NCBI GenBank assembly: GCA_963677595.1
Contig: OY782041.1
Span: forward strand, 2,656,001-2,720,000
Direction of reading: 5' to 3'
Source: Spirochaetia bacterium
GTDB taxonomy: Bacteria; Spirochaetota; Spirochaetia; CAKZLE01
Length of the DNA stretch: 64,000 nucleotides
The position numbers were made by a program, and so were the translations under genes. Shown here one piece after another: positions 1 to 64,000 of the stretch. How positions within the stretch are numbered: the stretch's first letter is position 1; each line of letters opens with the position of its first letter. The notes under the pieces were generated by a model. It did not search any database, had not been told where the DNA came from, and worked only from the letters and a program-made list of their open reading frames with translations.

Positions 1-104
1 ATTGTTAGATTTATTTGGAGTCATACTACAAATATAATACAAAAAATAAACTCATCGTGCAACGTATTCGTATGCTTTTTTCAGGAGGATTGAATGTATC
101 CCTT

Positions 105-143
105 TAAGGTTTGGAAAGAACGATAAACAGGTAGACAGACTAC
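105..143 (+). repeat. 39-bp direct repeat, copy 1 (downstream flank of AbiEi-like gene)
   Basis: TAAGGTTTGGAAAGAACGATAAACAGGTAGACAGACTAC; 35/39 identical to 1052-1090. Confidence 0.85.
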
Positions 144-144
144 C

Positions 145-978
145 TCATATACGCTCCTCCCATGAACGGTCCAGGATCTCGATCGGTACCATGAGATTCC
201 ATCGTTTGATGAACCTGCTCTTTTCCCTGGTCTTTCGATCCAGGTAATGGGGAGCTTTGGGTCTATGACGCTCGAATAGAGCCAGGGTTGCCTCATCAAC
301 CATGAACTGTTCGGAATGCTGTTCCAGGAAGAAGCCCGTTTTCGCATAGGTGGTCGCATTCCCCAGTTGAGAAACGTATGACCATACCAGTTCAAGATTG
401 AAGAACTCAATCGATTCAAGGGACCTCCATATCTCCTCCCAGGTCCCGGTCAAATCCGGTCTGTGAAGAGCATCCACGCAAGTCCGCTCGTATCCTGTGA
501 CCCTGATTTCCATCCCATGGTAGTCTATACTATCTATACCTAAAGATCGGTCAAATTGACTCAAAATCTGCGCAGGAAAGGATGTTCTTACAAAAGAGCA
601 GCCTTGGAACTGGAAAGGAGCAGCCTGTGCAGCAGACTCATAGGTGATACGTGAGTAGACACTGTATGCTTTGCCAAGGACTTCAAGGGCAGAGTGGTGT
701 GAGATTACTGCATCTGGAGTGATCCTGGCGGCGATATGAATCGGGTCCACTCTGAAGGTGTCTGCACAACTCTCCTCAGGGACTGCTGCATACAGGTTAC
801 GACGGATGGAGATGATCTTCCCTCCTTTCGTATAATACTGCAGGAGGGCTTTCCTTGTATGGGGATTACGTGAATGATGAGAATCAAGGAAGGTATGGAA
901 CTCAGGTAAGGAGAAGACGGGGTGGTTCCGGAAGAAGTGCGTACAGGTGTTTCTCTGTTTTTGACTATTTTCTATCAT
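145..978 (-). CDS. Type IV toxin-antitoxin AbiEi-family antitoxin / transcriptional regulator (orphan)
   Basis: N-terminal wHTH-like IISIRRNLYA, ISHHSALEVLG and VTGYERTCVD motifs typical of AbiEi; start set at ATG 978 (ORF extends to 1017). Confidence 0.8.
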   Translation of the reverse strand: MIENSQKQRNTCTHFFRNHPVFSLPEFHTFLDSHHSRNPHTRKALLQYYTKGGKIISIRRNLYAAVPEESCADTFRVDPIHIAARITPDAVISHHSALEVLGKAYSVYSRITYESAAQAAPFQFQGCSFVRTSFPAQILSQFDRSLGIDSIDYHGMEIRVTGYERTCVDALHRPDLTGTWEEIWRSLESIEFFNLELVWSYVSQLGNATTYAKTGFFLEQHSEQFMVDEATLALFERHRPKAPHYLDRKTREKSRFIKRWNLMVPIEILDRSWEERI

Positions 979-1000
979 AGTATTAATAATATTAATACTA
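978..1000. promoter_or_regulatory. 23-bp perfect inverted repeat overlapping promoter/start; probable autoregulatory operator
   Basis: TAGTATTAATA-A-TATTAATACTA; minus-strand TTGACA at 1012-1017. Confidence 0.6.
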
Positions 1001-1051
1001 ACACAATCATATGTCAAATACCATCACTGGGGAACTCCAAACAATCCCACG

Positions 1052-1090
1052 TAAGGTTTGGAAAGAACGATAACCAGGTAGCCGTACTAC
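1052..1090 (+). repeat. 39-bp direct repeat, copy 2 (upstream flank of AbiEi-like gene)
   Basis: TAAGGTTTGGAAAGAACGATAACCAGGTAGCCGTACTAC. Confidence 0.85.
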
Positions 1091-1644
1091 AAGTAAAGGC
1101 CAAAATATAAACTCATGGTAACGACTATGCTGTCGAGAGATACTCAGCAGCCATACGTGAGCGGGCAGAAGCTCTCGAAGTTCTTTGTATCTGTAAAGAA
1201 TACGTTTAGACCAAAAACGTGTTTGTGATAGATACGTTTTGCTGTTGTAGAATGTTCATGGAACGAACGGGTTCAATCCTGAAAAGTAGTCTTTGCTGAC
1301 ATCCAGCACTGTTGTGTATGTCTCACTGAATCCATATTCAAACAGTCCGGTCCCGGGTCCGTACGTCAATGCTCTGCTACGGGGAAAAGTAGTTATTCAC
1401 AACACAACAGTATGAGAGTATCACCCATAGCCCTTTTTTGATCTTTGCCTGCCACCAATCTTTTGCTGCAGCCGATGGTATAGTACTATTTCTATAAGGT
1501 ATTGATAGTATGCATCGCTGCCAAGGGAAGAAGAAGTGAGTTTTGACCTTATCACGATATACCTGCTCTCGGTCCTGGCACTGCTCGCCTGGAACGAGCT
1601 CTACTGCCGCATCCTGGTATGCAACATTCACAGGGAGCAGCAGA

Positions 1645-2343
1645 TCAGGCGAAGGGGGTCTTGGACTCCCGCCTCACCTGGATCTCGTCGATCGCGGCGT
1701 TGCCCCTCTGCCTGATGAGGAAGAGCACGATATCGGCGATCTCCTCCGGGGCGATGAGCTCATCCGTGTCGATGTCAGGCCGCATGCGGGTGACCATGTC
1801 AGTCGCGACCCCTCCCGGTGAGATCACATGGACCCTGATGCCGTCAGGCTGCAGCTCCTTCGCCAGTGACTTGCTGAAACCGAGCAGGGCATGCTTGGAG
1901 GCCGTATAGGCAGCCTGGCGCTCATAGCCCTTGGTCGCCACCACCGATGCGATGTTGATGATGAATCCCCGGTCCGGCTGCCGCAGGTAGGGTATCGCCT
2001 CCCTGCAGAGCAGGAAGGGCACCTTCGCGTTGAGGTGCATGACCCGGTCCCACTCCTTTGCGGTAGTCTCTTCCAGCGGCTTGGAGAGTGACCTGCCGGC
2101 ATTGTTGATGAGGATGTCGATCCCGCCCATGGCTTCGGCAGCCTCCCTGATCAGGATCTCCGGGTCGGCTGTCAGCAGGTCTTCTTGCCAGGGCAGGAGG
2201 TTCCCCGGGAACCCCTCGCCGGCCAGCACGGAGAGACCTGACAGGTCCCGCCCGACGGCGAAGACCGTATGTCCTTCCTGCAGCAGTGCCCTGGTGATGG
2301 CAAGCCCAATCCCTTTTGTCGCCCCGGTAACGAATGCTCTCAT
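1645..2343 (-). CDS. Short-chain dehydrogenase/reductase (SDR)
   Basis: TGATKGIG, NNAG and YTASK (YxxxK) motifs. Confidence 0.95.
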   Translation of the reverse strand: MRAFVTGATKGIGLAITRALLQEGHTVFAVGRDLSGLSVLAGEGFPGNLLPWQEDLLTADPEILIREAAEAMGGIDILINNAGRSLSKPLEETTAKEWDRVMHLNAKVPFLLCREAIPYLRQPDRGFIINIASVVATKGYERQAAYTASKHALLGFSKSLAKELQPDGIRVHVISPGGVATDMVTRMRPDIDTDELIAPEEIADIVLFLIRQRGNAAIDEIQVRRESKTPFA

Positions 2344-2469
2344 CTTCTTCTCCCCCTGTTCCTCTCAGTCTACCGTATTTCTCCTTCGCCTGGTAGTTCG
2401 TATATGAATTATTACCCAAACTGCCTGCATGATATAGCGAAGTGTCCGAAAACATGATACAAATTCCTT

Positions 2470-5262
2470 ATGTATACAGAACTGAACATCTCCTATATCA
2501 GGAACGAACTCGCACGGACACCGATCATCTACTCCCGGGGGGAGACCCTCTACCATCTCGGGGGTTATGCCCTGGTCGATTTCGACCCATCTACGCTGCG
2601 CTACCAGTACAGTTTCAACGGCACCTACGGTGAGTATGAGGTGGTCCTGCAGGCAGTCGAGATCAATGGGGAGGCGCACCTTGCATCCTCCTGCAGCTGT
2701 CCGTACCCCCACGGGGGCTGCAAGCATATCGTGGCAGCCCACCTGGATCTCTCCAGGCGGCTGCAGAACGCTGACTTCCCTGAGTACCAGGGAGTCGAGG
2801 AGCTCCTGGACCCGGAAGCAGAGACCGAACTGGGCAGTATCGGGGTGCTGACCCCGGAGGAGATCCGGGAGACGGCAGAAGCCTCCCGGTATGACCGAGC
2901 CGTACAGGAGACGCTCACGCTCATCCCGGGGGACCTCTTCAAGGGACAGCATACCGTCAGGAATGAGCAGTACCAGGAGTATACGGTGACCATCTATGAT
3001 GCGGACGAGGTCCATGGTCACTGCACCTGCCCCGATTTCGCCTCGAACAACCTGGGGCTGTGCAAGCACCTGGCCTTTGCCCATGCGGAGCTGAAGAAGA
3101 AGCGGGGGACGATCGGGAAGACCCGCAGGGATCCCTTCCCCTTCATCCACCTCACGTGGAACTCTCGTATCAGGAAGCCTGTATGCTTCTATGAGGTCAT
3201 CGAGGATGATGGGATCCGATCGCAGGTCGAAGGACTCTTCACCGCTCCCCTGAAGACCGGGGCAGACAGCGAGTATGAACAGAGACTCTGTATCTATACC
3301 AGGGAGAGTATCATGCCCCTGTACGAGCTCTTCACGAAGGCTTCCCTCAGCCCTGACGGGAGCCCGCTGGTCTTCGATGACCGCCTCATAGGTCAGATGA
3401 GCAGGATCTTCTCCCTTCAGGAACTCGAGCGTATAGCGCGAGACTACAGCTTCGACTACTCCTTCCTCAAGACCACACTCTATCCCTACCAGAAGGAGGG
3501 GGTCGAGTTCGCGGCTTTCCGGGACTCCTCCCTGATCGCCGATGAGATGGGGCTCGGGAAGACCCTGCAGGCGATCACGACGGCCGTCATCAAAAAGCAG
3601 GCCCTGGGGTTCACCAAGGTCCTGATCGTCTCCCCCGCATCCCTGAAGAGCCAGTGGGAGCACGAGATCGGGAGATTCACCGATGAGCAGGCCCTCGTCA
3701 TCTCGGGTCCAAGGGAGGAGCGCAAGCGGAAGTACCTTGAGGAACCTGCCTTCTTCAAGATCACCAACTACGAGGCAGTCCTGCGGGATATCTCGACCAT
3801 CGAGGAGTGGGACCCCGATTTCGTGATCCTCGATGAGGCCCAGCGCATCAAGAACTTCGAGACGAAGACCCACCGTGCCATCAACCGCATCCCAAGGAAG
3901 CACTCCCTCGTGATCACGGGTACCCCGCTGGAGAATCGGCTCGAGGACCTCTACAGCATCATGGAGTTCAGCAGCCCTGAGCTGCTGACACCTCTATGGG
4001 CATTCGCGGCGACCCATTACCGGATCAGCAGGACGAAGAAGAACAAAATCGTGGGGTACCGCAACCTCGATATCATCCACGATAAGCTCAAGCCCATCCT
4101 GATCAGGCGCACCAAGCGGGAAGTATTCGAATCGCTTCCCGAGATCACGGAGAACAACTTCTACCTGCCCCTCCACCCCAAGCAGGAGGAGATACACCAG
4201 GGGTGTATGTCGAGCCTGCGCAGGCTCGTGATGAAGAAGTTCCTCACCCCGATGGATGTGAGGATCCTGCAGAAGACCCTCCTGCGGGCCCGGATGGTCT
4301 GTGATTCCACCTTCCTCGTCGACAAGAAGACGAACTTCTCCCCGAAGCTCGCAGAACTTTCGAGCATCCTCTCAGAAGAGGTGGTCGGCAACGGCCGGAA
4401 GGCCGTCATCTTCACGGAATGGACGACGATGACCCACCTTGTCGGCAGGGTCCTGGAGGCGCAGGGGATCCGGTTCGTCGAGTTCAGCGGCAAGGTCCCC
4501 GTCGAGAAGCGGCAGAGGCTCATCGACGAGTTCATGGAGGATCCGGAGTGCCTGGTATTCCTCTCCACCGATGCGGGCGGGGTAGGGCTGAACCTGCAGA
4601 ACTGTGACCTCCTCATCAATGTCGAACTGCCCTGGAACCCTGCCAAGCTCAACCAGAGGATCGGCCGGATCCACCGGATCGGACAGACGAGCGAGAAGAT
4701 CAACGTCATCAACCTCTTGAGCCGCAACTCGATCGAGGAGCGGATCCTCGCATCCCTCTCGATGAAGCAGGACCTCTTCAACGCCGTCATCGACGGCACG
4801 GCTGATGCGGTAGACTTCAGCCGTGAGGAGCAGAACCGGTTCCTCGAGCAGGTACGTGCGATGTTCACTGATGATACTGAGATCGGTGTCCCGGAGGACC
4901 CGGAGGAGTTCCCGGAGGAGGAACTCTCCCCCGCCGAGACCATCGAGCAGGAGACGGAGGAGCTCCAGGTGGACCTGGAGGCTGAGGAATCGATCCCCCT
5001 GCAGGAGGAACCTGCAGCAGCCGCAGCCTCCGAAGGGGCAGCTTCCCATACAGAGAGCATCGGCTCCCCGGAGCCTGCTGCAGCTGAAGCACCCTCCATC
5101 GGCTACGATCAGCTGGAAGCGGTCCTGAACCAGGGACTCTCTTTCCTCAACACCCTGACTGCTGCGGCGACCGGTAAGGAGCTGTTCAGTGCCGATGATG
5201 ACAGAAAGCATGTTGAGATAGACCGGGAACACGGAGAGGTCGTGCTCCGATTCAAACTCTGA
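2470..5262 (+). CDS. SNF2-family helicase/ATPase with two SWIM zinc fingers
   Basis: SWIM CSCPYPHGGCKH and CTCPDFASNNLGLCKH; LIADEMGLGKT, DEAQ, TGTP, GGVGLNL, QRIGRIHRIGQ; acidic C-terminal linker. Confidence 0.95.
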   Translation: MYTELNISYIRNELARTPIIYSRGETLYHLGGYALVDFDPSTLRYQYSFNGTYGEYEVVLQAVEINGEAHLASSCSCPYPHGGCKHIVAAHLDLSRRLQNADFPEYQGVEELLDPEAETELGSIGVLTPEEIRETAEASRYDRAVQETLTLIPGDLFKGQHTVRNEQYQEYTVTIYDADEVHGHCTCPDFASNNLGLCKHLAFAHAELKKKRGTIGKTRRDPFPFIHLTWNSRIRKPVCFYEVIEDDGIRSQVEGLFTAPLKTGADSEYEQRLCIYTRESIMPLYELFTKASLSPDGSPLVFDDRLIGQMSRIFSLQELERIARDYSFDYSFLKTTLYPYQKEGVEFAAFRDSSLIADEMGLGKTLQAITTAVIKKQALGFTKVLIVSPASLKSQWEHEIGRFTDEQALVISGPREERKRKYLEEPAFFKITNYEAVLRDISTIEEWDPDFVILDEAQRIKNFETKTHRAINRIPRKHSLVITGTPLENRLEDLYSIMEFSSPELLTPLWAFAATHYRISRTKKNKIVGYRNLDIIHDKLKPILIRRTKREVFESLPEITENNFYLPLHPKQEEIHQGCMSSLRRLVMKKFLTPMDVRILQKTLLRARMVCDSTFLVDKKTNFSPKLAELSSILSEEVVGNGRKAVIFTEWTTMTHLVGRVLEAQGIRFVEFSGKVPVEKRQRLIDEFMEDPECLVFLSTDAGGVGLNLQNCDLLINVELPWNPAKLNQRIGRIHRIGQTSEKINVINLLSRNSIEERILASLSMKQDLFNAVIDGTADAVDFSREEQNRFLEQVRAMFTDDTEIGVPEDPEEFPEEELSPAETIEQETEELQVDLEAEESIPLQEEPAAAAASEGAASHTESIGSPEPAAAEAPSIGYDQLEAVLNQGLSFLNTLTAAATGKELFSADDDRKHVEIDREHGEVVLRFKL
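5154..5262 (+). repeat. 109-bp repeat A, copy 1 (3' end of SNF2 gene)
   Basis: 99/109 identical to 6316-6424. Confidence 0.95.
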
Positions 5263-5277
5263 AGATAAGGCGAGGAA

Positions 5278-6177
5278 GTGCATACGATGGATTACGTGAA
5301 CGAACAGGAACTGCTGGAAGATGATTATTTCAGGTTGACGTTCAAGGATGGGGAGTTCGAAGGGAGGACCTTCCTCGGGGCTGTATTCGTGAGCTGTTGG
5401 GATGTGACCTGCACCTGCGGGACCATCGGTATCAAGTATCATGAGGATGTCAGCCCGGATGCTGACGGCAGCATGGTGAGCGTGCAGCCTCTGTACCAGA
5501 TCGTGATCGATGCCAAAGAGAGGGAACTTGTCCTGCCGGCGCCCGAAGAACGTGAGAACGATCCTGAGCTCTTTCGGTTCGCGGAGGCTTGCCTCGCTGA
5601 TTTCACAGACCAGGATTGGAGCCTGTTCGCGTTCTATGAGAACCTGTTCAAGGTGTCTCTCATGGAATCTGCCACGGATCTCTCTACCTATGAGATCGAC
5701 TTCTCGGATCCCGATAGCATGGATGGGGAATTCATCAGCTATACAGAGATCTTCCCCTATGCTGAACGGATCTATGCGGATGTGGACGGAGAGAATTATT
5801 GGCTGGAGGATCGGTATCACCTCTACAACTCCCACCCCTACTGCTATATCGCGATGGTGGAAATGCCATTCCAGGAGGATAATGTTCCGATCCTGATGTT
5901 GTATAACTATAAGACTGGTGAATGGGGTGTTGCCAAAGAGGGGGATATAAAGCCTCCGACAGGGTTGGCCGCCGAGGCCATCTCCTACCTTGCTGCTGAG
6001 TATCCCGAATACCGCGATATGCTGAAGAAGCGGCACCGGACCCTGGAAAAGCTCTATGATGCCTACCAGAAGAGGACTGCCCGGACGGCAGCACCCCTTA
6101 AGCCAAAGACCCCAGGCCGCAACGATCCCTGCCCCTGCGGGAGCGGGAAGAAGTACAAACGATGCTGCGGCAGGTAA
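5278..6177 (+). CDS. SEC-C motif protein 1 (function unknown)
   Basis: C-terminal GRNDPCPCGSGKKYKRCCG; N-terminal CWDVTCTCG; start GTG 5278 or ATG 5287. Confidence 0.85.
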   Translation: MHTMDYVNEQELLEDDYFRLTFKDGEFEGRTFLGAVFVSCWDVTCTCGTIGIKYHEDVSPDADGSMVSVQPLYQIVIDAKERELVLPAPEERENDPELFRFAEACLADFTDQDWSLFAFYENLFKVSLMESATDLSTYEIDFSDPDSMDGEFISYTEIFPYAERIYADVDGENYWLEDRYHLYNSHPYCYIAMVEMPFQEDNVPILMLYNYKTGEWGVAKEGDIKPPTGLAAEAISYLAAEYPEYRDMLKKRHRTLEKLYDAYQKRTARTAAPLKPKTPGRNDPCPCGSGKKYKRCCGR

Positions 6178-6185
6178 GGTGTTAA
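6101..6185 (+). repeat. 85-bp repeat B, copy 1 (SEC-C tail plus 8 nt after the stop)
   Basis: 82/85 identical to 7287-7371. Confidence 0.95.
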
Positions 6186-6315
6186 TTTTCGACTATTCGC
6201 TGAATCGTGTGGGTAGGAGAATAAAAGGATAATAACACATTGAGGATTTCCCCAGCACTTGGTAAGCTTACTGTATAGATATACAGGAGGCTGAAGTATG
6301 GATAATTCTCAGTAT

Positions 6316-6424
6316 CCTGACTGCTGCAGCGACCGGCAAGGAACTGTTCAGTGCCGAAGATGACGGAAAGCATGTTGAGATAGACCGGGAACGCGGAGAG
6401 GTCGTGCTCCGGTTCAAATTGTAA
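6316..6424 (+). pseudogene. Orphan copy of the SNF2 helicase C-terminal ~35 codons (repeat A, copy 2)
   Basis: Reads LTAAATGKELFSAEDDGKHVEIDRERGEVVLRFKL* versus helicase LTAAATGKELFSADDDRKHVEIDREHGEVVLRFKL*; no in-frame ATG after the upstream stop at 6263-6265. Confidence 0.85.
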
Positions 6425-6451
6425 TGAACAGGAACGGAGGATAGAGCCCAG

Positions 6452-7363
6452 ATGGGGAGACCAGAACAACACGATATGCATGGGGAATTCCTGACGCAGA
6501 CCTTTGACCGGGGTGAATTCTCAGGTCGGGTCTTCAAGGCACGGGCATCCCTGGTCTGTGAGAGTCCAGTGTGCACCTGTGGAGAGCTAAAGCTCTCCTT
6601 CAGAGAGATCAGTGACAGTCCTTCAAGTGATCGGCACAATTTCGATATGGTCTTGAGTACGGTGAGCCGGAAGCTTGCACAGCCTCGGGGGCGTCAGAGA
6701 AAAGAGGACCCAGAGGGGTATCGGTTTGCCGTTGACTTCATCAATGACGTTGATGATACGCTTTGGATGCTGCTTGCTAGGCTCTACGATGCATTGATGA
6801 GGGAGCGTATGGGGGCGATCAAGGACCCCGGTTCGATTGAGATCGATTTCTTTATGCATAATGTCGCTGAGGGAGACCTGGTCGGCTATACGGAGGTGCT
6901 TCCCTATGCGGACCCGTTTGTCATTTCAGTTGACGACGCAGTTTATCTGGTAGAGGATACCTACTGCATCTCTCCTGTCTGCCACTGTACTGACCCCCTT
7001 CTCAGTTTCTTCCTGATCGCAGACAGTGATCGCGCTGACGTCCCCGTTGCGGTAATGCAGTATGACTATAAGACACGAACTTGGTCGAACTATTCTGATT
7101 CATCTGCGCCGCTTCCAGGGATTGCCAGCATATTCAAGTCGGCCTTTGCCCTTCAGTACCCTGCCTTTCGGGATGAACTGAAGGAGCGGCACAGGATCAT
7201 GAGAAGGCTGTATGCGGCATACCTGGACAGGTATGCCGCGGGGATACAGCCAGGCTTCGAGTCTGTGCAGGACAGCAGGGCACCTCAGCCAAAGACCCCA
7301 GGCCGCAACGATCCCTGCCCCTGCGGGAGCGGGAAGAAGTACAAACGGTGCTGCGGCAGGTGA
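6452..7363 (+). CDS. SEC-C motif protein 2 (divergent paralog of 5278-6177)
   Basis: Same SEC-C tail; CESPVCTCG and YCISPVCHC motifs; shared YTE(I/V)xPY and Y(N/D)YKT segments; GGAGG upstream. Confidence 0.85.
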   Translation: MGRPEQHDMHGEFLTQTFDRGEFSGRVFKARASLVCESPVCTCGELKLSFREISDSPSSDRHNFDMVLSTVSRKLAQPRGRQRKEDPEGYRFAVDFINDVDDTLWMLLARLYDALMRERMGAIKDPGSIEIDFFMHNVAEGDLVGYTEVLPYADPFVISVDDAVYLVEDTYCISPVCHCTDPLLSFFLIADSDRADVPVAVMQYDYKTRTWSNYSDSSAPLPGIASIFKSAFALQYPAFRDELKERHRIMRRLYAAYLDRYAAGIQPGFESVQDSRAPQPKTPGRNDPCPCGSGKKYKRCCGR

Positions 7364-7371
7364 GGTGCTAA
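7287..7371 (+). repeat. 85-bp repeat B, copy 2
   Basis: 82/85 identical to 6101-6185. Confidence 0.95.
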
Positions 7372-8171
7372 ACTGCCTTGCTCGCCTGGATGATCGCCGA
7401 GACGATGTACTCCTCTACATGGCGTCCGGGGGCCCAGTCCCTGAGGAACTCCCTGCTCGCATCCTTCGGCGTGATGGTTATCCCGGTGAAGCCTGCGGCG
7501 GTGAGGATCCCCTCGAGTTCCTCGATCGAGGATGCCCCCGACACACAGCTCGAGTAGAGCTTCATGTCCTCCCGCATCTCCTCCGGCAGCTCTGCGGTCG
7601 TCACGACATCGGAGATGGAGAGACGTCCACCTGCCTTCAGTACCCGGTATGCTTCATCGAAGACCCGCTGTTTCTCGGGCGAGAGGTTGATCACGCAGTT
7701 CGAGAGGATCACGTCGACCGAGTTGTCTGCCACCGGCAGCTTCTCGATCTCCCCGATGCGGAACTCCACATTGTCAAACCCGGCCTTCTCGGCATTATGG
7801 CGAGCCCTCCCCACCATGCCGGGGGTCATGTCGACCCCGATCACCTGTCCGGTCTCACCGACCGCGCGGGCTGCGAGGAAGCTGTCGATCCCGGCACCGC
7901 TGCCCAGGTCGAGGACGGTCTCCCCGGGTTCCAGGGAGGCGATGGCCACGGGATTCCCGCAGCCCAGCCCCAGGTTCGCCCCGTCGGGGATCAGCTCCAG
8001 GTCCGCTATGGTGTACCCTAGCATCGAAGAGAGCGTCTGTGGATCTGCCCCCGGGCTGCAGCAGCCTGAGTCTGATGAACAGCAGCATCCCGAAGAGATG
8101 ACCTTCCCGTAGTCCTTTCTGACAGAGTCCCTGATGGAATCAGGCCTGAGAGCCTGAGGGGCTTGTGCCAT
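7368..8171 (-). CDS. arsM: Arsenite S-adenosylmethionine methyltransferase
   Basis: GLGCGNP, LDLGSGAG and SNCVINL motifs; Cys-rich N-terminus GCCC...GCC. Confidence 0.9.
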   Translation of the reverse strand: MAQAPQALRPDSIRDSVRKDYGKVISSGCCCSSDSGCCSPGADPQTLSSMLGYTIADLELIPDGANLGLGCGNPVAIASLEPGETVLDLGSGAGIDSFLAARAVGETGQVIGVDMTPGMVGRARHNAEKAGFDNVEFRIGEIEKLPVADNSVDVILSNCVINLSPEKQRVFDEAYRVLKAGGRLSISDVVTTAELPEEMREDMKLYSSCVSGASSIEELEGILTAAGFTGITITPKDASREFLRDWAPGRHVEEYIVSAIIQASKAV

Positions 8172-8186
8172 ATTGTGCCTCCTTAC

Positions 8187-8206
8187 ATTTAGTCATTTAG
8201 CTAAAT
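8187..8206. promoter_or_regulatory. Inverted repeat upstream of arsM; putative ArsR/SmtB-type operator
   Basis: ATTTAG-TCATTTAG-CTAAAT just upstream of the AAGGAGG RBS. Confidence 0.5.
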
Positions 8207-8228
8207 ATAGCGATGGTAAGGGAGAGTG

Positions 8229-10658
8229 TCAATGCCTCAGGTGCATGAGCTTGAGTGCTGTGCGATCCTTGGGGATATCACCGAGCAGTGAGATCCTCCG
8301 AGGCCTGTCGGGGAAGAGGTGGAAGCAGTTATCGCTGAAGCGCCCCTTCCACCCGGGAAGCTCGAGCCACAGGTAGAGGACCGGCACATCGGTCTCAAGG
8401 ATGACCTCACTCCCCGTGACCGGGGTGACCTTCACGGCTGCTTCCCTCAGGCCGCAGCGCTTGGGTTCGGCAAAGAGGAGGGTGGTCTCCGCTTCCGGTA
8501 TATCCCCATCGGGGATGAACCGGACCCGCAGGCAGGATGCGAATCTCTCAGCTTCCGAAAGCTCCAAACCGAACATCTCCATGGATGTTGATGCTTCAGC
8601 CTCGAGGACGGCCTTGTCTTCAAGGAGTCCTCTCACCGCACCGTCGAAGTCGACCAGGTCTACCTGGAGGCTGCCGCTAACCGGTGCCTCCGTATCGTTC
8701 ACACCATAGATAGTGATGGTACCGGGAGACTCCTCCCTGACCGTGATCATGAGCGGGGCGAAGAAGCGGGCTGCAGCGTAGTGGAGGGTCTTCCACCTGC
8801 CCCCGTACTCGATCGAGGACCAGGAGGCTGCAGGCCAGGTATCGTTGAGCTGCCAGTAGAGGGCTCCCATGCAGAGTGGACGCTTCGAGCGCCAGTACTC
8901 GACTGCGGTGGTGATGGCCAGCGCCTGCTGCACCTGGCTCAGGTAGACCTGGTCAGAGAAGGAGGCGGGGAGTCGGAAGTACCGGGTGAACGTCGAGAGG
9001 ATGATCGAGTTCCCGCGGTCGTTTCGCTGATGGTGCTCCATGACCGGGCTGCTGATGTTCAGGTCCTCACCTGTATCGCAGAAGGACTCGATCAGGGGGA
9101 GGGACGGGAAGGACTGGAAGCCGAACTCGGAACAGAAGCGTGGGGTAACCTCATGATAGGCCTCGAAGGGCTTCCCCTCGTGCCAGACACTCCAGTAGTG
9201 CATGTCGCCCTTCGAGTCATCATGCCAGTTGTCCGAGTAGTCGCCTTCGCCGGCTGAGGGGGAGGAGGGCCACCAGGTCCGGTTGGGGTCAAGCTCCCTG
9301 ACCGTGCTGCCGATGATCCCCTCGTTGAGCCGGTCATAGTCGATGAGGTAGCGGTCCCGCTGCTTCCGCGACTCCTCGAACCAGGTCAACGCCCCGATAT
9401 CTTCGTTATTCCCGCACCAGAGTGCGATGGAGGGGTGATCCTTCAGGCGCTTGACCTGGTGGCGAACCTCTTCGTTGACATTCTCAAGGAAATACTCCTG
9501 TGCAGGGTAGAGGGCGCAGGAGAACATGAAGTCCTGCCAGACCATGAGGCCGAGCCGGTCGCAGAGACCGTAGAACCAGTCAGGCTCATACCTGCCGCCT
9601 CCCCAGACGCGTATCATGTTCATATTGGCATCGACTGCCGACTGGAGCAGACCCTCCACGTCAGTCTCCCTGATCCTGCCGGGAAGCGAGTCGGCAGGTA
9701 TCCAGTTGGCTCCCTTGCAGAAGATATCCTTCCCGTTGACCCGGAAGGTCATCGGCCTGCCGTGGGCATCTGGTGTGGTATCGACCTCTACCGTCCTGAA
9801 CCCTACCTGCTTGTTCACCGCATCATGCCCTGTCTTCACGCGCAGCTCATAGAGCGGCTGTTCCCCGTAGCCTGCCGGCCACCAGGGTTCCACCCCGTCT
9901 ATGGTGAGGGTCCTCGTTAGCTCGGTGCTGCCGACCTGCAGGAGTATTCTCTCCTCATGCCGGACTCCGGCACACGAGATCGTGAGCGTCGTCTCCCCGG
10001 TGCGTGAGGACTGCAGTTCGGTCACCACATCGAGGAGCCACCGATCCCCATCCCTGGTGAGGTTCGTGTGGACATACTCGATCCGCTCGAGGGGGGAGGC
10101 AAGGAGGACGGGGGCCTCATAGAGACCTGCGACCATGAGGCAGGGACCCCAGTCCCAGCCGCCGTGGCACTGGACCTTCCTGATGAGGTTCCGGTGGGGC
10201 GACTGGGTGGGGTAGGTCATATAGGGGACCGGGTAGGGGAGCCGGGTGCTCAACTCCCGGGCCTTCTGTTCGGCCGATGAGAGCTTGACGGTGATCGTGT
10301 TCGTCCCTGCAGTCACGGTCCCCGATACATCGAACCGGTATCGCACGAACATGTTCTCACAGGTGCCGATGACCGTCCCGTTGAGGAGGACCTCAGCGAA
10401 GGTGTCGACACTCTCGAGCTCGAGGAAGAGCTCTCCTGACTCAAGGAGGGAAGCCGGGCAGTCGAACTCCCTGGCCAGGATCCAGTCGACCCTGCCGATC
10501 CACTGAAGCTCCTGCTCCTGCATCCCGTGAAACGGGTCAGGGATCAGGCCCGCTTCCAGGAGTGCGGTATGGGTATCCCCGGGGATGGCTGCCGGGATGT
10601 CTATACCCCGTTCAGCCTGCTGAAGTCGCCAGTTCCCGTCCAGTGTGATCCGTTCCAT
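8229..10658 (-). CDS. Beta-mannosidase-like glycoside hydrolase, family GH2
   Basis: GWDWGP, KGANWIP, RVWGGG, WQDFMF, WCGNNE, SEFGFQS, YWQLND motifs. Confidence 0.92.
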
Positions 10659-10725
10659 ATCGCATCCTCCTTGTGCAGCCCGTTACCGCCTGCCAGTGTT
10701 CGTAAAAATTCTACCATATTTTTGG

Positions 10726-10782
10726 TTGACAGCATGTAAGACTCATGTAATACTCTAGTTAGTTGATTTAAAAACCAACTAA
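10726..10782 (+). promoter_or_regulatory. Promoter (-35 TTGACA) with ROK/XylR-type operator
   Basis: TTGACA 10726-10731; TTAGTTG-N10-CAACTAA at 10759-10782 resembles Bacillus XylR operators. Confidence 0.7.
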
Positions 10783-10838
10783 AGAATCATAGCATGATTA
10801 CGTACAGGATGCAATCAGAATAGGAGCAATCATAATCG

Positions 10839-12002
10839 ATGAAGCGTACGAAACGGATTAACAGGGCACTGATCCTCAGGGAGATCTGGCAGCAGCATGA
10901 GACCAGCCGCATCGAGATCGCCCGGAGCCTCGAACTGGACAAGTCCACTGTTTCCAATGCCGTGAAGGAGCTCATCGATGCTGGCATCATCATTGAGACC
11001 GAGGAGGGGAGGTCCGGCCCCCAGGGGGGACGGAAGCCCAAGTTCATCTCGCTCAACAGCGAGTACGGCTGCATCCTCGGGGTGGAGATCACCCCTGAAC
11101 AATGCACGGCTGTGGCACTGGACCTCACCGGGGAGATCATCGGCTCCTGGGTACACCCGCTCTCACTCCATGGGAAGGACCTGACCGAGCTCTTCACCGG
11201 CTGTCTGGAACGGCTCGTGGAGGAGGTCGAGAAGACGGGAAAGGAGCTGCTCGGCATCGGGGTCGGGATCTCCGGTGTCGTCAACGGTGAGGCGGGGATC
11301 ATCATGTACTCCGAACCGCTTGGGATCACGGAGGATTATGACTTCTACCAGGAGGTCTCCTCCCATTTCAGCGTCCCTGTCTTCATCGACAATGATGCCA
11401 ATGCCTGTGTGTGGGGGGAGCTTGCCTTCCACCGCAGGGCAGAGTTGAGGGACTTTCTCTTCCTGCTCCTCGAGTTCCGGGACTACGACCCCGCAGTCGA
11501 TCCGGTCTGCAACCGGATCGCTGTCGGTATGGGTATCGTCATCGGCGGTGCGGTCCACTACGGGACCCAGTACTCAGCCGGTGAGTTCCGGTCGATCTAC
11601 CGGCGTGATGATTCGGTGGGGCAGTTCTCCCTGACCGAGGACGAGCAGCAGCGGATCTTCTCCGACCCCGCGGTGATGGAGAAACTCCTTACCGAGCTCT
11701 TCGCCCATACCGGCCTGATCATGAACACCTTTAACCTGAGCCATGTGATCCTCGGAGGGGCGTTCGAGGAGCTTGGGGATTCGGTGAAGCAGATCCTTGA
11801 ACAGGAGATCCGCAGGAACTGGCCCTATCCCTACCGGTATATGGTCAATGAGAATATCTGGTTCTCGTCATTCGGGAAGCAGGCAGTATCCTACGGCGCA
11901 GCCGGGATGGTGCTCAACACCCTCTTCGGCGAGGCTGATGTACTGGAAGGCATTAGCAGAAGACGGAACCTGCAGGACGGGATCGTCGTCTTCTCGAAAT
12001 AG
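10839..12002 (+). CDS. ROK family transcriptional regulator
   Basis: N-terminal HTH SRIEIARSLELDKSTVS, GGRKP, DNDANA, AGEF. Confidence 0.92.
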   Translation: MKRTKRINRALILREIWQQHETSRIEIARSLELDKSTVSNAVKELIDAGIIIETEEGRSGPQGGRKPKFISLNSEYGCILGVEITPEQCTAVALDLTGEIIGSWVHPLSLHGKDLTELFTGCLERLVEEVEKTGKELLGIGVGISGVVNGEAGIIMYSEPLGITEDYDFYQEVSSHFSVPVFIDNDANACVWGELAFHRRAELRDFLFLLLEFRDYDPAVDPVCNRIAVGMGIVIGGAVHYGTQYSAGEFRSIYRRDDSVGQFSLTEDEQQRIFSDPAVMEKLLTELFAHTGLIMNTFNLSHVILGGAFEELGDSVKQILEQEIRRNWPYPYRYMVNENIWFSSFGKQAVSYGAAGMVLNTLFGEADVLEGISRRRNLQDGIVVFSK

Positions 12003-12018
12003 TAGAGTTGGGATTTCA

Positions 12019-12040
12019 CAGGCCTGCAGCTGCAGGCCTG
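12019..12040. repeat. 22-bp perfect palindrome between ROK and SBP genes
   Basis: CAGGCCTGCAGCTGCAGGCCTG. Confidence 0.8.
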
Positions 12041-12087
12041 GAAAAAGAGTAAAGAATTTTCTCTAAGAAAGGAGAAAAGGGGGAAAC

Positions 12088-13380
12088 ATGAAAAAAGTGA
12101 AAGTGGTTCTTGCCGTGATCGTACTGTCGGTCTTCCTGATCGGGACAGTCAGCGCTCAGGGTGCAGTGGAATCAGCAGGTCCTGAGAAGGTCGTGGTCAA
12201 GGCAATGGCGTATGGCGACAACTCAAACCAGGAAGGTGTGAACTGGGTTCGAATCGTCAATTCGTTCGAGGAAGAGAATCCGAACATCGACATCGACTAT
12301 GAGATGCTCTATGACGAGGCGTACCACCAGAAGGTCGTTGCACGGCTTGCTTCTGGCGACGTGCCTGACTTGGCGTACATGGGTGCAGACGCCCGATGGG
12401 GACTCCCCTGGAAGGAAGCAGGACAGCAGCTTGACATCACTCCTTACATTGACGCAAGCTACTACGACCTGAACCTGATCCCCTCGATGGGGCCGAACGG
12501 TGAGATCTATGAGATCCCCCTTGGGACGAGCAACATCACCACCGTACTATTCATGAACGAGAACCTGGTGAAGGAACTCGGCTTCAGCGCACCGAAGACC
12601 TATGAGGACCTCGTAGCCATGGTTCCTGCTGCCAAGAAGGCAGGCGTGGAAGTCGTGAGCATCGACGGTGCTGATGGTTGGGCATGGGGTTCCTGCCTGA
12701 TGTCTACGGTCATCGCACGCATGTCAGGGGACGCTGCATGGGTCTCCAAGGCAGTCGCAGGCGAGAACAAGTTCAACGACCCGGCAATGGTCAAGTCGCT
12801 TGACTTCCTCTCACAGATGGTCGAAGACGGGGTGATCTCTTCCAAGTCAGTCCTCGTCGACTACGGTGCCAACGTATCGAACTACAGCAACGGCAAGGCT
12901 CTCTTCATGGTACAGGGACAGTGGGTCGCAGGAAGCATCGAGAATCCTGAAGTGGCTGAGGCTACCAAGATGATCGCTTGGCCGAAACTCCCCGGCGAGA
13001 AGGGAACCGCAGGTTCAGTCGCAGCAGCCATCCAGGTCGGCTACGGCCTCACCAAGCAGGGAGCTTCAGACCCTGCAGTCAGGGATGCAGCCCTCAAGTT
13101 CATCCAGTACTTCTACAGCCATGCTGAGACTACCCAGAGACTGATTGACGGTGCTATCGTGGCTCCTATCCTCAAGAACTTCAAGGTCCCTGCTGACCTG
13201 CCGACTATCATGAAGGAGAAGGTCGCCCTCGCACAGAGCGCACCAACCACAGACGTCATCGACGCATTCTTGAGCGGTGCAGCCAATGATGAGCTCAATG
13301 CCGGCATGCAGAAGATCGTCAGCGGACAGGCAACTGCCCAGGAGATCGCAGACAAGGTAGAATCCCTCGTAACGAGGTAG
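12088..13380 (+). CDS. Carbohydrate ABC transporter substrate-binding protein
   Basis: Signal peptide; SBP features FEEENPNIDI, LASGDVPDL, GKALF; precedes two permeases. Confidence 0.92.
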   Translation: MKKVKVVLAVIVLSVFLIGTVSAQGAVESAGPEKVVVKAMAYGDNSNQEGVNWVRIVNSFEEENPNIDIDYEMLYDEAYHQKVVARLASGDVPDLAYMGADARWGLPWKEAGQQLDITPYIDASYYDLNLIPSMGPNGEIYEIPLGTSNITTVLFMNENLVKELGFSAPKTYEDLVAMVPAAKKAGVEVVSIDGADGWAWGSCLMSTVIARMSGDAAWVSKAVAGENKFNDPAMVKSLDFLSQMVEDGVISSKSVLVDYGANVSNYSNGKALFMVQGQWVAGSIENPEVAEATKMIAWPKLPGEKGTAGSVAAAIQVGYGLTKQGASDPAVRDAALKFIQYFYSHAETTQRLIDGAIVAPILKNFKVPADLPTIMKEKVALAQSAPTTDVIDAFLSGAANDELNAGMQKIVSGQATAQEIADKVESLVTR

Positions 13381-13396
13381 GTACCATACCAAGGTC

Positions 13397-13422
13397 AAGC
13401 GGGAGGGGAAACCCTCCCGCTT
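13397..13422 (+). terminator. 11-bp stem with GAAA loop after SBP gene (mRNA stabiliser / partial terminator)
   Basis: AAGCGGGAGGG-GAAA-CCCTCCCGCTT, no long U-tract. Confidence 0.65.
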
Positions 13423-13450
13423 CATGTAACAGATACTGGAGGAGACGAAC

Positions 13451-14353
13451 GTGACGAAACGAGACCTGCGGGATGTGCCGGCTTACCTGGCATTGATAGC
13501 CCCCGCCCTGATCATCTACCTGTTCATCATAGCCTACCCGATAGTCTACTCGGTTTGGCTCAGCTTCACCGATTTCAACCCGAACAGGGGCGGTGAGTGG
13601 AGTTTCGTCGGCCTCCTGCAGTATCGGGGGATGTTCACAGACCCCTACTTCTGGCATGCACTGAAGAACAACCTCATCGTCGTGGCCATCTCGGTCTTCG
13701 GCCAGATCCCGCTCGGGTTCGTCCTGGCCTACATCATCTACCGGAAGATGGTGAAGGGGTCCAACTTCTTCCAGGTCGTGGTGTTCCTGCCCCATTTCCT
13801 CTCGACGATCGTCATCGGTATCCTCTGGAAGCGGATGTTCCAGGCCGACGGCCCTGTCTCGAGGCTGCTGCAGCTCATACACCATGACCCGTCCGCCCAG
13901 TTCGAGATGATGCTCTACCCGGAGACGGTCATGATCCCGATCGGGTTCGCCCTCATCTGGATCTATACCGGGCTCTACATGATCATCTTCCTGGCCAATC
14001 TCCAGAAGATCGACGACAACCTCATCGAGGCAGCCAAGATCGACGGAGCGACCGAGCCCCAGGTCTTCCTCAAGGTGATCGTGCCGATCCTCTCGGGAAC
14101 GATCATCGTCTCCACGATCCTCGCGATCGCCGGGTCCCTCAGGGGGTTCGACCTGATCTTCTCGATCACGACCCAGGGGCTGCAGCGGAACAATGCCATG
14201 GTGCTGCCGATCTTCATGTACCAGACAGCTTTCCAGGATTATGCGAATGATATGCGGTTCGCCTACGGTGCCGCGATCTCGAACATCATCGTGGTGATCA
14301 GCCTGCTGCTGATAGGCGTCAGCAAGCTGATCGGCAGGAACAGTGAGGAGTAG
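13451..14353 (+). CDS. Carbohydrate ABC transporter permease
   Basis: Multiple TM segments; EAA motif EAAKIDGA. Confidence 0.93.
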   Translation: MTKRDLRDVPAYLALIAPALIIYLFIIAYPIVYSVWLSFTDFNPNRGGEWSFVGLLQYRGMFTDPYFWHALKNNLIVVAISVFGQIPLGFVLAYIIYRKMVKGSNFFQVVVFLPHFLSTIVIGILWKRMFQADGPVSRLLQLIHHDPSAQFEMMLYPETVMIPIGFALIWIYTGLYMIIFLANLQKIDDNLIEAAKIDGATEPQVFLKVIVPILSGTIIVSTILAIAGSLRGFDLIFSITTQGLQRNNAMVLPIFMYQTAFQDYANDMRFAYGAAISNIIVVISLLLIGVSKLIGRNSEE

Positions 14354-14359
14354 GCTACC

Positions 14360-15454
14360 ATGAGACAAGACAGACCGAAATCGATCCTGGGACGCACCCT
14401 CTCCTATATCGTGCTCGTCAGCTGGGCGCTGATCACGATCATCCCGCTCGTCTGGATGACCTACTCATCCTTCAAGTCGAACGAGGAGCTTACCCGCGAT
14501 ATCTACGCATTGCCGTATGACCTGATCCACACCAGCGATGACGAATATGTGGTTATCAAGCCGCAGCTCAACGTCATCCCTGATTACGACGTGAAGAAGG
14601 ATACCCGTGAGCGCCTGATCATCGAATCGACCACCATCTCCCCCGGGAGGAGGCTGATGGTCTACTTCCTGGTGAAGGAGGACCTGCCGGCAGAGCTTGC
14701 AGCCCTGGAGCCCGGCGATACCCTGACGGTCTCACAGCTTCCCGGCTCCATGCGTCGGGAGCTCGGCTGGAAGACGATGCTCTTCAACTACCGTTCGGCG
14801 ATCTCGCGGGGCGGGCTGGGCCAGAAGTTCATCAACAGCATCATCTATGCCGGGGTCTCGACCTTCCTGGTGAACCTCTTCGCGCTGATGACCGCTTTCG
14901 CGATCAGCAAGATGCAGTTCCGGAAGGTATCGATCGCCATCTCGGCACTGATCGGGTTCGGGTACCTGATCAGCATCAACTCGGTGATCATCCCGCTCTT
15001 CCTGATGCTCTCGAGGATCGGGCTGACTGATACCCACCTCGGTATCATCCTCGTCTACGTCGCCTTCGGGCTCCCCCTGGCGGTCATGCTGACCACCAGC
15101 TTCGTCCGGGGCATCCCGAGCAGCCTCATCGAGTCCGCGAGGATGGACGGGGCCCCGACCTTCAAGATCCTCACCGCGATCATCACGCCGATCGCGACCC
15201 CGGTGATCATCACGGTGAGCATCATCACGGCCCTGGGTATCTGGAACGAGTTCATGCTCGTACTGGTCCTGGCGAGCTCCGAGTTCACCAAGTCCCTGCC
15301 GGTAGGGGTATTCTCCTTCTCGAGCCTGACGAGCACCCAGCTCGGCTGGCAGCTCGCCGCCCTCGTCGTCGCGACGGCACCGGCCATGATCGTCTACTTC
15401 ACCTTCCAGAAGCAGCTGGCTGAAGGGGTCGTCGGAGGGGCGATCAAGGGGTAG
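14360..15454 (+). CDS. Carbohydrate ABC transporter permease with enlarged extracytoplasmic loop
   Basis: ESARMDGA, WNEF, C-terminal GAIKG. Confidence 0.93.
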   Translation: MRQDRPKSILGRTLSYIVLVSWALITIIPLVWMTYSSFKSNEELTRDIYALPYDLIHTSDDEYVVIKPQLNVIPDYDVKKDTRERLIIESTTISPGRRLMVYFLVKEDLPAELAALEPGDTLTVSQLPGSMRRELGWKTMLFNYRSAISRGGLGQKFINSIIYAGVSTFLVNLFALMTAFAISKMQFRKVSIAISALIGFGYLISINSVIIPLFLMLSRIGLTDTHLGIILVYVAFGLPLAVMLTTSFVRGIPSSLIESARMDGAPTFKILTAIITPIATPVIITVSIITALGIWNEFMLVLVLASSEFTKSLPVGVFSFSSLTSTQLGWQLAALVVATAPAMIVYFTFQKQLAEGVVGGAIKG

Positions 15455-15516
15455 GGAGAGACCGTTCTTTTCCAGATGCCATACACACAGGTTTGAAAAA
15501 CCGAAAGGGGAGTCCT

Positions 15517-17274
15517 ATGCAGATCTTACATAATCATGTCGGCTACCGTCCCGATGCCTGGAAGTTCATGATCCTCCAGGCAGACAGAGCATTCCCATCC
15601 GCCGATGAGCTCACCGCGGAGCTGCTGGAAGCAGGGAACGACCAGGTCATCTCCCGGTTCTCCCCCTCCTGGACGGGCAGCGTGCCCGGCTGGAAGGGAC
15701 GGTACTTCTGCCGGTTCGACTTCTCCCAGGTCACTGACCCGGGAACCTACCGGTTCCGGATAGAGACAGGCGGGAGGACCCTCTACGGGAACCCCTTCAC
15801 GATATCGGAGGAGGCAGCTGATGAGCTGATGGTCTCGAACCTTCTCTTCTACCTCAAGGGACAGCGCTCCTCAGGCAGCTGGGACGAGGTGGACCGTTCG
15901 ATCCCCTTCTTCGGGGACCGGGATGGCTGCGTCGATGTGCACGGGGGCTGGTTCGATGCCGCCGGGGATTACAGCAAGTACCTCTCGCACCTCTCCTATG
16001 CGAACTTCCTCAACCCCCAGCAGATCCCCCTGACCGTCTGGGCCCTGGTGCAGACGGGGGAGACCCTCAAAGGCATCCCTGTCCATGCCGATACCCTGCT
16101 TGCCGACCGCCTCTTCGAGGAGGCCTGGTGGGGAGCCGACTTCCTCATGCGGATGCTGGACCCCGAAGGGTTCTTCTACATGACCGTCTTCGACAAGTGG
16201 AGCAAGGACCACCATGAGCGGATGATCTCAGCCTTCAGGACAAAGCAGGGGATCAGGATGGAGAACTACCAGGCAGGTTTCCGCCAGGGAGGCGGAATGG
16301 CCATAGCAGCCCTCGCACGGGTCTCTGCCCATGAACGGGACAGGATCCCCGCAGACGGCTTCACGCCCTCCCAGTGCCTTGCCGCCGCTGAGCGGGGCTA
16401 CCGCCACCTGGTCGAGCACAATTCTGCATACCTCGACAACGGCCGCGAGAACATCATCGACTGCTACTGTGCCCTCACAGCTGCCGTCGAGCTCCTCAAG
16501 GCGACAGATCATGACTGGTACCTCGAAGAGGCACGACGCTGGTCAGGGAGGCTCTCCTCCCTCTATGATCCCACACTCCCAGGTTGGCTGGTTGAGGAGG
16601 GCTCAAGCCGCCCCTTCTACCATGCATCCGACTCAGGACTGCCGATTCTCTCCCTGCTCCTGTACACCCGTATCGAGCCTGAAGAGCCGCGAAGGAAAGA
16701 GACCGCAAGCCTGGTCCTCGATGCACTGAAGACTGAACTGGAACGTACAGCTGTCGAGGGAAACCCCTTCATGCATACCAGGCAGCCCGTGCAGGCTGCC
16801 CGGGGAGGGGAGGTGCGTACCTCCTTCTTCGTTCCCCATGACAACGAGTCAGGCTACTGGTGGCAGGGGGAGAATGCGAGACTCGCATCCATGGCTGCCA
16901 TGATGCGGATCGCTGCCTCCTCAGAAGAGCTGCAGGGACTCGCGGGAGCAAAAGAGGAGATCACAGATCACCTGCGGCAGGCCGCTGATGCCCAGCTCGA
17001 TTGGATCCTCGGCTGCAACCCCTTCGATACCTGCATGTTCCAGGGGTACGGGAGGAACAATCCCCGCTATGAGAAGCACTACCCGAATGCCCCGGGAGGG
17101 ATCTGTAACGGGATCACCGGAGGTTTCGAGGATGAGGAAGACATAGACTTCCTGCCTGCAGCCGCTGCAGGCATGGGCGACCACCGGTGGAGGTGGAGCG
17201 AACAGTGGATCCCCCACGCTTCCTGGTTCCTGCTGGCACTGGCAGCAGAACTCGGGCAGATCCCCCTGGGATAA
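15517..17274 (+). CDS. GH9-family glycoside hydrolase, Vibrio/Photobacterium exo-beta-glucosaminidase-like
   Basis: GGWFDAAGDYSKYLSHLSYANFLNPQQ and WWQGENARLAS motifs; N-terminal NHVGY Ig-like module; no signal peptide. Confidence 0.8.
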   Translation: MQILHNHVGYRPDAWKFMILQADRAFPSADELTAELLEAGNDQVISRFSPSWTGSVPGWKGRYFCRFDFSQVTDPGTYRFRIETGGRTLYGNPFTISEEAADELMVSNLLFYLKGQRSSGSWDEVDRSIPFFGDRDGCVDVHGGWFDAAGDYSKYLSHLSYANFLNPQQIPLTVWALVQTGETLKGIPVHADTLLADRLFEEAWWGADFLMRMLDPEGFFYMTVFDKWSKDHHERMISAFRTKQGIRMENYQAGFRQGGGMAIAALARVSAHERDRIPADGFTPSQCLAAAERGYRHLVEHNSAYLDNGRENIIDCYCALTAAVELLKATDHDWYLEEARRWSGRLSSLYDPTLPGWLVEEGSSRPFYHASDSGLPILSLLLYTRIEPEEPRRKETASLVLDALKTELERTAVEGNPFMHTRQPVQAARGGEVRTSFFVPHDNESGYWWQGENARLASMAAMMRIAASSEELQGLAGAKEEITDHLRQAADAQLDWILGCNPFDTCMFQGYGRNNPRYEKHYPNAPGGICNGITGGFEDEEDIDFLPAAAAGMGDHRWRWSEQWIPHASWFLLALAAELGQIPLG

Positions 17275-17278
17275 GCAG

Positions 17279-19177
17279 ATGAACAGAAAGAGTGGTGATC
17301 CGGCCAGGCAGCTTGTCCCAGTACCGAAGGCCCTGGAACTCCAGGCTTCGTTATACCTCGAACTTCCAATAGGGACAGCAGCTTCCATCCGGCAGTATAC
17401 CGTTGGTGACAGTTTGCCAGCCGGATTCTCCTGGGAGAGAACACAGCCGGCAGGACCGGGCAGGTTCGACTGGTACCGTATGACCATCGATGAGTCATCC
17501 GTCCTGATCGAATGCGTTGAGGAGAAGATCCTCTTCACCGCCATGCAGACGATACGGCAGCTGATTGACCATCACGGGCCTGCATACCGCCTTCCCTGCG
17601 GGATGGTGGAGGACTGGTCCGATCTCGAATGGCGTGCGGTCATGCTCGATATAAGCCGGGACCGGGTACCGACGATGGGGACGCTCCTATCCCTCATCGA
17701 CCTCTTCGCCGGGCTGAAGTATAACCAGCTGCAGCTCTACATGGAACATACCTATGCCTACACAGGCCATGAGAACGTCTGGGAGCATGCTTCCCCTCTC
17801 ACACCGGACGAGTTCAGGCAGTTGGAAGCCTACTGCGCCGCACGCGGCATCGAGCTGGTCCCCAACCAGAACTCCTTCGGCCATATGGAGCGATGGCTCA
17901 GGCACCCGGAATACCACCACCTCGCGGAGATGCCTGACGGGTTCATCGACCCCTGGGATGTCTTCCGCCCCGAATCCTCGACCCTTGCCCCGGCAGTACC
18001 CGGGTCACTGGAGCTGGTCGCAGACCTCTTCTCCCAGCTGCTCCCGGGACGCATGAGCCCATATGTGAACATCGGGGGGGATGAACCCTGGGAACTCGGG
18101 CAGGGCAGGAGCGAGACGCTCTGTGCCCAGAAGGGCCTTGACCGGGTCTATGTGGATTTTCTTGAAGGCATCCACCGCCTGGCAGCTGATTATGGGAAAC
18201 GCATCATGGTCTGGGCAGATGTCCTGATGAAGCATCCCGATGTGGTGAAGAGCCTCCCTGGCGACATGGTCCTGATGGACTGGGGCTATGAGGCAGACCA
18301 CCCCTTCGCTTCCGAGTGTGCGCTCCTCTCGGACTCCGGATTCGACTATGTCATCTGTGCGGGTAACTCTGCCTGGAACACGATCGGGGGTAGGTGGAAG
18401 AACGCGGAAGGGAACCTCCTCAATGCCGTGAAGCATGCGCATGCCAATGCGCATCCCGCAAGGGGGCTGATGGTCACCGAGTGGGGGGACAACGGCCACT
18501 GGCAGCAGCTGCCCATCGGGATCCCGGGCTTCATCCTGGGAAGCGAGGCTGCCTGGAACGGTACTGATGTACACCTGCTGGATATGCCCTGGGCAGTAGC
18601 AAGCAGCTTTCGGGAACATCCTGCCCTCCTGTACGGGGAATGGGATCACGGACACGAGCGGGAGGACGTAGTACCGGCTGTTGGGCCGCTTGCTCAAGCC
18701 CTCATGCGGATCGAGGGTATCGGGGAGATCTACCTGGAGGAGACCGGGAGACCCAAGATCCATAACACGACGCTGCTCGGTGCCCTGCTGCTCGACCACC
18801 TTGCTCCCTATTACGCGGAGGATATCGCGCGGTTCGCTGGCTACAGGTTCGAACGCGAGCTAACAGAACTCGACCGGGTCGATGGACTGCTGGCAACGGT
18901 CCCGACGGGGCTGCTCATGCAGGCAGAGCTTTCCTGGACTGCCCGGATGCTCAGGTTCTCCTGTGAACTGGGTACCGAACGGCTCTCAGGCAGCGGGCTG
19001 CTCCCGATCACAGGGATCCCGCAGCCACGGGCTGCAGAACTGGCTGCACAGCTTGAAGTGCTTATCGCCGAGTACCGGAGACTCTGGCAGGAGAGATCCC
19101 GTCCAGGCGGCCTTGGGGATAGTGCAGGGCGGCTGGAGTCGCTCGTAAAGCTTTTCAGGAATCTCCCTGAGAGATGA
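17279..19177 (+). CDS. GH20 beta-N-acetylhexosaminidase-like protein
   Basis: RAVMLDISRDRVP, NQNSFGH, catalytic GGDE, TEWGDNGH. Confidence 0.88.
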   Translation: MNRKSGDPARQLVPVPKALELQASLYLELPIGTAASIRQYTVGDSLPAGFSWERTQPAGPGRFDWYRMTIDESSVLIECVEEKILFTAMQTIRQLIDHHGPAYRLPCGMVEDWSDLEWRAVMLDISRDRVPTMGTLLSLIDLFAGLKYNQLQLYMEHTYAYTGHENVWEHASPLTPDEFRQLEAYCAARGIELVPNQNSFGHMERWLRHPEYHHLAEMPDGFIDPWDVFRPESSTLAPAVPGSLELVADLFSQLLPGRMSPYVNIGGDEPWELGQGRSETLCAQKGLDRVYVDFLEGIHRLAADYGKRIMVWADVLMKHPDVVKSLPGDMVLMDWGYEADHPFASECALLSDSGFDYVICAGNSAWNTIGGRWKNAEGNLLNAVKHAHANAHPARGLMVTEWGDNGHWQQLPIGIPGFILGSEAAWNGTDVHLLDMPWAVASSFREHPALLYGEWDHGHEREDVVPAVGPLAQALMRIEGIGEIYLEETGRPKIHNTTLLGALLLDHLAPYYAEDIARFAGYRFERELTELDRVDGLLATVPTGLLMQAELSWTARMLRFSCELGTERLSGSGLLPITGIPQPRAAELAAQLEVLIAEYRRLWQERSRPGGLGDSAGRLESLVKLFRNLPER

Positions 19178-19269
19178 TCTGCCAATACACATCGTACAAT
19201 ACTGTTTTATCATAAGCAATCGGTGGCTGCATCCCTTGATGCAGCCTTCCCTGACTCTTATAATAAGCT

Positions 19270-20043
19270 ATGGCAAAAGAAGAGAAACCACTGATCCAGT
19301 CTGTCGACAGGTCGCTCATCCTCCTGAAGCATATCGCCTCAAACCCGGGGAGGAGCCACACGCTCAGTGAGCTGACCGAGGTCCTCTCCATAGACCGCAG
19401 TTCGGTCTTCAGGCTGCTCTCCACCCTGATCAGCCACGGCCTGGTCCGGCAGGAAGAGAACGGGAAGCAGTACCGGCTCGGCTACGGGATCTTCAGCCTG
19501 GCATCATCACTGCGCGCACAGGAGAAGATCACGACCATCGCCGCCCCCTACCTGAAGGAACTGGTCAAGCGGACCGGTGAGAACGCCCACCTGGCAGTCA
19601 GGTCCAAGACCTCCTGCATCTTCATCGACCGGGAGCTCGGCAGCAATACGTTATCGGCGAACACGAACATCGGGGATTCGGAGGAGCTCTACTGCACGGC
19701 AGTGGGGAAGAGCCTGATCTGCGATCTCGGGCTGAAGGAGCTCGAGGACCTGCTCGGGGATGTGGAGTTCACCCCCTTTACGAAGAATACCATCACCTCC
19801 ATCGCCGACCTGCTGCCTGAACTGGCGGCAGTCCGAGAGAAGGGGTATGCTGTGGACAATGAGGAGTTCGAGCAGAACATCCAGTGTATCGGTGCCCCGG
19901 TCTATAACTTCGAGAACAGGATAGAGGCCGCCATCGGCATCTCCGGTCCCAAGGTCAGGATGAGCAGCAGACTCGAGGAGATCGGCCTGATCGTCAGGGA
20001 GGCTGGCCTCTCCATGAGCAGGCTCCTCGGACACCGGCAGTAA
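19270..20043 (+). CDS. IclR family transcriptional regulator
   Basis: IQSVDRSL...RSSVFRLL HTH; CTAVGK; GYAVDNEE. Confidence 0.95.
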   Translation: MAKEEKPLIQSVDRSLILLKHIASNPGRSHTLSELTEVLSIDRSSVFRLLSTLISHGLVRQEENGKQYRLGYGIFSLASSLRAQEKITTIAAPYLKELVKRTGENAHLAVRSKTSCIFIDRELGSNTLSANTNIGDSEELYCTAVGKSLICDLGLKELEDLLGDVEFTPFTKNTITSIADLLPELAAVREKGYAVDNEEFEQNIQCIGAPVYNFENRIEAAIGISGPKVRMSSRLEEIGLIVREAGLSMSRLLGHRQ

Positions 20044-20049
20044 GCCCGG

Positions 20050-20467
20050 TCAGAACGGGTTGGTTATCCTCAATCGCTTGAGCTTCCTCCCATCCTGGAG
20101 GTCCTCTGAATAGAGGACCTTCACACCGCTGCGCAGCGCTGATGCAGTCATCAGGCTGTCATACCACGAGTACCCGGTCTCCATCCTGATCATCAATGCC
20201 TCCCGATAGATCCGTTGGTCAGGCCATACCGTACAGAGCGGCAGCAGCACCTGGTCAATAAAGGTTCCCAACTGCTCGATCGGCATCGGCTTGGTGAACT
20301 GCCGCAATGCCGCATTGGAGAATTCCTTAGATCACCTGAGGGCTGATACAACCTTCATCTCTGAGGGCTCGACGTATCAGCTCCCTGGCAGTCGCCTGTT
20401 TCTCCGGTGCGGTGGAATCGAACGAGTAGACGATGATATTGGTATCGAGGAAGAAGCTAGCGTTCAT
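20050..20467 (-). pseudogene. vapC: PIN-domain VapC toxin, frameshifted
   Basis: MNASFFLDTNIIVYS...ISPQVI then TAA at 20327-20329; continues in another frame KEFSN...YSWYDS...LYSEDLQDG...NPF; span 418 nt = 3n+1. Confidence 0.88.
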
Positions 20468-20678
20468 TGAGCTCCTCCCTCGAGTAGTGGCTGCCTGCCT
20501 CACAGACAGAAGAGAGGTTCTCCATCAGTACTTCATAGGCATCGCTGCTGCTGCCCTGCCTGAGCCACCCCTCCAGCCAGGACCTGAACAGCTCGTTGAG
20601 ACTCCGGTGCTCATGAGCTGCTTTCTCCTTTGCCCTCATGAGCAGATTGTCATCCACGCTGAATGTGATATTCTTCAT
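20457..20678 (-). CDS. Ribbon-helix-helix antitoxin (VapB-like)
   Basis: MKNITFSVDDNLL...SLNELFRSWL...YSREELNER; overlaps the toxin start. Confidence 0.85.
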   Translation of the reverse strand: MKNITFSVDDNLLMRAKEKAAHEHRSLNELFRSWLEGWLRQGSSSDAYEVLMENLSSVCEAGSHYSREELNER

Positions 20679-20687
20679 CTCATACCT

Positions 20688-20715
20688 CACGAATATAGTG
20701 TGCACGAGTTTCGTG
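20688..20715. promoter_or_regulatory. Tandem palindromes; probable TA autoregulatory operator
   Basis: CACGAATATAGTG and CACGAGTTTCGTG immediately upstream of the antitoxin. Confidence 0.55.
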
Positions 20716-20768
20716 TAGAAGCCAAGGGTGTAAAGACCAATTTCCTTCTGGGGAGTTCTTTTTTTGTT

Positions 20769-20803
20769 TTGACAATAGAACAATGCTATTGTAAGATATG
20801 CAA
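20769..20803 (+). promoter_or_regulatory. sigma70 promoter with overlapping operator upstream of the GPH symporter
   Basis: TTGACA-17-TAAGAT; ACAATAG-N7-CTATTGT between the hexamers. Confidence 0.65.
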
Positions 20804-20821
20804 CAAAAGGAGAATCTTACC

Positions 20822-22180
20822 ATGGATAACAAACTGACAATGAAGACCAAGGTCGGCTTCGGCATCTGTGATGTCGGGGGCAACCTCTTCTTCACGGTGA
20901 TGGCCTTCCAGCTGGCATCCTACCTGACCGATACTGTCGGCATGACGGCAGTGCTGATGGGTATCTCGATGATGATCGGGAGGATCGTGGACGCTGTCAC
21001 CGATCCCCTCATGGGGTTTATATCAGATCGGACGAGAAGCCGGTGGGGGAGGAGGAGGCCATACCTCCTCTTTGGGGCTATCCCGCTCTTCGTCTGTATG
21101 GTGCTCATGTTCACGAACCCCCATATGGAGTCCCAGGGGAACCTGTTCGTCTGGATCACCCTCATCTTCTGCCTGCTCTCCGTAGCCTATACGGTGGTGA
21201 ACATCCCCTACGGGGCCCTGACCCCTGAGCTGACGAAGGACTTCCACCAGAGGACCGTCCTCAACGGCTACCGGATGAGCTTCGCGGTTGTCGGGACGCT
21301 CCTCGGTGCCGGTGCTGCACTGCCGATCATCCAGTCGGCAGCTGACGAGTCAGCCGGGTACCGGCTCATGGGCATCATCTTTGGCGGGATCATGATGGTC
21401 ACTGCCCTGATCACCTTCTTCACCGTGAAGGAGCCCTCACAGCCCGCAGCACAGAAGCACGAGAAGCGGTTCCTCCTGAAGGAGTATGTGACGGCCTTCA
21501 GGAACAAGCCGTTTTTGCTCATCCTCATCCCCTGGGCCCTTTTCATCACCGGGGTCACGATCACGAGCAGCAGCCTCAAGTACTATTTCGAGTATGTGGT
21601 ACTCGATGCGAACGGGGTGACGATGGCGCTGCTCGTCCTGCTGGTATTCGCACTGCTGGGCATCCCCGTCTGGGTGAAGGTATCGAAGAGGATAGGCAAG
21701 CGCCTCTCCTATATGACCGGCATGGCGATCTTCTCTGCCGGCATCCTCCTGCTCTCCTTCCTCGGGGACCGGGTCTCTGTCACTGGGCTCTACTGCATCA
21801 TGGCCCTGACCGGGGCGGGGCTGTCTACTCACTACATCATTCCCTACGCGCTGATCCCCGACGTGATCGAGTGGGATTACGCCCATACCGGGCAGCGGAG
21901 GGAAGGCATCTACTACGGGCTGTGGACCTTCATCAGCAAGCTCGGCCAGGCCCTCTCAGGCCTGATCATCGGCATCACGCTGAGCGCCTCGGGTTATGTG
22001 GCGAACACGATGCAGGGAGCTGCGAGCGTCAGCGCCATCCGATTCCTCACCGGTGCGATCCCGACGGTCGTGATCATCGCGGGGATCCTGGTGATACGGA
22101 GCTACCCGATCTCCGAGGAGGTCTACCGGGAGATCATCCTGAAATCAGAGAAGCTTGACCGGGCGGATGAGACCGTCTGA
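20822..22180 (+). CDS. GPH family (MelB/UidB-like) sugar:cation symporter, MFS
   Basis: DAVTDPLMGFISDRTRSRWGRRRPY, NIPYGAL, TGQRREGIY; AGGAG RBS before ATG 20822. Confidence 0.93.
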   Translation: MDNKLTMKTKVGFGICDVGGNLFFTVMAFQLASYLTDTVGMTAVLMGISMMIGRIVDAVTDPLMGFISDRTRSRWGRRRPYLLFGAIPLFVCMVLMFTNPHMESQGNLFVWITLIFCLLSVAYTVVNIPYGALTPELTKDFHQRTVLNGYRMSFAVVGTLLGAGAALPIIQSAADESAGYRLMGIIFGGIMMVTALITFFTVKEPSQPAAQKHEKRFLLKEYVTAFRNKPFLLILIPWALFITGVTITSSSLKYYFEYVVLDANGVTMALLVLLVFALLGIPVWVKVSKRIGKRLSYMTGMAIFSAGILLLSFLGDRVSVTGLYCIMALTGAGLSTHYIIPYALIPDVIEWDYAHTGQRREGIYYGLWTFISKLGQALSGLIIGITLSASGYVANTMQGAASVSAIRFLTGAIPTVVIIAGILVIRSYPISEEVYREIILKSEKLDRADETV

Positions 22181-22226
22181 CCAGCATATAAGAACACTAC
22201 AAGAAACCTAAAGGAGAAAAACGAAC

Positions 22227-22850
22227 ATGAACAACCCAGAAGCTACCGAACAGGCTCTGGCCATCCTGAGGAACGGCAAGGACTTCCAGTGGTACATCAT
22301 TCCGCTGCTGATGTTTGCCTTCTATGTCTATTTCAACGAGTATTCCAAGGGGAACTACCGTGGTATCGCAGCGGGGCTCTCCCTCTACATGGTCCACTGG
22401 TTCTTCGAGATCGTCAATGCACTGATCCAGCACTTCAGCGGGCACGCCCTGTGGACGGTCCCTACCGGGACCGGCTTCCTCCTGCTGGTGGGTGTCTGTG
22501 CCGAGCTCAGCATCATGTTCTCCATCGCGGGAGTCGTCTACAGCAAGCTGCTCGATGAGGACCCGAAGAAGAAGATCCTCGGGATCAACAACCGCCTCTT
22601 CATCGCCCTGGGTACGGCAGCCTTCTTCTCAGTCTTCGAGATCTTCCTTGCCAAGACCCCGGCCTTCATCTGGGTCTACTCCTGGTGGGGGTCTATCCCG
22701 GTCTTCCTAACGGTCTACATCCCCTTCTTCGTCGTGTCGATGTACTCCTACGACTGGAAGCCGAAGACCCAGAAGCTCGTCATCGGCTCGCTGTTCGCGG
22801 TGAATGCCCTGATGCTGGTCATCTTCGCCGGCTTCCTCAAGTGGATCTGA
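22227..22850 (+). CDS. Hypothetical multi-pass membrane protein
   Basis: About six hydrophobic segments, AAGGAG RBS, genome-like codon usage. Confidence 0.85.
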   Translation: MNNPEATEQALAILRNGKDFQWYIIPLLMFAFYVYFNEYSKGNYRGIAAGLSLYMVHWFFEIVNALIQHFSGHALWTVPTGTGFLLLVGVCAELSIMFSIAGVVYSKLLDEDPKKKILGINNRLFIALGTAAFFSVFEIFLAKTPAFIWVYSWWGSIPVFLTVYIPFFVVSMYSYDWKPKTQKLVIGSLFAVNALMLVIFAGFLKWI

Positions 22851-22874
22851 CCTGCGCCTGAGAAGTCAACGAAA

Positions 22875-22922
22875 TGCCATCGTAATAGCAAATAAACCGG
22901 ATAATTTGTCATTACGATGGCA
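22875..22922. terminator. Long hairpin between convergent genes
   Basis: TGCCATCGTAAT...ATTACGATGGCA with inner GCAAAT/ATTTGT pairing. Confidence 0.55.
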
Positions 22923-22971
22923 GAATACCGAGTTTCTACGATATCATGGGGGCTCGCCGGAAAATCTCCCT

Positions 22972-23955
22972 CTACCATGGTATCTTCTTAATCAGATAGT
23001 CCAAGGCTGCTTCTATCCGCTCATCTTGCGAGTCCTTGAATTCGAGATAGACAGAGAGGGGATCGGCAATCCCATTTCTTGAGAACAGCCGTGGGTCATA
23101 AGCCCATTTTTGGATGGTCATGTCTGTTTCGCTGATCTCTTTCTGTTCTGCAGGTTCCATGATTATATCTTTTTGCCTGTTGAACATGGCGAATGTTGGT
23201 TGATCCGGTTCCTGTATCAGCGAGTAGCAGGTTAGGGCAGATTCTCCCGCTCGTACCAGATGCGTATCAACCCGGAATGGAATAGTATAGGATGATGTGA
23301 CAGGAGAACGCAGCAGGGGCAGGGTGATGTCCCAGAGTTCCCTTTTGTCTGCATCAAAGACCAAAGTCTTCTCTTTCCCAGACCTCCTGATGGATGCGAT
23401 ATGGTGCAGTTCCAACTCGCTAAAAGCCCGTCCAATCGACATGTTAGACAACCCGATCTTTCCTGACATCCTGGAAGGCGATTCCCTGATCCATTCATGT
23501 CCATACAGTTTGCCAAGGATCAAGACCTGTGCTGTGGGACTGAGTGTGCCAGATGCTTTTCTCTCAGGCGGGAAGAACTCCTTCAGATCCATTCCCATGA
23601 ACGGTAGATACAGCTGTTTTGCTGGTATGATGAAAGGTATTCTTGCTTTGATCAACCGTGCTCTGTCTGTTGCAGACAGGCTGCTATGTGAGTAGATTAC
23701 CCCTCCACTCCAGTACCGGCTCAGCATCTTCACATGCTTGGAAATTGTTGCCGGAGTATTCCTGTGTCGGTTGGTATCTATGAGAACCAGATTGCCCGAA
23801 CCTGCTATACGCAGTATGAGGAAGGAATACCGTTCTCTGAGAAGCAGAGGGATGCTCCCCTCATCTTCCCAGAAACTGGTTTTGACAGCAAGGCTCAAGG
23901 TCTGCTCGATGTATGAGACAAGTTTGGCAATATATGGCTCAGTATTTACTAACAT
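22972..23955 (-). CDS. wHTH (MarR-like) protein of the type usually paired with AbiEii-like nucleotidyltransferases
   Basis: RIPFIIPAKQLYLPFMG, central HTH, AGESAL, DPLSVYL...DERIEAAL; lower GC than the flanks. Confidence 0.65.
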   Translation of the reverse strand: MLVNTEPYIAKLVSYIEQTLSLAVKTSFWEDEGSIPLLLRERYSFLILRIAGSGNLVLIDTNRHRNTPATISKHVKMLSRYWSGGVIYSHSSLSATDRARLIKARIPFIIPAKQLYLPFMGMDLKEFFPPERKASGTLSPTAQVLILGKLYGHEWIRESPSRMSGKIGLSNMSIGRAFSELELHHIASIRRSGKEKTLVFDADKRELWDITLPLLRSPVTSSYTIPFRVDTHLVRAGESALTCYSLIQEPDQPTFAMFNRQKDIIMEPAEQKEISETDMTIQKWAYDPRLFSRNGIADPLSVYLEFKDSQDERIEAALDYLIKKIPW

Positions 23956-23961
23956 TGTATC

Positions 23962-23992
23962 TGAATAATAACATTAAGACTGTTATTATTCA
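23962..23992. promoter_or_regulatory. Perfect 12-bp inverted repeat directly upstream of the wHTH gene; probable autoregulatory operator
   Basis: TGAATAATAACA-N7-TGTTATTATTCA. Confidence 0.65.
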
Positions 23993-24066
23993 AGAATAAT
24001 GTTATTAAATATATATACCGCTACCCGTTCAACTTGGAGATCAAACTCATGGACTCCCTTGGTCCT

Positions 24067-25425
24067 TCATCGCAGCGGGTCCCGATTCTCGTACCTATCG
24101 TTCTCTTCCATGACCGTATCGATATCCTGTAATCCAAGCCCCACTAACTCGATCTCATACCCCCGGTATTTCCTGGCCAGGTTCCCGGCTTTCTGGTTCA
24201 ACGTGTTCAGATTGACTTTATCCTTATTCAGTCTTATCTCACCTATAACCAGTTTCTTATGAATCTCATCTATACAGACCAGATCTATTTCGTTCTGGTT
24301 CCCCCGTTCCCAGTACGTACCGATCTCATTGAATCTCCCAGAACTGCGGTAGATCTCATGATACAGCTTTTCAAGGATGGGGCCGCTATAGGAACTCAGG
24401 CTCTCTTCCAGCTTCCTCTTGATAAACGCATGATTGTTATTCTCGATTGCCGATCGGTATGTATAGACGAATCTGAACCAGAACTTCAGGAAATTATCCT
24501 TTATGTAATATTTCTGGATCCTGCCAGTCGGCTTTGCACCGATTGGTTTCATCTTCCCGATCAGGTCATAATCAGTGACGAGCTTCTCCAGATACCCTCC
24601 AATATCCTTCTCCAGGATCGATTCTATCTCACTGCGGGAAGTCCTGCCCGCTGAGAGCAGCTCCAGAATCGAGAAGTAGGTGCCATACTCTTTACCGAAC
24701 TCTTCGATGAGGATCGTCCTGCCCTCTTCTATGAAGGGGGAATCAGCCTCGAAATAGAAATCCAATAATTCCTCTTCGTCATATTTTTTATTATCGAGGA
24801 GTATCTCCTGATATCTCGGCACTCCCCCGGTCAGTAGGTAGTTCATGAACAGATTATGTATACTATACTTCTCATGATCGGACAGGATCTCTTTTATCAC
24901 CTTGGGGGGGAAGGGTTTGAGGTACAGGATCCTGTCCGCTCTCCCAAACAGCGGTTCTTTACTGTTCTTGAATATTCTATGCATCAATGAGTAGATTGAT
25001 CCGATGCATATGAGATGTACCTCTGTCGTGTCCTTGTATTCATCCCATAGATTCTGTATCTCAGCATATACAGCAGTATTCACGTGAAAGAACTCCTGGA
25101 ACTCATCGATGATGACTACGATCTTCTCCTTCTTCCCGATTTCCAGGATCAATCTGAATACATCCCGGAATCTTCTCACGTCCCCGATGACTGGTATATC
25201 GAATTCCTGCTGTATCCTGCCTATGAACTCATCACACAGGAGTACTTCGCTCTTCTTGGAGACAAACAGGTAGAGACTCTTCTTATCCTGGGCATAGATT
25301 CGTGACAGTGATGTCTTCCCTATGCGTCTCCTGCCGGTGATCACGGTCATGATCGATTTGTTATGAACTTGGGAGTATTGTCTCTCGAGCAGCCCCAACT
25401 CCCGTTCTCTTGCGTAGAACTTCAT
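24067..25425 (-). CDS. Archaeal-type AAA ATPase with C-terminal DUF234/PD-(D/E)XK-like domain
   Basis: MKFYARERE, Walker A GRRRIGKT, Walker B IIDEFQ, TGGVPRY, DNFLKFWFRF, EIDLV. Confidence 0.9.
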   Translation of the reverse strand: MKFYARERELGLLERQYSQVHNKSIMTVITGRRRIGKTSLSRIYAQDKKSLYLFVSKKSEVLLCDEFIGRIQQEFDIPVIGDVRRFRDVFRLILEIGKKEKIVVIIDEFQEFFHVNTAVYAEIQNLWDEYKDTTEVHLICIGSIYSLMHRIFKNSKEPLFGRADRILYLKPFPPKVIKEILSDHEKYSIHNLFMNYLLTGGVPRYQEILLDNKKYDEEELLDFYFEADSPFIEEGRTILIEEFGKEYGTYFSILELLSAGRTSRSEIESILEKDIGGYLEKLVTDYDLIGKMKPIGAKPTGRIQKYYIKDNFLKFWFRFVYTYRSAIENNNHAFIKRKLEESLSSYSGPILEKLYHEIYRSSGRFNEIGTYWERGNQNEIDLVCIDEIHKKLVIGEIRLNKDKVNLNTLNQKAGNLARKYRGYEIELVGLGLQDIDTVMEENDRYENRDPLR

Positions 25426-25585
25426 GCGAACCCCTGTTAAAGAAATATATATTACTGTAACACAGGTTACTATAATTGGCAAGTTCGAAGTCGACAGCAA
25501 CCTCTGCTGACGCAGAGAGGATCGGTATCATGCTGCCTGTGAGATGATGAAGGGATAGTGTTGGAGATGGACCATAAGGAGGCAT

Positions 25586-25613
25586 AGGGGGCAGGAGAGA
25601 AATCCTGCCCCCT
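25586..25613 (-). terminator. GC-rich hairpin downstream of the pRiA4b ORF3-like gene
   Basis: AGGGGGCAGGA-GAGAAA-TCCTGCCCCCT. Confidence 0.6.
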
Positions 25614-25618
25614 GTTGA

Positions 25619-26740
25619 TCAGAAGAACCGTGTGAGCTTCGGTCTGGAAAGAATACCTTTCAGCATGACGTTCGTACCCTCTTTGGTGAAGAAGCGGGGT
25701 ATGAGATCCCCTTCCGTCCATTCCTTGATCTCTTCGTACTCTGCATTCGTCGGGTCCTCAAGGACCTCCATCATGTACATATAACCGCCTGGTCCCCCGC
25801 AGTCCTCCCAGGGGGTATCACCCTTGCCGCCGGTGCAGGTGACCTCGCTGCCGACCGGTCTCAGGATTCCCTTTTTGAAGGTGATCAGGTGTTCCCAGTA
25901 GTCACCGAAGTCATAGATATAAGTGAACTGCTTGAACGACTGAGCGATCTCACCGACGGTGATCTCGTCTTCATTGATCGGCTCCTCCCGGAAGAAGGAG
26001 AACATCGAGCCTGCCTCATCCTCCTCCGGCCCGATCGTATAGGACCCAGCCTTGAATTCATGCAGGTGGGCATTGTCCCACTCGAAGGCTGCCTGGATGA
26101 TCTCATGCAGCTTCCCGAGCGAGGCTGAGATCGGGACCTCAAGGTCCCGGTAGACCTTGTAGGGGGCGGGGAGGCGGAGGGTGATCTTCATCTTGACCAT
26201 GGGGATCATCTCTGCTGCCACTTCGCTGCCCTTCGATTCCAGGGCTGCCTTCATGGCCTCGACGGGGACGATCTTATTACCGTCGATCCGTATGGCCTTG
26301 GAAGAGAGGCTGGAAGCAAGGTCCGTGAAGTCCTCCTCACTCTCCTCGAAGAGTTTCTTCCACCGGCTCAGGCGGTTCATCATCGACTGCGCACTAGCCC
26401 CAGATTTCATGGTTATCACGGCTCCCTCTGTCAGGTACGACTCGATGAGTGCCTCATCGAAGCCTTCCCGCAGGAATGCCGCTCTCATGGCAGAGAGGAT
26501 GATCTCATCGTCATACTTCTCATAAAGGCGGCTCAGGGCCGCTATTTCATCGGGATCCGGATCCTCCCGCGTCACGACACAGAAGCCTGTGGCAATATTC
26601 GCGAGCAGGATCCACTGATCATACTCGTCATCAATAAACCCGGTGGCGACCCAGGTGAATCTCTCGGCATAGGATGCGGTAGGTCTCAGCGTTCGGTAGC
26701 CAAATCCCCTAAACAGTTTTGCAGAACATTCAATGAGCAT
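25619..26740 (-). CDS. Plasmid pRiA4b ORF-3 family protein (IS1096 TnpR-like C-terminal domain)
   Basis: LHEIIQAAFEWDNAHLHEF, YIYDFGDYWEH, PWEDCGGPGGY; AGGAGG before ATG 26740. Confidence 0.9.
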   Translation of the reverse strand: MLIECSAKLFRGFGYRTLRPTASYAERFTWVATGFIDDEYDQWILLANIATGFCVVTREDPDPDEIAALSRLYEKYDDEIILSAMRAAFLREGFDEALIESYLTEGAVITMKSGASAQSMMNRLSRWKKLFEESEEDFTDLASSLSSKAIRIDGNKIVPVEAMKAALESKGSEVAAEMIPMVKMKITLRLPAPYKVYRDLEVPISASLGKLHEIIQAAFEWDNAHLHEFKAGSYTIGPEEDEAGSMFSFFREEPINEDEITVGEIAQSFKQFTYIYDFGDYWEHLITFKKGILRPVGSEVTCTGGKGDTPWEDCGGPGGYMYMMEVLEDPTNAEYEEIKEWTEGDLIPRFFTKEGTNVMLKGILSRPKLTRFF

Positions 26741-26882
26741 ATAAATCCTCCTTCTCCAGTCATGGAATTGTACCGTGTAATCATCGTTCATGTCGACTGA
26801 AACCTGCACCGTGAATGAAGAAAATACAAACAGGAATCTTGTTGTGCAGGGGTGGGATTGGTGATACGTTTGGGATGATCAA

Positions 26883-26926
26883 AGAAGTTGCTTTTTCAAA
26901 AACATAGGTATGGCAGGACTTGAACC
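26883..26926 (-). repeat. Degenerate copy of the tRNA 3' end plus downstream flank (att-site scar)
   Basis: 33/44 colinear identity with 27401-27444, including exact CAGGACTTGAACC and AGAAGTTGC. Confidence 0.7.
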
Positions 26927-26979
26927 AGTACCGTGTCTTTTTGCGGTGCTTATGGTGCGGTATTGGCGGTTTGCCAGCT

Positions 26980-27251
26980 GTCTTTGGCTTATCAGCAAGC
27001 AATCCATTCGTGTATGTATGAATCAAACGAGTGATCAATGTCTGGTACGGTAATCCTTCTTGGACTGCTGTTCTCTCAATGCCTTACTGGTCATTCTCCG
27101 ATACCCTGATAGTCACCCTCTTGTTCGTCTTGAGTGTATTCGCAGCTATCTCGGAGAACCGCTCTTTTTCACTATCGCTGAGCCCGGAGGATTTCAGTTT
27201 CCCAGATTCGTAATCTTCGAGTATCTCTTTCTCATATTCATCGGGATCCAT
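26980..27251 (-). pseudogene. BrnA/CopG-type antitoxin pseudogene
   Basis: MDPDEYEKEILEDYESG...KRVTIRVSENDQ*GIERTAVQEGLPYQTLITRLIHTYTNG; in-frame TAA at 27084-27086; GAGGAGG RBS; 3' limit approximate. Confidence 0.8.
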
Positions 27252-27422
27252 CTTTATCCTCCTCGATATACGTATCCATATGGTACTATACCGTCATGTG
27301 TGCCTTTTGGGAACAAAAGACGGCTCAAGTTCAGAGAATTGCAGCAGGTGACCATTGGTGCCACTTTGTGGCAAACAAAAAGGCAACCTCTTGTATTATT
27401 AGAAGTTGCCTTGTAACAAAAA

Positions 27423-27496
27423 TGGGCCCACCAGGACTTGAACCTGGGACCCACGGATTATGAGTCCGTTGCTCTAACCAACTGAGCTATAGGCCC
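27423..27496 (-). tRNA. tRNA-Ile2 (anticodon CAT, lysidine type); CCA not encoded
   Basis: GGGCCTATAGCTCAGTTGGTTAGAGCAACGGACTCATAATCCGTGGGTCCCAGGTTCAAGTCCTGGTGGGCCCA cloverleaf; body resembles Ile2 rather than initiator Met; elongator Met not fully excluded. Confidence 0.9.
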
Positions 27497-27673
27497 GTGA
27501 GATGTATCATATTGAAAACTGGTGATTCATGTCAAGTATGACAGGTCCATGAATCTTGTGAGGGTGTAATAAAATACGCAAATAATCCTTTTACTCGAAG
27601 ATAGGGTAGGCTATACTTATCACTACATAGAGTTGGATAAGAATAGAGACTATCAAGTCCTTGGGAGGAATAC

Positions 27674-28840
27674 ATGATGAAGAGACTACTACTGATAACC
27701 ATGATGATCTGTGTGATCGGGATACCGGCAGTGACTGCTGAGGGGACGGGGTTTGTCCTTGACTCCTTCGATATCAACAATGATGTGCTCGGCGGGGCCC
27801 TGCCGACCTACCTCACCTCAGGTTCACGATTCTCGCTCCCGTCGCTCATCGACGGGAACAACACCGACCTGCTCTTCATCACCGGGGGCGGGTATACCCA
27901 GAGACAGGTGTGGCGGGAGGCAGACGGTACGGTCCTTGACGTCAATATCTATCCGACTGCAGTTGATGCCCTGGATGATGTTGACAACCGTAAGTTCAAT
28001 GCGATCACCGGTGAATGGAAGCTCCTCTTCAACCAGGGGATCTTCTGGAACGATGCCACCGATGATGACCTGATGACCCTGGAGGTCGGCTACAAGGGAC
28101 GGTTCGAACGGTACCAGGAGAATGTGGGGGACTTGACAGGCAATACCTATTTCTTCGATCCTGCCTCAACGGTCTATACCGAATCCGAGCATGAGCTTCT
28201 CTCCAACACCCTGACCGCAGGCTTCACCCTCGATGCTGTGGTGAGCGACATGGTCACTGCCAGCGGGGTAGGAGTGGAGATCTCCGCAGATTACGCCCCG
28301 CTGTGGATGCTCAATGAACTTCTCGATACTGGCAAGGGCGTGGACTACTACAGCGTCTATGCCAACATCGAGGGGTACCTGCCGCTGATGCAGATCCTCA
28401 CCAAGGACGAGTCGAAGAACCTCTTCGCCATGTACTTAGCTGACCGGATCCGTGTCGACTACATCGACGGGGACGCAGTCCCGGTCTATGCACAGAAGTA
28501 CCCGTCCCTCGGCTACAAGATGAGGGGTTTCGAGGACTATAGCTATGCGACCAATTTCAATGCTGTGAATAACTTTGACTTCCGGATGACCGGGCCTGAG
28601 CTGATCGAGGGACTCTTCCCGAGACTCAACGTCTTCTGTGATGTCGGTTATTATATGGGACACTACCTGAATGATCTCCTGAACACAGACGAGGGACTCC
28701 TGATCTCAGCAGGCGGCGAGTTCGCCATCTCGGTCTTCGATTTCCTCAATGCTGGTATCCGTGCAAACTATGTCTTCAGCGGCGACCCGCTGACGCAGTC
28801 ACCGTTCAGCACCGATATCTTCACTGCCCTCAAATTCTGA
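27674..28840 (+). CDS. Probable outer-membrane beta-barrel protein
   Basis: Signal peptide; alternating beta-strand pattern; KMRGFE loop reminiscent of Omp85 RGF; terminal Phe. Confidence 0.65.
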   Translation: MMKRLLLITMMICVIGIPAVTAEGTGFVLDSFDINNDVLGGALPTYLTSGSRFSLPSLIDGNNTDLLFITGGGYTQRQVWREADGTVLDVNIYPTAVDALDDVDNRKFNAITGEWKLLFNQGIFWNDATDDDLMTLEVGYKGRFERYQENVGDLTGNTYFFDPASTVYTESEHELLSNTLTAGFTLDAVVSDMVTASGVGVEISADYAPLWMLNELLDTGKGVDYYSVYANIEGYLPLMQILTKDESKNLFAMYLADRIRVDYIDGDAVPVYAQKYPSLGYKMRGFEDYSYATNFNAVNNFDFRMTGPELIEGLFPRLNVFCDVGYYMGHYLNDLLNTDEGLLISAGGEFAISVFDFLNAGIRANYVFSGDPLTQSPFSTDIFTALKF

Positions 28841-28860
28841 TAAGCCGTTATCATCATATG

Positions 28861-28888
28861 GAACAGGCCCCTCTTGCGGGGCCTGTTC
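28861..28888. terminator. Hairpin between convergent genes
   Basis: GAACAGGCCCC-TCTTGC-GGGGCCTGTTC. Confidence 0.7.
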
Positions 28889-28890
28889 TG

Positions 28891-29538
28891 TTAGTCCCTG
28901 CTGTCGGGGTAGGTGACGGTCTTCTCGAAGCCGAGGTCCGCAAGGAGCTTCTCGGTGGAATCCCGCTCATCCTGCGGTACCCACCTGACGGAGATTCGAA
29001 TGAGCCTGCTCTCCGTGATCTCGGCAAAGGGCTGCAGGTCCTTCTCCTGCAGGCGGCTGTAGACCTTCATAGCCGTCTCTACCGATGAGTATGCCCCGAT
29101 CTGTATCCTGACCAGTTCTGCATCCTCAGCCCGGTCGTAGGCGGATTCAGGGCTCTCGGGCCTGAAGAGGACTTCGAGGGTCACCTCCGAGATCCCGTCC
29201 TCTACCATGTCGATCGCTTCAGCGGCTGCCATGGAGAGGTCGATGATTCGCTCCCCCACATAGGGGCCCCGGTCATTGATCCGGACTTCCACCTGCAGTC
29301 CATTCTTCAGGTTCGTCACCCTGACGACCGTCCCGAAGGGCAGCTCCTTATGGGCTGCCGAGATCGTATGGGTATCGAAGACCTCCCCGTTAGCCGTGAG
29401 CTTCCCCTGGAACTCACCGGCATACCAGGAGGCGATCCCCTGCTGGTAGATCTCTGCTCCCACCGCCGAGGCAGCGAGACACGGGAAGAGGAGAAGGATA
29501 CATAGGGAGATGATCATGCTGTTGGCTTTCCTGTTCAT
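28891..29538 (-). CDS. rlpA: Septal ring lytic transglycosylase RlpA with SPOR domain
   Basis: GIASWY, TANGE, AAHKELPFGT, VRINDRGP, RIIDLS; C-terminal IQIGAY. Confidence 0.92.
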   Translation of the reverse strand: MNRKANSMIISLCILLLFPCLAASAVGAEIYQQGIASWYAGEFQGKLTANGEVFDTHTISAAHKELPFGTVVRVTNLKNGLQVEVRINDRGPYVGERIIDLSMAAAEAIDMVEDGISEVTLEVLFRPESPESAYDRAEDAELVRIQIGAYSSVETAMKVYSRLQEKDLQPFAEITESRLIRISVRWVPQDERDSTEKLLADLGFEKTVTYPDSRD

Positions 29539-29593
29539 GGATGCAATAGTATCCGCTGTAGAGAATAAAATCAAACGAATACTGATGATGATG

Positions 29594-29622
29594 TTGCGCA
29601 AATCCTTACACCTCAGTATAAT
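29594..29622 (+). promoter_or_regulatory. sigma70 promoter of lysS (near-leaderless)
   Basis: TTGCGC-17-TATAAT, 8 nt before ATG, no SD. Confidence 0.65.
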
Positions 29623-29630
29623 CCGGCAGT

Positions 29631-31217
29631 ATGAGTGATAAGAGCAACCAACCAAGATCAGTACACTGGGCGGATATAAACGCCGACAAGATTATCAGGG
29701 AGCGACGCGGGAAGGACCACTTCACCTGCGCCTCCGGGGTGACCCCATCGGGGACCGTCCATATCGGGAACTTCAGGGAGATCATCTCCGTGGAGCTGGT
29801 CGCACGGGCCCTGAAGGAAAAGGGAGAGAACGTCAGGTTCATCTTCTCCTGGGACGACTATGACGTCTTCAGGAAGGTCCCGAAGAACATGCCTGAACCG
29901 GAGCTGCTGGAGACCTATCTCCGCAAGCCGATCACCATGGTTCCCGATACCCGCGGGGAATTCGAGAGCTATGCCGAGTATAATGAGAAAGAACTCGAGG
30001 GACTCCTCCATATCGTGGGGGTGCATCCGGAATATATCTACCAGGCCTCCAGGTACCAGGCATCGGACTATGCTGCCGGGATCAGGACCGCGCTTGAGAA
30101 GAAGGATGAGATCAGGGCCTGCCTCGATGAGCACCGGACGAACCCGCTGCCCGAGGACTGGTGGCCGGTCTCGGTCTTCAGCTCCTTCACCCAGAAGGAT
30201 ACCACGACCATCCTCGGGTGGGACGGGGAGTGGGGAGTGACCTACCGCTGTGATGAGACCGGGAACGAGGAGACCGTGGACCTTCGGGAGACCTCGATCG
30301 TGAAGCTCCCGTGGCGTGTGGACTGGCCGATGCGCTGGGCCTTAGAGGGCGTGGACTTCGAGCCCGCAGGGAAGGACCACCATTCAGAGGGCGGTTCCTT
30401 CGATACCTCGAAGAACGTCGTGAAGGTCTTCGGCGGCGAAGCCCCGGTGACCTTCCAGTACGACTTCATCAGGATCAAGGGCCGCGGCGGCAAGATCTCC
30501 TCATCTTCAGGGGAGGTCATCAGCCTCCGCGACGTGCTCGAGATCTACCAGCCGGAGATCATCAGGTACCTCTTCGTCAGCACCAGGCCGAACACCGAGT
30601 TCGCCATCTCGTTCGACCTCGATGTCCTCAAGATCTACGAGGACTACGATAAGTGCGAGCGGGTATACTACGGCCTGCAGTCGATGAACGAGAAGAAGAA
30701 GGCGAAGGAAGTCCGTAACTATGAGCTCTCCCAGGTCGGGGAGGTCCCTGAGGAGATCCCCTACCAGATCCAGATCAGGCACCTGTGCAACATCCTCCAG
30801 AGTAACGAAGGCGATATCGAGGCCGTGATCGCCTCCTTGCCGGATGTGAAGGAGGCACAGGTCCCGAGACTGCGGAACCGATGCGAATGCGCATGGAACT
30901 GGGTGAGGAACTTCGCACCCGAGGACTTCCGCTTCTCACTCAACAAGCCCGGGACCGTGAGCCTCGAGATGAGTGATGCCGAGCATGCGGCAGTCGCGGG
31001 TCTGGCGGAAGAGGTGAAGAAGATCGATTCCCATGATGAGAAAAGCATGGCGGAGGCGATCTATGAGGTCGCCCATGCCAATGAGGTCGAGCCGACCGAG
31101 CTCTTCCGGATCGCCTACCAGCTCCTCATCAGCAAGGAGAAGGGGCCTCGGCTCGCAGGCTTCATCATGCTCTGCGGCAAGGAGAAGGTACTTCCCATTC
31201 TGGAAGCTTCCCTATAG
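29631..31217 (+). CDS. lysS: Lysine--tRNA ligase, class I
   Basis: HWAD, SGVTPSGTVHIGNFRE, WRVDWPMRW, EPAGKDH, KISSS, KGPRL. Confidence 0.97.
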   Translation: MSDKSNQPRSVHWADINADKIIRERRGKDHFTCASGVTPSGTVHIGNFREIISVELVARALKEKGENVRFIFSWDDYDVFRKVPKNMPEPELLETYLRKPITMVPDTRGEFESYAEYNEKELEGLLHIVGVHPEYIYQASRYQASDYAAGIRTALEKKDEIRACLDEHRTNPLPEDWWPVSVFSSFTQKDTTTILGWDGEWGVTYRCDETGNEETVDLRETSIVKLPWRVDWPMRWALEGVDFEPAGKDHHSEGGSFDTSKNVVKVFGGEAPVTFQYDFIRIKGRGGKISSSSGEVISLRDVLEIYQPEIIRYLFVSTRPNTEFAISFDLDVLKIYEDYDKCERVYYGLQSMNEKKKAKEVRNYELSQVGEVPEEIPYQIQIRHLCNILQSNEGDIEAVIASLPDVKEAQVPRLRNRCECAWNWVRNFAPEDFRFSLNKPGTVSLEMSDAEHAAVAGLAEEVKKIDSHDEKSMAEAIYEVAHANEVEPTELFRIAYQLLISKEKGPRLAGFIMLCGKEKVLPILEASL

Positions 31218-31268
31218 AATAGCGAATGGTACCCATGACGTCTCTTGTCGTGTGTATGTGTGTATATT

Positions 31269-31310
31269 GTGAGCAGGGAGGGGCTGTCAGTCATCCCTGC
31301 TCACGTTTTT
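31269..31310 (+). terminator. Rho-independent terminator after lysS
   Basis: GTGAGCAGGGA...TCCCTGCTCAC followed by a T-run. Confidence 0.65.
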
Positions 31311-32061
31311 ATCTGCCCATCATCCCTGAATAGACATCAGTTGAATAGATGAACTCGACCGTGCCATCCTGCTGGTACTGCCTGAACAGCCCTTCCAGTG
31401 CGGACTTGAACGCTTTATACCCTGACTGCGTCGGTGCAGGGGTATAGGACGAGGAGAAGACCCTCCCAAGGAATCCCCCCAGGCTAAAGCGCTGGCTGTT
31501 CGGGAAGGAGGCCTTATCGTACCCGTTCCCCAGGAAGTCCTGGATCTCATCATCGGTTATCTTTTGGTGGTTTGCCGTCGTGTAATCGGGACAATGGCCC
31601 TTGAGCAGCTGGTCGTAATCCTGCATGAACGAGGAGTCTCTCACTCTCCGATTCCAGATGAGGAATACCAATCCCCCTGGTTTCAGGATACGTGTAAACT
31701 CAAGCTTGCAGGCCTCACGGTCGAACCAGTGGAAGGACTGTGCCGCGGTGATGAGATCGAGCGAGCTGTCGGGTAATGTGGTCCTCTCCGCTGGTGCGGC
31801 TACTGAATGGAAGCGGGGTTCTTTCCCCAGCACCGATTCCGCATACCCACGCATCTCGTCATTAGGTTCCAGGGCAAAGACCTCTACACCCTTGGCGAGG
31901 AGCAGCGAGGTAAGGATCCCCGTCCCTGATCCTGCATCACACAGGCTGAGAGTCCTCTCTTTCCCGGAATCCAGGATGTACCCGATTGCCTCATCCGGAT
32001 AGCCCGGCCGGTAGCGTGCATAATCTGCCACCCTGTCTGAGAAACGTTTCGTGCTCTCCAT
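31309..32061 (-). CDS. Class I SAM-dependent methyltransferase
   Basis: RFSDRVADYARYRPGYP, DAGSGTG, AQSFHWFD. Confidence 0.92.
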   Translation of the reverse strand: MESTKRFSDRVADYARYRPGYPDEAIGYILDSGKERTLSLCDAGSGTGILTSLLLAKGVEVFALEPNDEMRGYAESVLGKEPRFHSVAAPAERTTLPDSSLDLITAAQSFHWFDREACKLEFTRILKPGGLVFLIWNRRVRDSSFMQDYDQLLKGHCPDYTTANHQKITDDEIQDFLGNGYDKASFPNSQRFSLGGFLGRVFSSSYTPAPTQSGYKAFKSALEGLFRQYQQDGTVEFIYSTDVYSGMMGR

Positions 32062-32231
32062 GATCACTCCTTCTCCTGTACTATAGCATGGCCAGTCCTT
32101 CTGGGATTCAATTGCCGTAAAGAAATTCTCAGTTTCTTGTGTTTGGGCTCTTGATTTTTTTCTGAAACAGGAATACACCAGAAGCAAGAGAGAGAAAATA
32201 ACGGAAAATAGCGGAAGTTATTGGAGCTTAT

Positions 32232-32933
32232 ATGGAAGATACAGTCATGATACTATCCGAAGTGGCAGAGTACCTCAAGTTCTCTGAGAAGACGATCCTC
32301 AAGATGGCGAAGGAGAATCGCATCCCCTGTACCCGTATCGGGAACCAGTGGAGGTTCTACCGGCCCCTCCTCGATAAATGGCTGGTATCAGGGATAGATT
32401 TCAGCACTCCTCGACAGACTGAGGACCAGCTTTCCGAGGATCAACTGCTCGTCCCGCTCTCACGCCTTTACCGGGAGGAGTTGACCGTCCTTGATGTGGA
32501 ACCGGGAAGCAGGGTCCATATCCTCCGGCAGTTGATCAAGCCCGTCCTGGAACAGGAAACGGGGATCGAGGGTGACGACCTGCTCGAGGGACTCTATGAG
32601 CGAGAGCGGCTCAACCCGACTGCCGTTGGCCATGGGATCGCCATCCCCCACCTGAGGACCCCGTCAGTCCAGTTGTCCTCAGGGCCCTCTTTCATCGTGG
32701 GGATCTGTCCCGAGGGTACCGATTTCAAGGCGCCGGACGGGAAACCTGTCAGGCTGTTCTTCCTGATCCTAACCCAGAACGAGAAGACACATATCCGTAT
32801 CCTGTCACGGCTCATGCAGTTGTGCCGTGATGAGAATGTATGCACTAGACTGGTGCAGCAGAGCAGTGCCCGGGGCATAACAGAAGTGCTGCTGCAGCAG
32901 GAATACCAGAATCCCGGGAAGAGAGAGGAATAA
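32232..32933 (+). CDS. Excisionase-like HTH fused to a PTS EIIA (Ntr/Fru-type) domain
   Basis: LSEVAEYLK...IGNQWRF HTH; ERERLNPTAVGHGIAIPH EIIA motif. Confidence 0.9.
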   Translation: MEDTVMILSEVAEYLKFSEKTILKMAKENRIPCTRIGNQWRFYRPLLDKWLVSGIDFSTPRQTEDQLSEDQLLVPLSRLYREELTVLDVEPGSRVHILRQLIKPVLEQETGIEGDDLLEGLYERERLNPTAVGHGIAIPHLRTPSVQLSSGPSFIVGICPEGTDFKAPDGKPVRLFFLILTQNEKTHIRILSRLMQLCRDENVCTRLVQQSSARGITEVLLQQEYQNPGKREE

Positions 32934-32936
32934 GAG

Positions 32937-33389
32937 ATGAACCTGAAGAACCTGATACGTCAAGAGCGCATATGCCTGCTCGAGGACACCAGGAAGAGCG
33001 AGGTGCTGATCCATATGTCAGAACTTGCCTGCAGCACATCTGATGAGATCACGGATCTCGAGGCACTCAAGAAGGACATCTTCTTCAGAGAAGAGCTGAT
33101 GAGCACTGGGATCGGCCTGGGACTCGGGGTCCCGCACCTGCGGATGGAGGGGCTCTCGGAGCCCGTGGTATGCATCGGCGTACAGAAGAAGGGGATCTAT
33201 GATTATCAGTCCCTCGATGAGGTGCCGGTGAAGGTGGTCCTGATGATCCTTGTCGGGAAGGAACAGCACAGGCAGTATATCAGGATCCTCTCACAGCTGA
33301 CGGGGATGATCAAGAACCGGGATCTCATCCCGCAGATCGCTGAGGCGGAGAGTGCAGAAGCAGTCTACCGCATCCTGGTGGAGGACTAA
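32937..33389 (+). CDS. PTS EIIA (Ntr/Fru-type) protein
   Basis: REELMSTGIGLGLGVPH. Confidence 0.92.
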   Translation: MNLKNLIRQERICLLEDTRKSEVLIHMSELACSTSDEITDLEALKKDIFFREELMSTGIGLGLGVPHLRMEGLSEPVVCIGVQKKGIYDYQSLDEVPVKVVLMILVGKEQHRQYIRILSQLTGMIKNRDLIPQIAEAESAEAVYRILVED

Positions 33390-33392
33390 GCT

Positions 33393-35066
33393 ATGTTCCA
33401 GTTCGATATCTCCCACCTTAACCTCCTGCTGCTGCTCGGGATCATCCTCTTCGGGGGGACACTTGGGGGAAGGCTCTTCCAGAAGATCAGGATCCCCCAG
33501 GTCGTTGGCTACATCATCATCGGCGTGGTCCTCGGGCAGTCGGTGCTCAAAGTGGTGAATGCCGACATGGTCGATGCCCTGCAGCCCTTGAGCTATTTCG
33601 CCCTCGCCCTGATCGGGTTCATGATCGGCGGCGAACTGAAGATCAAGGTGTTCAAGAAGTACGGCAGACAGTTCATCTGGATCCTGCTGCTTGAGGCCCT
33701 GGTAGCTTTCGTGGTCGTCGGGGTCCTGACGACGGTCACCCTGCTGCTGATCACGCATGACGTGAACAGGAGTATCGCACTCGGGCTGCTGCTCGGGGCG
33801 ATCTCCTCAGCGACTGCCCCTGCCGCGACCACGGACGTGCTGTGGGAGAACAAGACCCGAGGCCCCGTCACTTCGATCGTCCTGGGGATCGTCGCGATGG
33901 ATGACGGTATCGCCCTGATCCTCTTCGCGCTCACCTCGAGCATCGCAGGAGTCCTCGTCGGACAGAACACCCAGTCCTTAGGGCTCAATCTGCTCTCCCT
34001 GGTCTATGACATCGGCCTTTCGGTGATCCTCGGCTTTCTCTTCGGCTTCGTCCTGAGCCGGATCATCCGACGGTACCGCGATGATGACAAGATCCTCGCG
34101 TTCTCCCTCGGGTCGATCCTGCTGCTCATCGGGGTAGCTACCGCCCTCGATATTGACCTGATCCTGGCAGCGATGTCCATGGGGTTCTTCAAGACCAACT
34201 TTACGCCGAGGTCGAGCCAGTCGACCTTCAAACTGGTCGAACGGTTCACCCCGCCAATCTATGTGCTCTTCTTCGTGCTGGTAGGGGCGAAGATGGATTT
34301 CAGTGCCTTGAGTCCCTTCGTCCTGATCATGGCCGGCGTTTACCTCTTCGGCCGTACTGCGGGGAAATATATCGGGGCTTCACTGGGGGCGAGGATCTCG
34401 GGGGCTGTGGAGAGTGTTCGCAAGTATCTCCCGTTCTGCCTGCTCAGCCAGGCCGGTGTGGCTATCGGGCTCTCGATCATCGCAGGCCAAAGCTTCCCGG
34501 GTGATGTGGGCAATACGATTATCCTGATCGTTACGACCACCACCTTCGTCGTGCAGCTCATCGGTCCCCCTTCGGTGAAATATGCCGTGGAGAAGGCAGG
34601 AGAGGTCGGGCTGAACGTGACGGAAGAGGACATCATGAAGACCGGAAGCGTCTCTGACGTGCTTCCTGATAACCCTCCCTATTTCCTTGAGGGCACTCCC
34701 GCATCAAAGGTGCTCGAGGAGTTCAGCAGGAATGACAGTTTCTACTTCCCGGTCCTGCGGCAGGCGAAGGAGAAGAAGGAGCTCCTGGGGATCATTACGA
34801 TCGATTCGCTGAAGGATACCCTGTCCGATCTCGAGATGACCCAGTGGCTGCTGGCGCTTGATCTCGTCGAGGAGGTCGTCTGCACCGGTACCGATGACAA
34901 GAGCCTGCTTGAGGTCCGTGAGATCATGGGTAATAATTACGTGGAGTATCTCCCGATCATCGATGCCGGGGGAGACTATAAGGGGATCATCGAGGAACGG
35001 CTTATTCAGAAATATGTCAGCTCACGGATGCTGACAGCCCAGAAAGAATCAGAGAGGTTAGGCTAA
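33393..35066 (+). CDS. Cation:proton antiporter (CPA2-like) with C-terminal CBS pair
   Basis: RIPQVVGYI, ATAPAAT, AMDD, QAGVAIGL; C-terminal FPVL...LLGIIT and LPIID...GII. Confidence 0.9.
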   Translation: MFQFDISHLNLLLLLGIILFGGTLGGRLFQKIRIPQVVGYIIIGVVLGQSVLKVVNADMVDALQPLSYFALALIGFMIGGELKIKVFKKYGRQFIWILLLEALVAFVVVGVLTTVTLLLITHDVNRSIALGLLLGAISSATAPAATTDVLWENKTRGPVTSIVLGIVAMDDGIALILFALTSSIAGVLVGQNTQSLGLNLLSLVYDIGLSVILGFLFGFVLSRIIRRYRDDDKILAFSLGSILLLIGVATALDIDLILAAMSMGFFKTNFTPRSSQSTFKLVERFTPPIYVLFFVLVGAKMDFSALSPFVLIMAGVYLFGRTAGKYIGASLGARISGAVESVRKYLPFCLLSQAGVAIGLSIIAGQSFPGDVGNTIILIVTTTTFVVQLIGPPSVKYAVEKAGEVGLNVTEEDIMKTGSVSDVLPDNPPYFLEGTPASKVLEEFSRNDSFYFPVLRQAKEKKELLGIITIDSLKDTLSDLEMTQWLLALDLVEEVVCTGTDDKSLLEVREIMGNNYVEYLPIIDAGGDYKGIIEERLIQKYVSSRMLTAQKESERLG

Positions 35067-35962
35067 TGAAGTTGAAGAGTCTGTTAGACAGGGATTTTAT
35101 CAATCCAAGAGCGAAGGTATCCACGAAGGATGAGGCGATAGACCTGGTCCTCAAGCAGTTCTTCCACGGGTACAAGTTCAAGAAGAGCCAGGCGGAGATC
35201 AAGCAGGCTATCCTCGAACGTGAAGCCCTGGGAGGGACCCTGCTCGAGAACGGCATGGCGATCCCCCACGCACGGCTGGACGGGTTCAATGACCTGCTGA
35301 TCGGGATCGTGATCCCGGAGCAGCCCATCATCGATGAGGACGGGAGCGAGATCAACTCCCTCGTCATCTTCCTGACGACGAAGGCAGGTTCCACCATCTA
35401 CCTGCAGACACTGGCGAGCTTCGCCAGGCTTGCCATGGATGCGGAGAAGTTTGCATCCTTCCTCGCAAGCTCTACCCCTGCTGATGTGATCAGTTCACTG
35501 GATGGGTTCTATGTGGAGAAGGGGATGACAGTCGGGGACATCATGTCAGATAACCTCTTTACGATCAGGAAGGAGGAGACCCTGAAGGACCTAGCCGACC
35601 TCTTTTACAAGCATCGGATCAGCTATGTCCCCGTCGTGGACGGGCAGGACAGGCTGATCGGTGAGGTGAGCATGAGTGACCTGCTCAAGGTCGGGATCCC
35701 GAACTATGCCGTGATGATCGGCAATCTCGATTTCCTCTCCCATTTCGAACCCTTCGAGGAACTCCTCAATAACGAGGACAAGATACCGGTCGGCTCGATC
35801 ATGAGGAAGGTGACCCAGTCGATGAGGCTCGATACCTCCCTGATCGAGGCTGCGCTGATTCTGACCAAGTATGACAGGCGACATCTCCCCGTGGTCAAGG
35901 ACGGGAAGATCCTTGGTGTCGTGAGCTATATGGACCTGCTGAGCAAGGTTCTGAGGGCGTAG
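35066..35962 (+). CDS. PTS EIIA domain fused to a CBS pair
   Basis: EREALGGTLLENGMAIPHAR; VGDIMS, VPVVD, LPVVKDGKILGVVS. Confidence 0.9.
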   Translation: MKLKSLLDRDFINPRAKVSTKDEAIDLVLKQFFHGYKFKKSQAEIKQAILEREALGGTLLENGMAIPHARLDGFNDLLIGIVIPEQPIIDEDGSEINSLVIFLTTKAGSTIYLQTLASFARLAMDAEKFASFLASSTPADVISSLDGFYVEKGMTVGDIMSDNLFTIRKEETLKDLADLFYKHRISYVPVVDGQDRLIGEVSMSDLLKVGIPNYAVMIGNLDFLSHFEPFEELLNNEDKIPVGSIMRKVTQSMRLDTSLIEAALILTKYDRRHLPVVKDGKILGVVSYMDLLSKVLRA

Positions 35963-35990
35963 TGAGCCGTATATGAGGAGTGAGTAGCAT

Positions 35991-37268
35991 ATGTTTCATA
36001 TAATCCTGGCCGTTGCATTGTTCATCCTGGCGTTCCTGATGATAACGTTCGAGTGGATAAATAAGACGACTATCGTGCTTGTCGGGGCCGTGATCTATAT
36101 CTTCGCGGGCATCATCGAACAGGAGAGCGCGTTCGAGGCGATCGACTGGAACGTCATCTTCCTGCTCATCGGCATGATGATCATCGTGGGCATCACGAAG
36201 GAGACCGGTTTCTTCCAGTACATAGCGATCAAGTCCGCAAAGCTGGTGAAAGGAGACCCCATGCGGATCCTGCTGCTGCTGTCGGTCATCACGGCATTCT
36301 TCTCCGCCGTCCTCGACAACGTCACCACCATCCTGATCATCACGCCGGTGAGCATCCTCATCGCCGTCGAGTTGGGGATCTCCCCGCTGCCCTTCGTGAT
36401 CAGCAATGCCATCGCGTCGAATATCGGGGGGACGGCGACGCTCATCGGGGACCCTCCGAACATCCTGATCGGGAGCGCGGCAGACCTGAGCTTTATGGAC
36501 TTCATCATCAACACAGCCCCTGCTGCGCTGCTCTCGCTGGTCCTCTCCCTGGTCGTGGTATACCTCATCTTCCATAAGAAGCTGCATGTTAGCAATGAGA
36601 TGAAGGCGAGGATCATGGACTTCGACGAGACGAGGACCATCACGGACAAGGGACTGCTTGCCAAGTGTCTCGGCGTCATCGGCCTCACGATCATCGGTTT
36701 CGTCATCCATGGGGCCCTGAACCTCGAGCCGGCGACCATAGCCCTGGGCGGGGCTGCACTGCTCATGCTGCTGACCAATGAGCATGATGTGGACAAGTAC
36801 TTTCATGACATCGAGTGGGGAACGATCTTCTTCTTCATCGGACTGTTCATCCTGGTAGGCGGACTGGTAGAGCTGGGTGTCATCAAGACACTGGCGACGA
36901 AGGCGCTCGAATTTACCGGGGGGAACATCACAAGCACCTCCCTGCTGCTCGTCTGGATCTCCGGTGTCTTCTCGGCGTTCGTCGACAACATCCCCTATGT
37001 GGCCACGATGGTCCCGCTCGTGGGCGATATCGGGTCGCACCTTGGGGCTGAGGCTGTCGTCCCTCTCTGGTGGAGCCTTTCACTCGGTTCCTGTTTCGGC
37101 GGGAACGGGACCCTCATCGGGGCCTCTGCAAACGTCGTGAGTGCCGGGATCGCCGGAAAGAGTGGGTATAAGATCAGCTTCCTGGAGTTCACCAAATACG
37201 GTGCCCTGATCACCCTGATCTCCCTGGTCGTTTCGTCGGTGTACATCTATCTGAGGTTCCTGGTCTGA
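35991..37268 (+). CDS. ArsB/NhaD (IT superfamily) ion transporter
   Basis: LDNVTT, SNIGGTATLIGDPPN, VDNIP, GGNGTLIGASAN. Confidence 0.92.
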   Translation: MFHIILAVALFILAFLMITFEWINKTTIVLVGAVIYIFAGIIEQESAFEAIDWNVIFLLIGMMIIVGITKETGFFQYIAIKSAKLVKGDPMRILLLLSVITAFFSAVLDNVTTILIITPVSILIAVELGISPLPFVISNAIASNIGGTATLIGDPPNILIGSAADLSFMDFIINTAPAALLSLVLSLVVVYLIFHKKLHVSNEMKARIMDFDETRTITDKGLLAKCLGVIGLTIIGFVIHGALNLEPATIALGGAALLMLLTNEHDVDKYFHDIEWGTIFFFIGLFILVGGLVELGVIKTLATKALEFTGGNITSTSLLLVWISGVFSAFVDNIPYVATMVPLVGDIGSHLGAEAVVPLWWSLSLGSCFGGNGTLIGASANVVSAGIAGKSGYKISFLEFTKYGALITLISLVVSSVYIYLRFLV

Positions 37269-37332
37269 CATAGGGGTGACGGCTTCTAGAGGGCCTCTTG
37301 ATTATATCGGTGAATTATGTATGATGCAGGGC

Positions 37333-37677
37333 ATGGGAAAAGAACGGCCCTATACAGTCCGGCGGATCCTGCGGGTACAGCTCATTATTCTGATACTGCT
37401 GGAGATACTGTATGGTGTGGTGATTGGAACGGCTGGACTCCCGTGGATCCCCCACTTCCCGGCGATGGTGGTCTGCACGGCCTGCCTCATCCACGGCATG
37501 CTGGCCTTTGCGGTCCCTGAGCACAGGGTGTCAGACCATACACCTGGTCCTTCCGGGGAGAAGGACTCCCGGAAGATACAGAGACGGTTCACCAGGGGGA
37601 CGGCCTCGTTCATCACCAGTGCCGTCGCGATATGCTATGTGTTCTTCCTGCGGCTCCTGGGCTTCTGGCCTCAGTAG
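37333..37677 (+). CDS. Small hypothetical membrane protein (3 TM)
   Basis: Three hydrophobic segments; TTGATT-16-TATGAT 7 nt before ATG 37333. Confidence 0.6.
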   Translation: MGKERPYTVRRILRVQLIILILLEILYGVVIGTAGLPWIPHFPAMVVCTACLIHGMLAFAVPEHRVSDHTPGPSGEKDSRKIQRRFTRGTASFITSAVAICYVFFLRLLGFWPQ

Positions 37678-38546
37678 ATCAGCCTGTTCAGGATGTTGGA
37701 CTTCTTCTTCCACTTGGCCTGGGTCTTCACCCGGATGTCCAGGTGGATGTTATAGGGGAACAGGTGCTTGAGCTCCTTCTGGGCCTCTTTCCGGATCGCC
37801 TGGATCCCTGATCCCTTCTTCCCGACCACGATCCCGACCTGTGATTCCCGCTCGACGATGATGAAGGCCCTGATCCAGAGCTTCTCTTCCTTCTCATCGA
37901 GTTCCATATCCGCGATCTCGACATAGAGGGCGTGGGGGAGCTCCTGGCTCACCCGGTTCACTACCTTCTCCCGGATGATCTCGGCCGCCCTGAACTCAGG
38001 GGGCTGGTCGGTATAGAACTCCTCGGGGTAGAGCATCTCTCCCTCCGGGGCTTCTGAGAGGAGGGTGGTAAGCAGGGCATCGATCCCGTCTCTCGACACG
38101 GCTGATACGGGGAGGATCGCCCTGATCGACGGGTCGTAGGAGAGGAACTGCTCGACCCGGTCTACGCTGCTTCCCTCGACATCGGTCTTATTCGCCGCGA
38201 CGACCATGGGGACCTGTACCTCACGCAGGATGGAGAGGATCTTCTCCTCCTCCGGACCCGGGGCCCTGGTGGTGTCCACGACATAGAGGATCAGGTCCGA
38301 CTCGGAGAGCGAGCCCTGGGCGACCTCGACGAGGCGCTGGTTGAAGTCCTTGTCAGAGAGGTGGTAGCCCGGGGTGTCGATGAAGATCAGCTGGCCCCGT
38401 TCCTCGGTATAGATCCCCCGGATCGCGTTCCGCGTCGTCTGCGGGGACGGGGCGGTGATCGATACCTTCTCCCTGCAGATCGCATTGAGGAGGGTGGACT
38501 TGCCGGCAGAGGGCCTGCCTATGATGGATACTGTCGCGCATTTCAT
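37671..38546 (-). CDS. era: GTPase Era
   Basis: GRPSAGKS, QTTR, DTPG, NKTD; KH domain ELPH, VVGKKG. Confidence 0.97.
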   Translation of the reverse strand: MKCATVSIIGRPSAGKSTLLNAICREKVSITAPSPQTTRNAIRGIYTEERGQLIFIDTPGYHLSDKDFNQRLVEVAQGSLSESDLILYVVDTTRAPGPEEEKILSILREVQVPMVVAANKTDVEGSSVDRVEQFLSYDPSIRAILPVSAVSRDGIDALLTTLLSEAPEGEMLYPEEFYTDQPPEFRAAEIIREKVVNRVSQELPHALYVEIADMELDEKEEKLWIRAFIIVERESQVGIVVGKKGSGIQAIRKEAQKELKHLFPYNIHLDIRVKTQAKWKKKSNILNRLIY

Positions 38547-38659
38547 AGCGGTATTGTACCGATAATACTCCTGATGTGATACCCCCGCTGATTCATATCT
38601 TTTCTTTTCCCCTGAATATGAGTATACTTTCTAACCAGAAGACTAAGACGGAGTGATGC

Positions 38660-39235
38660 ATGGCCGAAGAAGAGAAAGAGAAGAAGGGGAACGAGAACCC
38701 TATCACCGAGAAACTGCTGGAAACACGATCTATCCTGATCTCAGGGGAGATCAACAAGGAACTCTCCGAGCGGGTTGTGAAGCAGCTGCTGCTGCTCGAG
38801 GCCGCAGGGGATGATCCCATCAAGATATTCATAGACTCGCCCGGAGGGGATGCTGATGCCGGCTATGCCGTGTTCGACATGGTGAGGTTCGTACGGCCGA
38901 GGGTCATTATGGTCGGGATGGGGCTGGTAGCCTCAGCCGCCGCACTCATCCTCCTGGCTGCACCAAAGGAGGACAGGATCGCCCTGCCTAACTCGAACTA
39001 CCTCATCCACCAGCCGCTGAGCACCATCAGGGGGGTCGCTACCGAGATCGAGATCCATGCGAAGCAGATCGAGAAGCTCAGGAAGAAGATCAACGTCCTG
39101 ATCAGCGAGGAGACCGGTACGGCCCTCGAACAGGTCGAGAAGGATACCGACCGCGACTGTTGGCTCGATGCGGAAGAGGCTGTCTCCTATGGCCTGGTCA
39201 CACGGGTCATCTCATCGAGGATGGAACTCGACTAG
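38660..39235 (+). CDS. clpP: ATP-dependent Clp protease proteolytic subunit
   Basis: IDSPGG, GLVASAA (Ser), IHQP (His), DTDRD (Asp). Confidence 0.95.
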   Translation: MAEEEKEKKGNENPITEKLLETRSILISGEINKELSERVVKQLLLLEAAGDDPIKIFIDSPGGDADAGYAVFDMVRFVRPRVIMVGMGLVASAAALILLAAPKEDRIALPNSNYLIHQPLSTIRGVATEIEIHAKQIEKLRKKINVLISEETGTALEQVEKDTDRDCWLDAEEAVSYGLVTRVISSRMELD

Positions 39236-39369
39236 TGCAGTACGTCCAGGATCGATGAACTGAACAGGGGGCACGGCAGGTACTGTCGTGCCTTTCGTCT
39301 TCAGGGCTTCCGCAGGGGCGGCAAACCGATGGTTGCCAATGCGGCCGTTGGGAGGGAGACTGCCATTAA

Positions 39370-41565
39370 ATGAGAACGAAATACCTTACCCGGGAAGAGA
39401 AGAAGGCAGGCCAGCTCCACTTCTCACGATTCCAGATGCTCAACGGCGCCGGCTACAACTTCCTCGGCGATACCATCGTATACCTCCTCGCTATCTACTA
39501 CGGGGCGACGAACATCCAGCTCGGCTATATCTCCTCGGCGGCCTTCATTATGGGGATTTTCCTCCCCGTGGTACCGAAACTGTTCCGGGGACGGAACCTT
39601 GTGAACGTCCAGGCCTTCGCCTGGTTCTTCCGGGGCTCGGTAGGCCTCGGCTACGGGGTCCTCTTCTTCCTCTCAGGCCAGACTGCTGTGTGGGTGATCC
39701 TGCTGCTCTATACCTTCTTCTGCCTCTTCCGGCTGACGGGGGTCGTCGTGATCAACCCCCTGCTCAACCATGTCTCCTCTACCCGGACCCGGGGGGAGGT
39801 GACGTCCCGGATGAACATCTCCTTCCAGTCAGTCTCGATCGTCGCTAAGGTCATCAGCACCCTCGTGATCTCCCTCCAGGCGTTATCGGGGGTGATCGGG
39901 CTCATCGCGATACAGTTCCTCGGCTTCATCGTGAACACCGTCTCGGTATTCGAGCTGAAGAAGGTCCCCTGCCGCGCTACCGTGGAGGTCGCCCGGGGAA
40001 GGAACCTGCGCACCATCTTCATGGAGGCTATGCGCAAGAAGCAGGAACGGACCGTCCTGCTCATCGTCTGGATCAATGTCTCCATGTTCGTCTTCATTGG
40101 CCTGATCATCCCCTTCCTGCGGAAGGAGTTCGGCCTCTCGAACAGCCTGGTCATGTTCTACTCAGTCCTGACCGGTATCGCCATGGTACTCGCGAGCATG
40201 TATGCGAAGGCGGTCGGGGACCGGCTGGGAAGCCGGCCCTTTCTCCTTATCGGCCACGCGGCCATGCTCGCCTGCCTGGTCAGCTGGATGCTCATCCCGA
40301 CGTCGGTCTCCTTCGTGATCGTCTACCTGCTCGGGTTCGCTTCCAACTTCTTCCTCTTCTCCAACAACCTCTTCATCAGCCGCCTGCTGCTGCTCCAGAT
40401 CCCCGAGGATGAGGGGGTCCTGTACAACACCATGAGCAACTTCGTGATCGCGATCATTTCGCTCGTCAGCGGCCTGCTCGGGGGCTACCTGATCGACCTC
40501 GGCACGAGCCTGCCGATCTCCAGGGTCACGGGCGGGCTCTCAAACAGCTACCTGCTGTTCTTCGCCCTTGCCGCTGTCGTGACCCTTAGCATGCTGCTGC
40601 TCTCCTACCGGCTCTCCGAACCGGGAGACGGCCCTCCCAGCTCATCGATTCGGCTGCTGTTCACCTACCAGGGGCTCAAAGCCTATGTCGATATCTCTCG
40701 GCTGGGGAAGATCAAGAACCCGCTGAAGAAGCAGACAGTCCTCCACTCCATCACCGACAATGCCAATGACATGGCTACCGAGGAGATCCGGCGGGTGCTC
40801 GCATCCCCGCTCTCACGGGAGAAATCGCCCGTGATACAGTCGTTGTTCCACCACAAGCGCTACTCCCTGGTGAAGCAGCTCATCGCCATCGCGACCGATC
40901 CTGATTCCTACCACCAGCTCGACGCGATCTTCGCGCTGGGAGCCTATGAGCGGGATGAGGTGAGGGAGACCCTGCTGAAGATCTACCAGGAGTATGAGAA
41001 CCCCCGGTACCGGTCCTCGGCCATCAAGGGGCTGAGCCGTATCGGGTATACCGGGCTCGCAGACGATGCGGTCCGGGAGATAACTGCCGGCCACCCCATC
41101 TGGATCCAGATGAACTACCTGATAGCCCTGCGGAACATGGACAGCTCAAAGCTCTTCAGCGAGGGCCTGTTCAACAACGTGAGGCTCGGGAAGTCGAAGA
41201 CCTACCGGCAGACGGTCTACTCGCTCTATGCCGATATGCTCGAGTATGAACCCTCCCTCTCTGATATCTACCGGGAGCGGAACATGAGGCAGGGGCAGGG
41301 GCTCAAGGAGTTCCTTGAGGACTCCCGGGATGCCCAGGGCGTCTATGACCGGTACGACGAGATACGGCTCTGGTTCCGGAACGGTGACTGGAAGGCAGTA
41401 GTCCTCTGGTGCGGGTCGGCCCTGCAGGGGAGGGCGTTCACCGGCTCAGATGAGAACCTGAGACGATCCGTCATGGGGGCGGGGGAGCTCGTGGGGTCAT
41501 TCGATTATGAAGACGCCCTTGCCTGCTTCTACTACACCTACCAGCTGCTGCGGGAACGGTCTTGA
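39370..41565 (+). CDS. MFS transporter with C-terminal HEAT-repeat-like domain
   Basis: About 12 TM segments with GDRLGSRP motif; helical tail with AIFALG and AIKGLSRIG. Confidence 0.8.
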   Translation: MRTKYLTREEKKAGQLHFSRFQMLNGAGYNFLGDTIVYLLAIYYGATNIQLGYISSAAFIMGIFLPVVPKLFRGRNLVNVQAFAWFFRGSVGLGYGVLFFLSGQTAVWVILLLYTFFCLFRLTGVVVINPLLNHVSSTRTRGEVTSRMNISFQSVSIVAKVISTLVISLQALSGVIGLIAIQFLGFIVNTVSVFELKKVPCRATVEVARGRNLRTIFMEAMRKKQERTVLLIVWINVSMFVFIGLIIPFLRKEFGLSNSLVMFYSVLTGIAMVLASMYAKAVGDRLGSRPFLLIGHAAMLACLVSWMLIPTSVSFVIVYLLGFASNFFLFSNNLFISRLLLLQIPEDEGVLYNTMSNFVIAIISLVSGLLGGYLIDLGTSLPISRVTGGLSNSYLLFFALAAVVTLSMLLLSYRLSEPGDGPPSSSIRLLFTYQGLKAYVDISRLGKIKNPLKKQTVLHSITDNANDMATEEIRRVLASPLSREKSPVIQSLFHHKRYSLVKQLIAIATDPDSYHQLDAIFALGAYERDEVRETLLKIYQEYENPRYRSSAIKGLSRIGYTGLADDAVREITAGHPIWIQMNYLIALRNMDSSKLFSEGLFNNVRLGKSKTYRQTVYSLYADMLEYEPSLSDIYRERNMRQGQGLKEFLEDSRDAQGVYDRYDEIRLWFRNGDWKAVVLWCGSALQGRAFTGSDENLRRSVMGAGELVGSFDYEDALACFYYTYQLLRERS

Positions 41566-41658
41566 TCTGATTACAGATCTTGGCTGAAATACACCTCTTG
41601 AGAAGTACATCTCTCGAGAAATAGAAGCATTCTCACCTTTTTCGCGTTTAGTATAGAT

Positions 41659-42639
41659 ATGAGACGATATGGATTATTTCTGATACTGGTGCCGGTCCTG
41701 CTGGCCGGCTGCGTGATCGGGGGCTGTGATAGCCGGGTTGAGAAGCTCACCGTCATGTCCTGGAATGTTGAGAACCTCTTTGACGGGGACGTCGACGGGA
41801 ATGAGTATCCCGAATACGATCCTGCCCGCTCGGACTGGGGATATGCTGACTACCATGCCCGGTTGACGGTCCTCTCCGGGATCATCACCTCGATCGAACC
41901 GGACATCCTCCTCCTGCAGGAGATCGAGGGGGGCGATGTCCTGCGGGACCTCTGTGAGAGGACCTCCCTCCGGTATTATGCTGTCAGTGACGATTCCCGT
42001 TCTGCCATACAGACGGGGATACTCAGCCGCTTTCCCGTCAGGGAGGTCACCACCCACCGTCCGTATGACGGGAGCCGGTCGATGCTCAAGGCGGCTATCG
42101 ACGTAGGGGGAGAGCGGGTAGCCCTGCTGAATGCCCATTGGAGATCGAGGCGGGACGGGGCTGCGGAGAGTGAACCGTACAGGCTGCGGGCGTCCGTGCT
42201 TGCGAACCTCGTGATCTCCGATGAGCTTGCTGCCCACCCCGGCACCCTGCTCATCCTCGGCGGCGACCTGAACACCTCCGTACAGGATGCCCCGGCAGCC
42301 CCGGCGGCGATCGGGCTCGCAGCCGATGCGCTCCCCACTGGCCGGCTCACCGTGACTGGTGATCCTTCACAGGTCACTGGGCCTGTCCTCTATGATTTCC
42401 GGCAGGGAGAGGATGACCCCTGCGGCTCTTACTGGTATGACGGGGCGTGGTATGCCTTCGACCACCTCCTCTGCAGTGAGGGGGCTTACGATGGGAGGGG
42501 ACTGGAATTCGAGTATGCGGGAGTATATATGAAAGATGCCCTCGCAGATCCTGCGGGGCATCCTCTTCGGTATGACCGGTATCGTAAGCGGGGGATCTCC
42601 GACCACTTCCCGGTGGTCATGAGACTCTCCTCTGACTAG
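41659..42639 (+). CDS. Endonuclease/exonuclease/phosphatase family lipoprotein
   Basis: LLAGC lipobox; SWNVENLFD, LQEIE, GDLN, FDH, SDHFPV. Confidence 0.92.
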   Translation: MRRYGLFLILVPVLLAGCVIGGCDSRVEKLTVMSWNVENLFDGDVDGNEYPEYDPARSDWGYADYHARLTVLSGIITSIEPDILLLQEIEGGDVLRDLCERTSLRYYAVSDDSRSAIQTGILSRFPVREVTTHRPYDGSRSMLKAAIDVGGERVALLNAHWRSRRDGAAESEPYRLRASVLANLVISDELAAHPGTLLILGGDLNTSVQDAPAAPAAIGLAADALPTGRLTVTGDPSQVTGPVLYDFRQGEDDPCGSYWYDGAWYAFDHLLCSEGAYDGRGLEFEYAGVYMKDALADPAGHPLRYDRYRKRGISDHFPVVMRLSSD

Positions 42640-43277
42640 ATCATCTGGTTCTCTGCTATGTTGAGTTCGTAGAAGATCTGCTCGAGCTCGAGGGCGATGT
42701 TCACGTTATGGATGATGAGATTCTTGTTGTCCTCATCCTTCAAGGGTTTCAGGCCGATCGGGGTGAAGTTGAGGAATCCTCTGACCCCGGCATTCACCAG
42801 TCTCCTGAACACTTCAGCAGCCTCCTGTTCGGGGACGGTGATGATCGCGACCTGGATGCCTTTCTCCGTGATGACCTGCTCGAGCTGGTCGAGCGGGTAG
42901 ATGGGGATCGGGCACTCGTGGTCGTCGCATACATGGGTGTTGATGTCGAACCCTGCCACGATCTGGATCCCGTCGCTGGCGAACCCGCGGTAGCGCATGA
43001 GGGCACCCCCGATACGGCCGCAGCCCACGATGACCGCCTCCTGTGACTTGTCCTTCCCGAGGATCGCATCGAGGCTCGCGATGAGGTTGTCGATCTCATA
43101 GCCCCCGCGCTTCTGGCCGATGATCTTCAATAGCGAGAAGTCTTTCCTCACGACCGTGGCATTGACCCCTGCGGCATCACCGAGATTGTTCGCGAACACC
43201 CGTTCGAGACCGAGTGATTTCAGTTTGTGCAGTATCCTGTAATATTTAGTGATTCGTATGATCATATCGCTGTGCAT
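42636..43277 (-). CDS. rex: Redox-sensing transcriptional repressor Rex
   Basis: VRKDFS, GYEI, VGCGRIGGAL, AIITVP, NFTP. Confidence 0.95.
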   Translation of the reverse strand: MHSDMIIRITKYYRILHKLKSLGLERVFANNLGDAAGVNATVVRKDFSLLKIIGQKRGGYEIDNLIASLDAILGKDKSQEAVIVGCGRIGGALMRYRGFASDGIQIVAGFDINTHVCDDHECPIPIYPLDQLEQVITEKGIQVAIITVPEQEAAEVFRRLVNAGVRGFLNFTPIGLKPLKDEDNKNLIIHNVNIALELEQIFYELNIAENQMI

Positions 43278-43293
43278 AATAACCGCCTTTGAT

Positions 43294-43311
43294 AAGTGAA
43301 AGTGTTCACAT
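43294..43311. promoter_or_regulatory. Rex operator in the rex/hnd divergent region
   Basis: AAGTGAA-AGTG-TTCACAT versus consensus TTGTGAA-N4-TTCACAA. Confidence 0.75.
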
Positions 43312-43442
43312 AAAACTATAATAAATAGTAAGAATAAAATCAACTAGTTTTTTTATATCAACTGAGAAGTTTTTTATTGAATAAATCAGGGAATTAATTT
43401 AAGATTGCCGAAACAATGACCTTTTTGGGATTCGGAGGTTCC

Positions 43443-43919
43443 ATGTCTGTTACAAACGATACTATCAAGTTTTCTGATGAACTCACCACGTTCATCATGG
43501 AGTGGAAAGAGAAACCCGGCAATCTGATCATGATCCTGCACAAGGTTCAAGAGGAATTCGGCTATATTCCTCGCGACGCTGCGGACAAGGTTGCCGAGAT
43601 GATCAGGGTACCCCTGGCGAAGATCTACGGGGTAATCACATTCTATCACTTCTTCAAGCTCACGAAGCCTGGCAAGTACAACATCCAGGTCTGTATGGGG
43701 ACTGCATGTTATCTGAAGGGTGGAGACGGACTCGTCGAGGAGATCGAGAGTCTTCTCGGGATCAAGACGAACGAAGTCACTGCTGATGGGAAGTTCTCCA
43801 TCGAGGCTGTTCGTTGTGTGGGATGCTGCGGGCTTGCCCCAGTGTTAGTCGTTGGTGAAGAGGTCTTCGGTAAAGTGACCAAGGACCAGCTTCCAGGGAT
43901 CATTTCCAAGTTCAACTGA
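43443..43919 (+). CDS. hndA: NuoE-like 2Fe-2S subunit of multimeric [FeFe]-hydrogenase
   Basis: VCMGTACYLKG, RCVGCCGLAP. Confidence 0.92.
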   Translation: MSVTNDTIKFSDELTTFIMEWKEKPGNLIMILHKVQEEFGYIPRDAADKVAEMIRVPLAKIYGVITFYHFFKLTKPGKYNIQVCMGTACYLKGGDGLVEEIESLLGIKTNEVTADGKFSIEAVRCVGCCGLAPVLVVGEEVFGKVTKDQLPGIISKFN

Positions 43920-43926
43920 TCGTCAT

Positions 43927-44496
43927 ATGCACGAGTCGATCTGTGACTTCCTGCTGGATATCATCCAGAATGCCGTCGAGGCTGATGCAGCCGTCGTGAC
44001 GGTGCATGTGCAGGATACCAGCGAGACGGTCTCCTGCAGGGTGACCGATGACGGGAAGGGCATGGATGAATCGGAACTCGAGCGGATTCGGGATCCGTTC
44101 TACACCGACGGGGTGAAGCATTCACACCGGAAGGTGGGGCTGGGTATCCCGTTCCTCGAACAGGCTGTGGACCAGGCCGGGGGGATCATGTCGATCACTT
44201 CGGTGAAGGGCAGCGGGACGGAGATCTACTTCTCCTTTCCTGCAGGCCATATAGACACACCGCCTATGGGGGACACCGCATCGACGTTCTTTGCTGCGAT
44301 GACGTATCCTGGGGATTCCGAGATGCATATAGATTACAGCATCGTTCGGGATTCCACCTCAGACGGGTATGAACTGCACAGGGGGGAGCTCATAGAGATC
44401 CTCGGGGACCTGACCATGAGTCAGTCGCTGCTCCTGCTGCGGGACTACATACAGTCGCAGGATGATGGACTGGGAATTGACCGGAAGGACCGGTAG
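43927..44496 (+). CDS. Stand-alone histidine-kinase-like ATPase (HATPase_c)
   Basis: DIIQNAVEA, DDGKGM, DPFYT, GLGIP, HIDTPPMGD; no HisKA domain. Confidence 0.88.
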   Translation: MHESICDFLLDIIQNAVEADAAVVTVHVQDTSETVSCRVTDDGKGMDESELERIRDPFYTDGVKHSHRKVGLGIPFLEQAVDQAGGIMSITSVKGSGTEIYFSFPAGHIDTPPMGDTASTFFAAMTYPGDSEMHIDYSIVRDSTSDGYELHRGELIEILGDLTMSQSLLLLRDYIQSQDDGLGIDRKDR

Positions 44497-44516
44497 AGAA
44501 GAAGGAGGCCAATCAA

Positions 44517-44918
44517 ATGGCAAAGATGACCCTGGAAGAGCTGAGAAAGCTTCGGGATGAGAAGAAGAAAGCGCTGAGCAAGCGTGATGTTGAAGGAAAG
44601 AATGCGCAGATCGTCGTAGGTATGGGAACCTGCGGGATCGCGGCCGGGGCAAAGGATGCCCTGGACGGGTTCCTGTCGGCGATCGATGAATTAGAGTTGG
44701 ATAACGTGGCGGTCACCCAGACCGGCTGCATGGGGCTCTGTTATGTGGAGCCAACCGTGGAGGTGATCGTTGAGGGCATGCCCAGCGTGATCTACGGGAA
44801 AGTAGATGGTGAAGTTGCTAAGAGGATCGTCAAGGAGCACATCGTGCACAAGCAGATGGTATCAGACCATGTGTTCGACCGACCGGCAGCCGATATCATC
44901 ACTGAGGGGGGCAGATAA
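44517..44918 (+). CDS. hndB: Thioredoxin-like 2Fe-2S ferredoxin subunit
   Basis: GMGTCGIAAGA, TGCMGLCYVEP. Confidence 0.9.
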   Translation: MAKMTLEELRKLRDEKKKALSKRDVEGKNAQIVVGMGTCGIAAGAKDALDGFLSAIDELELDNVAVTQTGCMGLCYVEPTVEVIVEGMPSVIYGKVDGEVAKRIVKEHIVHKQMVSDHVFDRPAADIITEGGR

Positions 44919-46705
44919 TGGCAATTAGAAACTACATACTTATCTGCGGCGGAACCGGATGTGAATCAGCCCGTGCAGATGACATCTACAAGAACCTGAT
45001 CGCCGAGAGCGAGCAGCAGGGCGTCGCTGAAGAGGTCCAGATCGTCAAGACCGGGTGTTTCGGGTTCTGTGAGCAGGGACCGATCGTCAAGATCCTCCCG
45101 GAGGACTCCTTCTATGTACAGGTGAAGCCTGAGGATGCGAAGGAGCTGATCAGCGAACACGTCATCAAGGGCAGGGAAGTCAAGCGACTCCTCTACAACA
45201 AGAACGAAAGCAAGAAACATGCACAGATCGAGGACATCGAGTTCTACCAGAAGCAGTTCAGGATCGTCCTGCGAAACTGCGGGTTCATCAACCCGGAGAA
45301 TATCGATGAGTATATCGCACGTGAAGGCTATGCCGCACTCGAGAAGGTGCTCTTCGAGATGACCCCGGATGACATCATCGGGGAACTCAAGACTGCCGGC
45401 ATCAGGGGCCGGGGCGGTGCAGGTTTCCCGACCTGGATGAAGTGGAACTTCACCAAGCAGGTCGAGGGCGATGTGAAGTACGTCGTCTGTAACGCTGACG
45501 AGGGAGACCCGGGTGCATACATGGACCGGTCGACCCTCGAGGGTGACCCGCACTCGATCCTCGAGGCCATGACCATCGCAGGGTATACCTGCGGTGCCCA
45601 GAAAGGGTTCATCTACATTCGTGCTGAGTACCCCCTTGCGATCAAGAGACTCGAGATCGCCATGGATCAGGCACGGGAATACGGACTGCTCGGCGAGGAC
45701 ATCCTCGGCAGCGGGTTCAGCTTCGATATCGAGATCCGTCTCGGTGCCGGCGCCTTCGTCTGCGGCGAGGAGACAGCACTCCTTGCATCAATCGAGGGTG
45801 AGCGTGGTATGCCGAGACCAAGGCCACCCTTCCCTGCAGTGAAGGGACTCTGGGGCAAACCGACGGTCATCAACAACGTCGAGACCTGGGCGAACATCCC
45901 GGTCATCATCCTCAAGGGCGGCGAATGGTTCTCCAAGATCGGTACCGAGGACTCAAAGGGTACCAAGGTATTCGCACTCACCGGTAAGATCAGGAACTCC
46001 GGTCTCGTCGAGGTCCCGATGGGAACCACCCTCCGTGAGATCATCTACGACATCGGCGGTGGTATCGCAAACAACAAGGAGTTCAAGGCTGTCCAGACCG
46101 GCGGTCCTTCCGGCGGTGTGATCACCAAGGATCACCTCGATACCCCGATCGACTACGGCTCACTCATGGGACTCGGATCGATGATGGGTTCAGGCGGTAT
46201 GATCGTCATGGACGAGGATGACTGTATCGTCGACGTGACGAAGTTCTACCTCGGGTTCTCAGTCGATGAGTCCTGCGGTAAGTGTTCCCCCTGCCGAATT
46301 GGTGGACGGACGCTCTACAACCTTCTCGACAAGATCACCAAGGGTGACGGCGAGATGGAAGACATCGAGAAGATGAAGGAGATCGGCGCAGCCATGAAGA
46401 AGGCTTCCCTCTGCGGACTCGGCCAGACGGCACCGAACCCGATCCTCTCGACGATCAAGTACTTCGAGAAGGAGTACCTTGCCCATATCAAGGACAAGCG
46501 ATGCCCGGCTGGGAAGTGTAAGGACCTTATCTCCTACAACATCCTCGCTGACAAGTGTATCGGCTGTACGGCATGTGCAAGGAAGTGTCCGGTTGGCGCG
46601 ATCGAAGGTGAGAGACGTCAACTCCATAGAATCGATCCGAAGCTCTGTATCAAGTGCGGCGTCTGCCTTGAGACATGTAAGTTCGGAGCAGTCTTCGTCC
46701 GTTAG
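44918..46705 (+). CDS. hndC: NuoF-like NAD(P)H/FMN-binding subunit
   Basis: GRGGAGFP, NADEGDPGAYMD, GAGAFVCGEETAL, ESCGKCSPCR, two C-terminal 4Fe-4S motifs. Confidence 0.95.
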   Translation: MAIRNYILICGGTGCESARADDIYKNLIAESEQQGVAEEVQIVKTGCFGFCEQGPIVKILPEDSFYVQVKPEDAKELISEHVIKGREVKRLLYNKNESKKHAQIEDIEFYQKQFRIVLRNCGFINPENIDEYIAREGYAALEKVLFEMTPDDIIGELKTAGIRGRGGAGFPTWMKWNFTKQVEGDVKYVVCNADEGDPGAYMDRSTLEGDPHSILEAMTIAGYTCGAQKGFIYIRAEYPLAIKRLEIAMDQAREYGLLGEDILGSGFSFDIEIRLGAGAFVCGEETALLASIEGERGMPRPRPPFPAVKGLWGKPTVINNVETWANIPVIILKGGEWFSKIGTEDSKGTKVFALTGKIRNSGLVEVPMGTTLREIIYDIGGGIANNKEFKAVQTGGPSGGVITKDHLDTPIDYGSLMGLGSMMGSGGMIVMDEDDCIVDVTKFYLGFSVDESCGKCSPCRIGGRTLYNLLDKITKGDGEMEDIEKMKEIGAAMKKASLCGLGQTAPNPILSTIKYFEKEYLAHIKDKRCPAGKCKDLISYNILADKCIGCTACARKCPVGAIEGERRQLHRIDPKLCIKCGVCLETCKFGAVFVR

Positions 46706-46731
46706 GGCGGGGCTGACCAAGGAGGAAACAG

Positions 46732-48483
46732 TTGAGTACTGTACATATGAAAATAAACGGTAACCCGGTAGAGGTGCCTGCAGACTACACCCTGCTCGCG
46801 GCTGCCAAGATGGTTAATGTGAATATCCCGACGCTCTGCTATCACCCGGACCTGCCTGCATGGGCTGCATGCGGAATCTGTGTGGTGAAGCTCGAGAACT
46901 CACCCAAGATGGTCCGTGCATGTGCGACCCCGGTCGCAGAGGGGATGAGCATCATCACCCACGATCCCGAACTGCACCAGATCAGGAAGACGGTCATCGA
47001 GCTGATCCTGTCGACTCACCCCAACTCCTGTCTTACCTGCGGTCGAAACGGCTCCTGTGAGCTGCAGAGACTCGCTGCTGAGTTCGGTGTTCGTGAGCAG
47101 CCCTATGAGATCAGGCTGAAGGACCTCCCGAAGGATGAGTCCACCCCCTCGATCGTCCTCAACCCTGAGAAGTGCATCAACTGCGGCCGGTGTGCCCAGG
47201 TATGCCAGCAACTCCAGGGTGTATGGGCCCTCGAGTTCGTCGGAAGGGGAGAGGATACCATCATCGCCCCGGCTGCGAACCTGGAACTTGACGACAGCCC
47301 GTGTATCAAGTGCGGCCAGTGTTCAGCGCACTGCCCGGTCGGTGCCATCTTCGAGAAGGACCAGACGAGGAACTTCCTCAATGCCGTCAACGACGAGTCC
47401 AAGCACGTGGTCGTCCAGATCGCCCCTGCCGTCCGTGTCGCGATCGGTGAAGGGTTCGAGACTGAACCCGGCTGCGTCTGCACCCCGAAGATCTACGCTG
47501 CCATCAGGCGCCTCGGTGCCGATGCGGTATTCGATACCAACTTCGCTGCAGACCTCACCATCATGGAAGAGGGCTCAGAGCTCGTTCAGCGATTGACCGA
47601 AGGCTCAGGACCGCTGCCCCAGATCACCAGCTGCTGCCCCGCATGGACCGACTACATGGAGAAATACTACTACGACTTCATCCCCAACTTCTCCACTGCC
47701 AAGTCACCGATGATGATGCAGGGTGCGCTTACCAAGACCTACTATGCCGAGAAGGCCGGGGTAGACCCGAAAGATATCTTCTCCGTTGCCATCATGCCCT
47801 GTACCGCCAAGAAGTACGAGATCACCCGTGATGACAACATGTATGCATCAGGCCAGCAGGATGTCGACCTCGTGCTCACCACGAGGGAGCTCACCCGACT
47901 GATCAAGGCTTCAGGCATCGATTTCGCACACCTCCCGGCAGAAGAGGCTGACAGTCCCATCGGGAAGTACGCAGGTGCCGGTACTATCTTCGGGAACACC
48001 GGAGGGGTCATGGAGGCTGCCGTCCGAACCGCCTACGCACTGGTCGTCGGCAAGGAGATGGATGACTACAACATCGAGGTCGTTCGTGGTATGGATGGTG
48101 TCAAGCGCGGGTCAGTGGACTTCAACGGGACTGAGATCAAGGTCGCCGTTGCCCACGGTATGGCTAACGTCAAGGAACTCCTTGATGAGGTCAGGGTCGC
48201 ACGTGATGCGGGCCAGGAGCCGCCGTACCACTTCATCGAGGTCATGGCATGCCGGGGCGGATGTATCGCCGGAGGCGGGCAGCCCTACGCTACCACTGAT
48301 GAGATCAGGGAGCGAAGGATCGCGGGACTCTACAAGGATGATGTGAACGCCATCGTGCGATGTTCACACCAGAACCCTGAGATCCAGCAGGTCTATGCCG
48401 AGTTCCTCGGCAAGCCGCTGAGCGAGAAGTCTCACCACCTGCTCCACACTACCTACCAGGCAAGGCCGCTCTACAAGAAATAG
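46732..48483 (+). CDS. hndD: [FeFe]-hydrogenase catalytic subunit (group A, multimeric)
   Basis: H-cluster motifs TSCCPAW, MPCTAKKYE, EVMACRGGCIAGGGQP; TTG start after AAGGAGG. Confidence 0.97.
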   Translation: MSTVHMKINGNPVEVPADYTLLAAAKMVNVNIPTLCYHPDLPAWAACGICVVKLENSPKMVRACATPVAEGMSIITHDPELHQIRKTVIELILSTHPNSCLTCGRNGSCELQRLAAEFGVREQPYEIRLKDLPKDESTPSIVLNPEKCINCGRCAQVCQQLQGVWALEFVGRGEDTIIAPAANLELDDSPCIKCGQCSAHCPVGAIFEKDQTRNFLNAVNDESKHVVVQIAPAVRVAIGEGFETEPGCVCTPKIYAAIRRLGADAVFDTNFAADLTIMEEGSELVQRLTEGSGPLPQITSCCPAWTDYMEKYYYDFIPNFSTAKSPMMMQGALTKTYYAEKAGVDPKDIFSVAIMPCTAKKYEITRDDNMYASGQQDVDLVLTTRELTRLIKASGIDFAHLPAEEADSPIGKYAGAGTIFGNTGGVMEAAVRTAYALVVGKEMDDYNIEVVRGMDGVKRGSVDFNGTEIKVAVAHGMANVKELLDEVRVARDAGQEPPYHFIEVMACRGGCIAGGGQPYATTDEIRERRIAGLYKDDVNAIVRCSHQNPEIQQVYAEFLGKPLSEKSHHLLHTTYQARPLYKK

Positions 48484-48504
48484 GCTCAACGTATAGGGAA
48501 TACT

Positions 48505-48537
48505 CTCAGCCGCTGTCCATACCGGGCAGCGGCTGAG
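48505..48537 (+). terminator. Hairpin terminator after the hnd operon
   Basis: CTCAGCCGCTGTCC-ATACC-GGGCAGCGGCTGAG. Confidence 0.7.
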
Positions 48538-48620
48538 TTATATATGTGTATAGTGTAAAATCGTCAGTTTTTTCCCCTCACCAGCCGCTAAATCTGGTAT
48601 ATTAGTATCAGGAGGCAAGC

Positions 48621-49952
48621 ATGGCCAGGAATGATCAGTTCAAGAAGACCTTCGTGATCGACACCAATGTGTTCATCCACAGATCAGATGCTATCCTCTC
48701 CTTCAAGGAGAGCGAGATCGTCATACCCCTCTGGGTACTCGAGGAGCTCGATAAGCTCAAGTCCTTCTCCGATGAGCGTGGGCGCAACGCCCGTCATGCG
48801 ATCAGGTTCATCGAGGAGCGGGCCAAGAAGGGGTCCCTCTCCGACGGGGTGCGGATCGAGAACGGTTCCCTGCTTCGCGTCGAGATGGATTTCGACCGGA
48901 AGTATGCCAATGAACTGGCCCTCGACCGGAACGACAACAAGATCATCATCTGCGCGCTGACCCTGCAGGGGAAGAGCGCCTGGGAGAAGAGCGGCCGGGA
49001 GGTCTTCTTCGTCTCGAAGGATATCAACGCGCGGGTCAAGGCACGGGCCCTCGGGCTCCATGCAGTGGATTATGAGAAGCAGAAGGCTTCGATGTCTACC
49101 CTCTACTCCGGCTATAAGGAAGCCTCCATCACCTTCGAGCATGCTGAGAAGTTCAGGATGGACGGGTCCATGCCCTGGCCTGAGGAGCTGGTCAGGAACC
49201 AGTTCGTCCTCTTCGAGGTATCGGACAACCATGAGATGACCGTCCTCGGACGGTATGACAAGGATCTCGAGATGCTCAGGTACGTCGAACCCCATATCGA
49301 GGGGATCTCCGGCATCCATGCCCTGAACCCCCAGCAGCAGATGGCGTTCGACCTCCTGCTCGATGACTCGATCTCCCTGGTGACCCTGGTCGGCAAGGCC
49401 GGGACGGGCAAGACACTCCTTGCCCTGGCTGCCGGGTTCAAGAAGATCTTTGACGCGAAGTCGTATTCGAAGATGCTTGCGAGCCGTCCGGTTATGCCGC
49501 TCGGGAAGGATATCGGGTTCCTGCCGGGGGACAAGGAGGAGAAGCTCTCGCACTGGATGAAACCCCTCTATGACAACATGGAGCTGATCGTCTCGCAGAA
49601 CTCGCGGCCCGAGTTCAAGAGCGTCGATTCCCTCCTGAAGAGCAATAAGATCGAGATTGAGGCGATCACCTACATCAGGGGACGGTCGCTGCCGAAGCAG
49701 TATATCATCGTGGACGAGGCGCAGAATCTCTCGCCCCATGAGATCAAGACGATCGTCAGCCGTGCAGGGAAGGAGACGAAGGTCGTCATGACCGGGGATC
49801 CCTACCAGATCGACAGCCCCTACCTCGACAGTGACTCGAATGGCCTGACCTACCTGGTAGAGTCCTTCAAGGACCAGCAGCTCTTCGGGCACGTCACGCT
49901 GGCGAAGTCAGAGCGGAGCATCCTTGCCGAGCTCGCCGCGGAGCTGCTGTGA
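48621..49952 (+). CDS. PIN-PhoH fusion (PhoH2 family)
   Basis: FVIDTNV PIN motif; GKAGTGKT, IRGRS, DEAQN, GDPYQID. Confidence 0.93.
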   Translation: MARNDQFKKTFVIDTNVFIHRSDAILSFKESEIVIPLWVLEELDKLKSFSDERGRNARHAIRFIEERAKKGSLSDGVRIENGSLLRVEMDFDRKYANELALDRNDNKIIICALTLQGKSAWEKSGREVFFVSKDINARVKARALGLHAVDYEKQKASMSTLYSGYKEASITFEHAEKFRMDGSMPWPEELVRNQFVLFEVSDNHEMTVLGRYDKDLEMLRYVEPHIEGISGIHALNPQQQMAFDLLLDDSISLVTLVGKAGTGKTLLALAAGFKKIFDAKSYSKMLASRPVMPLGKDIGFLPGDKEEKLSHWMKPLYDNMELIVSQNSRPEFKSVDSLLKSNKIEIEAITYIRGRSLPKQYIIVDEAQNLSPHEIKTIVSRAGKETKVVMTGDPYQIDSPYLDSDSNGLTYLVESFKDQQLFGHVTLAKSERSILAELAAELL

Positions 49953-50635
49953 TGGAGGTGTTCTTCCTTGATCTCGTCAGATGCCCGCTCTTCTCCCATT
50001 TCACGGCGAAAGAGCTCTCAACCTTGCTCACCCCTGACCTCTATACCATAGAGACCTATGAGAAGGGGGAGATCGTGCGGCTGCAGGGAACGCGGTATGA
50101 GTCGCTCATGGTGCTGCTCAAGGGAAAGCTCAATGCACGCTTCCACGAGTACTCAGGGAAGACCATGCTCGTGGAGACCCTCTCCGCACCGGATCCCATC
50201 GCGGTCGGGGTCCTCTTCTCGGATGTGAACTACCTCCCGGTGACCACCGAGGCTGACGGCAGCGTGAAGATCATCACCATCAGGAAGAAGGGGATCATCA
50301 AACTGTTCCAGGCCAATGAGGAGATGCTCCTGAGCTTCCTGCGGGAGGCCGGGTCGAAGGTCGTATTCCTCGCTGAGAAGGTCAGGCTCTCGAGCATGGC
50401 GAGCCTTAGGCAGAAGATATCGGACTACCTGCTCCGCATGCGGGACCAGTTCAATGCCAATGAGTTCACCATCCCCTACAACCGCGAGAAGATGGCGGAA
50501 CTCCTCGGGGCAGCGAGACCCTCGCTCTCTCGCGAGCTGTCGAAGATGACAGACGAGGGTCTCATCGAGGTCTCCGGACGCGATATTCGCATCCTGCAGC
50601 CCGAAGAGCTGCAGGAGATGCTCGAATCCCTATAG
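49949..50635 (+). CDS. Crp/Fnr family transcriptional regulator
   Basis: cNMP-binding-type N-domain; C-terminal HTH MAELLGAARPSLSRELSKM. Confidence 0.92.
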   Translation: MMEVFFLDLVRCPLFSHFTAKELSTLLTPDLYTIETYEKGEIVRLQGTRYESLMVLLKGKLNARFHEYSGKTMLVETLSAPDPIAVGVLFSDVNYLPVTTEADGSVKIITIRKKGIIKLFQANEEMLLSFLREAGSKVVFLAEKVRLSSMASLRQKISDYLLRMRDQFNANEFTIPYNREKMAELLGAARPSLSRELSKMTDEGLIEVSGRDIRILQPEELQEMLESL

Positions 50636-52732
50636 GGCGAACTTGTAGAGCTGCAGGCAGTCCCCGCCTGAGGAGCTCACGAGGAGATAGCGGTCATCCG
50701 CGCTGACCGCACAGCTGTCGGGCACCAGGGCATCCGTCGACACGAAGGAATCATAACTCAGGTCAAAGTTCGCGAGGTCATTGTCGAAGCAGACGATCCC
50801 CTTGCCGGTCGAGGTCACGGCGAAGAGCCGGGAGACGTCGCTCGTTGAGTCGCAGTCCTTGGGGTTGAAGGCCACCGGGATGTGGGTCCCGCTCTTCAGC
50901 CGTGAAGTCTGCGTGAACTCCGGGACACCGAATGCAGCGTCAATCAGCTCATACTCCGCGATCGTGTCCGAGGCGAGGGTGAAGAGGGTGTTCCTCTCCG
51001 GGTGGAGCACCTGCTGGATCTCCGACAGGCCGTACCAGAGGCAGCTCGAGTGGCTGAAGGCATAGGAGCTCGAGAGAGCCCCCGAAGGCTCGATCTTCAG
51101 GATATGGAGCGAGTTCGTGGCATATGAGGCGAGGGAGAGCAGGGTGTCGTCATAGTCGACTGCCATGGACCTGATCGACACGATGGCGGGTTTGTTCTCC
51201 CCGAAGGTGAAGGCGTAGTTGCCCTCGAACGAGAAGGCCTGCCCTGCCTCCGTCCTGGTGAAGAGGGTGATCGTGTTGTTATCTGCGTTCCCGTCCGCCA
51301 CGAAGAGGTGGGTCCCGTCGCTGTTGAGGGCTATGGCGCCGATGTCGCTGATCGCGTAGGTCGCCCCGGGATCGTTGCTGCTGCAGAGGATGGTCTGCAG
51401 CCGGGAGATCGTATCGCTGTTGATCGAGTGGTTGAAGATCATGATCGCGTTCGAGTTGTCCGACCCGACCGCGATGATGGTGCCGTCCCCAGATGCAGCG
51501 ATCATGGACGGCCCGTCAAGCAGGTGGGCACTCCCGTCATGGGTGAAGGTCTGCTTCACGGTAAGGGTATCAGAGGTGTGCATCAGGGTCTGGACTGAAT
51601 CGGAGTTGCTTGCCGTGGTGATGATCAGCCCGTCAGGCAGTACCGCGATGTCGGAGATGCCGTCGAGGAGCATATCGGTCTGTTCCCCGTGGACATATTC
51701 CGCGAAGAGCAGGGGGGTGCCTGTGGTTACCGTTCCGATCGCATGGAAGTCCTGGGCGACCGACCCGGTGGACCCGATGTTCGGTGCCGTTACGACCACG
51801 TCGAGCCGGTGCTTCCCACCCGGGGCGTTTAACTGGATGGGGTTGCCCGTTGCGACATAGGCGCCGTCCACGAACCACTGACAGGTGAGGTCTGTCTGGA
51901 GGGAGTCCTCATCGGGGATGAAGGTGACCGGGATGGTGGGCTCCTCACCCGTGATGGTCTTCGGGAGACCTGAGATGGTACCGGAGATCGGGGGTGCGGA
52001 CGTGTCGGTGATCGGCAGCCCGAGGGTGACCTGCAGGTCGTTGAAGACCAGCGGTACCGTACCGGTGGTGGTCTTGGAGTCGATGATCCTGATGATCTCA
52101 GCCGACCCGCCGACCTTCGAGCCGTTCGAGGTCAGGGTGCTGCAGAAGAGGTAGGCTCCCGCAGGCCGGTCGGTGAGGGTGTAGGTGATCGATCCCCCTC
52201 CCGCAGCGGCGACCCCCTCGAGCACCTCAGCCTCCCCGGCGGAGCCGCAGAGCTCGATCGTCGAGGCCACGACCGGGTCGATGGTCTGCGAATCATCCCA
52301 CACGACGGTGATCTCGGCATTCCCGCTGCCGAAGAACTCCTCCATGACGACCTCCCCGGAACTGTTGTTGTTCGACAGGACGATGGACGCCTGACCCTGG
52401 ATCAGCCCGACATCGTTGCTCGAGTAGCCGATCGCCGTGATCTCCCAGGTGCCGGTTTGGAGCCCGGTCACGGTGATCTGGGATTCAGCTGTCTGCACCG
52501 AGAAACTGGTGCCGTCTGGACCGGCACCGATGACCGTGTACTTCACGACCGAGAGCGGGTTGTCGGGGTCGATAGTACGACTTCCCTGGTATCGCTCCAT
52601 CCGGATGTGGAGATCCGCGATCTCATCGGACTGCGTGCAGCCCGTCAGTAAGGCGATGAGGTATACCAGCACGAGGATGATACCTCCAAGAGAGACCCGA
52701 CTAGGTTTCTTCGTTTGGTTCTCTGTTCTCAT
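50630..52732 (-). CDS. Large lipoprotein with beta-sandwich domains and a C-terminal lactonase-like beta-propeller
   Basis: LLTGC lipobox; repeated blade-like SGDGT, NSDGTHLFVA, SADDRYLLVS; AGGAGG before ATG 52732. Confidence 0.75.
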   Translation of the reverse strand: MRTENQTKKPSRVSLGGIILVLVYLIALLTGCTQSDEIADLHIRMERYQGSRTIDPDNPLSVVKYTVIGAGPDGTSFSVQTAESQITVTGLQTGTWEITAIGYSSNDVGLIQGQASIVLSNNNSSGEVVMEEFFGSGNAEITVVWDDSQTIDPVVASTIELCGSAGEAEVLEGVAAAGGGSITYTLTDRPAGAYLFCSTLTSNGSKVGGSAEIIRIIDSKTTTGTVPLVFNDLQVTLGLPITDTSAPPISGTISGLPKTITGEEPTIPVTFIPDEDSLQTDLTCQWFVDGAYVATGNPIQLNAPGGKHRLDVVVTAPNIGSTGSVAQDFHAIGTVTTGTPLLFAEYVHGEQTDMLLDGISDIAVLPDGLIITTASNSDSVQTLMHTSDTLTVKQTFTHDGSAHLLDGPSMIAASGDGTIIAVGSDNSNAIMIFNHSINSDTISRLQTILCSSNDPGATYAISDIGAIALNSDGTHLFVADGNADNNTITLFTRTEAGQAFSFEGNYAFTFGENKPAIVSIRSMAVDYDDTLLSLASYATNSLHILKIEPSGALSSSYAFSHSSCLWYGLSEIQQVLHPERNTLFTLASDTIAEYELIDAAFGVPEFTQTSRLKSGTHIPVAFNPKDCDSTSDVSRLFAVTSTGKGIVCFDNDLANFDLSYDSFVSTDALVPDSCAVSADDRYLLVSSSGGDCLQLYKFAL

Positions 52733-52805
52733 TGTTTCCTCCTGTCTATTACCAACAGGAAAAAGGTGGAATTGATTCAAAACTTCGAACATATTATGAT
52801 AAATT

Positions 52806-53648
52806 ATGGTTTCCGTGATCATCCCTACCTTCGAACGTTATGAATTCCTCTGTGAGGCTGTAGATTCCGTACTGGACCAGCAAGTGAGTGACCTTGAGGT
52901 CATCGTCGTCGATGACGGCTCGTCTTCTCCGATCAGTCGGATCACGGAGCGTGACCCATCGGTCAGGTACCTGCGGGTCGACCACAGCGGGATGCCCGGG
53001 CTGGTGCGCAACCGCGGGGTGGCGATCTCCCGGGGTGCCTACCTGGCCTTCCTCGACTCTGACGACCTCTGGCAGCCGGGAAAACTCTCCCGGCAGCTCT
53101 CCTACCTCGAAGCGCATGATGAGTTTGACCTGGTCTATACCGGTGAGTTGTGGATGCGCAGCGGTAGGCGCATACGACAGAAGGCCTTCAGGCAGGGGGA
53201 GGGGGACGTATTCTCCCTGGCGCTGAAGCGGTGCATGATCGGTCCCTCCACGGTCCTGATGCGCAGGTCCCTCTTCGATGCGTACGGGGGCTTCCGGGAG
53301 GACCTGGAGATCTGCGAGGACTATGAGCTGTGGCTCCGCATCACTGCCGAGCATGCGGTCGGCTTCCTGCCGGAACCGCTGGTCACCAAGCGTGCCGGCC
53401 ATGGGGACCAGCTCTCGGAACGGTACGGGTACATCGAGCAGTTCCGTATCCAGGCCCTGAAGGAGCTGGTAGATGGGGAGTGGTTCTCCTCACACGGCCT
53501 GCCGCTTCAGCAGCAGGAGGCGGTGGAGGAGCTCATCCGGAAATACGGGATCTGTGGTGCAGGGGCGATGAAGCGGGGCCGTGCCGAAGAGGGGGAAGCG
53601 TACCTGAGACTCCGCGACCTCTATCGTCAGCGCCCCATCTCCTCCTGA
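52806..53648 (+). CDS. Glycosyltransferase family 2
   Basis: VSVIIPT, VVDDGS, RNRG, FLDSDD, EDYELWLR. Confidence 0.95.
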   Translation: MVSVIIPTFERYEFLCEAVDSVLDQQVSDLEVIVVDDGSSSPISRITERDPSVRYLRVDHSGMPGLVRNRGVAISRGAYLAFLDSDDLWQPGKLSRQLSYLEAHDEFDLVYTGELWMRSGRRIRQKAFRQGEGDVFSLALKRCMIGPSTVLMRRSLFDAYGGFREDLEICEDYELWLRITAEHAVGFLPEPLVTKRAGHGDQLSERYGYIEQFRIQALKELVDGEWFSSHGLPLQQQEAVEELIRKYGICGAGAMKRGRAEEGEAYLRLRDLYRQRPISS

Positions 53649-54457
53649 AGGATCTTCAGCAACGCAGGGTCCTGCTTCGCATAGGTGATGATGGTCCGCA
53701 GGTAGCCCTCAGGGGAACCGGTATCGAGCCTGGTCCCCTCGATGGGGGTGTAGACCACCTTCTTCATGTCCATGAGCTTCTGCAGCGCATAGACATGGTA
53801 ATACTCGCCTGAGGTATGCTTCTCCCAACCCTCCCGCAGGTAGGTGAAGATCTCGGGGGTGTAGAGGTACCGCCCTATGGTGGCCTCTTTGCTGGGCTCC
53901 GTTCCTGGAGCCGGCTTCTCGACGATCCCGGTCACATGGACGTTGTCATCATCGAGGGCGAGGACCCCGTACCGCTCGAGGTTCGGGGGATCATGCATGG
54001 TGGCCATGACCGAGCATCCGCTTTGCTCGTACATGTCGATGAGCTGCCTGCTCAGCGGTGTCTTGCCGAGATGGAGGTCATCCGGGTAGGCGACGATGAA
54101 CGGCTCATTCCCGATCGCTGCCTCTGCCTGGAGCAGTGCATGGCCGGTCCCGAGCATCCGGGACTGCCTGACGGTGGTCACGTTCACCGCGGGAGGTGTG
54201 ATGAGCTCGAGCTTCTGCTGGTTCCCTTCCTTCTCGAAGAGCGTCTCGAGCTCGACCTCCCGGTCGAAGTAGTCATCAAGCGCCTTCTTCCTCCTGCTGG
54301 TCATCAGCACGATATCGGTGATGCCGGAAGCGATGAACTCATCGATGATGAAATCGATGGATGGCCTGTTGAGGATCGGCAGCATCTCCTTCGGGACGGT
54401 CTTCGTCACGGGAAGGAACCGGGTGCCGTAGCCGGCTGCTATGATCAGTCCTTTCAT
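53627..54457 (-). CDS. galU: UTP--glucose-1-phosphate uridylyltransferase
   Basis: AAGYGTRFLPVTKTVPKEMLP, GTGHA, VEKP, IGRY. Confidence 0.92.
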   Translation of the reverse strand: MKGLIIAAGYGTRFLPVTKTVPKEMLPILNRPSIDFIIDEFIASGITDIVLMTSRRKKALDDYFDREVELETLFEKEGNQQKLELITPPAVNVTTVRQSRMLGTGHALLQAEAAIGNEPFIVAYPDDLHLGKTPLSRQLIDMYEQSGCSVMATMHDPPNLERYGVLALDDDNVHVTGIVEKPAPGTEPSKEATIGRYLYTPEIFTYLREGWEKHTSGEYYHVYALQKLMDMKKVVYTPIEGTRLDTGSPEGYLRTIITYAKQDPALLKILQEEMGR

Positions 54458-54592
54458 GAGTGAACTCCTGTGCAGTTGATTGGTTTGCCCCTACAGAGTA
54501 CCGGGAGAGAGCGGAAAAATCAACACAATAGCAGGCTTCGAGGAGCGTGCTCTCCTTGAAACTGGACTATGCATTCTGGTAGGATAGTCCGT

Positions 54593-55039
54593 ATGAAACT
54601 GAAGAACGTATTATCGAAAGAAGTCGTGAAAGTCGGCCTTGAAGGGACGACGAAGCAGGAGATCCTTGATGAGCTCCTCGATATCATCATGCTGACCGGG
54701 AAGGTCTCAGACCGGGAGACCGCTATGGACGGGCTCCTGGACCGTGAGTCGAAGATGTCCACGGGGATCCAGTTCGGTGTTGCCATCCCCCATGCCAAGA
54801 CGAAGGCTGTGAAGGAGCTGACCGCTTGCATTGGGATCAAGAAAGAGGGGATGGACTTTGCCTCATTGGACGGGGAACCGAGCTCCATCTTCGTCATGAC
54901 CCTCTCCCCGACAGACAGGACCGGTCCCCATGTCCAGTTCCTGGCTGAGATCAGCATGGTCCTGAAGACCGAGGAAGCGAGAAGGCAGCTGCTCGAGGCA
55001 GCCTCCCCGTCCGAAGTCCTTGCCGTGTTCGGGCTCTAG
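54593..55039 (+). CDS. PTS EIIA (Ntr/Fru-type) protein
   Basis: DRESKMSTGIQFGVAIPHAK; TTGAAA-18-TAGGAT 7 nt before ATG 54593. Confidence 0.92.
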   Translation: MKLKNVLSKEVVKVGLEGTTKQEILDELLDIIMLTGKVSDRETAMDGLLDRESKMSTGIQFGVAIPHAKTKAVKELTACIGIKKEGMDFASLDGEPSSIFVMTLSPTDRTGPHVQFLAEISMVLKTEEARRQLLEAASPSEVLAVFGL

Positions 55040-55049
55040 GCAGGCTGTC

Positions 55050-56690
55050 ATGACACATAAGATGCTGCAGCTCGTAATCCAGTTGGGGATCATCGTCATT
55101 GCCGCGAACTTTTCCGGCTGGTTCTTCTCTAAGAAACTGAAACAGCCTCGGGTTCTCGGGGAACTCATTGCCGGGATGGTCATCGGACCGTATACCCTGG
55201 GTTCGATCCATATCGCGGCGCTGGAAGGGGCTCTCTTCCCCCATACCGGGGAAGCTATCCCCGTATCTCCCGAGCTCTACGGGGTAGCTACGATCGGTTC
55301 GATCATCCTACTCTTCGTCTCAGGGCTTGAGACCGACCTGAAGACCTTCCTGAGATTCTCGGCGAAAGGCTCAATAGTCGGTATCGGGGGGATCATCTTC
55401 TCGTTTCTCCTCGGCAGCGGGGTTACCGTGCTGCTCAATCCGGCAGTCGATTCACTGATGCACCCAACAGCCCTGTTCCTCGGAACGATCTCGACCGCTA
55501 CATCGGTCGGCATCACCGCCCGGATCCTCAGCGAGAAGAAGAAGCTCTCCACACCGGAAGGGGTCACGATCCTGGCAGCGGCAGTACTGGACGATGTGCT
55601 GAGTATCATCCTGCTGTCGGTTGTCGTCGGGATCTCCATGGTCTCCGCATCAGGCGGGGATGTCGTGTGGGGCGAGATCGGGATGGTAGCCCTCAAGGCT
55701 ATCGGCTTCTTCCTCATCTGTACCCTCTTAGGCATCTTCTTAGCCCCAAGGGTCACCAGGGGGCTGAAAGCCTTCCAGTCTTTGGATATCATCATCAGCG
55801 CTTCGATCGGCATCGCGCTGATCCTTGCCGGGCTGTCGGAGATGGTGGAGCTTGCCATGATCATAGGGTCGTACATAACCGGGCTCTCCTTCTCTCAGAC
55901 CGATGTCTCCCACGCGATCAGGGAGAAAATCGAAGGTGTTTATGACTTCGTCGTACCGATTTTCTTCTGCGTAATGGGCATGATGGTGAACTTCATGGCC
56001 ATGGTCGATGTGATCTGGTTCGGCCTTGCCTTCACGCTCATTGCCTTCGTTGGGAAGGTCGTCGGATGCGGTCTCCCATCGATGTTCGTTGGGTTCAATA
56101 TACGGGGGGCGCTTCGGATCGGCTCCGGGATGCTCCCGAGGGGTGAGGTAACCCTGATCGTCGCCGGGATCGGGCTTTCCAGCGGTGCGATCGGCCATGA
56201 TATGTTCGGTGTGGCCATCATGACCATGCTCTTTGCCAGTGTCGCTGCACCTCCGCTGCTGATCAGGAGTTTCTCAGGCGGCTCCGGCTACCGGTCAACC
56301 CTCGAGGAGAAAGATGAAGCTGTATCCATAGAGCTTTCCTTCCCCTCTCAGATGGCTGCCGATTTCATGCGCCGCTCCCTGGCGGAGGGCTTCAGGAGCG
56401 AGGGGTTCTTCGTCAACCGGCTAGACCATACTGCCCACGTCTACCAGCTCAGGATGGAGCTCGTGGTATTGACCCTCATCCAGGAGGGGGAGAAGATCAT
56501 CCTCAACACGCCCCCGGAGCATGAACAGTTCGTGCGGCTGATGATGATGGAGCAGCTGCTGGACTTCAAGGACTTCCTCTCAGGACTCGAATCGATGAAG
56601 AGCCCTGACATGATGGGAGCTGAACTGCTCATAGGCATGTTCGCAGAAGAAGGGGCCAGGAAGTCAAAAGAGTCGGGTGCTTCCTCATGA
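55050..56690 (+). CDS. Cation:proton antiporter (CPA2, NapA-like) with C-terminal soluble extension
   Basis: QPRVLGELIAG, ATSVGIT, AAVLDD, GK, PRGEV. Confidence 0.92.
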   Translation: MTHKMLQLVIQLGIIVIAANFSGWFFSKKLKQPRVLGELIAGMVIGPYTLGSIHIAALEGALFPHTGEAIPVSPELYGVATIGSIILLFVSGLETDLKTFLRFSAKGSIVGIGGIIFSFLLGSGVTVLLNPAVDSLMHPTALFLGTISTATSVGITARILSEKKKLSTPEGVTILAAAVLDDVLSIILLSVVVGISMVSASGGDVVWGEIGMVALKAIGFFLICTLLGIFLAPRVTRGLKAFQSLDIIISASIGIALILAGLSEMVELAMIIGSYITGLSFSQTDVSHAIREKIEGVYDFVVPIFFCVMGMMVNFMAMVDVIWFGLAFTLIAFVGKVVGCGLPSMFVGFNIRGALRIGSGMLPRGEVTLIVAGIGLSSGAIGHDMFGVAIMTMLFASVAAPPLLIRSFSGGSGYRSTLEEKDEAVSIELSFPSQMAADFMRRSLAEGFRSEGFFVNRLDHTAHVYQLRMELVVLTLIQEGEKIILNTPPEHEQFVRLMMMEQLLDFKDFLSGLESMKSPDMMGAELLIGMFAEEGARKSKESGASS

Positions 56691-57172
56691 AGAACCTGCT
56701 GCGCTTCCTCCTGCTCGGATGTTTTTTCGTCATCGTCTTCATCCCGATCCGCGTCGAGTATGAGTGGGTCGTCTGGGCCCTCATCGTCGCGATGTTCGGT
56801 CTGGTTGCCGCCTATTACTGGGCCCTCTACGGGGTGACAGCTGCTCAGGCTGCTTCCCTGGCAGATGAGGCTGAAGTGGTCAGGTATTCCAAGTTCGCAG
56901 GGCTGGTCACCGGGCATGACAAGTCCCTCGACCTCATCCGGGGCAGGTTCCTCATCACCGATACCCGAATCCTGTTCGTGAGGAAGGCGAAGAAGGGGTT
57001 CGAACTCGCCGAGACGATACCCCTTGGTGAGTTGAGCGAGTACCGCACTGCAAAGCTGCTCTCCTACCGGAGGGGGATCATCTTCACCCTGGAAGATGAG
57101 CGTGAGTACCGTTTCACCATCTCCCGGATACAACGGGAGGAGGCTCCCATCAGGTCTGCCCTCGGCTGGTAG
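56687..57172 (+). CDS. Hypothetical membrane protein (2 TM plus small beta-rich domain)
   Basis: ATGA overlap with the antiporter gene; two N-terminal TM segments. Confidence 0.75.
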   Translation: MKNLLRFLLLGCFFVIVFIPIRVEYEWVVWALIVAMFGLVAAYYWALYGVTAAQAASLADEAEVVRYSKFAGLVTGHDKSLDLIRGRFLITDTRILFVRKAKKGFELAETIPLGELSEYRTAKLLSYRRGIIFTLEDEREYRFTISRIQREEAPIRSALGW

Positions 57173-57299
57173 ATGATTCCCGGTATCCCATAAAGAAACC
57201 TCTTGACGACCTGTAGCTATTCAGGATTGTCCTCGCACATGCACCGCTTTAGAGTAGAAGTAGATTCCCTGCAGGGATCTCTTTTTCAAGGAGAGGTGT

Positions 57300-57851
57300 A
57301 TGGATGTAAGAGGATGTATTGCAATACTGCTGCTGGCCTTCCTGGTCACCGGGGCTGCTGAAGCTGCGGAGCAGGAGTTGCAGATCGGTCTCTACGGTGA
57401 TGTCTCAGCCGTGGATGCCCTCTGGACGGAGCATGTCTACCTTCACGGCGGCATCACCGTCGATACCGGCAGCAGGCTGGTACTTGAGATGCCGGTCACC
57501 TATGTCCGACAGGAGGACGGCCATGCGGTGCTCGATACCGGGCTGCTGCTCAAGTACGACCCATTCGACAACGGCTTCTGGCTCGGTGCGACGCTCTTCC
57601 AGGGGGTGACCCTGCTCGGGGAAGATCGCCCTGATGACTGGTATATCTACATGCAGGAGTTCTCCTGCGGCTATACCCACCCGGTAGGCGGTTCCTGGTA
57701 TGTGGAGCCCTCCCTCGCACTGCGTGATCTCACCGGTGTGTTCCATGACAGCCTCTCCTCGGTCTCAGAATATGCAGCGGGCTACTCCCGCCTGCGGTTC
57801 TGTCTTAACTTCGGCTGGCGGGGAGTCGGGCTGACTCTCCCCCTAGATTGA
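57300..57851 (+). CDS. Hypothetical exported protein, probable small outer-membrane beta-barrel
   Basis: Signal peptide ending AEA; alternating strands; C-terminal LNFGWR. Confidence 0.7.
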   Translation: MDVRGCIAILLLAFLVTGAAEAAEQELQIGLYGDVSAVDALWTEHVYLHGGITVDTGSRLVLEMPVTYVRQEDGHAVLDTGLLLKYDPFDNGFWLGATLFQGVTLLGEDRPDDWYIYMQEFSCGYTHPVGGSWYVEPSLALRDLTGVFHDSLSSVSEYAAGYSRLRFCLNFGWRGVGLTLPLD

Positions 57852-57879
57852 GAGGATCAATCGAACAGGTGAGGTGTGT

Positions 57880-58725
57880 ATGAAAAGGTTTCTGAACAGG
57901 GCAGTGGCTGTCGTGCTGATGGTTTCGCTGGCTGGATGTTCCCTGGCGGGTCCCGGTACCTATGGGCGGATCGAGGATGTGTCGGATGAGGAGATCGGTG
58001 ACGTGGTGGAACGGGTCATCGATGAGCACTGGGATACCATCGGGGAAGCCATGGACGAGCATGGGTCAAGCATGAGGGCCTTCGGTGATGATATAAGCCC
58101 GGAGATGGTGGTCGAGGAGGCCTTCAAGGAGGAGAAGGGCCGGGAGCAGGTGGAGTTCTGCTATGCGGTCGCAACCGGGGCCGATGTCGACACGGTCCTC
58201 GGCCAGGCCGAGAAGCTCCTGACCGAGGAGCAGTATGCGGATCTGCTGCTGCAGGTAGAAGATAACCGGGAAGGTATCTACCGTGCCGCACAGCGGGCGG
58301 TCTTCGACATCAATGACGAGAACCGGGAGGATTTCTACGATGACCTCCAGAAGCTCGTCGTCTCGACGACCGTACTCCTGACTGCCTCGATCGTCTACTC
58401 GCTGATGCCCCATGTCTTCTACTGGGGCAAGATCACGGCCCTCGCTGCGATCAGCGTCTCGGCAGGTGCCGTCGCGGCGACCATCATGTCGATCTACAGC
58501 TGGTACCAGACGGACAAGGACGAGTTCGACGCGTTCAAGGACTGGCTGAACATGGTCACCGAAGAACCGCACGCAGCCTACCTCACGGTCTGCTCCGTGA
58601 TCTCGCTGGGCCACTCGATGAAGTTCAGCCCGATCTGTACCAGTGCCATCCTCGGCATCTTCGCGATCTACAACGTACTGAGCATCGTCCGCGATATGCT
58701 TGAGTCCTACGGGGAAGAGGACTGA
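57880..58725 (+). CDS. Hypothetical lipoprotein with hydrophobic C-terminal helices
   Basis: SLAGC lipobox; acidic middle; 3-4 hydrophobic helices; GAGGTG RBS. Confidence 0.8.
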   Translation: MKRFLNRAVAVVLMVSLAGCSLAGPGTYGRIEDVSDEEIGDVVERVIDEHWDTIGEAMDEHGSSMRAFGDDISPEMVVEEAFKEEKGREQVEFCYAVATGADVDTVLGQAEKLLTEEQYADLLLQVEDNREGIYRAAQRAVFDINDENREDFYDDLQKLVVSTTVLLTASIVYSLMPHVFYWGKITALAAISVSAGAVAATIMSIYSWYQTDKDEFDAFKDWLNMVTEEPHAAYLTVCSVISLGHSMKFSPICTSAILGIFAIYNVLSIVRDMLESYGEED

Positions 58726-58731
58726 CCTTAT

Positions 58732-58753
58732 AAGGGAGCCTCCGGCTCCCTTT
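58732..58753 (+). terminator. Rho-independent terminator
   Basis: AAGGGAGCC-TCC-GGCTCCCTTT. Confidence 0.65.
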
Positions 58754-58795
58754 CTGCGCCCTCCAAAAAAACATGATGTTTCTACAAATAGTAAC

Positions 58796-58824
58796 TTGAC
58801 AGTTTTTCGTCTCTCTGCTATGAT
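58796..58824 (+). promoter_or_regulatory. sigma70 promoter of the trp operon
   Basis: TTGACA-17-TATGAT with extended TG. Confidence 0.8.
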
Positions 58825-58864
58825 GCCGTAACGTTACTATAAATAGAAACATTGGATGGATGGG

Positions 58865-58924
58865 ATGAGCGGGATACAGAAGACCAGACAGCAGAATACC
58901 TCATGGTGGCATAGCTTGCATTAG
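58865..58924 (+). CDS. trpL: trp operon leader peptide (MSGIQKTRQQNTSWWHSLH)
   Basis: 19-codon ORF with tandem TGG TGG between promoter and attenuator; in-frame alternative ATG at 58856. Confidence 0.85.
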   Translation: MSGIQKTRQQNTSWWHSLH

Positions 58925-58985
58925 CCCTGAAACACGTCAGGGCTTGAGTCTATGCTCTGGGTGTATGTGAAGAAGCAACAGATAC

Positions 58986-59013
58986 AGGATCCCGGATGAG
59001 GGGTCCTTTTTTT
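58986..59013 (+). terminator. trp attenuator terminator
   Basis: AGGATCCC-GGATGA-GGGGTCCT followed by TTTTTT, just before the trpE RBS. Confidence 0.85.
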
Positions 59014-59028
59014 GACTAGGAGAGGAGA

Positions 59029-60423
59029 ATGAGAACAGACAGTATATTACGGATGGTGGGAGGAGAACGGTTCACCCCCTGCGGCCTGGCCGGTAAATTC
59101 TCAGCCAAGGTCCTGCTGGAGTCATCGTCGCTGATGAGCGGCAGGGAGCGCTACTCCCTGCTGGTCCTCGATGAGGCGTTCAGCGTCGTCCAGGACGGGG
59201 ATGATGTCCTCTTCATCAAGGATGGGGAGAAACAGAAGATCAGTGAGGGTGGAGAAGATATCCTGGACATCCTCCCGAGGTTCGCCTCACAGAACCCGAT
59301 CCTTCATGACTTCCCCTGCCCGACAGGCGGGGTGGGGTACCTCTCCTACGAGTTCTCACGCAAGTGCGATACGATCAGCTTCCGGGAGAAGCCGGACCCC
59401 TTGGGCATCTATGATGCCCACTTCCTCTTCGGCCACCTCTACATCATCTTCGACCATGCGACGGACCTCATCTACATCCTGGGCGTGAACTACCATGAGT
59501 CAATCATCGAGCTGGAGGCGGCGGTCGAGGATGTGATCAGGAGGATGAACGACCTGGACTTCAACTACTTAGCGGAGCCGGTCCCTCCGAAGGTGATGCG
59601 GATCATCGAGGATGCGAAAGCCGACGAGGATTTCAAACAGGGAGTCGAGGTGCTTCGGGAAGAGATCATCAAGGGGAACCTCCTGCAGGGCGTGCTCTCA
59701 CGCAGGCTCTATGTGGAGACCGACCTCGAGGCCTTCGATGCCTATAAACGGCTGCGAACGATCAACCCCTCACCCTATATGTTCTACCTGGACTTCACCT
59801 CCTTCGAGATCTTTGGGGCATCCCCCGAGGTCATGGTCAAGGTCCGTGATGACAAGGCCATCGTACGGCCGATCGCCGGCACGAGGAGGCGGGGGAAGGA
59901 CTCGAAAGAGGACAAGGCTCTGGAGAAGGAGCTCCTTGCGGACCCGAAGGAACGGGCAGAGCACGTGATGCTCATCGACCTGGCACGGAACGATCTCGGC
60001 CGGGTCGCGAAACCCGGTACGGTGACCCTGACGGAGACCATGGGGATCGAACGCTACTCCCACGTGATGCATATCGTCTCGGAAGTCGAGGCGAAGCTTA
60101 AGGACGGCATGGCTGCCGGGGACGTCATCCGGGCGACCTTCCCGGCAGGGACGGTATCGGGGGCACCGAAGATCCAGGCGATCAAGACCATCGACACCCT
60201 CGAGAACGAGAAACGCTCCTTCTATGCGGGACTCATCGGGTATATGGAGGGGGACGGCAACCTCGATACCTGCATCTCAATCAGGACGGCGCTGAAGAAG
60301 GGTGACCGGCTGATCCTCCAGTCCGGGGCGGGGATCGTCTACGACTCCGTACCTGAGCGTGAACTGGAAGAGACCAACGAGAAACTCAGGGGCATGGCTG
60401 CATGTCTCGGACTGGAGGTGTAG
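59029..60423 (+). CDS. trpE: Anthranilate synthase component I
   Basis: LLES, NPSPYM, GASPE, PIAGTR, KERAEHVML, FPAGTVSGAPK. Confidence 0.97.
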   Translation: MRTDSILRMVGGERFTPCGLAGKFSAKVLLESSSLMSGRERYSLLVLDEAFSVVQDGDDVLFIKDGEKQKISEGGEDILDILPRFASQNPILHDFPCPTGGVGYLSYEFSRKCDTISFREKPDPLGIYDAHFLFGHLYIIFDHATDLIYILGVNYHESIIELEAAVEDVIRRMNDLDFNYLAEPVPPKVMRIIEDAKADEDFKQGVEVLREEIIKGNLLQGVLSRRLYVETDLEAFDAYKRLRTINPSPYMFYLDFTSFEIFGASPEVMVKVRDDKAIVRPIAGTRRRGKDSKEDKALEKELLADPKERAEHVMLIDLARNDLGRVAKPGTVTLTETMGIERYSHVMHIVSEVEAKLKDGMAAGDVIRATFPAGTVSGAPKIQAIKTIDTLENEKRSFYAGLIGYMEGDGNLDTCISIRTALKKGDRLILQSGAGIVYDSVPERELEETNEKLRGMAACLGLEV

Positions 60424-60424
60424 C

Positions 60425-62017
60425 ATGTACATCATGATCGATAACTATGATTCATTCACCTATAATATCGTGCAGTATCTGTCAGAACTGACCGAGGAGA
60501 AGATCGCGGTCTACCGGAACGATGAGATCACCGTCGAGGAGATCAGGAAACTCGACCCGTCGGGCATCATCATATCCCCCGGGCCGGGGAGGCCTGAAGG
60601 GGCCGGGATATCGCTCGAGGCGATCAGGAAGCTTGGGGCTGAGTACCCCATCCTGGGAGTCTGTCTCGGCCACCAGTCGATCGGGCAGGTCTTCGGCGGG
60701 AAGGTGGTTCAGGCCGACAGGATTATGCATGGCATGACCGATACCGTCATGCATGACGGGAAGGGCCTCTTCCGGAACATTCCGCAGAACCTGACCGTGA
60801 CACGCTACCATTCGCTCTGCGTCGAGGAGGAGAGCCTCCCGGCATGCCTCGAGATCACGGCACGCTCCTCCGACAACCAGATCATGGGCCTGCGTCACCG
60901 GGAACTCCTCATAGAAGGGGTCCAGTTCCATCCTGAATCGATCTCGAGCGAGCACGGGAAGAAGATCTTCCAGAACTTCCTCACCTACCGCCGGGACCCC
61001 TACCCGGTCACGAAGACCCTCATGACCGTCATGGGTGGGAAGGACCTCTCTTTCAGTGAGGCTGCCCAGTTCATGGATGAGCTCACCGAGGGGAACTTGG
61101 ATGATGCGCAGATAGCATCCTTCCTCACCGCACTCAACATGAAGGGGTTCACCGAGCATGAGATAGCCGGCTGCGCCTCCATCCTCAGGAAGAAGTGCGT
61201 ACCCCTGCACCATGAGAAGCCGATGCTCGATACCTGCGGGACCGGCGGTGACGGCCTGGGGACCTTCAACATCTCCTCCTATGTCGCACTGGTCTGTGCC
61301 TCCTGCGGGGTCGAGGTCGCCAAGCACGGGAACCGGGCGATCAGCTCGAAGAGCGGCAGTGCCGATTTCTACGAGGCCCTGGGGATCAACATCAACCTCT
61401 CGCCGGAGCAGGCGGAACAGCTGCTCGAAGACACCTCGTTCACCTTCATGTTCGCACCCAGGTACCATGGGGCGATGCGGTTCGCAGGACCGGTGAGGAG
61501 GTCCCTCAAGCTGAAGACCATCATGAACGTACTCGGCCCCCTCGCGAACCCGGCCTCCAGCGAGTACCAGATCATCGGGGTCTATGATCGGACCCTGCTC
61601 AAGAAGGTCGCCAGAGCCGCGAAACTCCTCGGGGTCAAGCGGGTCATGACCGTCCACGGGTCGGGCGGGGAGGACGAGATCTCGACCTCCGGGCCGACAG
61701 AGCTCTTCATGATCGACGAGATGGGGATCGAGGAGTCGATGGTGATCACCCCCGGGGACTTCGGCCTCCAGGCCTATGATGGAGCAGAGATCAAGGGTGG
61801 GACAGCCCCTGAGAACGTCGCTATAGCCAATGCGATAGAGAAGCATGCGGCGGTCCTCTCTGCCGTGCTCCTCAACAGCGGAGCCGCCCTCTATACCGCA
61901 AAGCGGGTAGAGTCCATCGCTGACGGTATCAGGATGGCTGAAGAAGCTGTCAGGAGCGGGGAGGTAGAGCAGAAGATCACCGAAGTGGTCGAGCGGTCGA
62001 GACGGTTCGGGAAGTGA
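60425..62017 (+). CDS. trpGD: Bifunctional anthranilate synthase component II / anthranilate phosphoribosyltransferase
   Basis: IDNYDSFTYN, SPGPG, GVCLGHQ, QFHPES; DTCGTGGDG, KHGNR, GPLANP. Confidence 0.96.
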   Translation: MYIMIDNYDSFTYNIVQYLSELTEEKIAVYRNDEITVEEIRKLDPSGIIISPGPGRPEGAGISLEAIRKLGAEYPILGVCLGHQSIGQVFGGKVVQADRIMHGMTDTVMHDGKGLFRNIPQNLTVTRYHSLCVEEESLPACLEITARSSDNQIMGLRHRELLIEGVQFHPESISSEHGKKIFQNFLTYRRDPYPVTKTLMTVMGGKDLSFSEAAQFMDELTEGNLDDAQIASFLTALNMKGFTEHEIAGCASILRKKCVPLHHEKPMLDTCGTGGDGLGTFNISSYVALVCASCGVEVAKHGNRAISSKSGSADFYEALGININLSPEQAEQLLEDTSFTFMFAPRYHGAMRFAGPVRRSLKLKTIMNVLGPLANPASSEYQIIGVYDRTLLKKVARAAKLLGVKRVMTVHGSGGEDEISTSGPTELFMIDEMGIEESMVITPGDFGLQAYDGAEIKGGTAPENVAIANAIEKHAAVLSAVLLNSGAALYTAKRVESIADGIRMAEEAVRSGEVEQKITEVVERSRRFGK

Positions 62018-63483
62018 GCATGATGAACGATGATATTCGATTGAGGATCTTCAGTGACCGGAAGAAGCGGATCGCAGAAGAGGGCTTCTCCCTCGGGGTG
62101 TATGTACCGGATGAGCGGATCCTTCCCTGCGTCGATGCACTAGCGAGCATCACCGACACCCGCCTGATCTGCGAGGTCAAGCGGTCGTCCCCCTCGAAGG
62201 GGATCATCGACGGCAGGCTCGACCCGGTGAAGCAGGCAGGAGTCTACCATGCAGCTGGTGTGCGCGTGGTGTCGGTCCTCACCGAGGAGGACTACTTCAG
62301 CGGGTCGCTGCAGGACCTCATCGAGGTGAAGCGGGCTTACCCCGACCTGGCAGTCCTGAGGAAGGACTTCCTCTACTGTGAGGAGGATATTGACATCAGC
62401 TTCCGTGCGGGTGCCGACCTCGTGCTGCTCATCGCCTCGCTGCTGAGCGCGGCAGAGCTCGGGCATCTCTACCGCTATACCCTGGAGAAGGGGATGACCC
62501 CCCTCGTGGAGGTCCACTCAACAGATGATATCGACAAGGTACGGCCCTTCAGGCCGCTCCTGACCGGGATCAACTGCCGGAACCTGAAGACCTTCACCAT
62601 AGACCGGCTCTTTCCCGTCGGGCAGAAGCAACAGATCGACTGGGAGACTTCCATCGTCTATGAGTCGGGGATCTGGGGCTACGAGGATGCCTTCCTTGCT
62701 GGAAATCAGGGATTCAGCGCCCTGCTCATCGGGGAGTCCGTGGTCCGGGACCCAAAGCGGATCCCGAAGATCCGGGACGGATTAACAGATGGTATAGCAG
62801 CGATGGGTGCGAAGAGCCGGTTCTGGGAGCGGATAGCCTTCCTGAAAGGCCGGAAGAAGCCGATCGTCAAGATCTGCGGGATCACCAACCGTGAGGATGC
62901 CGAGGAGGCAGTACGCTGCGGCGCTGATATCCTGGGGTTCATCTTCGCAGATTCCCCGAGGGAGACAGATCCTGGTTTCGTGCGGTCATTGGCAGGCCTT
63001 GAGGTGCTCAAGGTCGCGGTCATCGTCGATGCCGATACCGACAACCGACGTCTGAGGGATGTGAACGACCTGCTTGATGCCAGGTTCATCGATGCCGTGC
63101 AGTTCCACGGGGATGAGCCTGCGGATGCCTGTTTCGACCTTTCCTATCCATACTACAAGGCCTTCCGCCTGAAGGATGAAGAGAGTATCATGGGGATGCG
63201 GGCATACCACTGCCCGAGGGTGCTCATCGATGCCTACCACCCGGCGCTCCATGGGGGCACGGGGAAGCAGATCGATGCGGCGATCGTCGAGGAGGTCTCC
63301 AAGGGCTATGATCTCTGGATCGCCGGGGGTGTCACCCAGGAGAACGTCGCGGAGCTGGTCAGGACCTTCAGTCCTGAACTGATCGATATCTCGAGCGGGG
63401 TGGAGTCATACCCCGGGAAGAAAGACGGACAGCGGCTCAAGCTGCTGTTCGACACGATAGAGGGACTGTATGAAAACCAGTGA
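62014..63483 (+). CDS. trpCF: Bifunctional indole-3-glycerol-phosphate synthase / phosphoribosylanthranilate isomerase
   Basis: [28 protein letters not shown]; VKICGIT, QFHGDE, DISSGVE. Confidence 0.95.
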
Positions 63484-64000
63484 CCAGGGATTCTTCGGCC
63501 GGTTCGGCGGCATGTACGTGGCAGAGATCCTGCGTTCCCCGCTCGATGAGCTGAACGAGGCATTTACCGCAGCTATGGGGGATGAGGATTTCCTCTCACA
63601 GCTGCGTACGGAATCGAAGGACTATATAGGCAGGCCGACACCACTGATGCATGCGAAGCGCTCTTCAGAGGCCCTCGGCGGGGCACAGCTCTACATCAAG
63701 CTCGAAGGCCTGGCAAATACCGGGGCCCATAAGATAAACAACGCGATGGGACAGGGGCTGCTGGCGAAACGCATGGGCAAGACGAGGATCATCGCGGAGA
63801 CCGGTGCCGGTCAGCACGGCGTGGCCACTGCCGCAGTCTGTGCCCGTCTCGGCCTCGAGTGCGTTGTCTATATGGGTGAGGTCGACATCAGGCGGCAGCA
63901 CCCCAACGTCTTCTGGATGGAACAGTACGGGGCGACTGTGGTCCCGGTCACGTCCGGGTCGAGGACCCTCAAGGATGCCGTGAACGAGGCGCTGCGTGAC
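63470..64000 (+). CDS. trpB: Tryptophan synthase beta chain (runs off window end)
   Basis: [41 protein letters not shown]. Confidence 0.96.

Follow-up and report, generated by a model that had tools for sequence, protein, structure and literature searches.

Two SEC-C genes behind a SWIM-SNF2 helicase: a probable recombination scar joining two alleles of one locus

In a 64,000-nucleotide stretch of a Spirochaetia genome (the window), a SWIM-SNF2 helicase gene is followed by two SEC-C genes with closely similar ends and very different bodies. Is this a system that swaps cassettes, or the scar of past recombination? A sequence-only reading had proposed the order helicase-[A]-SECC1-[B]-spacer-[A']-SECC2-[B'] and a helicase served by an exchangeable Zn-binding partner. 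Re-reading of the sequence confirms the order. The word array does not fit, as there are only two SEC-C genes, and the spacer is the left end of an ISL3 insertion sequence (Table 1). The region is probably a recombination scar that holds two alleles of a helicase-SEC-C-arsM locus in tandem, with SEC-C as an accessory passenger and not a required subunit. It is likely neither a dedicated cassette-swapping system nor a general one.

Table 1. Features of the helicase-SEC-C locus, in positions of the window
Feature	Position	Strand	Description	Basis
Helicase	2470..5262	+	double-SWIM SNF2-family ATPase, 930 aa	2 SWIM, SNF2 and Helicase_C domains
Repeat A	5146..5262	+	3' end of working helicase gene	sequence comparison
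SECC1	5278..6177	+	299 aa (296 from ATG 5287)	two predicted CxxPxCxC repeats and C-terminal SEC-C motif
Repeat B	6101..6185	+	SECC1 SEC-C tail plus 8 nt	
IS stub	6191..6313	+	ISL3-family left-end stub	terminal inverted repeat from 6191, 123 nt
Start site in IS stub	6286-6290; 6298	+	ribosome-binding site; transposase ATG and first five codons	
Repeat A'	6308..6424	+	putative displaced helicase 3' end of a second allele, ~38 codons and stop	
SECC2	6452..7363	+	303 aa	two CxxPxCxC repeats and C-terminal SEC-C motif
Repeat B'	7287..7371	+	SECC2 SEC-C tail and arsM stop codon	
arsM	7368..8171	-	intact arsenite methyltransferase ArsM, convergent, right flank	NCBIfam PRK11873, 356 bits (cut-off 263)

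The two pairs of repeats record the history of the locus. A (5154-5262) and A' (6316-6424) differ at 10 of 109 nucleotides, and seven of the ten differences are silent, a TGA/TAA stop swap among them, as had been claimed. Random single changes would give a silent share of 23%, and seven or more silent changes in ten would then arise with P = 0.002. This pattern argues that A' evolved as coding DNA and stems from a once-working helicase allele, as the sequence-only reading had supposed. A' and the IS stub are now likely non-functional. B and B' show the claimed 96% identity and are equal at 24 of 25 third codon positions. Neither repeat has a further long copy in the 4.33-Mb genome, where only 38-nt SEC-C motif matches were found. 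Both repeats are direct, whereas hsdS-type shufflons carry inverted repeats round alternative domains, and no inverted-repeat pair rises above background in positions 1-14000. A Pfam scan found no recombinase among the seven neighbouring proteins; wider frames were read by eye. Scores of a promoter and terminator scan stay at shuffle level.

The SEC-C genes are separate frames with their own start sites, and the helicase ends at the end of A. Their bodies had been said to share only short motifs. Instead, the two proteins align end to end at 36% identity (110/309, E 1e-59), and at 32% without the SEC-C tail. The bodies stand about 1.1 substitutions per site apart, against 0.10 for A/A'. A simple tandem duplication would diverge evenly, and the misfit noted earlier is borne out. 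GC3 is 0.67 in the SECC1 body and 0.60 in the SECC2 body; neighbouring genes have 0.80-0.82. The order of helicase then SEC-C is kept in the only other genome of the genus with the locus (G002, a second species, 72% helicase identity), whose contig stops inside the SEC-C gene, so further SEC-C genes may follow there. Its A stretch differs from that of the window at 31-33 of 108 positions, and its SEC-C gene is 27-34% identical to SECC1 or SECC2. SECC1 and SECC2 are thus about as distant from each other as either is from G002, while A and A' are far closer. The bodies are therefore far older than their flanks, and one earlier body swap between the conserved ends, as the sequence-only reading envisaged, is likely.

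The IS stub adds a second layer. Two whole elements of about 1.4 kb (L188 and L179) share 23-24 of the 26 nucleotides from 6191 in their right inverted repeat and 19 in their left repeat. Both elements encode transposases with Pfam DDE_Tnp_ISL3, HTH and Zn ribbon matches over cut-off, and L188 is flanked by a perfect 8-bp target duplication. The distance from the left end to the transposase ATG is 104-105 nt in these elements and 107 nt in the stub of the window. In other contigs of run X1, the same stub runs into the reading frame MDNSQLFTQALGLEE, which resembles the ..DIFTQALGL start of the L188 and L179 transposases. In the window only five codons are left; the whole transposase, the second IS end and the target duplication are absent at the stub. 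The IS pattern has no match in viral contigs, the stub has none in five other genomes of the order, and the genome's own ISL3 transposase genes lack the stub's end sequence.

On the left of the stub, positions 6182-6184 read as a stop codon on the minus strand and keep the register of the one that ends arsM at 7368-7370, so the bases past the SECC1 stop in B hold the remnant of a deleted arsM. On the other side, the stub and the helicase have the microhomology CTCA in common (6308-6311 and 5146-5149), which gives 4 nt at the joint with A', or as many as 7 if the helicase of the second allele reads like A' there. Separately, a palindrome at 6269-6288, which we take to resemble the E. coli LexA box, was rejected as a link to DNA damage. 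It lies inside the stub and varies in other stub copies; it is the best match in the genome, yet similar boxes precede unrelated genes.

A strain of about 97% identity, known from contigs of one sample matched at 85% likeness, carries helicase-SECC1-B'-broken arsM and the same IS end, without SECC2. A contig of run X2 (2528 nt, depth 132) spans 3831-6162 with 57 differences and then 7349-7413, a joint of the B x B' type. It continues with 32 nt that match arsM near 7634-7663 and then the IS end, 6190-6233. The arsM-to-IS joint was found again in run X5, from the same sample as X2. A clean B x B' deletion in the layout of the window would remove the IS end and broken arsM or leave them whole. 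Since both are kept, an unstitched SECC1 allele explains this strain better than the pop-out of a cassette. A second assembly has both the SECC1 and the SECC2 type at protein level, so one- and two-gene forms are both present among close strains. It differs at 3 of 930 helicase residues, 11 of 296 in SECC1, all after residue 144, and 22 of 303 in SECC2 (Fisher p 2e-11). This unevenness suggests that the region keeps recombining. The pair does not seem to be lost quickly, a point against a mere scar, as both SEC-C genes are intact and the second assembly has both proteins.

These observations are consistent with an origin in three steps. Crossovers in the 3' end of the helicase and in the SEC-C tail would have exchanged a fast-evolving SEC-C body for that of a distant homolog, and so produced the SECC1 and SECC2 alleles (step 1). 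An ISL3 element may then have broken arsM in the SECC1 lineage, after which both the element and arsM eroded (step 2). Finally, a piece of DNA from one allele would have entered with homologous recombination at one end, for which the helicase is the most likely site and arsM or DNA beyond it the alternative, and with the short microhomology between IS stub and helicase at the other end (step 3). This would push the resident helicase 3' end and gene downstream, so that the chromosome now carries SECC1, SECC2 and an intact arsM. The genome has comEC and dprA.

This origin places the locus near known displacement arrays. The likeness to rhs/cdi orphan cassettes drawn earlier holds for the displacement-type origin and for the anchor-end repeat, as A' stands before SECC2. 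It fails on three other marks of rhs, CDI and Maf loci. The variable unit is not a fused C-terminal tip of the anchor, the units are not mutually non-homologous, and no toxin with cognate immunity gene and delivery core was recognised, each unit being one gene behind an SNF2 anchor. Displacement arrays have been described for V. cholerae T6SS immunity genes (PMC5361080) and for rhs C-terminal ends (PMC2935791). There, as proposed here, incoming DNA anchors in a conserved gene upstream and displaces the resident 3' end together with the gene behind it. A variable part of lower GC then follows near-identical direct repeats of the anchor end. The anchor there is a secreted toxin carrier, whereas here it is an SNF2 helicase. 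Whereas rhs loci vary in a non-homologous toxin tip fused to the anchor, the variable part here is a separate gene, homologous between copies. The rhs and T6SS arrays form strings across many strains, in contrast to what seems to be one event in one lineage here, with no immunity gene. Homology-facilitated illegitimate recombination (PMC3240628) likewise has one homologous end, one microhomology joint of 3-10 bp and about 1 kb inserted. Here the process is read from sequence only, donor and recipient are indistinguishable, and no matching deletion is demonstrable. Two marks of a displacement scar are present, a displaced 3' end from a functional allele and a short microhomology at the joint. 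Among the helicase matches listed, one locus of the planctomycete Ca. Anammoxibacter (L073) shows the same 3'-end scar with other cargo: an orphan helicase 3' end of 259 nt (92%) stands behind a DUF4258-DUF2283 pair, and 11 of its 18 changed codons are silent.

The SEC-C proteins could instead be the helicase's variable specificity or sensing partner, at a lineage-restricted locus where alleles are swapped under diversifying selection, for example by phage, and two are kept by advantage. We consider this unlikely. It would account for the three very different bodies (SECC1, SECC2 and G002) behind closely related helicases, for bodies older than their flanks, and for the divergence of the SEC-C genes between two close assemblies, which is 12-24 times that of the helicase. 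It also agrees with the presence of two AbiE modules 1.5-4 kb upstream, and with Rugutis, an unrelated SEC-C-motif protein reported as an antiphage system (PMC11381338). The linkage that a partner requires, whose absence the sequence-only reading had named as a refutation, is largely missing. Among the matches listed (80 of at least 547), helicase relatives occur in several phyla, and a family gene lies downstream at 1 of 78 other distinct helicase loci, in the same genus. It is missing at the other 77 in the sequence available, and none of the 78 has a two-gene array; many are short metagenome contigs, 66 with at least 1 kb downstream and 50 with at least 2.5 kb. A family member occurs elsewhere in the genome in 2 of 50 helicase-bearing genomes, with no full-length match in 48. 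Conversely, of 19 stand-alone family genes, 18 have no helicase nearby. The remaining one, in G275 from another family, is a second adjacency: it stands tail to tail with an internally deleted SWIM-SNF2 relative, at a distance of 40 bp. The G002 and G275 adjacencies suggest more than pure chance, but these counts do not support a helicase with an exchangeable Zn-binding partner. Nor are amino-acid changes in excess. Of 19 SECC1 differences from the single-gene strain, about 10 are replacements, a rough figure that takes P0121 as that strain's protein, against about three in four if random. At the joint lies an IS stub instead of a designed site.

The helicase itself has intact motor motifs (GKT, DEAQ, TGT and QRIGRIHRIGQ), an acidic linker and a conserved C-terminal domain of about 55 residues. 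The SNF2 N-lobe, Helicase_C lobe, Walker and motif VI residues and SWIM fingers of an SNF2-family ATPase are all present. Its neighbours are an SDR, the SEC-C genes and arsM. It has the SNF2 motor core in common with ZorD, DrmD, DpdE, BrxHI/II and RapA (PADLOC and NCBIfam, residues ~330-790), and its double SWIM N-terminus and distinct C-terminal domain set it apart from them. Its NCBIfam scores fall far under the cut-offs of the SNF2 defence components (best 243 vs 1100; ZorD 154 vs 1500), and no partner genes of Zorya, DISARM, Dpd or BREX were recognised beside it. A scan with the helicase as a single protein gave no match. We predict a stand-alone SNF2-type DNA translocase. Outside subscription journals and supplements, a literature search found no report that unites SWIM, SNF2 and SEC-C in bacteria, nor this family or layout.

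The SEC-C body belongs to an unnamed, widespread protein family of 563 clusters at 50% identity, with tandem CxxPxCxC repeats and SEC-C; in the family alignment the second Cys triad of SECC1 becomes His/His/Tyr. The ~20-residue motif CPCGSGKKYKxCC (PF02810) is common to SECC1, SECC2, the SecA tail, YecA, YchJ, PDC-S12 and Rugutis, and is C-terminal here and N-terminal in Rugutis. The 260-residue body has no Pfam, NCBIfam, PADLOC or PHROGs model match, all matches being confined to the tail. Scans matched it to no known defence system and to no toxin or delivery family, although the body may have a hidden toxin activity that such scans miss. The SEC-C alignment is too variable to serve in a scan for loci. 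An Atlas search returned only "hypothetical protein" clusters, under 0.9, and a body profile run on 331 genomes of another phylum, with no positive control, gave no match. A SECC2 allele (P0002, 93% identical) has an AlphaFold2 model of mean pLDDT 85, and a single CxxPxCxC repeat one of 88. Neither has a clear fold match among the structures searched (for the whole model, best values of E 7e-3 in Foldseek PDB, Z 5.8 in VIA and TM 0.21 in the viral search; for the single repeat, E 0.13 in Foldseek PDB). We predict a binding module of two repeats, stabilised by zinc and probably without enzymatic activity, that belongs to variable genome islands. A putative defence role is possible but doubtful.

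The same scar could arise if a small circle, excised between conserved ends in another cell, entered the chromosome by one crossover, the model put forward for rhs tips (PMC2935791). A circle of 1162 or 1186 bp (A-SECC1-B-IS stub or IS stub-A'-SECC2-B') integrating at A or B gives the exact layout. This route is very unlikely, as the IS-to-helicase microhomology joint would be needed first and the question is only shifted to a different cell. No such circle was observed. The sole back-joint, in run X8 (SECC2 6581-6608 to A' 6307), was rejected as a third arrangement. It lies on GATC (6607-6610) and CTNAG (6308-6312), and is presumably a filled-in ligation product of such enzyme sites.

An ancient tandem duplication with ends later homogenised by gene conversion is highly improbable. 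SECC1 is SECC2's third-best match among 1.84 billion representatives, and a quick tree is compatible with one clade (support 47). However, both are 33-36% identical to L200, a stand-alone gene in another family. Conversion and neutral decay would not leave seven of ten differences silent in a non-coding A', B holds the old arsM stop, and the single-gene strain has SECC1 with a B'-type end and arsM remains. An assembly artefact fusing two strains, to which 6.3% marker contamination and two haplotypes over SECC2 in run X1 might point, has practically no chance of being right: short contigs of X1, possibly the assembly's source sample, bridge B to spacer (6172-6266 and 40 nt upstream) and spacer to A' to SECC2 (6284-6684) with zero differences, a contig of run X9, another sample, spans the B-to-spacer joint, and the second assembly has both proteins.

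Read as stitched alleles, the locus is not a new system. It offers, away from any toxin locus, a well-resolved natural case of 3' displacement in the rhs/T6SS style, and the unstitched allele is visible in a close strain. The unnamed SEC-C family is useful for annotation and, with its confident model, as a structure target. Should the helicase really use swappable SEC-C partners, a bacterial SNF2 motor would have a diversity-generating locus of a new type, and orphan SNF2 ATPases would gain a testable function. A wider reading, which we hold to be quite unlikely, would make the helicase 3' end a recurrent anchor at which downstream conflict genes are captured and replaced. In this spirochaete genus, the hypervariable zinc-repeat SEC-C protein would then be the helicase's exchangeable sensor, of undescribed fold, in a displacement-type diversity locus outside toxin systems.

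The two SEC-C genes behind the double-SWIM SNF2-family helicase lie in the order helicase-A-SECC1-B-spacer-A'-SECC2-B', followed by a convergent arsM. This order, and the figures that the sequence-only reading gave for it, hold on re-examination. A (the helicase 3' end) and A' differ at 10 of 109 nt. Seven of the ten differences are silent, the stop swap among them, where random changes would give 23% (P 0.002). B and B', the SEC-C tail plus 8 nt past the stop, are 96% identical over 85 nt. No other copy of A or B was found in the 4.33-Mb genome, just 38-nt SEC-C motif matches. Mis-assembly, an earlier concern, is ruled out because contigs of run X1, possibly the source sample itself, span both unusual joints with 0 differences; the B-to-spacer joint is also covered in sample X9, by one contig.

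Features of the helicase and SEC-C locus (window positions)
Feature	Position	Strand	Basis
Helicase	2470-5262	+	gene call
Repeat A	5154-5262	+	helicase 3' end, sequence comparison
SECC1	5278-6177	+	gene call
ISL3 left-end stub	6191-6313	+	end motif and transposase start
Repeat A'	6316-6424	+	sequence comparison with A
SECC2	6452-7363	+	gene call

The bodies had been thought to share only short motifs. This is wrong. The alignment of SECC1 with SECC2 covers their full length (36% identity, E 1e-59; 32% without the SEC-C tail) and shows that the bodies are homologs. The SECC2 body alone matches 563 clusters at the 50% identity level, a large family without a name, and SEC-C is the sole Pfam model matched in any number by 59 aligned members. 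Across 135 members, conservation of two CxxPxCxC triads is 97-99%, and the family's two halves align with each other (hhalign probability 96.7%). In SECC1 the second triad is replaced by His/His/Tyr; SECC2 lacks a lysine 98% conserved across the family. The AlphaFold2 model has two beta-sheet-plus-helix domains (pLDDT 85; single repeat, 88), with no clear match for the whole model in the PDB and viral structure libraries or for a single repeat in the PDB. The motifs predict zinc binding, and the most likely role of the SEC-C protein is that of a binding module stabilised by zinc. We found no description of the body family or of the layout in the open-access literature. Single-repeat forms (~170 aa; L204-L208, L213, L214) occur in one spirochaete family, at most three per genome. 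In another genome (G885; L202/L210) the family gene is two overlapping frames with the break between its repeats, a frameshift or a split gene.

A same-genus genome, G002, serves as a yardstick for the age of the bodies. Its helicase (72%) is followed by one family gene, 27% identical to SECC1 and 34% to SECC2, where the contig is cut. Over the A stretch G002 has differences at 31-33 of 108 nt, a threefold excess over those between A and A', yet SECC1 and SECC2 are about as distant from each other as either is from the G002 gene. By this measure A/A' predicts ~70% body identity, against the 32% seen. Third positions of B and B' are equal at 24 of 25, and GC3 is 0.67 and 0.60 in the bodies, under the neighbours' 0.80-0.82. 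The proposed exchange of bodies between conserved ends therefore stands: since the bodies are far more diverged than their A/A' flanks predict, a distant homolog likely replaced one of them before the alleles were stitched together.

The "spacer" is an insertion-sequence stub, as its end motif, transposase start and whole relatives indicate. Other X1 contigs share 6220-6313 and then run on into the frame MDNSQLFTQALGLEE. JGI metagenome contigs carry the motif at 6191 at 11 sites, nine of them with a common transposase 3' end after it. Two of the sites belong to whole elements of ~1.4 kb that encode Pfam ISL3 transposases beginning ..DIFTQALGL, one element being flanked by a perfect 8-bp target duplication. 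The window ATG lies 107 nt from 6191; because this is close to the 104-105 nt between ATG and left end in the whole elements, the stub is by comparison an ISL3 left end, truncated after five codons. Its joint to A' has 4 nt or more of microhomology. Within the 8 nt that follow the SECC1 stop is a minus-strand stop codon in register with that of the arsM behind SECC2, so SECC1 formerly had an arsM behind it as well. The genome has no close copy of arsM other than the one behind SECC2. Inside the stub, 6269-6288 is an AT-rich palindrome that resembles a LexA-type box; similar palindromes lie ahead of amino-acid genes at genome positions 1434425 and 3475873. A lone copy of the ISL3 end (G000:C1, the window's genome, ~3572595-3572619) sits beside a YefM/YoeB-like pair (names by eye) and adjoins a second AbiE-like pair, with comEC 3 kb off.

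A contig of run X2 (depth 132) follows 3831-6162 with 97.6% identity, skips 1186 nt, resumes over 7349-7413, and continues with 32 nt like arsM near 7634-7663 and then the IS end, 6190-6233. SECC2 is uncovered in X2, and the arsM-to-IS joint recurs in X5, from the same sample. In this strain the order is helicase-SECC1-B'-broken arsM-IS end. Had the window's layout undergone a clean B x B' deletion, the stub would be gone and arsM intact; the strain is therefore better read as an unstitched SECC1 allele than as a cassette deletion. A second assembly (4.36 Mb) has all three proteins; compared as proteins, they differ at 3/930 (helicase), 11/296 (SECC1) and 22/303 (SECC2) residues (Fisher p 2e-11 and 8e-4). 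The SECC1 differences all fall after residue 144, a concentration that points to a tract imported from mid-SECC1 onward. Against the single-gene strain, SECC1 differs at 10/296 and the helicase at 16/930 residues (p 0.10), with 19 and ~78 nucleotide differences. As a rough estimate, these counts indicate relaxed yet purifying selection, taking P0121 and P0126 (SECC1 and helicase records) as X2-sample proteins, as their 4017-nt contig is X2's two contigs joined.

We propose that a SEC-C body was swapped long ago (step 1). An ISL3 element would have damaged arsM in the SECC1 lineage (step 2), and anchored recombination with a microhomology joint would have set the alleles in tandem (step 3). The anchored route has been put forward for the immunity arrays of Vibrio T6SS (PMC5361080), rhs C-terminal displacement takes a related route with a proposed circular intermediate (PMC2935791), and 3-10 bp microhomologies and ~1-kb insertions are typical (PMC3240628). 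The genome carries comEC and dprA. With the SECC2 side as donor, the regained arsM could be the selected gain. The suggested likeness to rhs/cdi loci holds for manner of origin, which resembles that of a displacement array. Membership fails because the locus has no fused tip, immunity gene or delivery core, and its units are homologous. The same signature appears in another phylum at L073, a Ca. Anammoxibacter locus and one of 78 compared below, where an orphan 259-nt helicase 3' end (92% identity, with silent changes in 11 of the 18 codons that differ) lies 1204 nt downstream, behind a DUF4258-DUF2283 pair. Because signature is shared and cargo is not, this fits a general recombination accident at a conserved gene in variable DNA. 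A short repeated element lies at the orphan's joint (L073:9440-10904).

A helicase with exchangeable partners, as first suggested, is not supported. We examined 94 other helicase loci, with 80 of 547 matches of the scan taken up; 78 were distinct and reached the gene end, with at least 1 kb downstream in 66 and at least 2.5 kb in 50. Among the loci examined, a family gene follows at one of the 78 (G002) and two SEC-C genes at none. Downstream genes are unrelated, five small clusters excepted. Full-length family genes occur in 2 of 50 helicase-bearing genomes, both on contigs apart from the helicase, and in 1 of 400 further genomes from the phylum; a body-only profile matches 14 of 330 genomes of the class. 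We also compared 19 distinct stand-alone family genes with flanks of 1.5 to 9 kb, 12 of them two-repeat or partial and 7 single-repeat; one has a SWIM-SNF2 relative as its neighbour. In this case, in genome G275 (L191:7216-9490), the family gene and a single-SWIM SNF2 relative stand tail to tail with 40 bp between them, and the relative is one open frame without the first ATPase lobe. The link is optional at most, and G002 and G275 argue against pure chance. It is improbable that the locus supplies exchangeable sensors to an SNF2 motor. Among the 80 of 547 matches taken up, the nearest helicases are from Spirochaetales. The enzyme is most likely a DNA translocase acting alone. Its last ~55 residues (5095-5262), behind a variable acidic linker, form a conserved domain without a Pfam model, present in 85 of 95 loci from several phyla.

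The suggested defence function drew no support from defence-system models: the helicase matches those for Zorya, DISARM, Dpd and BREX through its motor alone, far under cut-offs, and the SEC-C proteins match solely via the tail. The SEC-C protein may have a defence role: immediately upstream are two AbiE modules, and antiphage activity is reported for an unrelated protein with the SEC-C motif (PMC11381338). An AbiEi gene (PADLOC 1e-97) occupies 145-1017 on the minus strand, with short direct repeats on either side of it (105-143 / 1052-1090 and 19-58 / 1080-1119). Two genes come after it in the adjoining upstream part of the genome (window-relative -1641 to 24), by appearance another AbiEi and one of AbiEii type, so that antitoxin alleles may be stacked here in a similar way.
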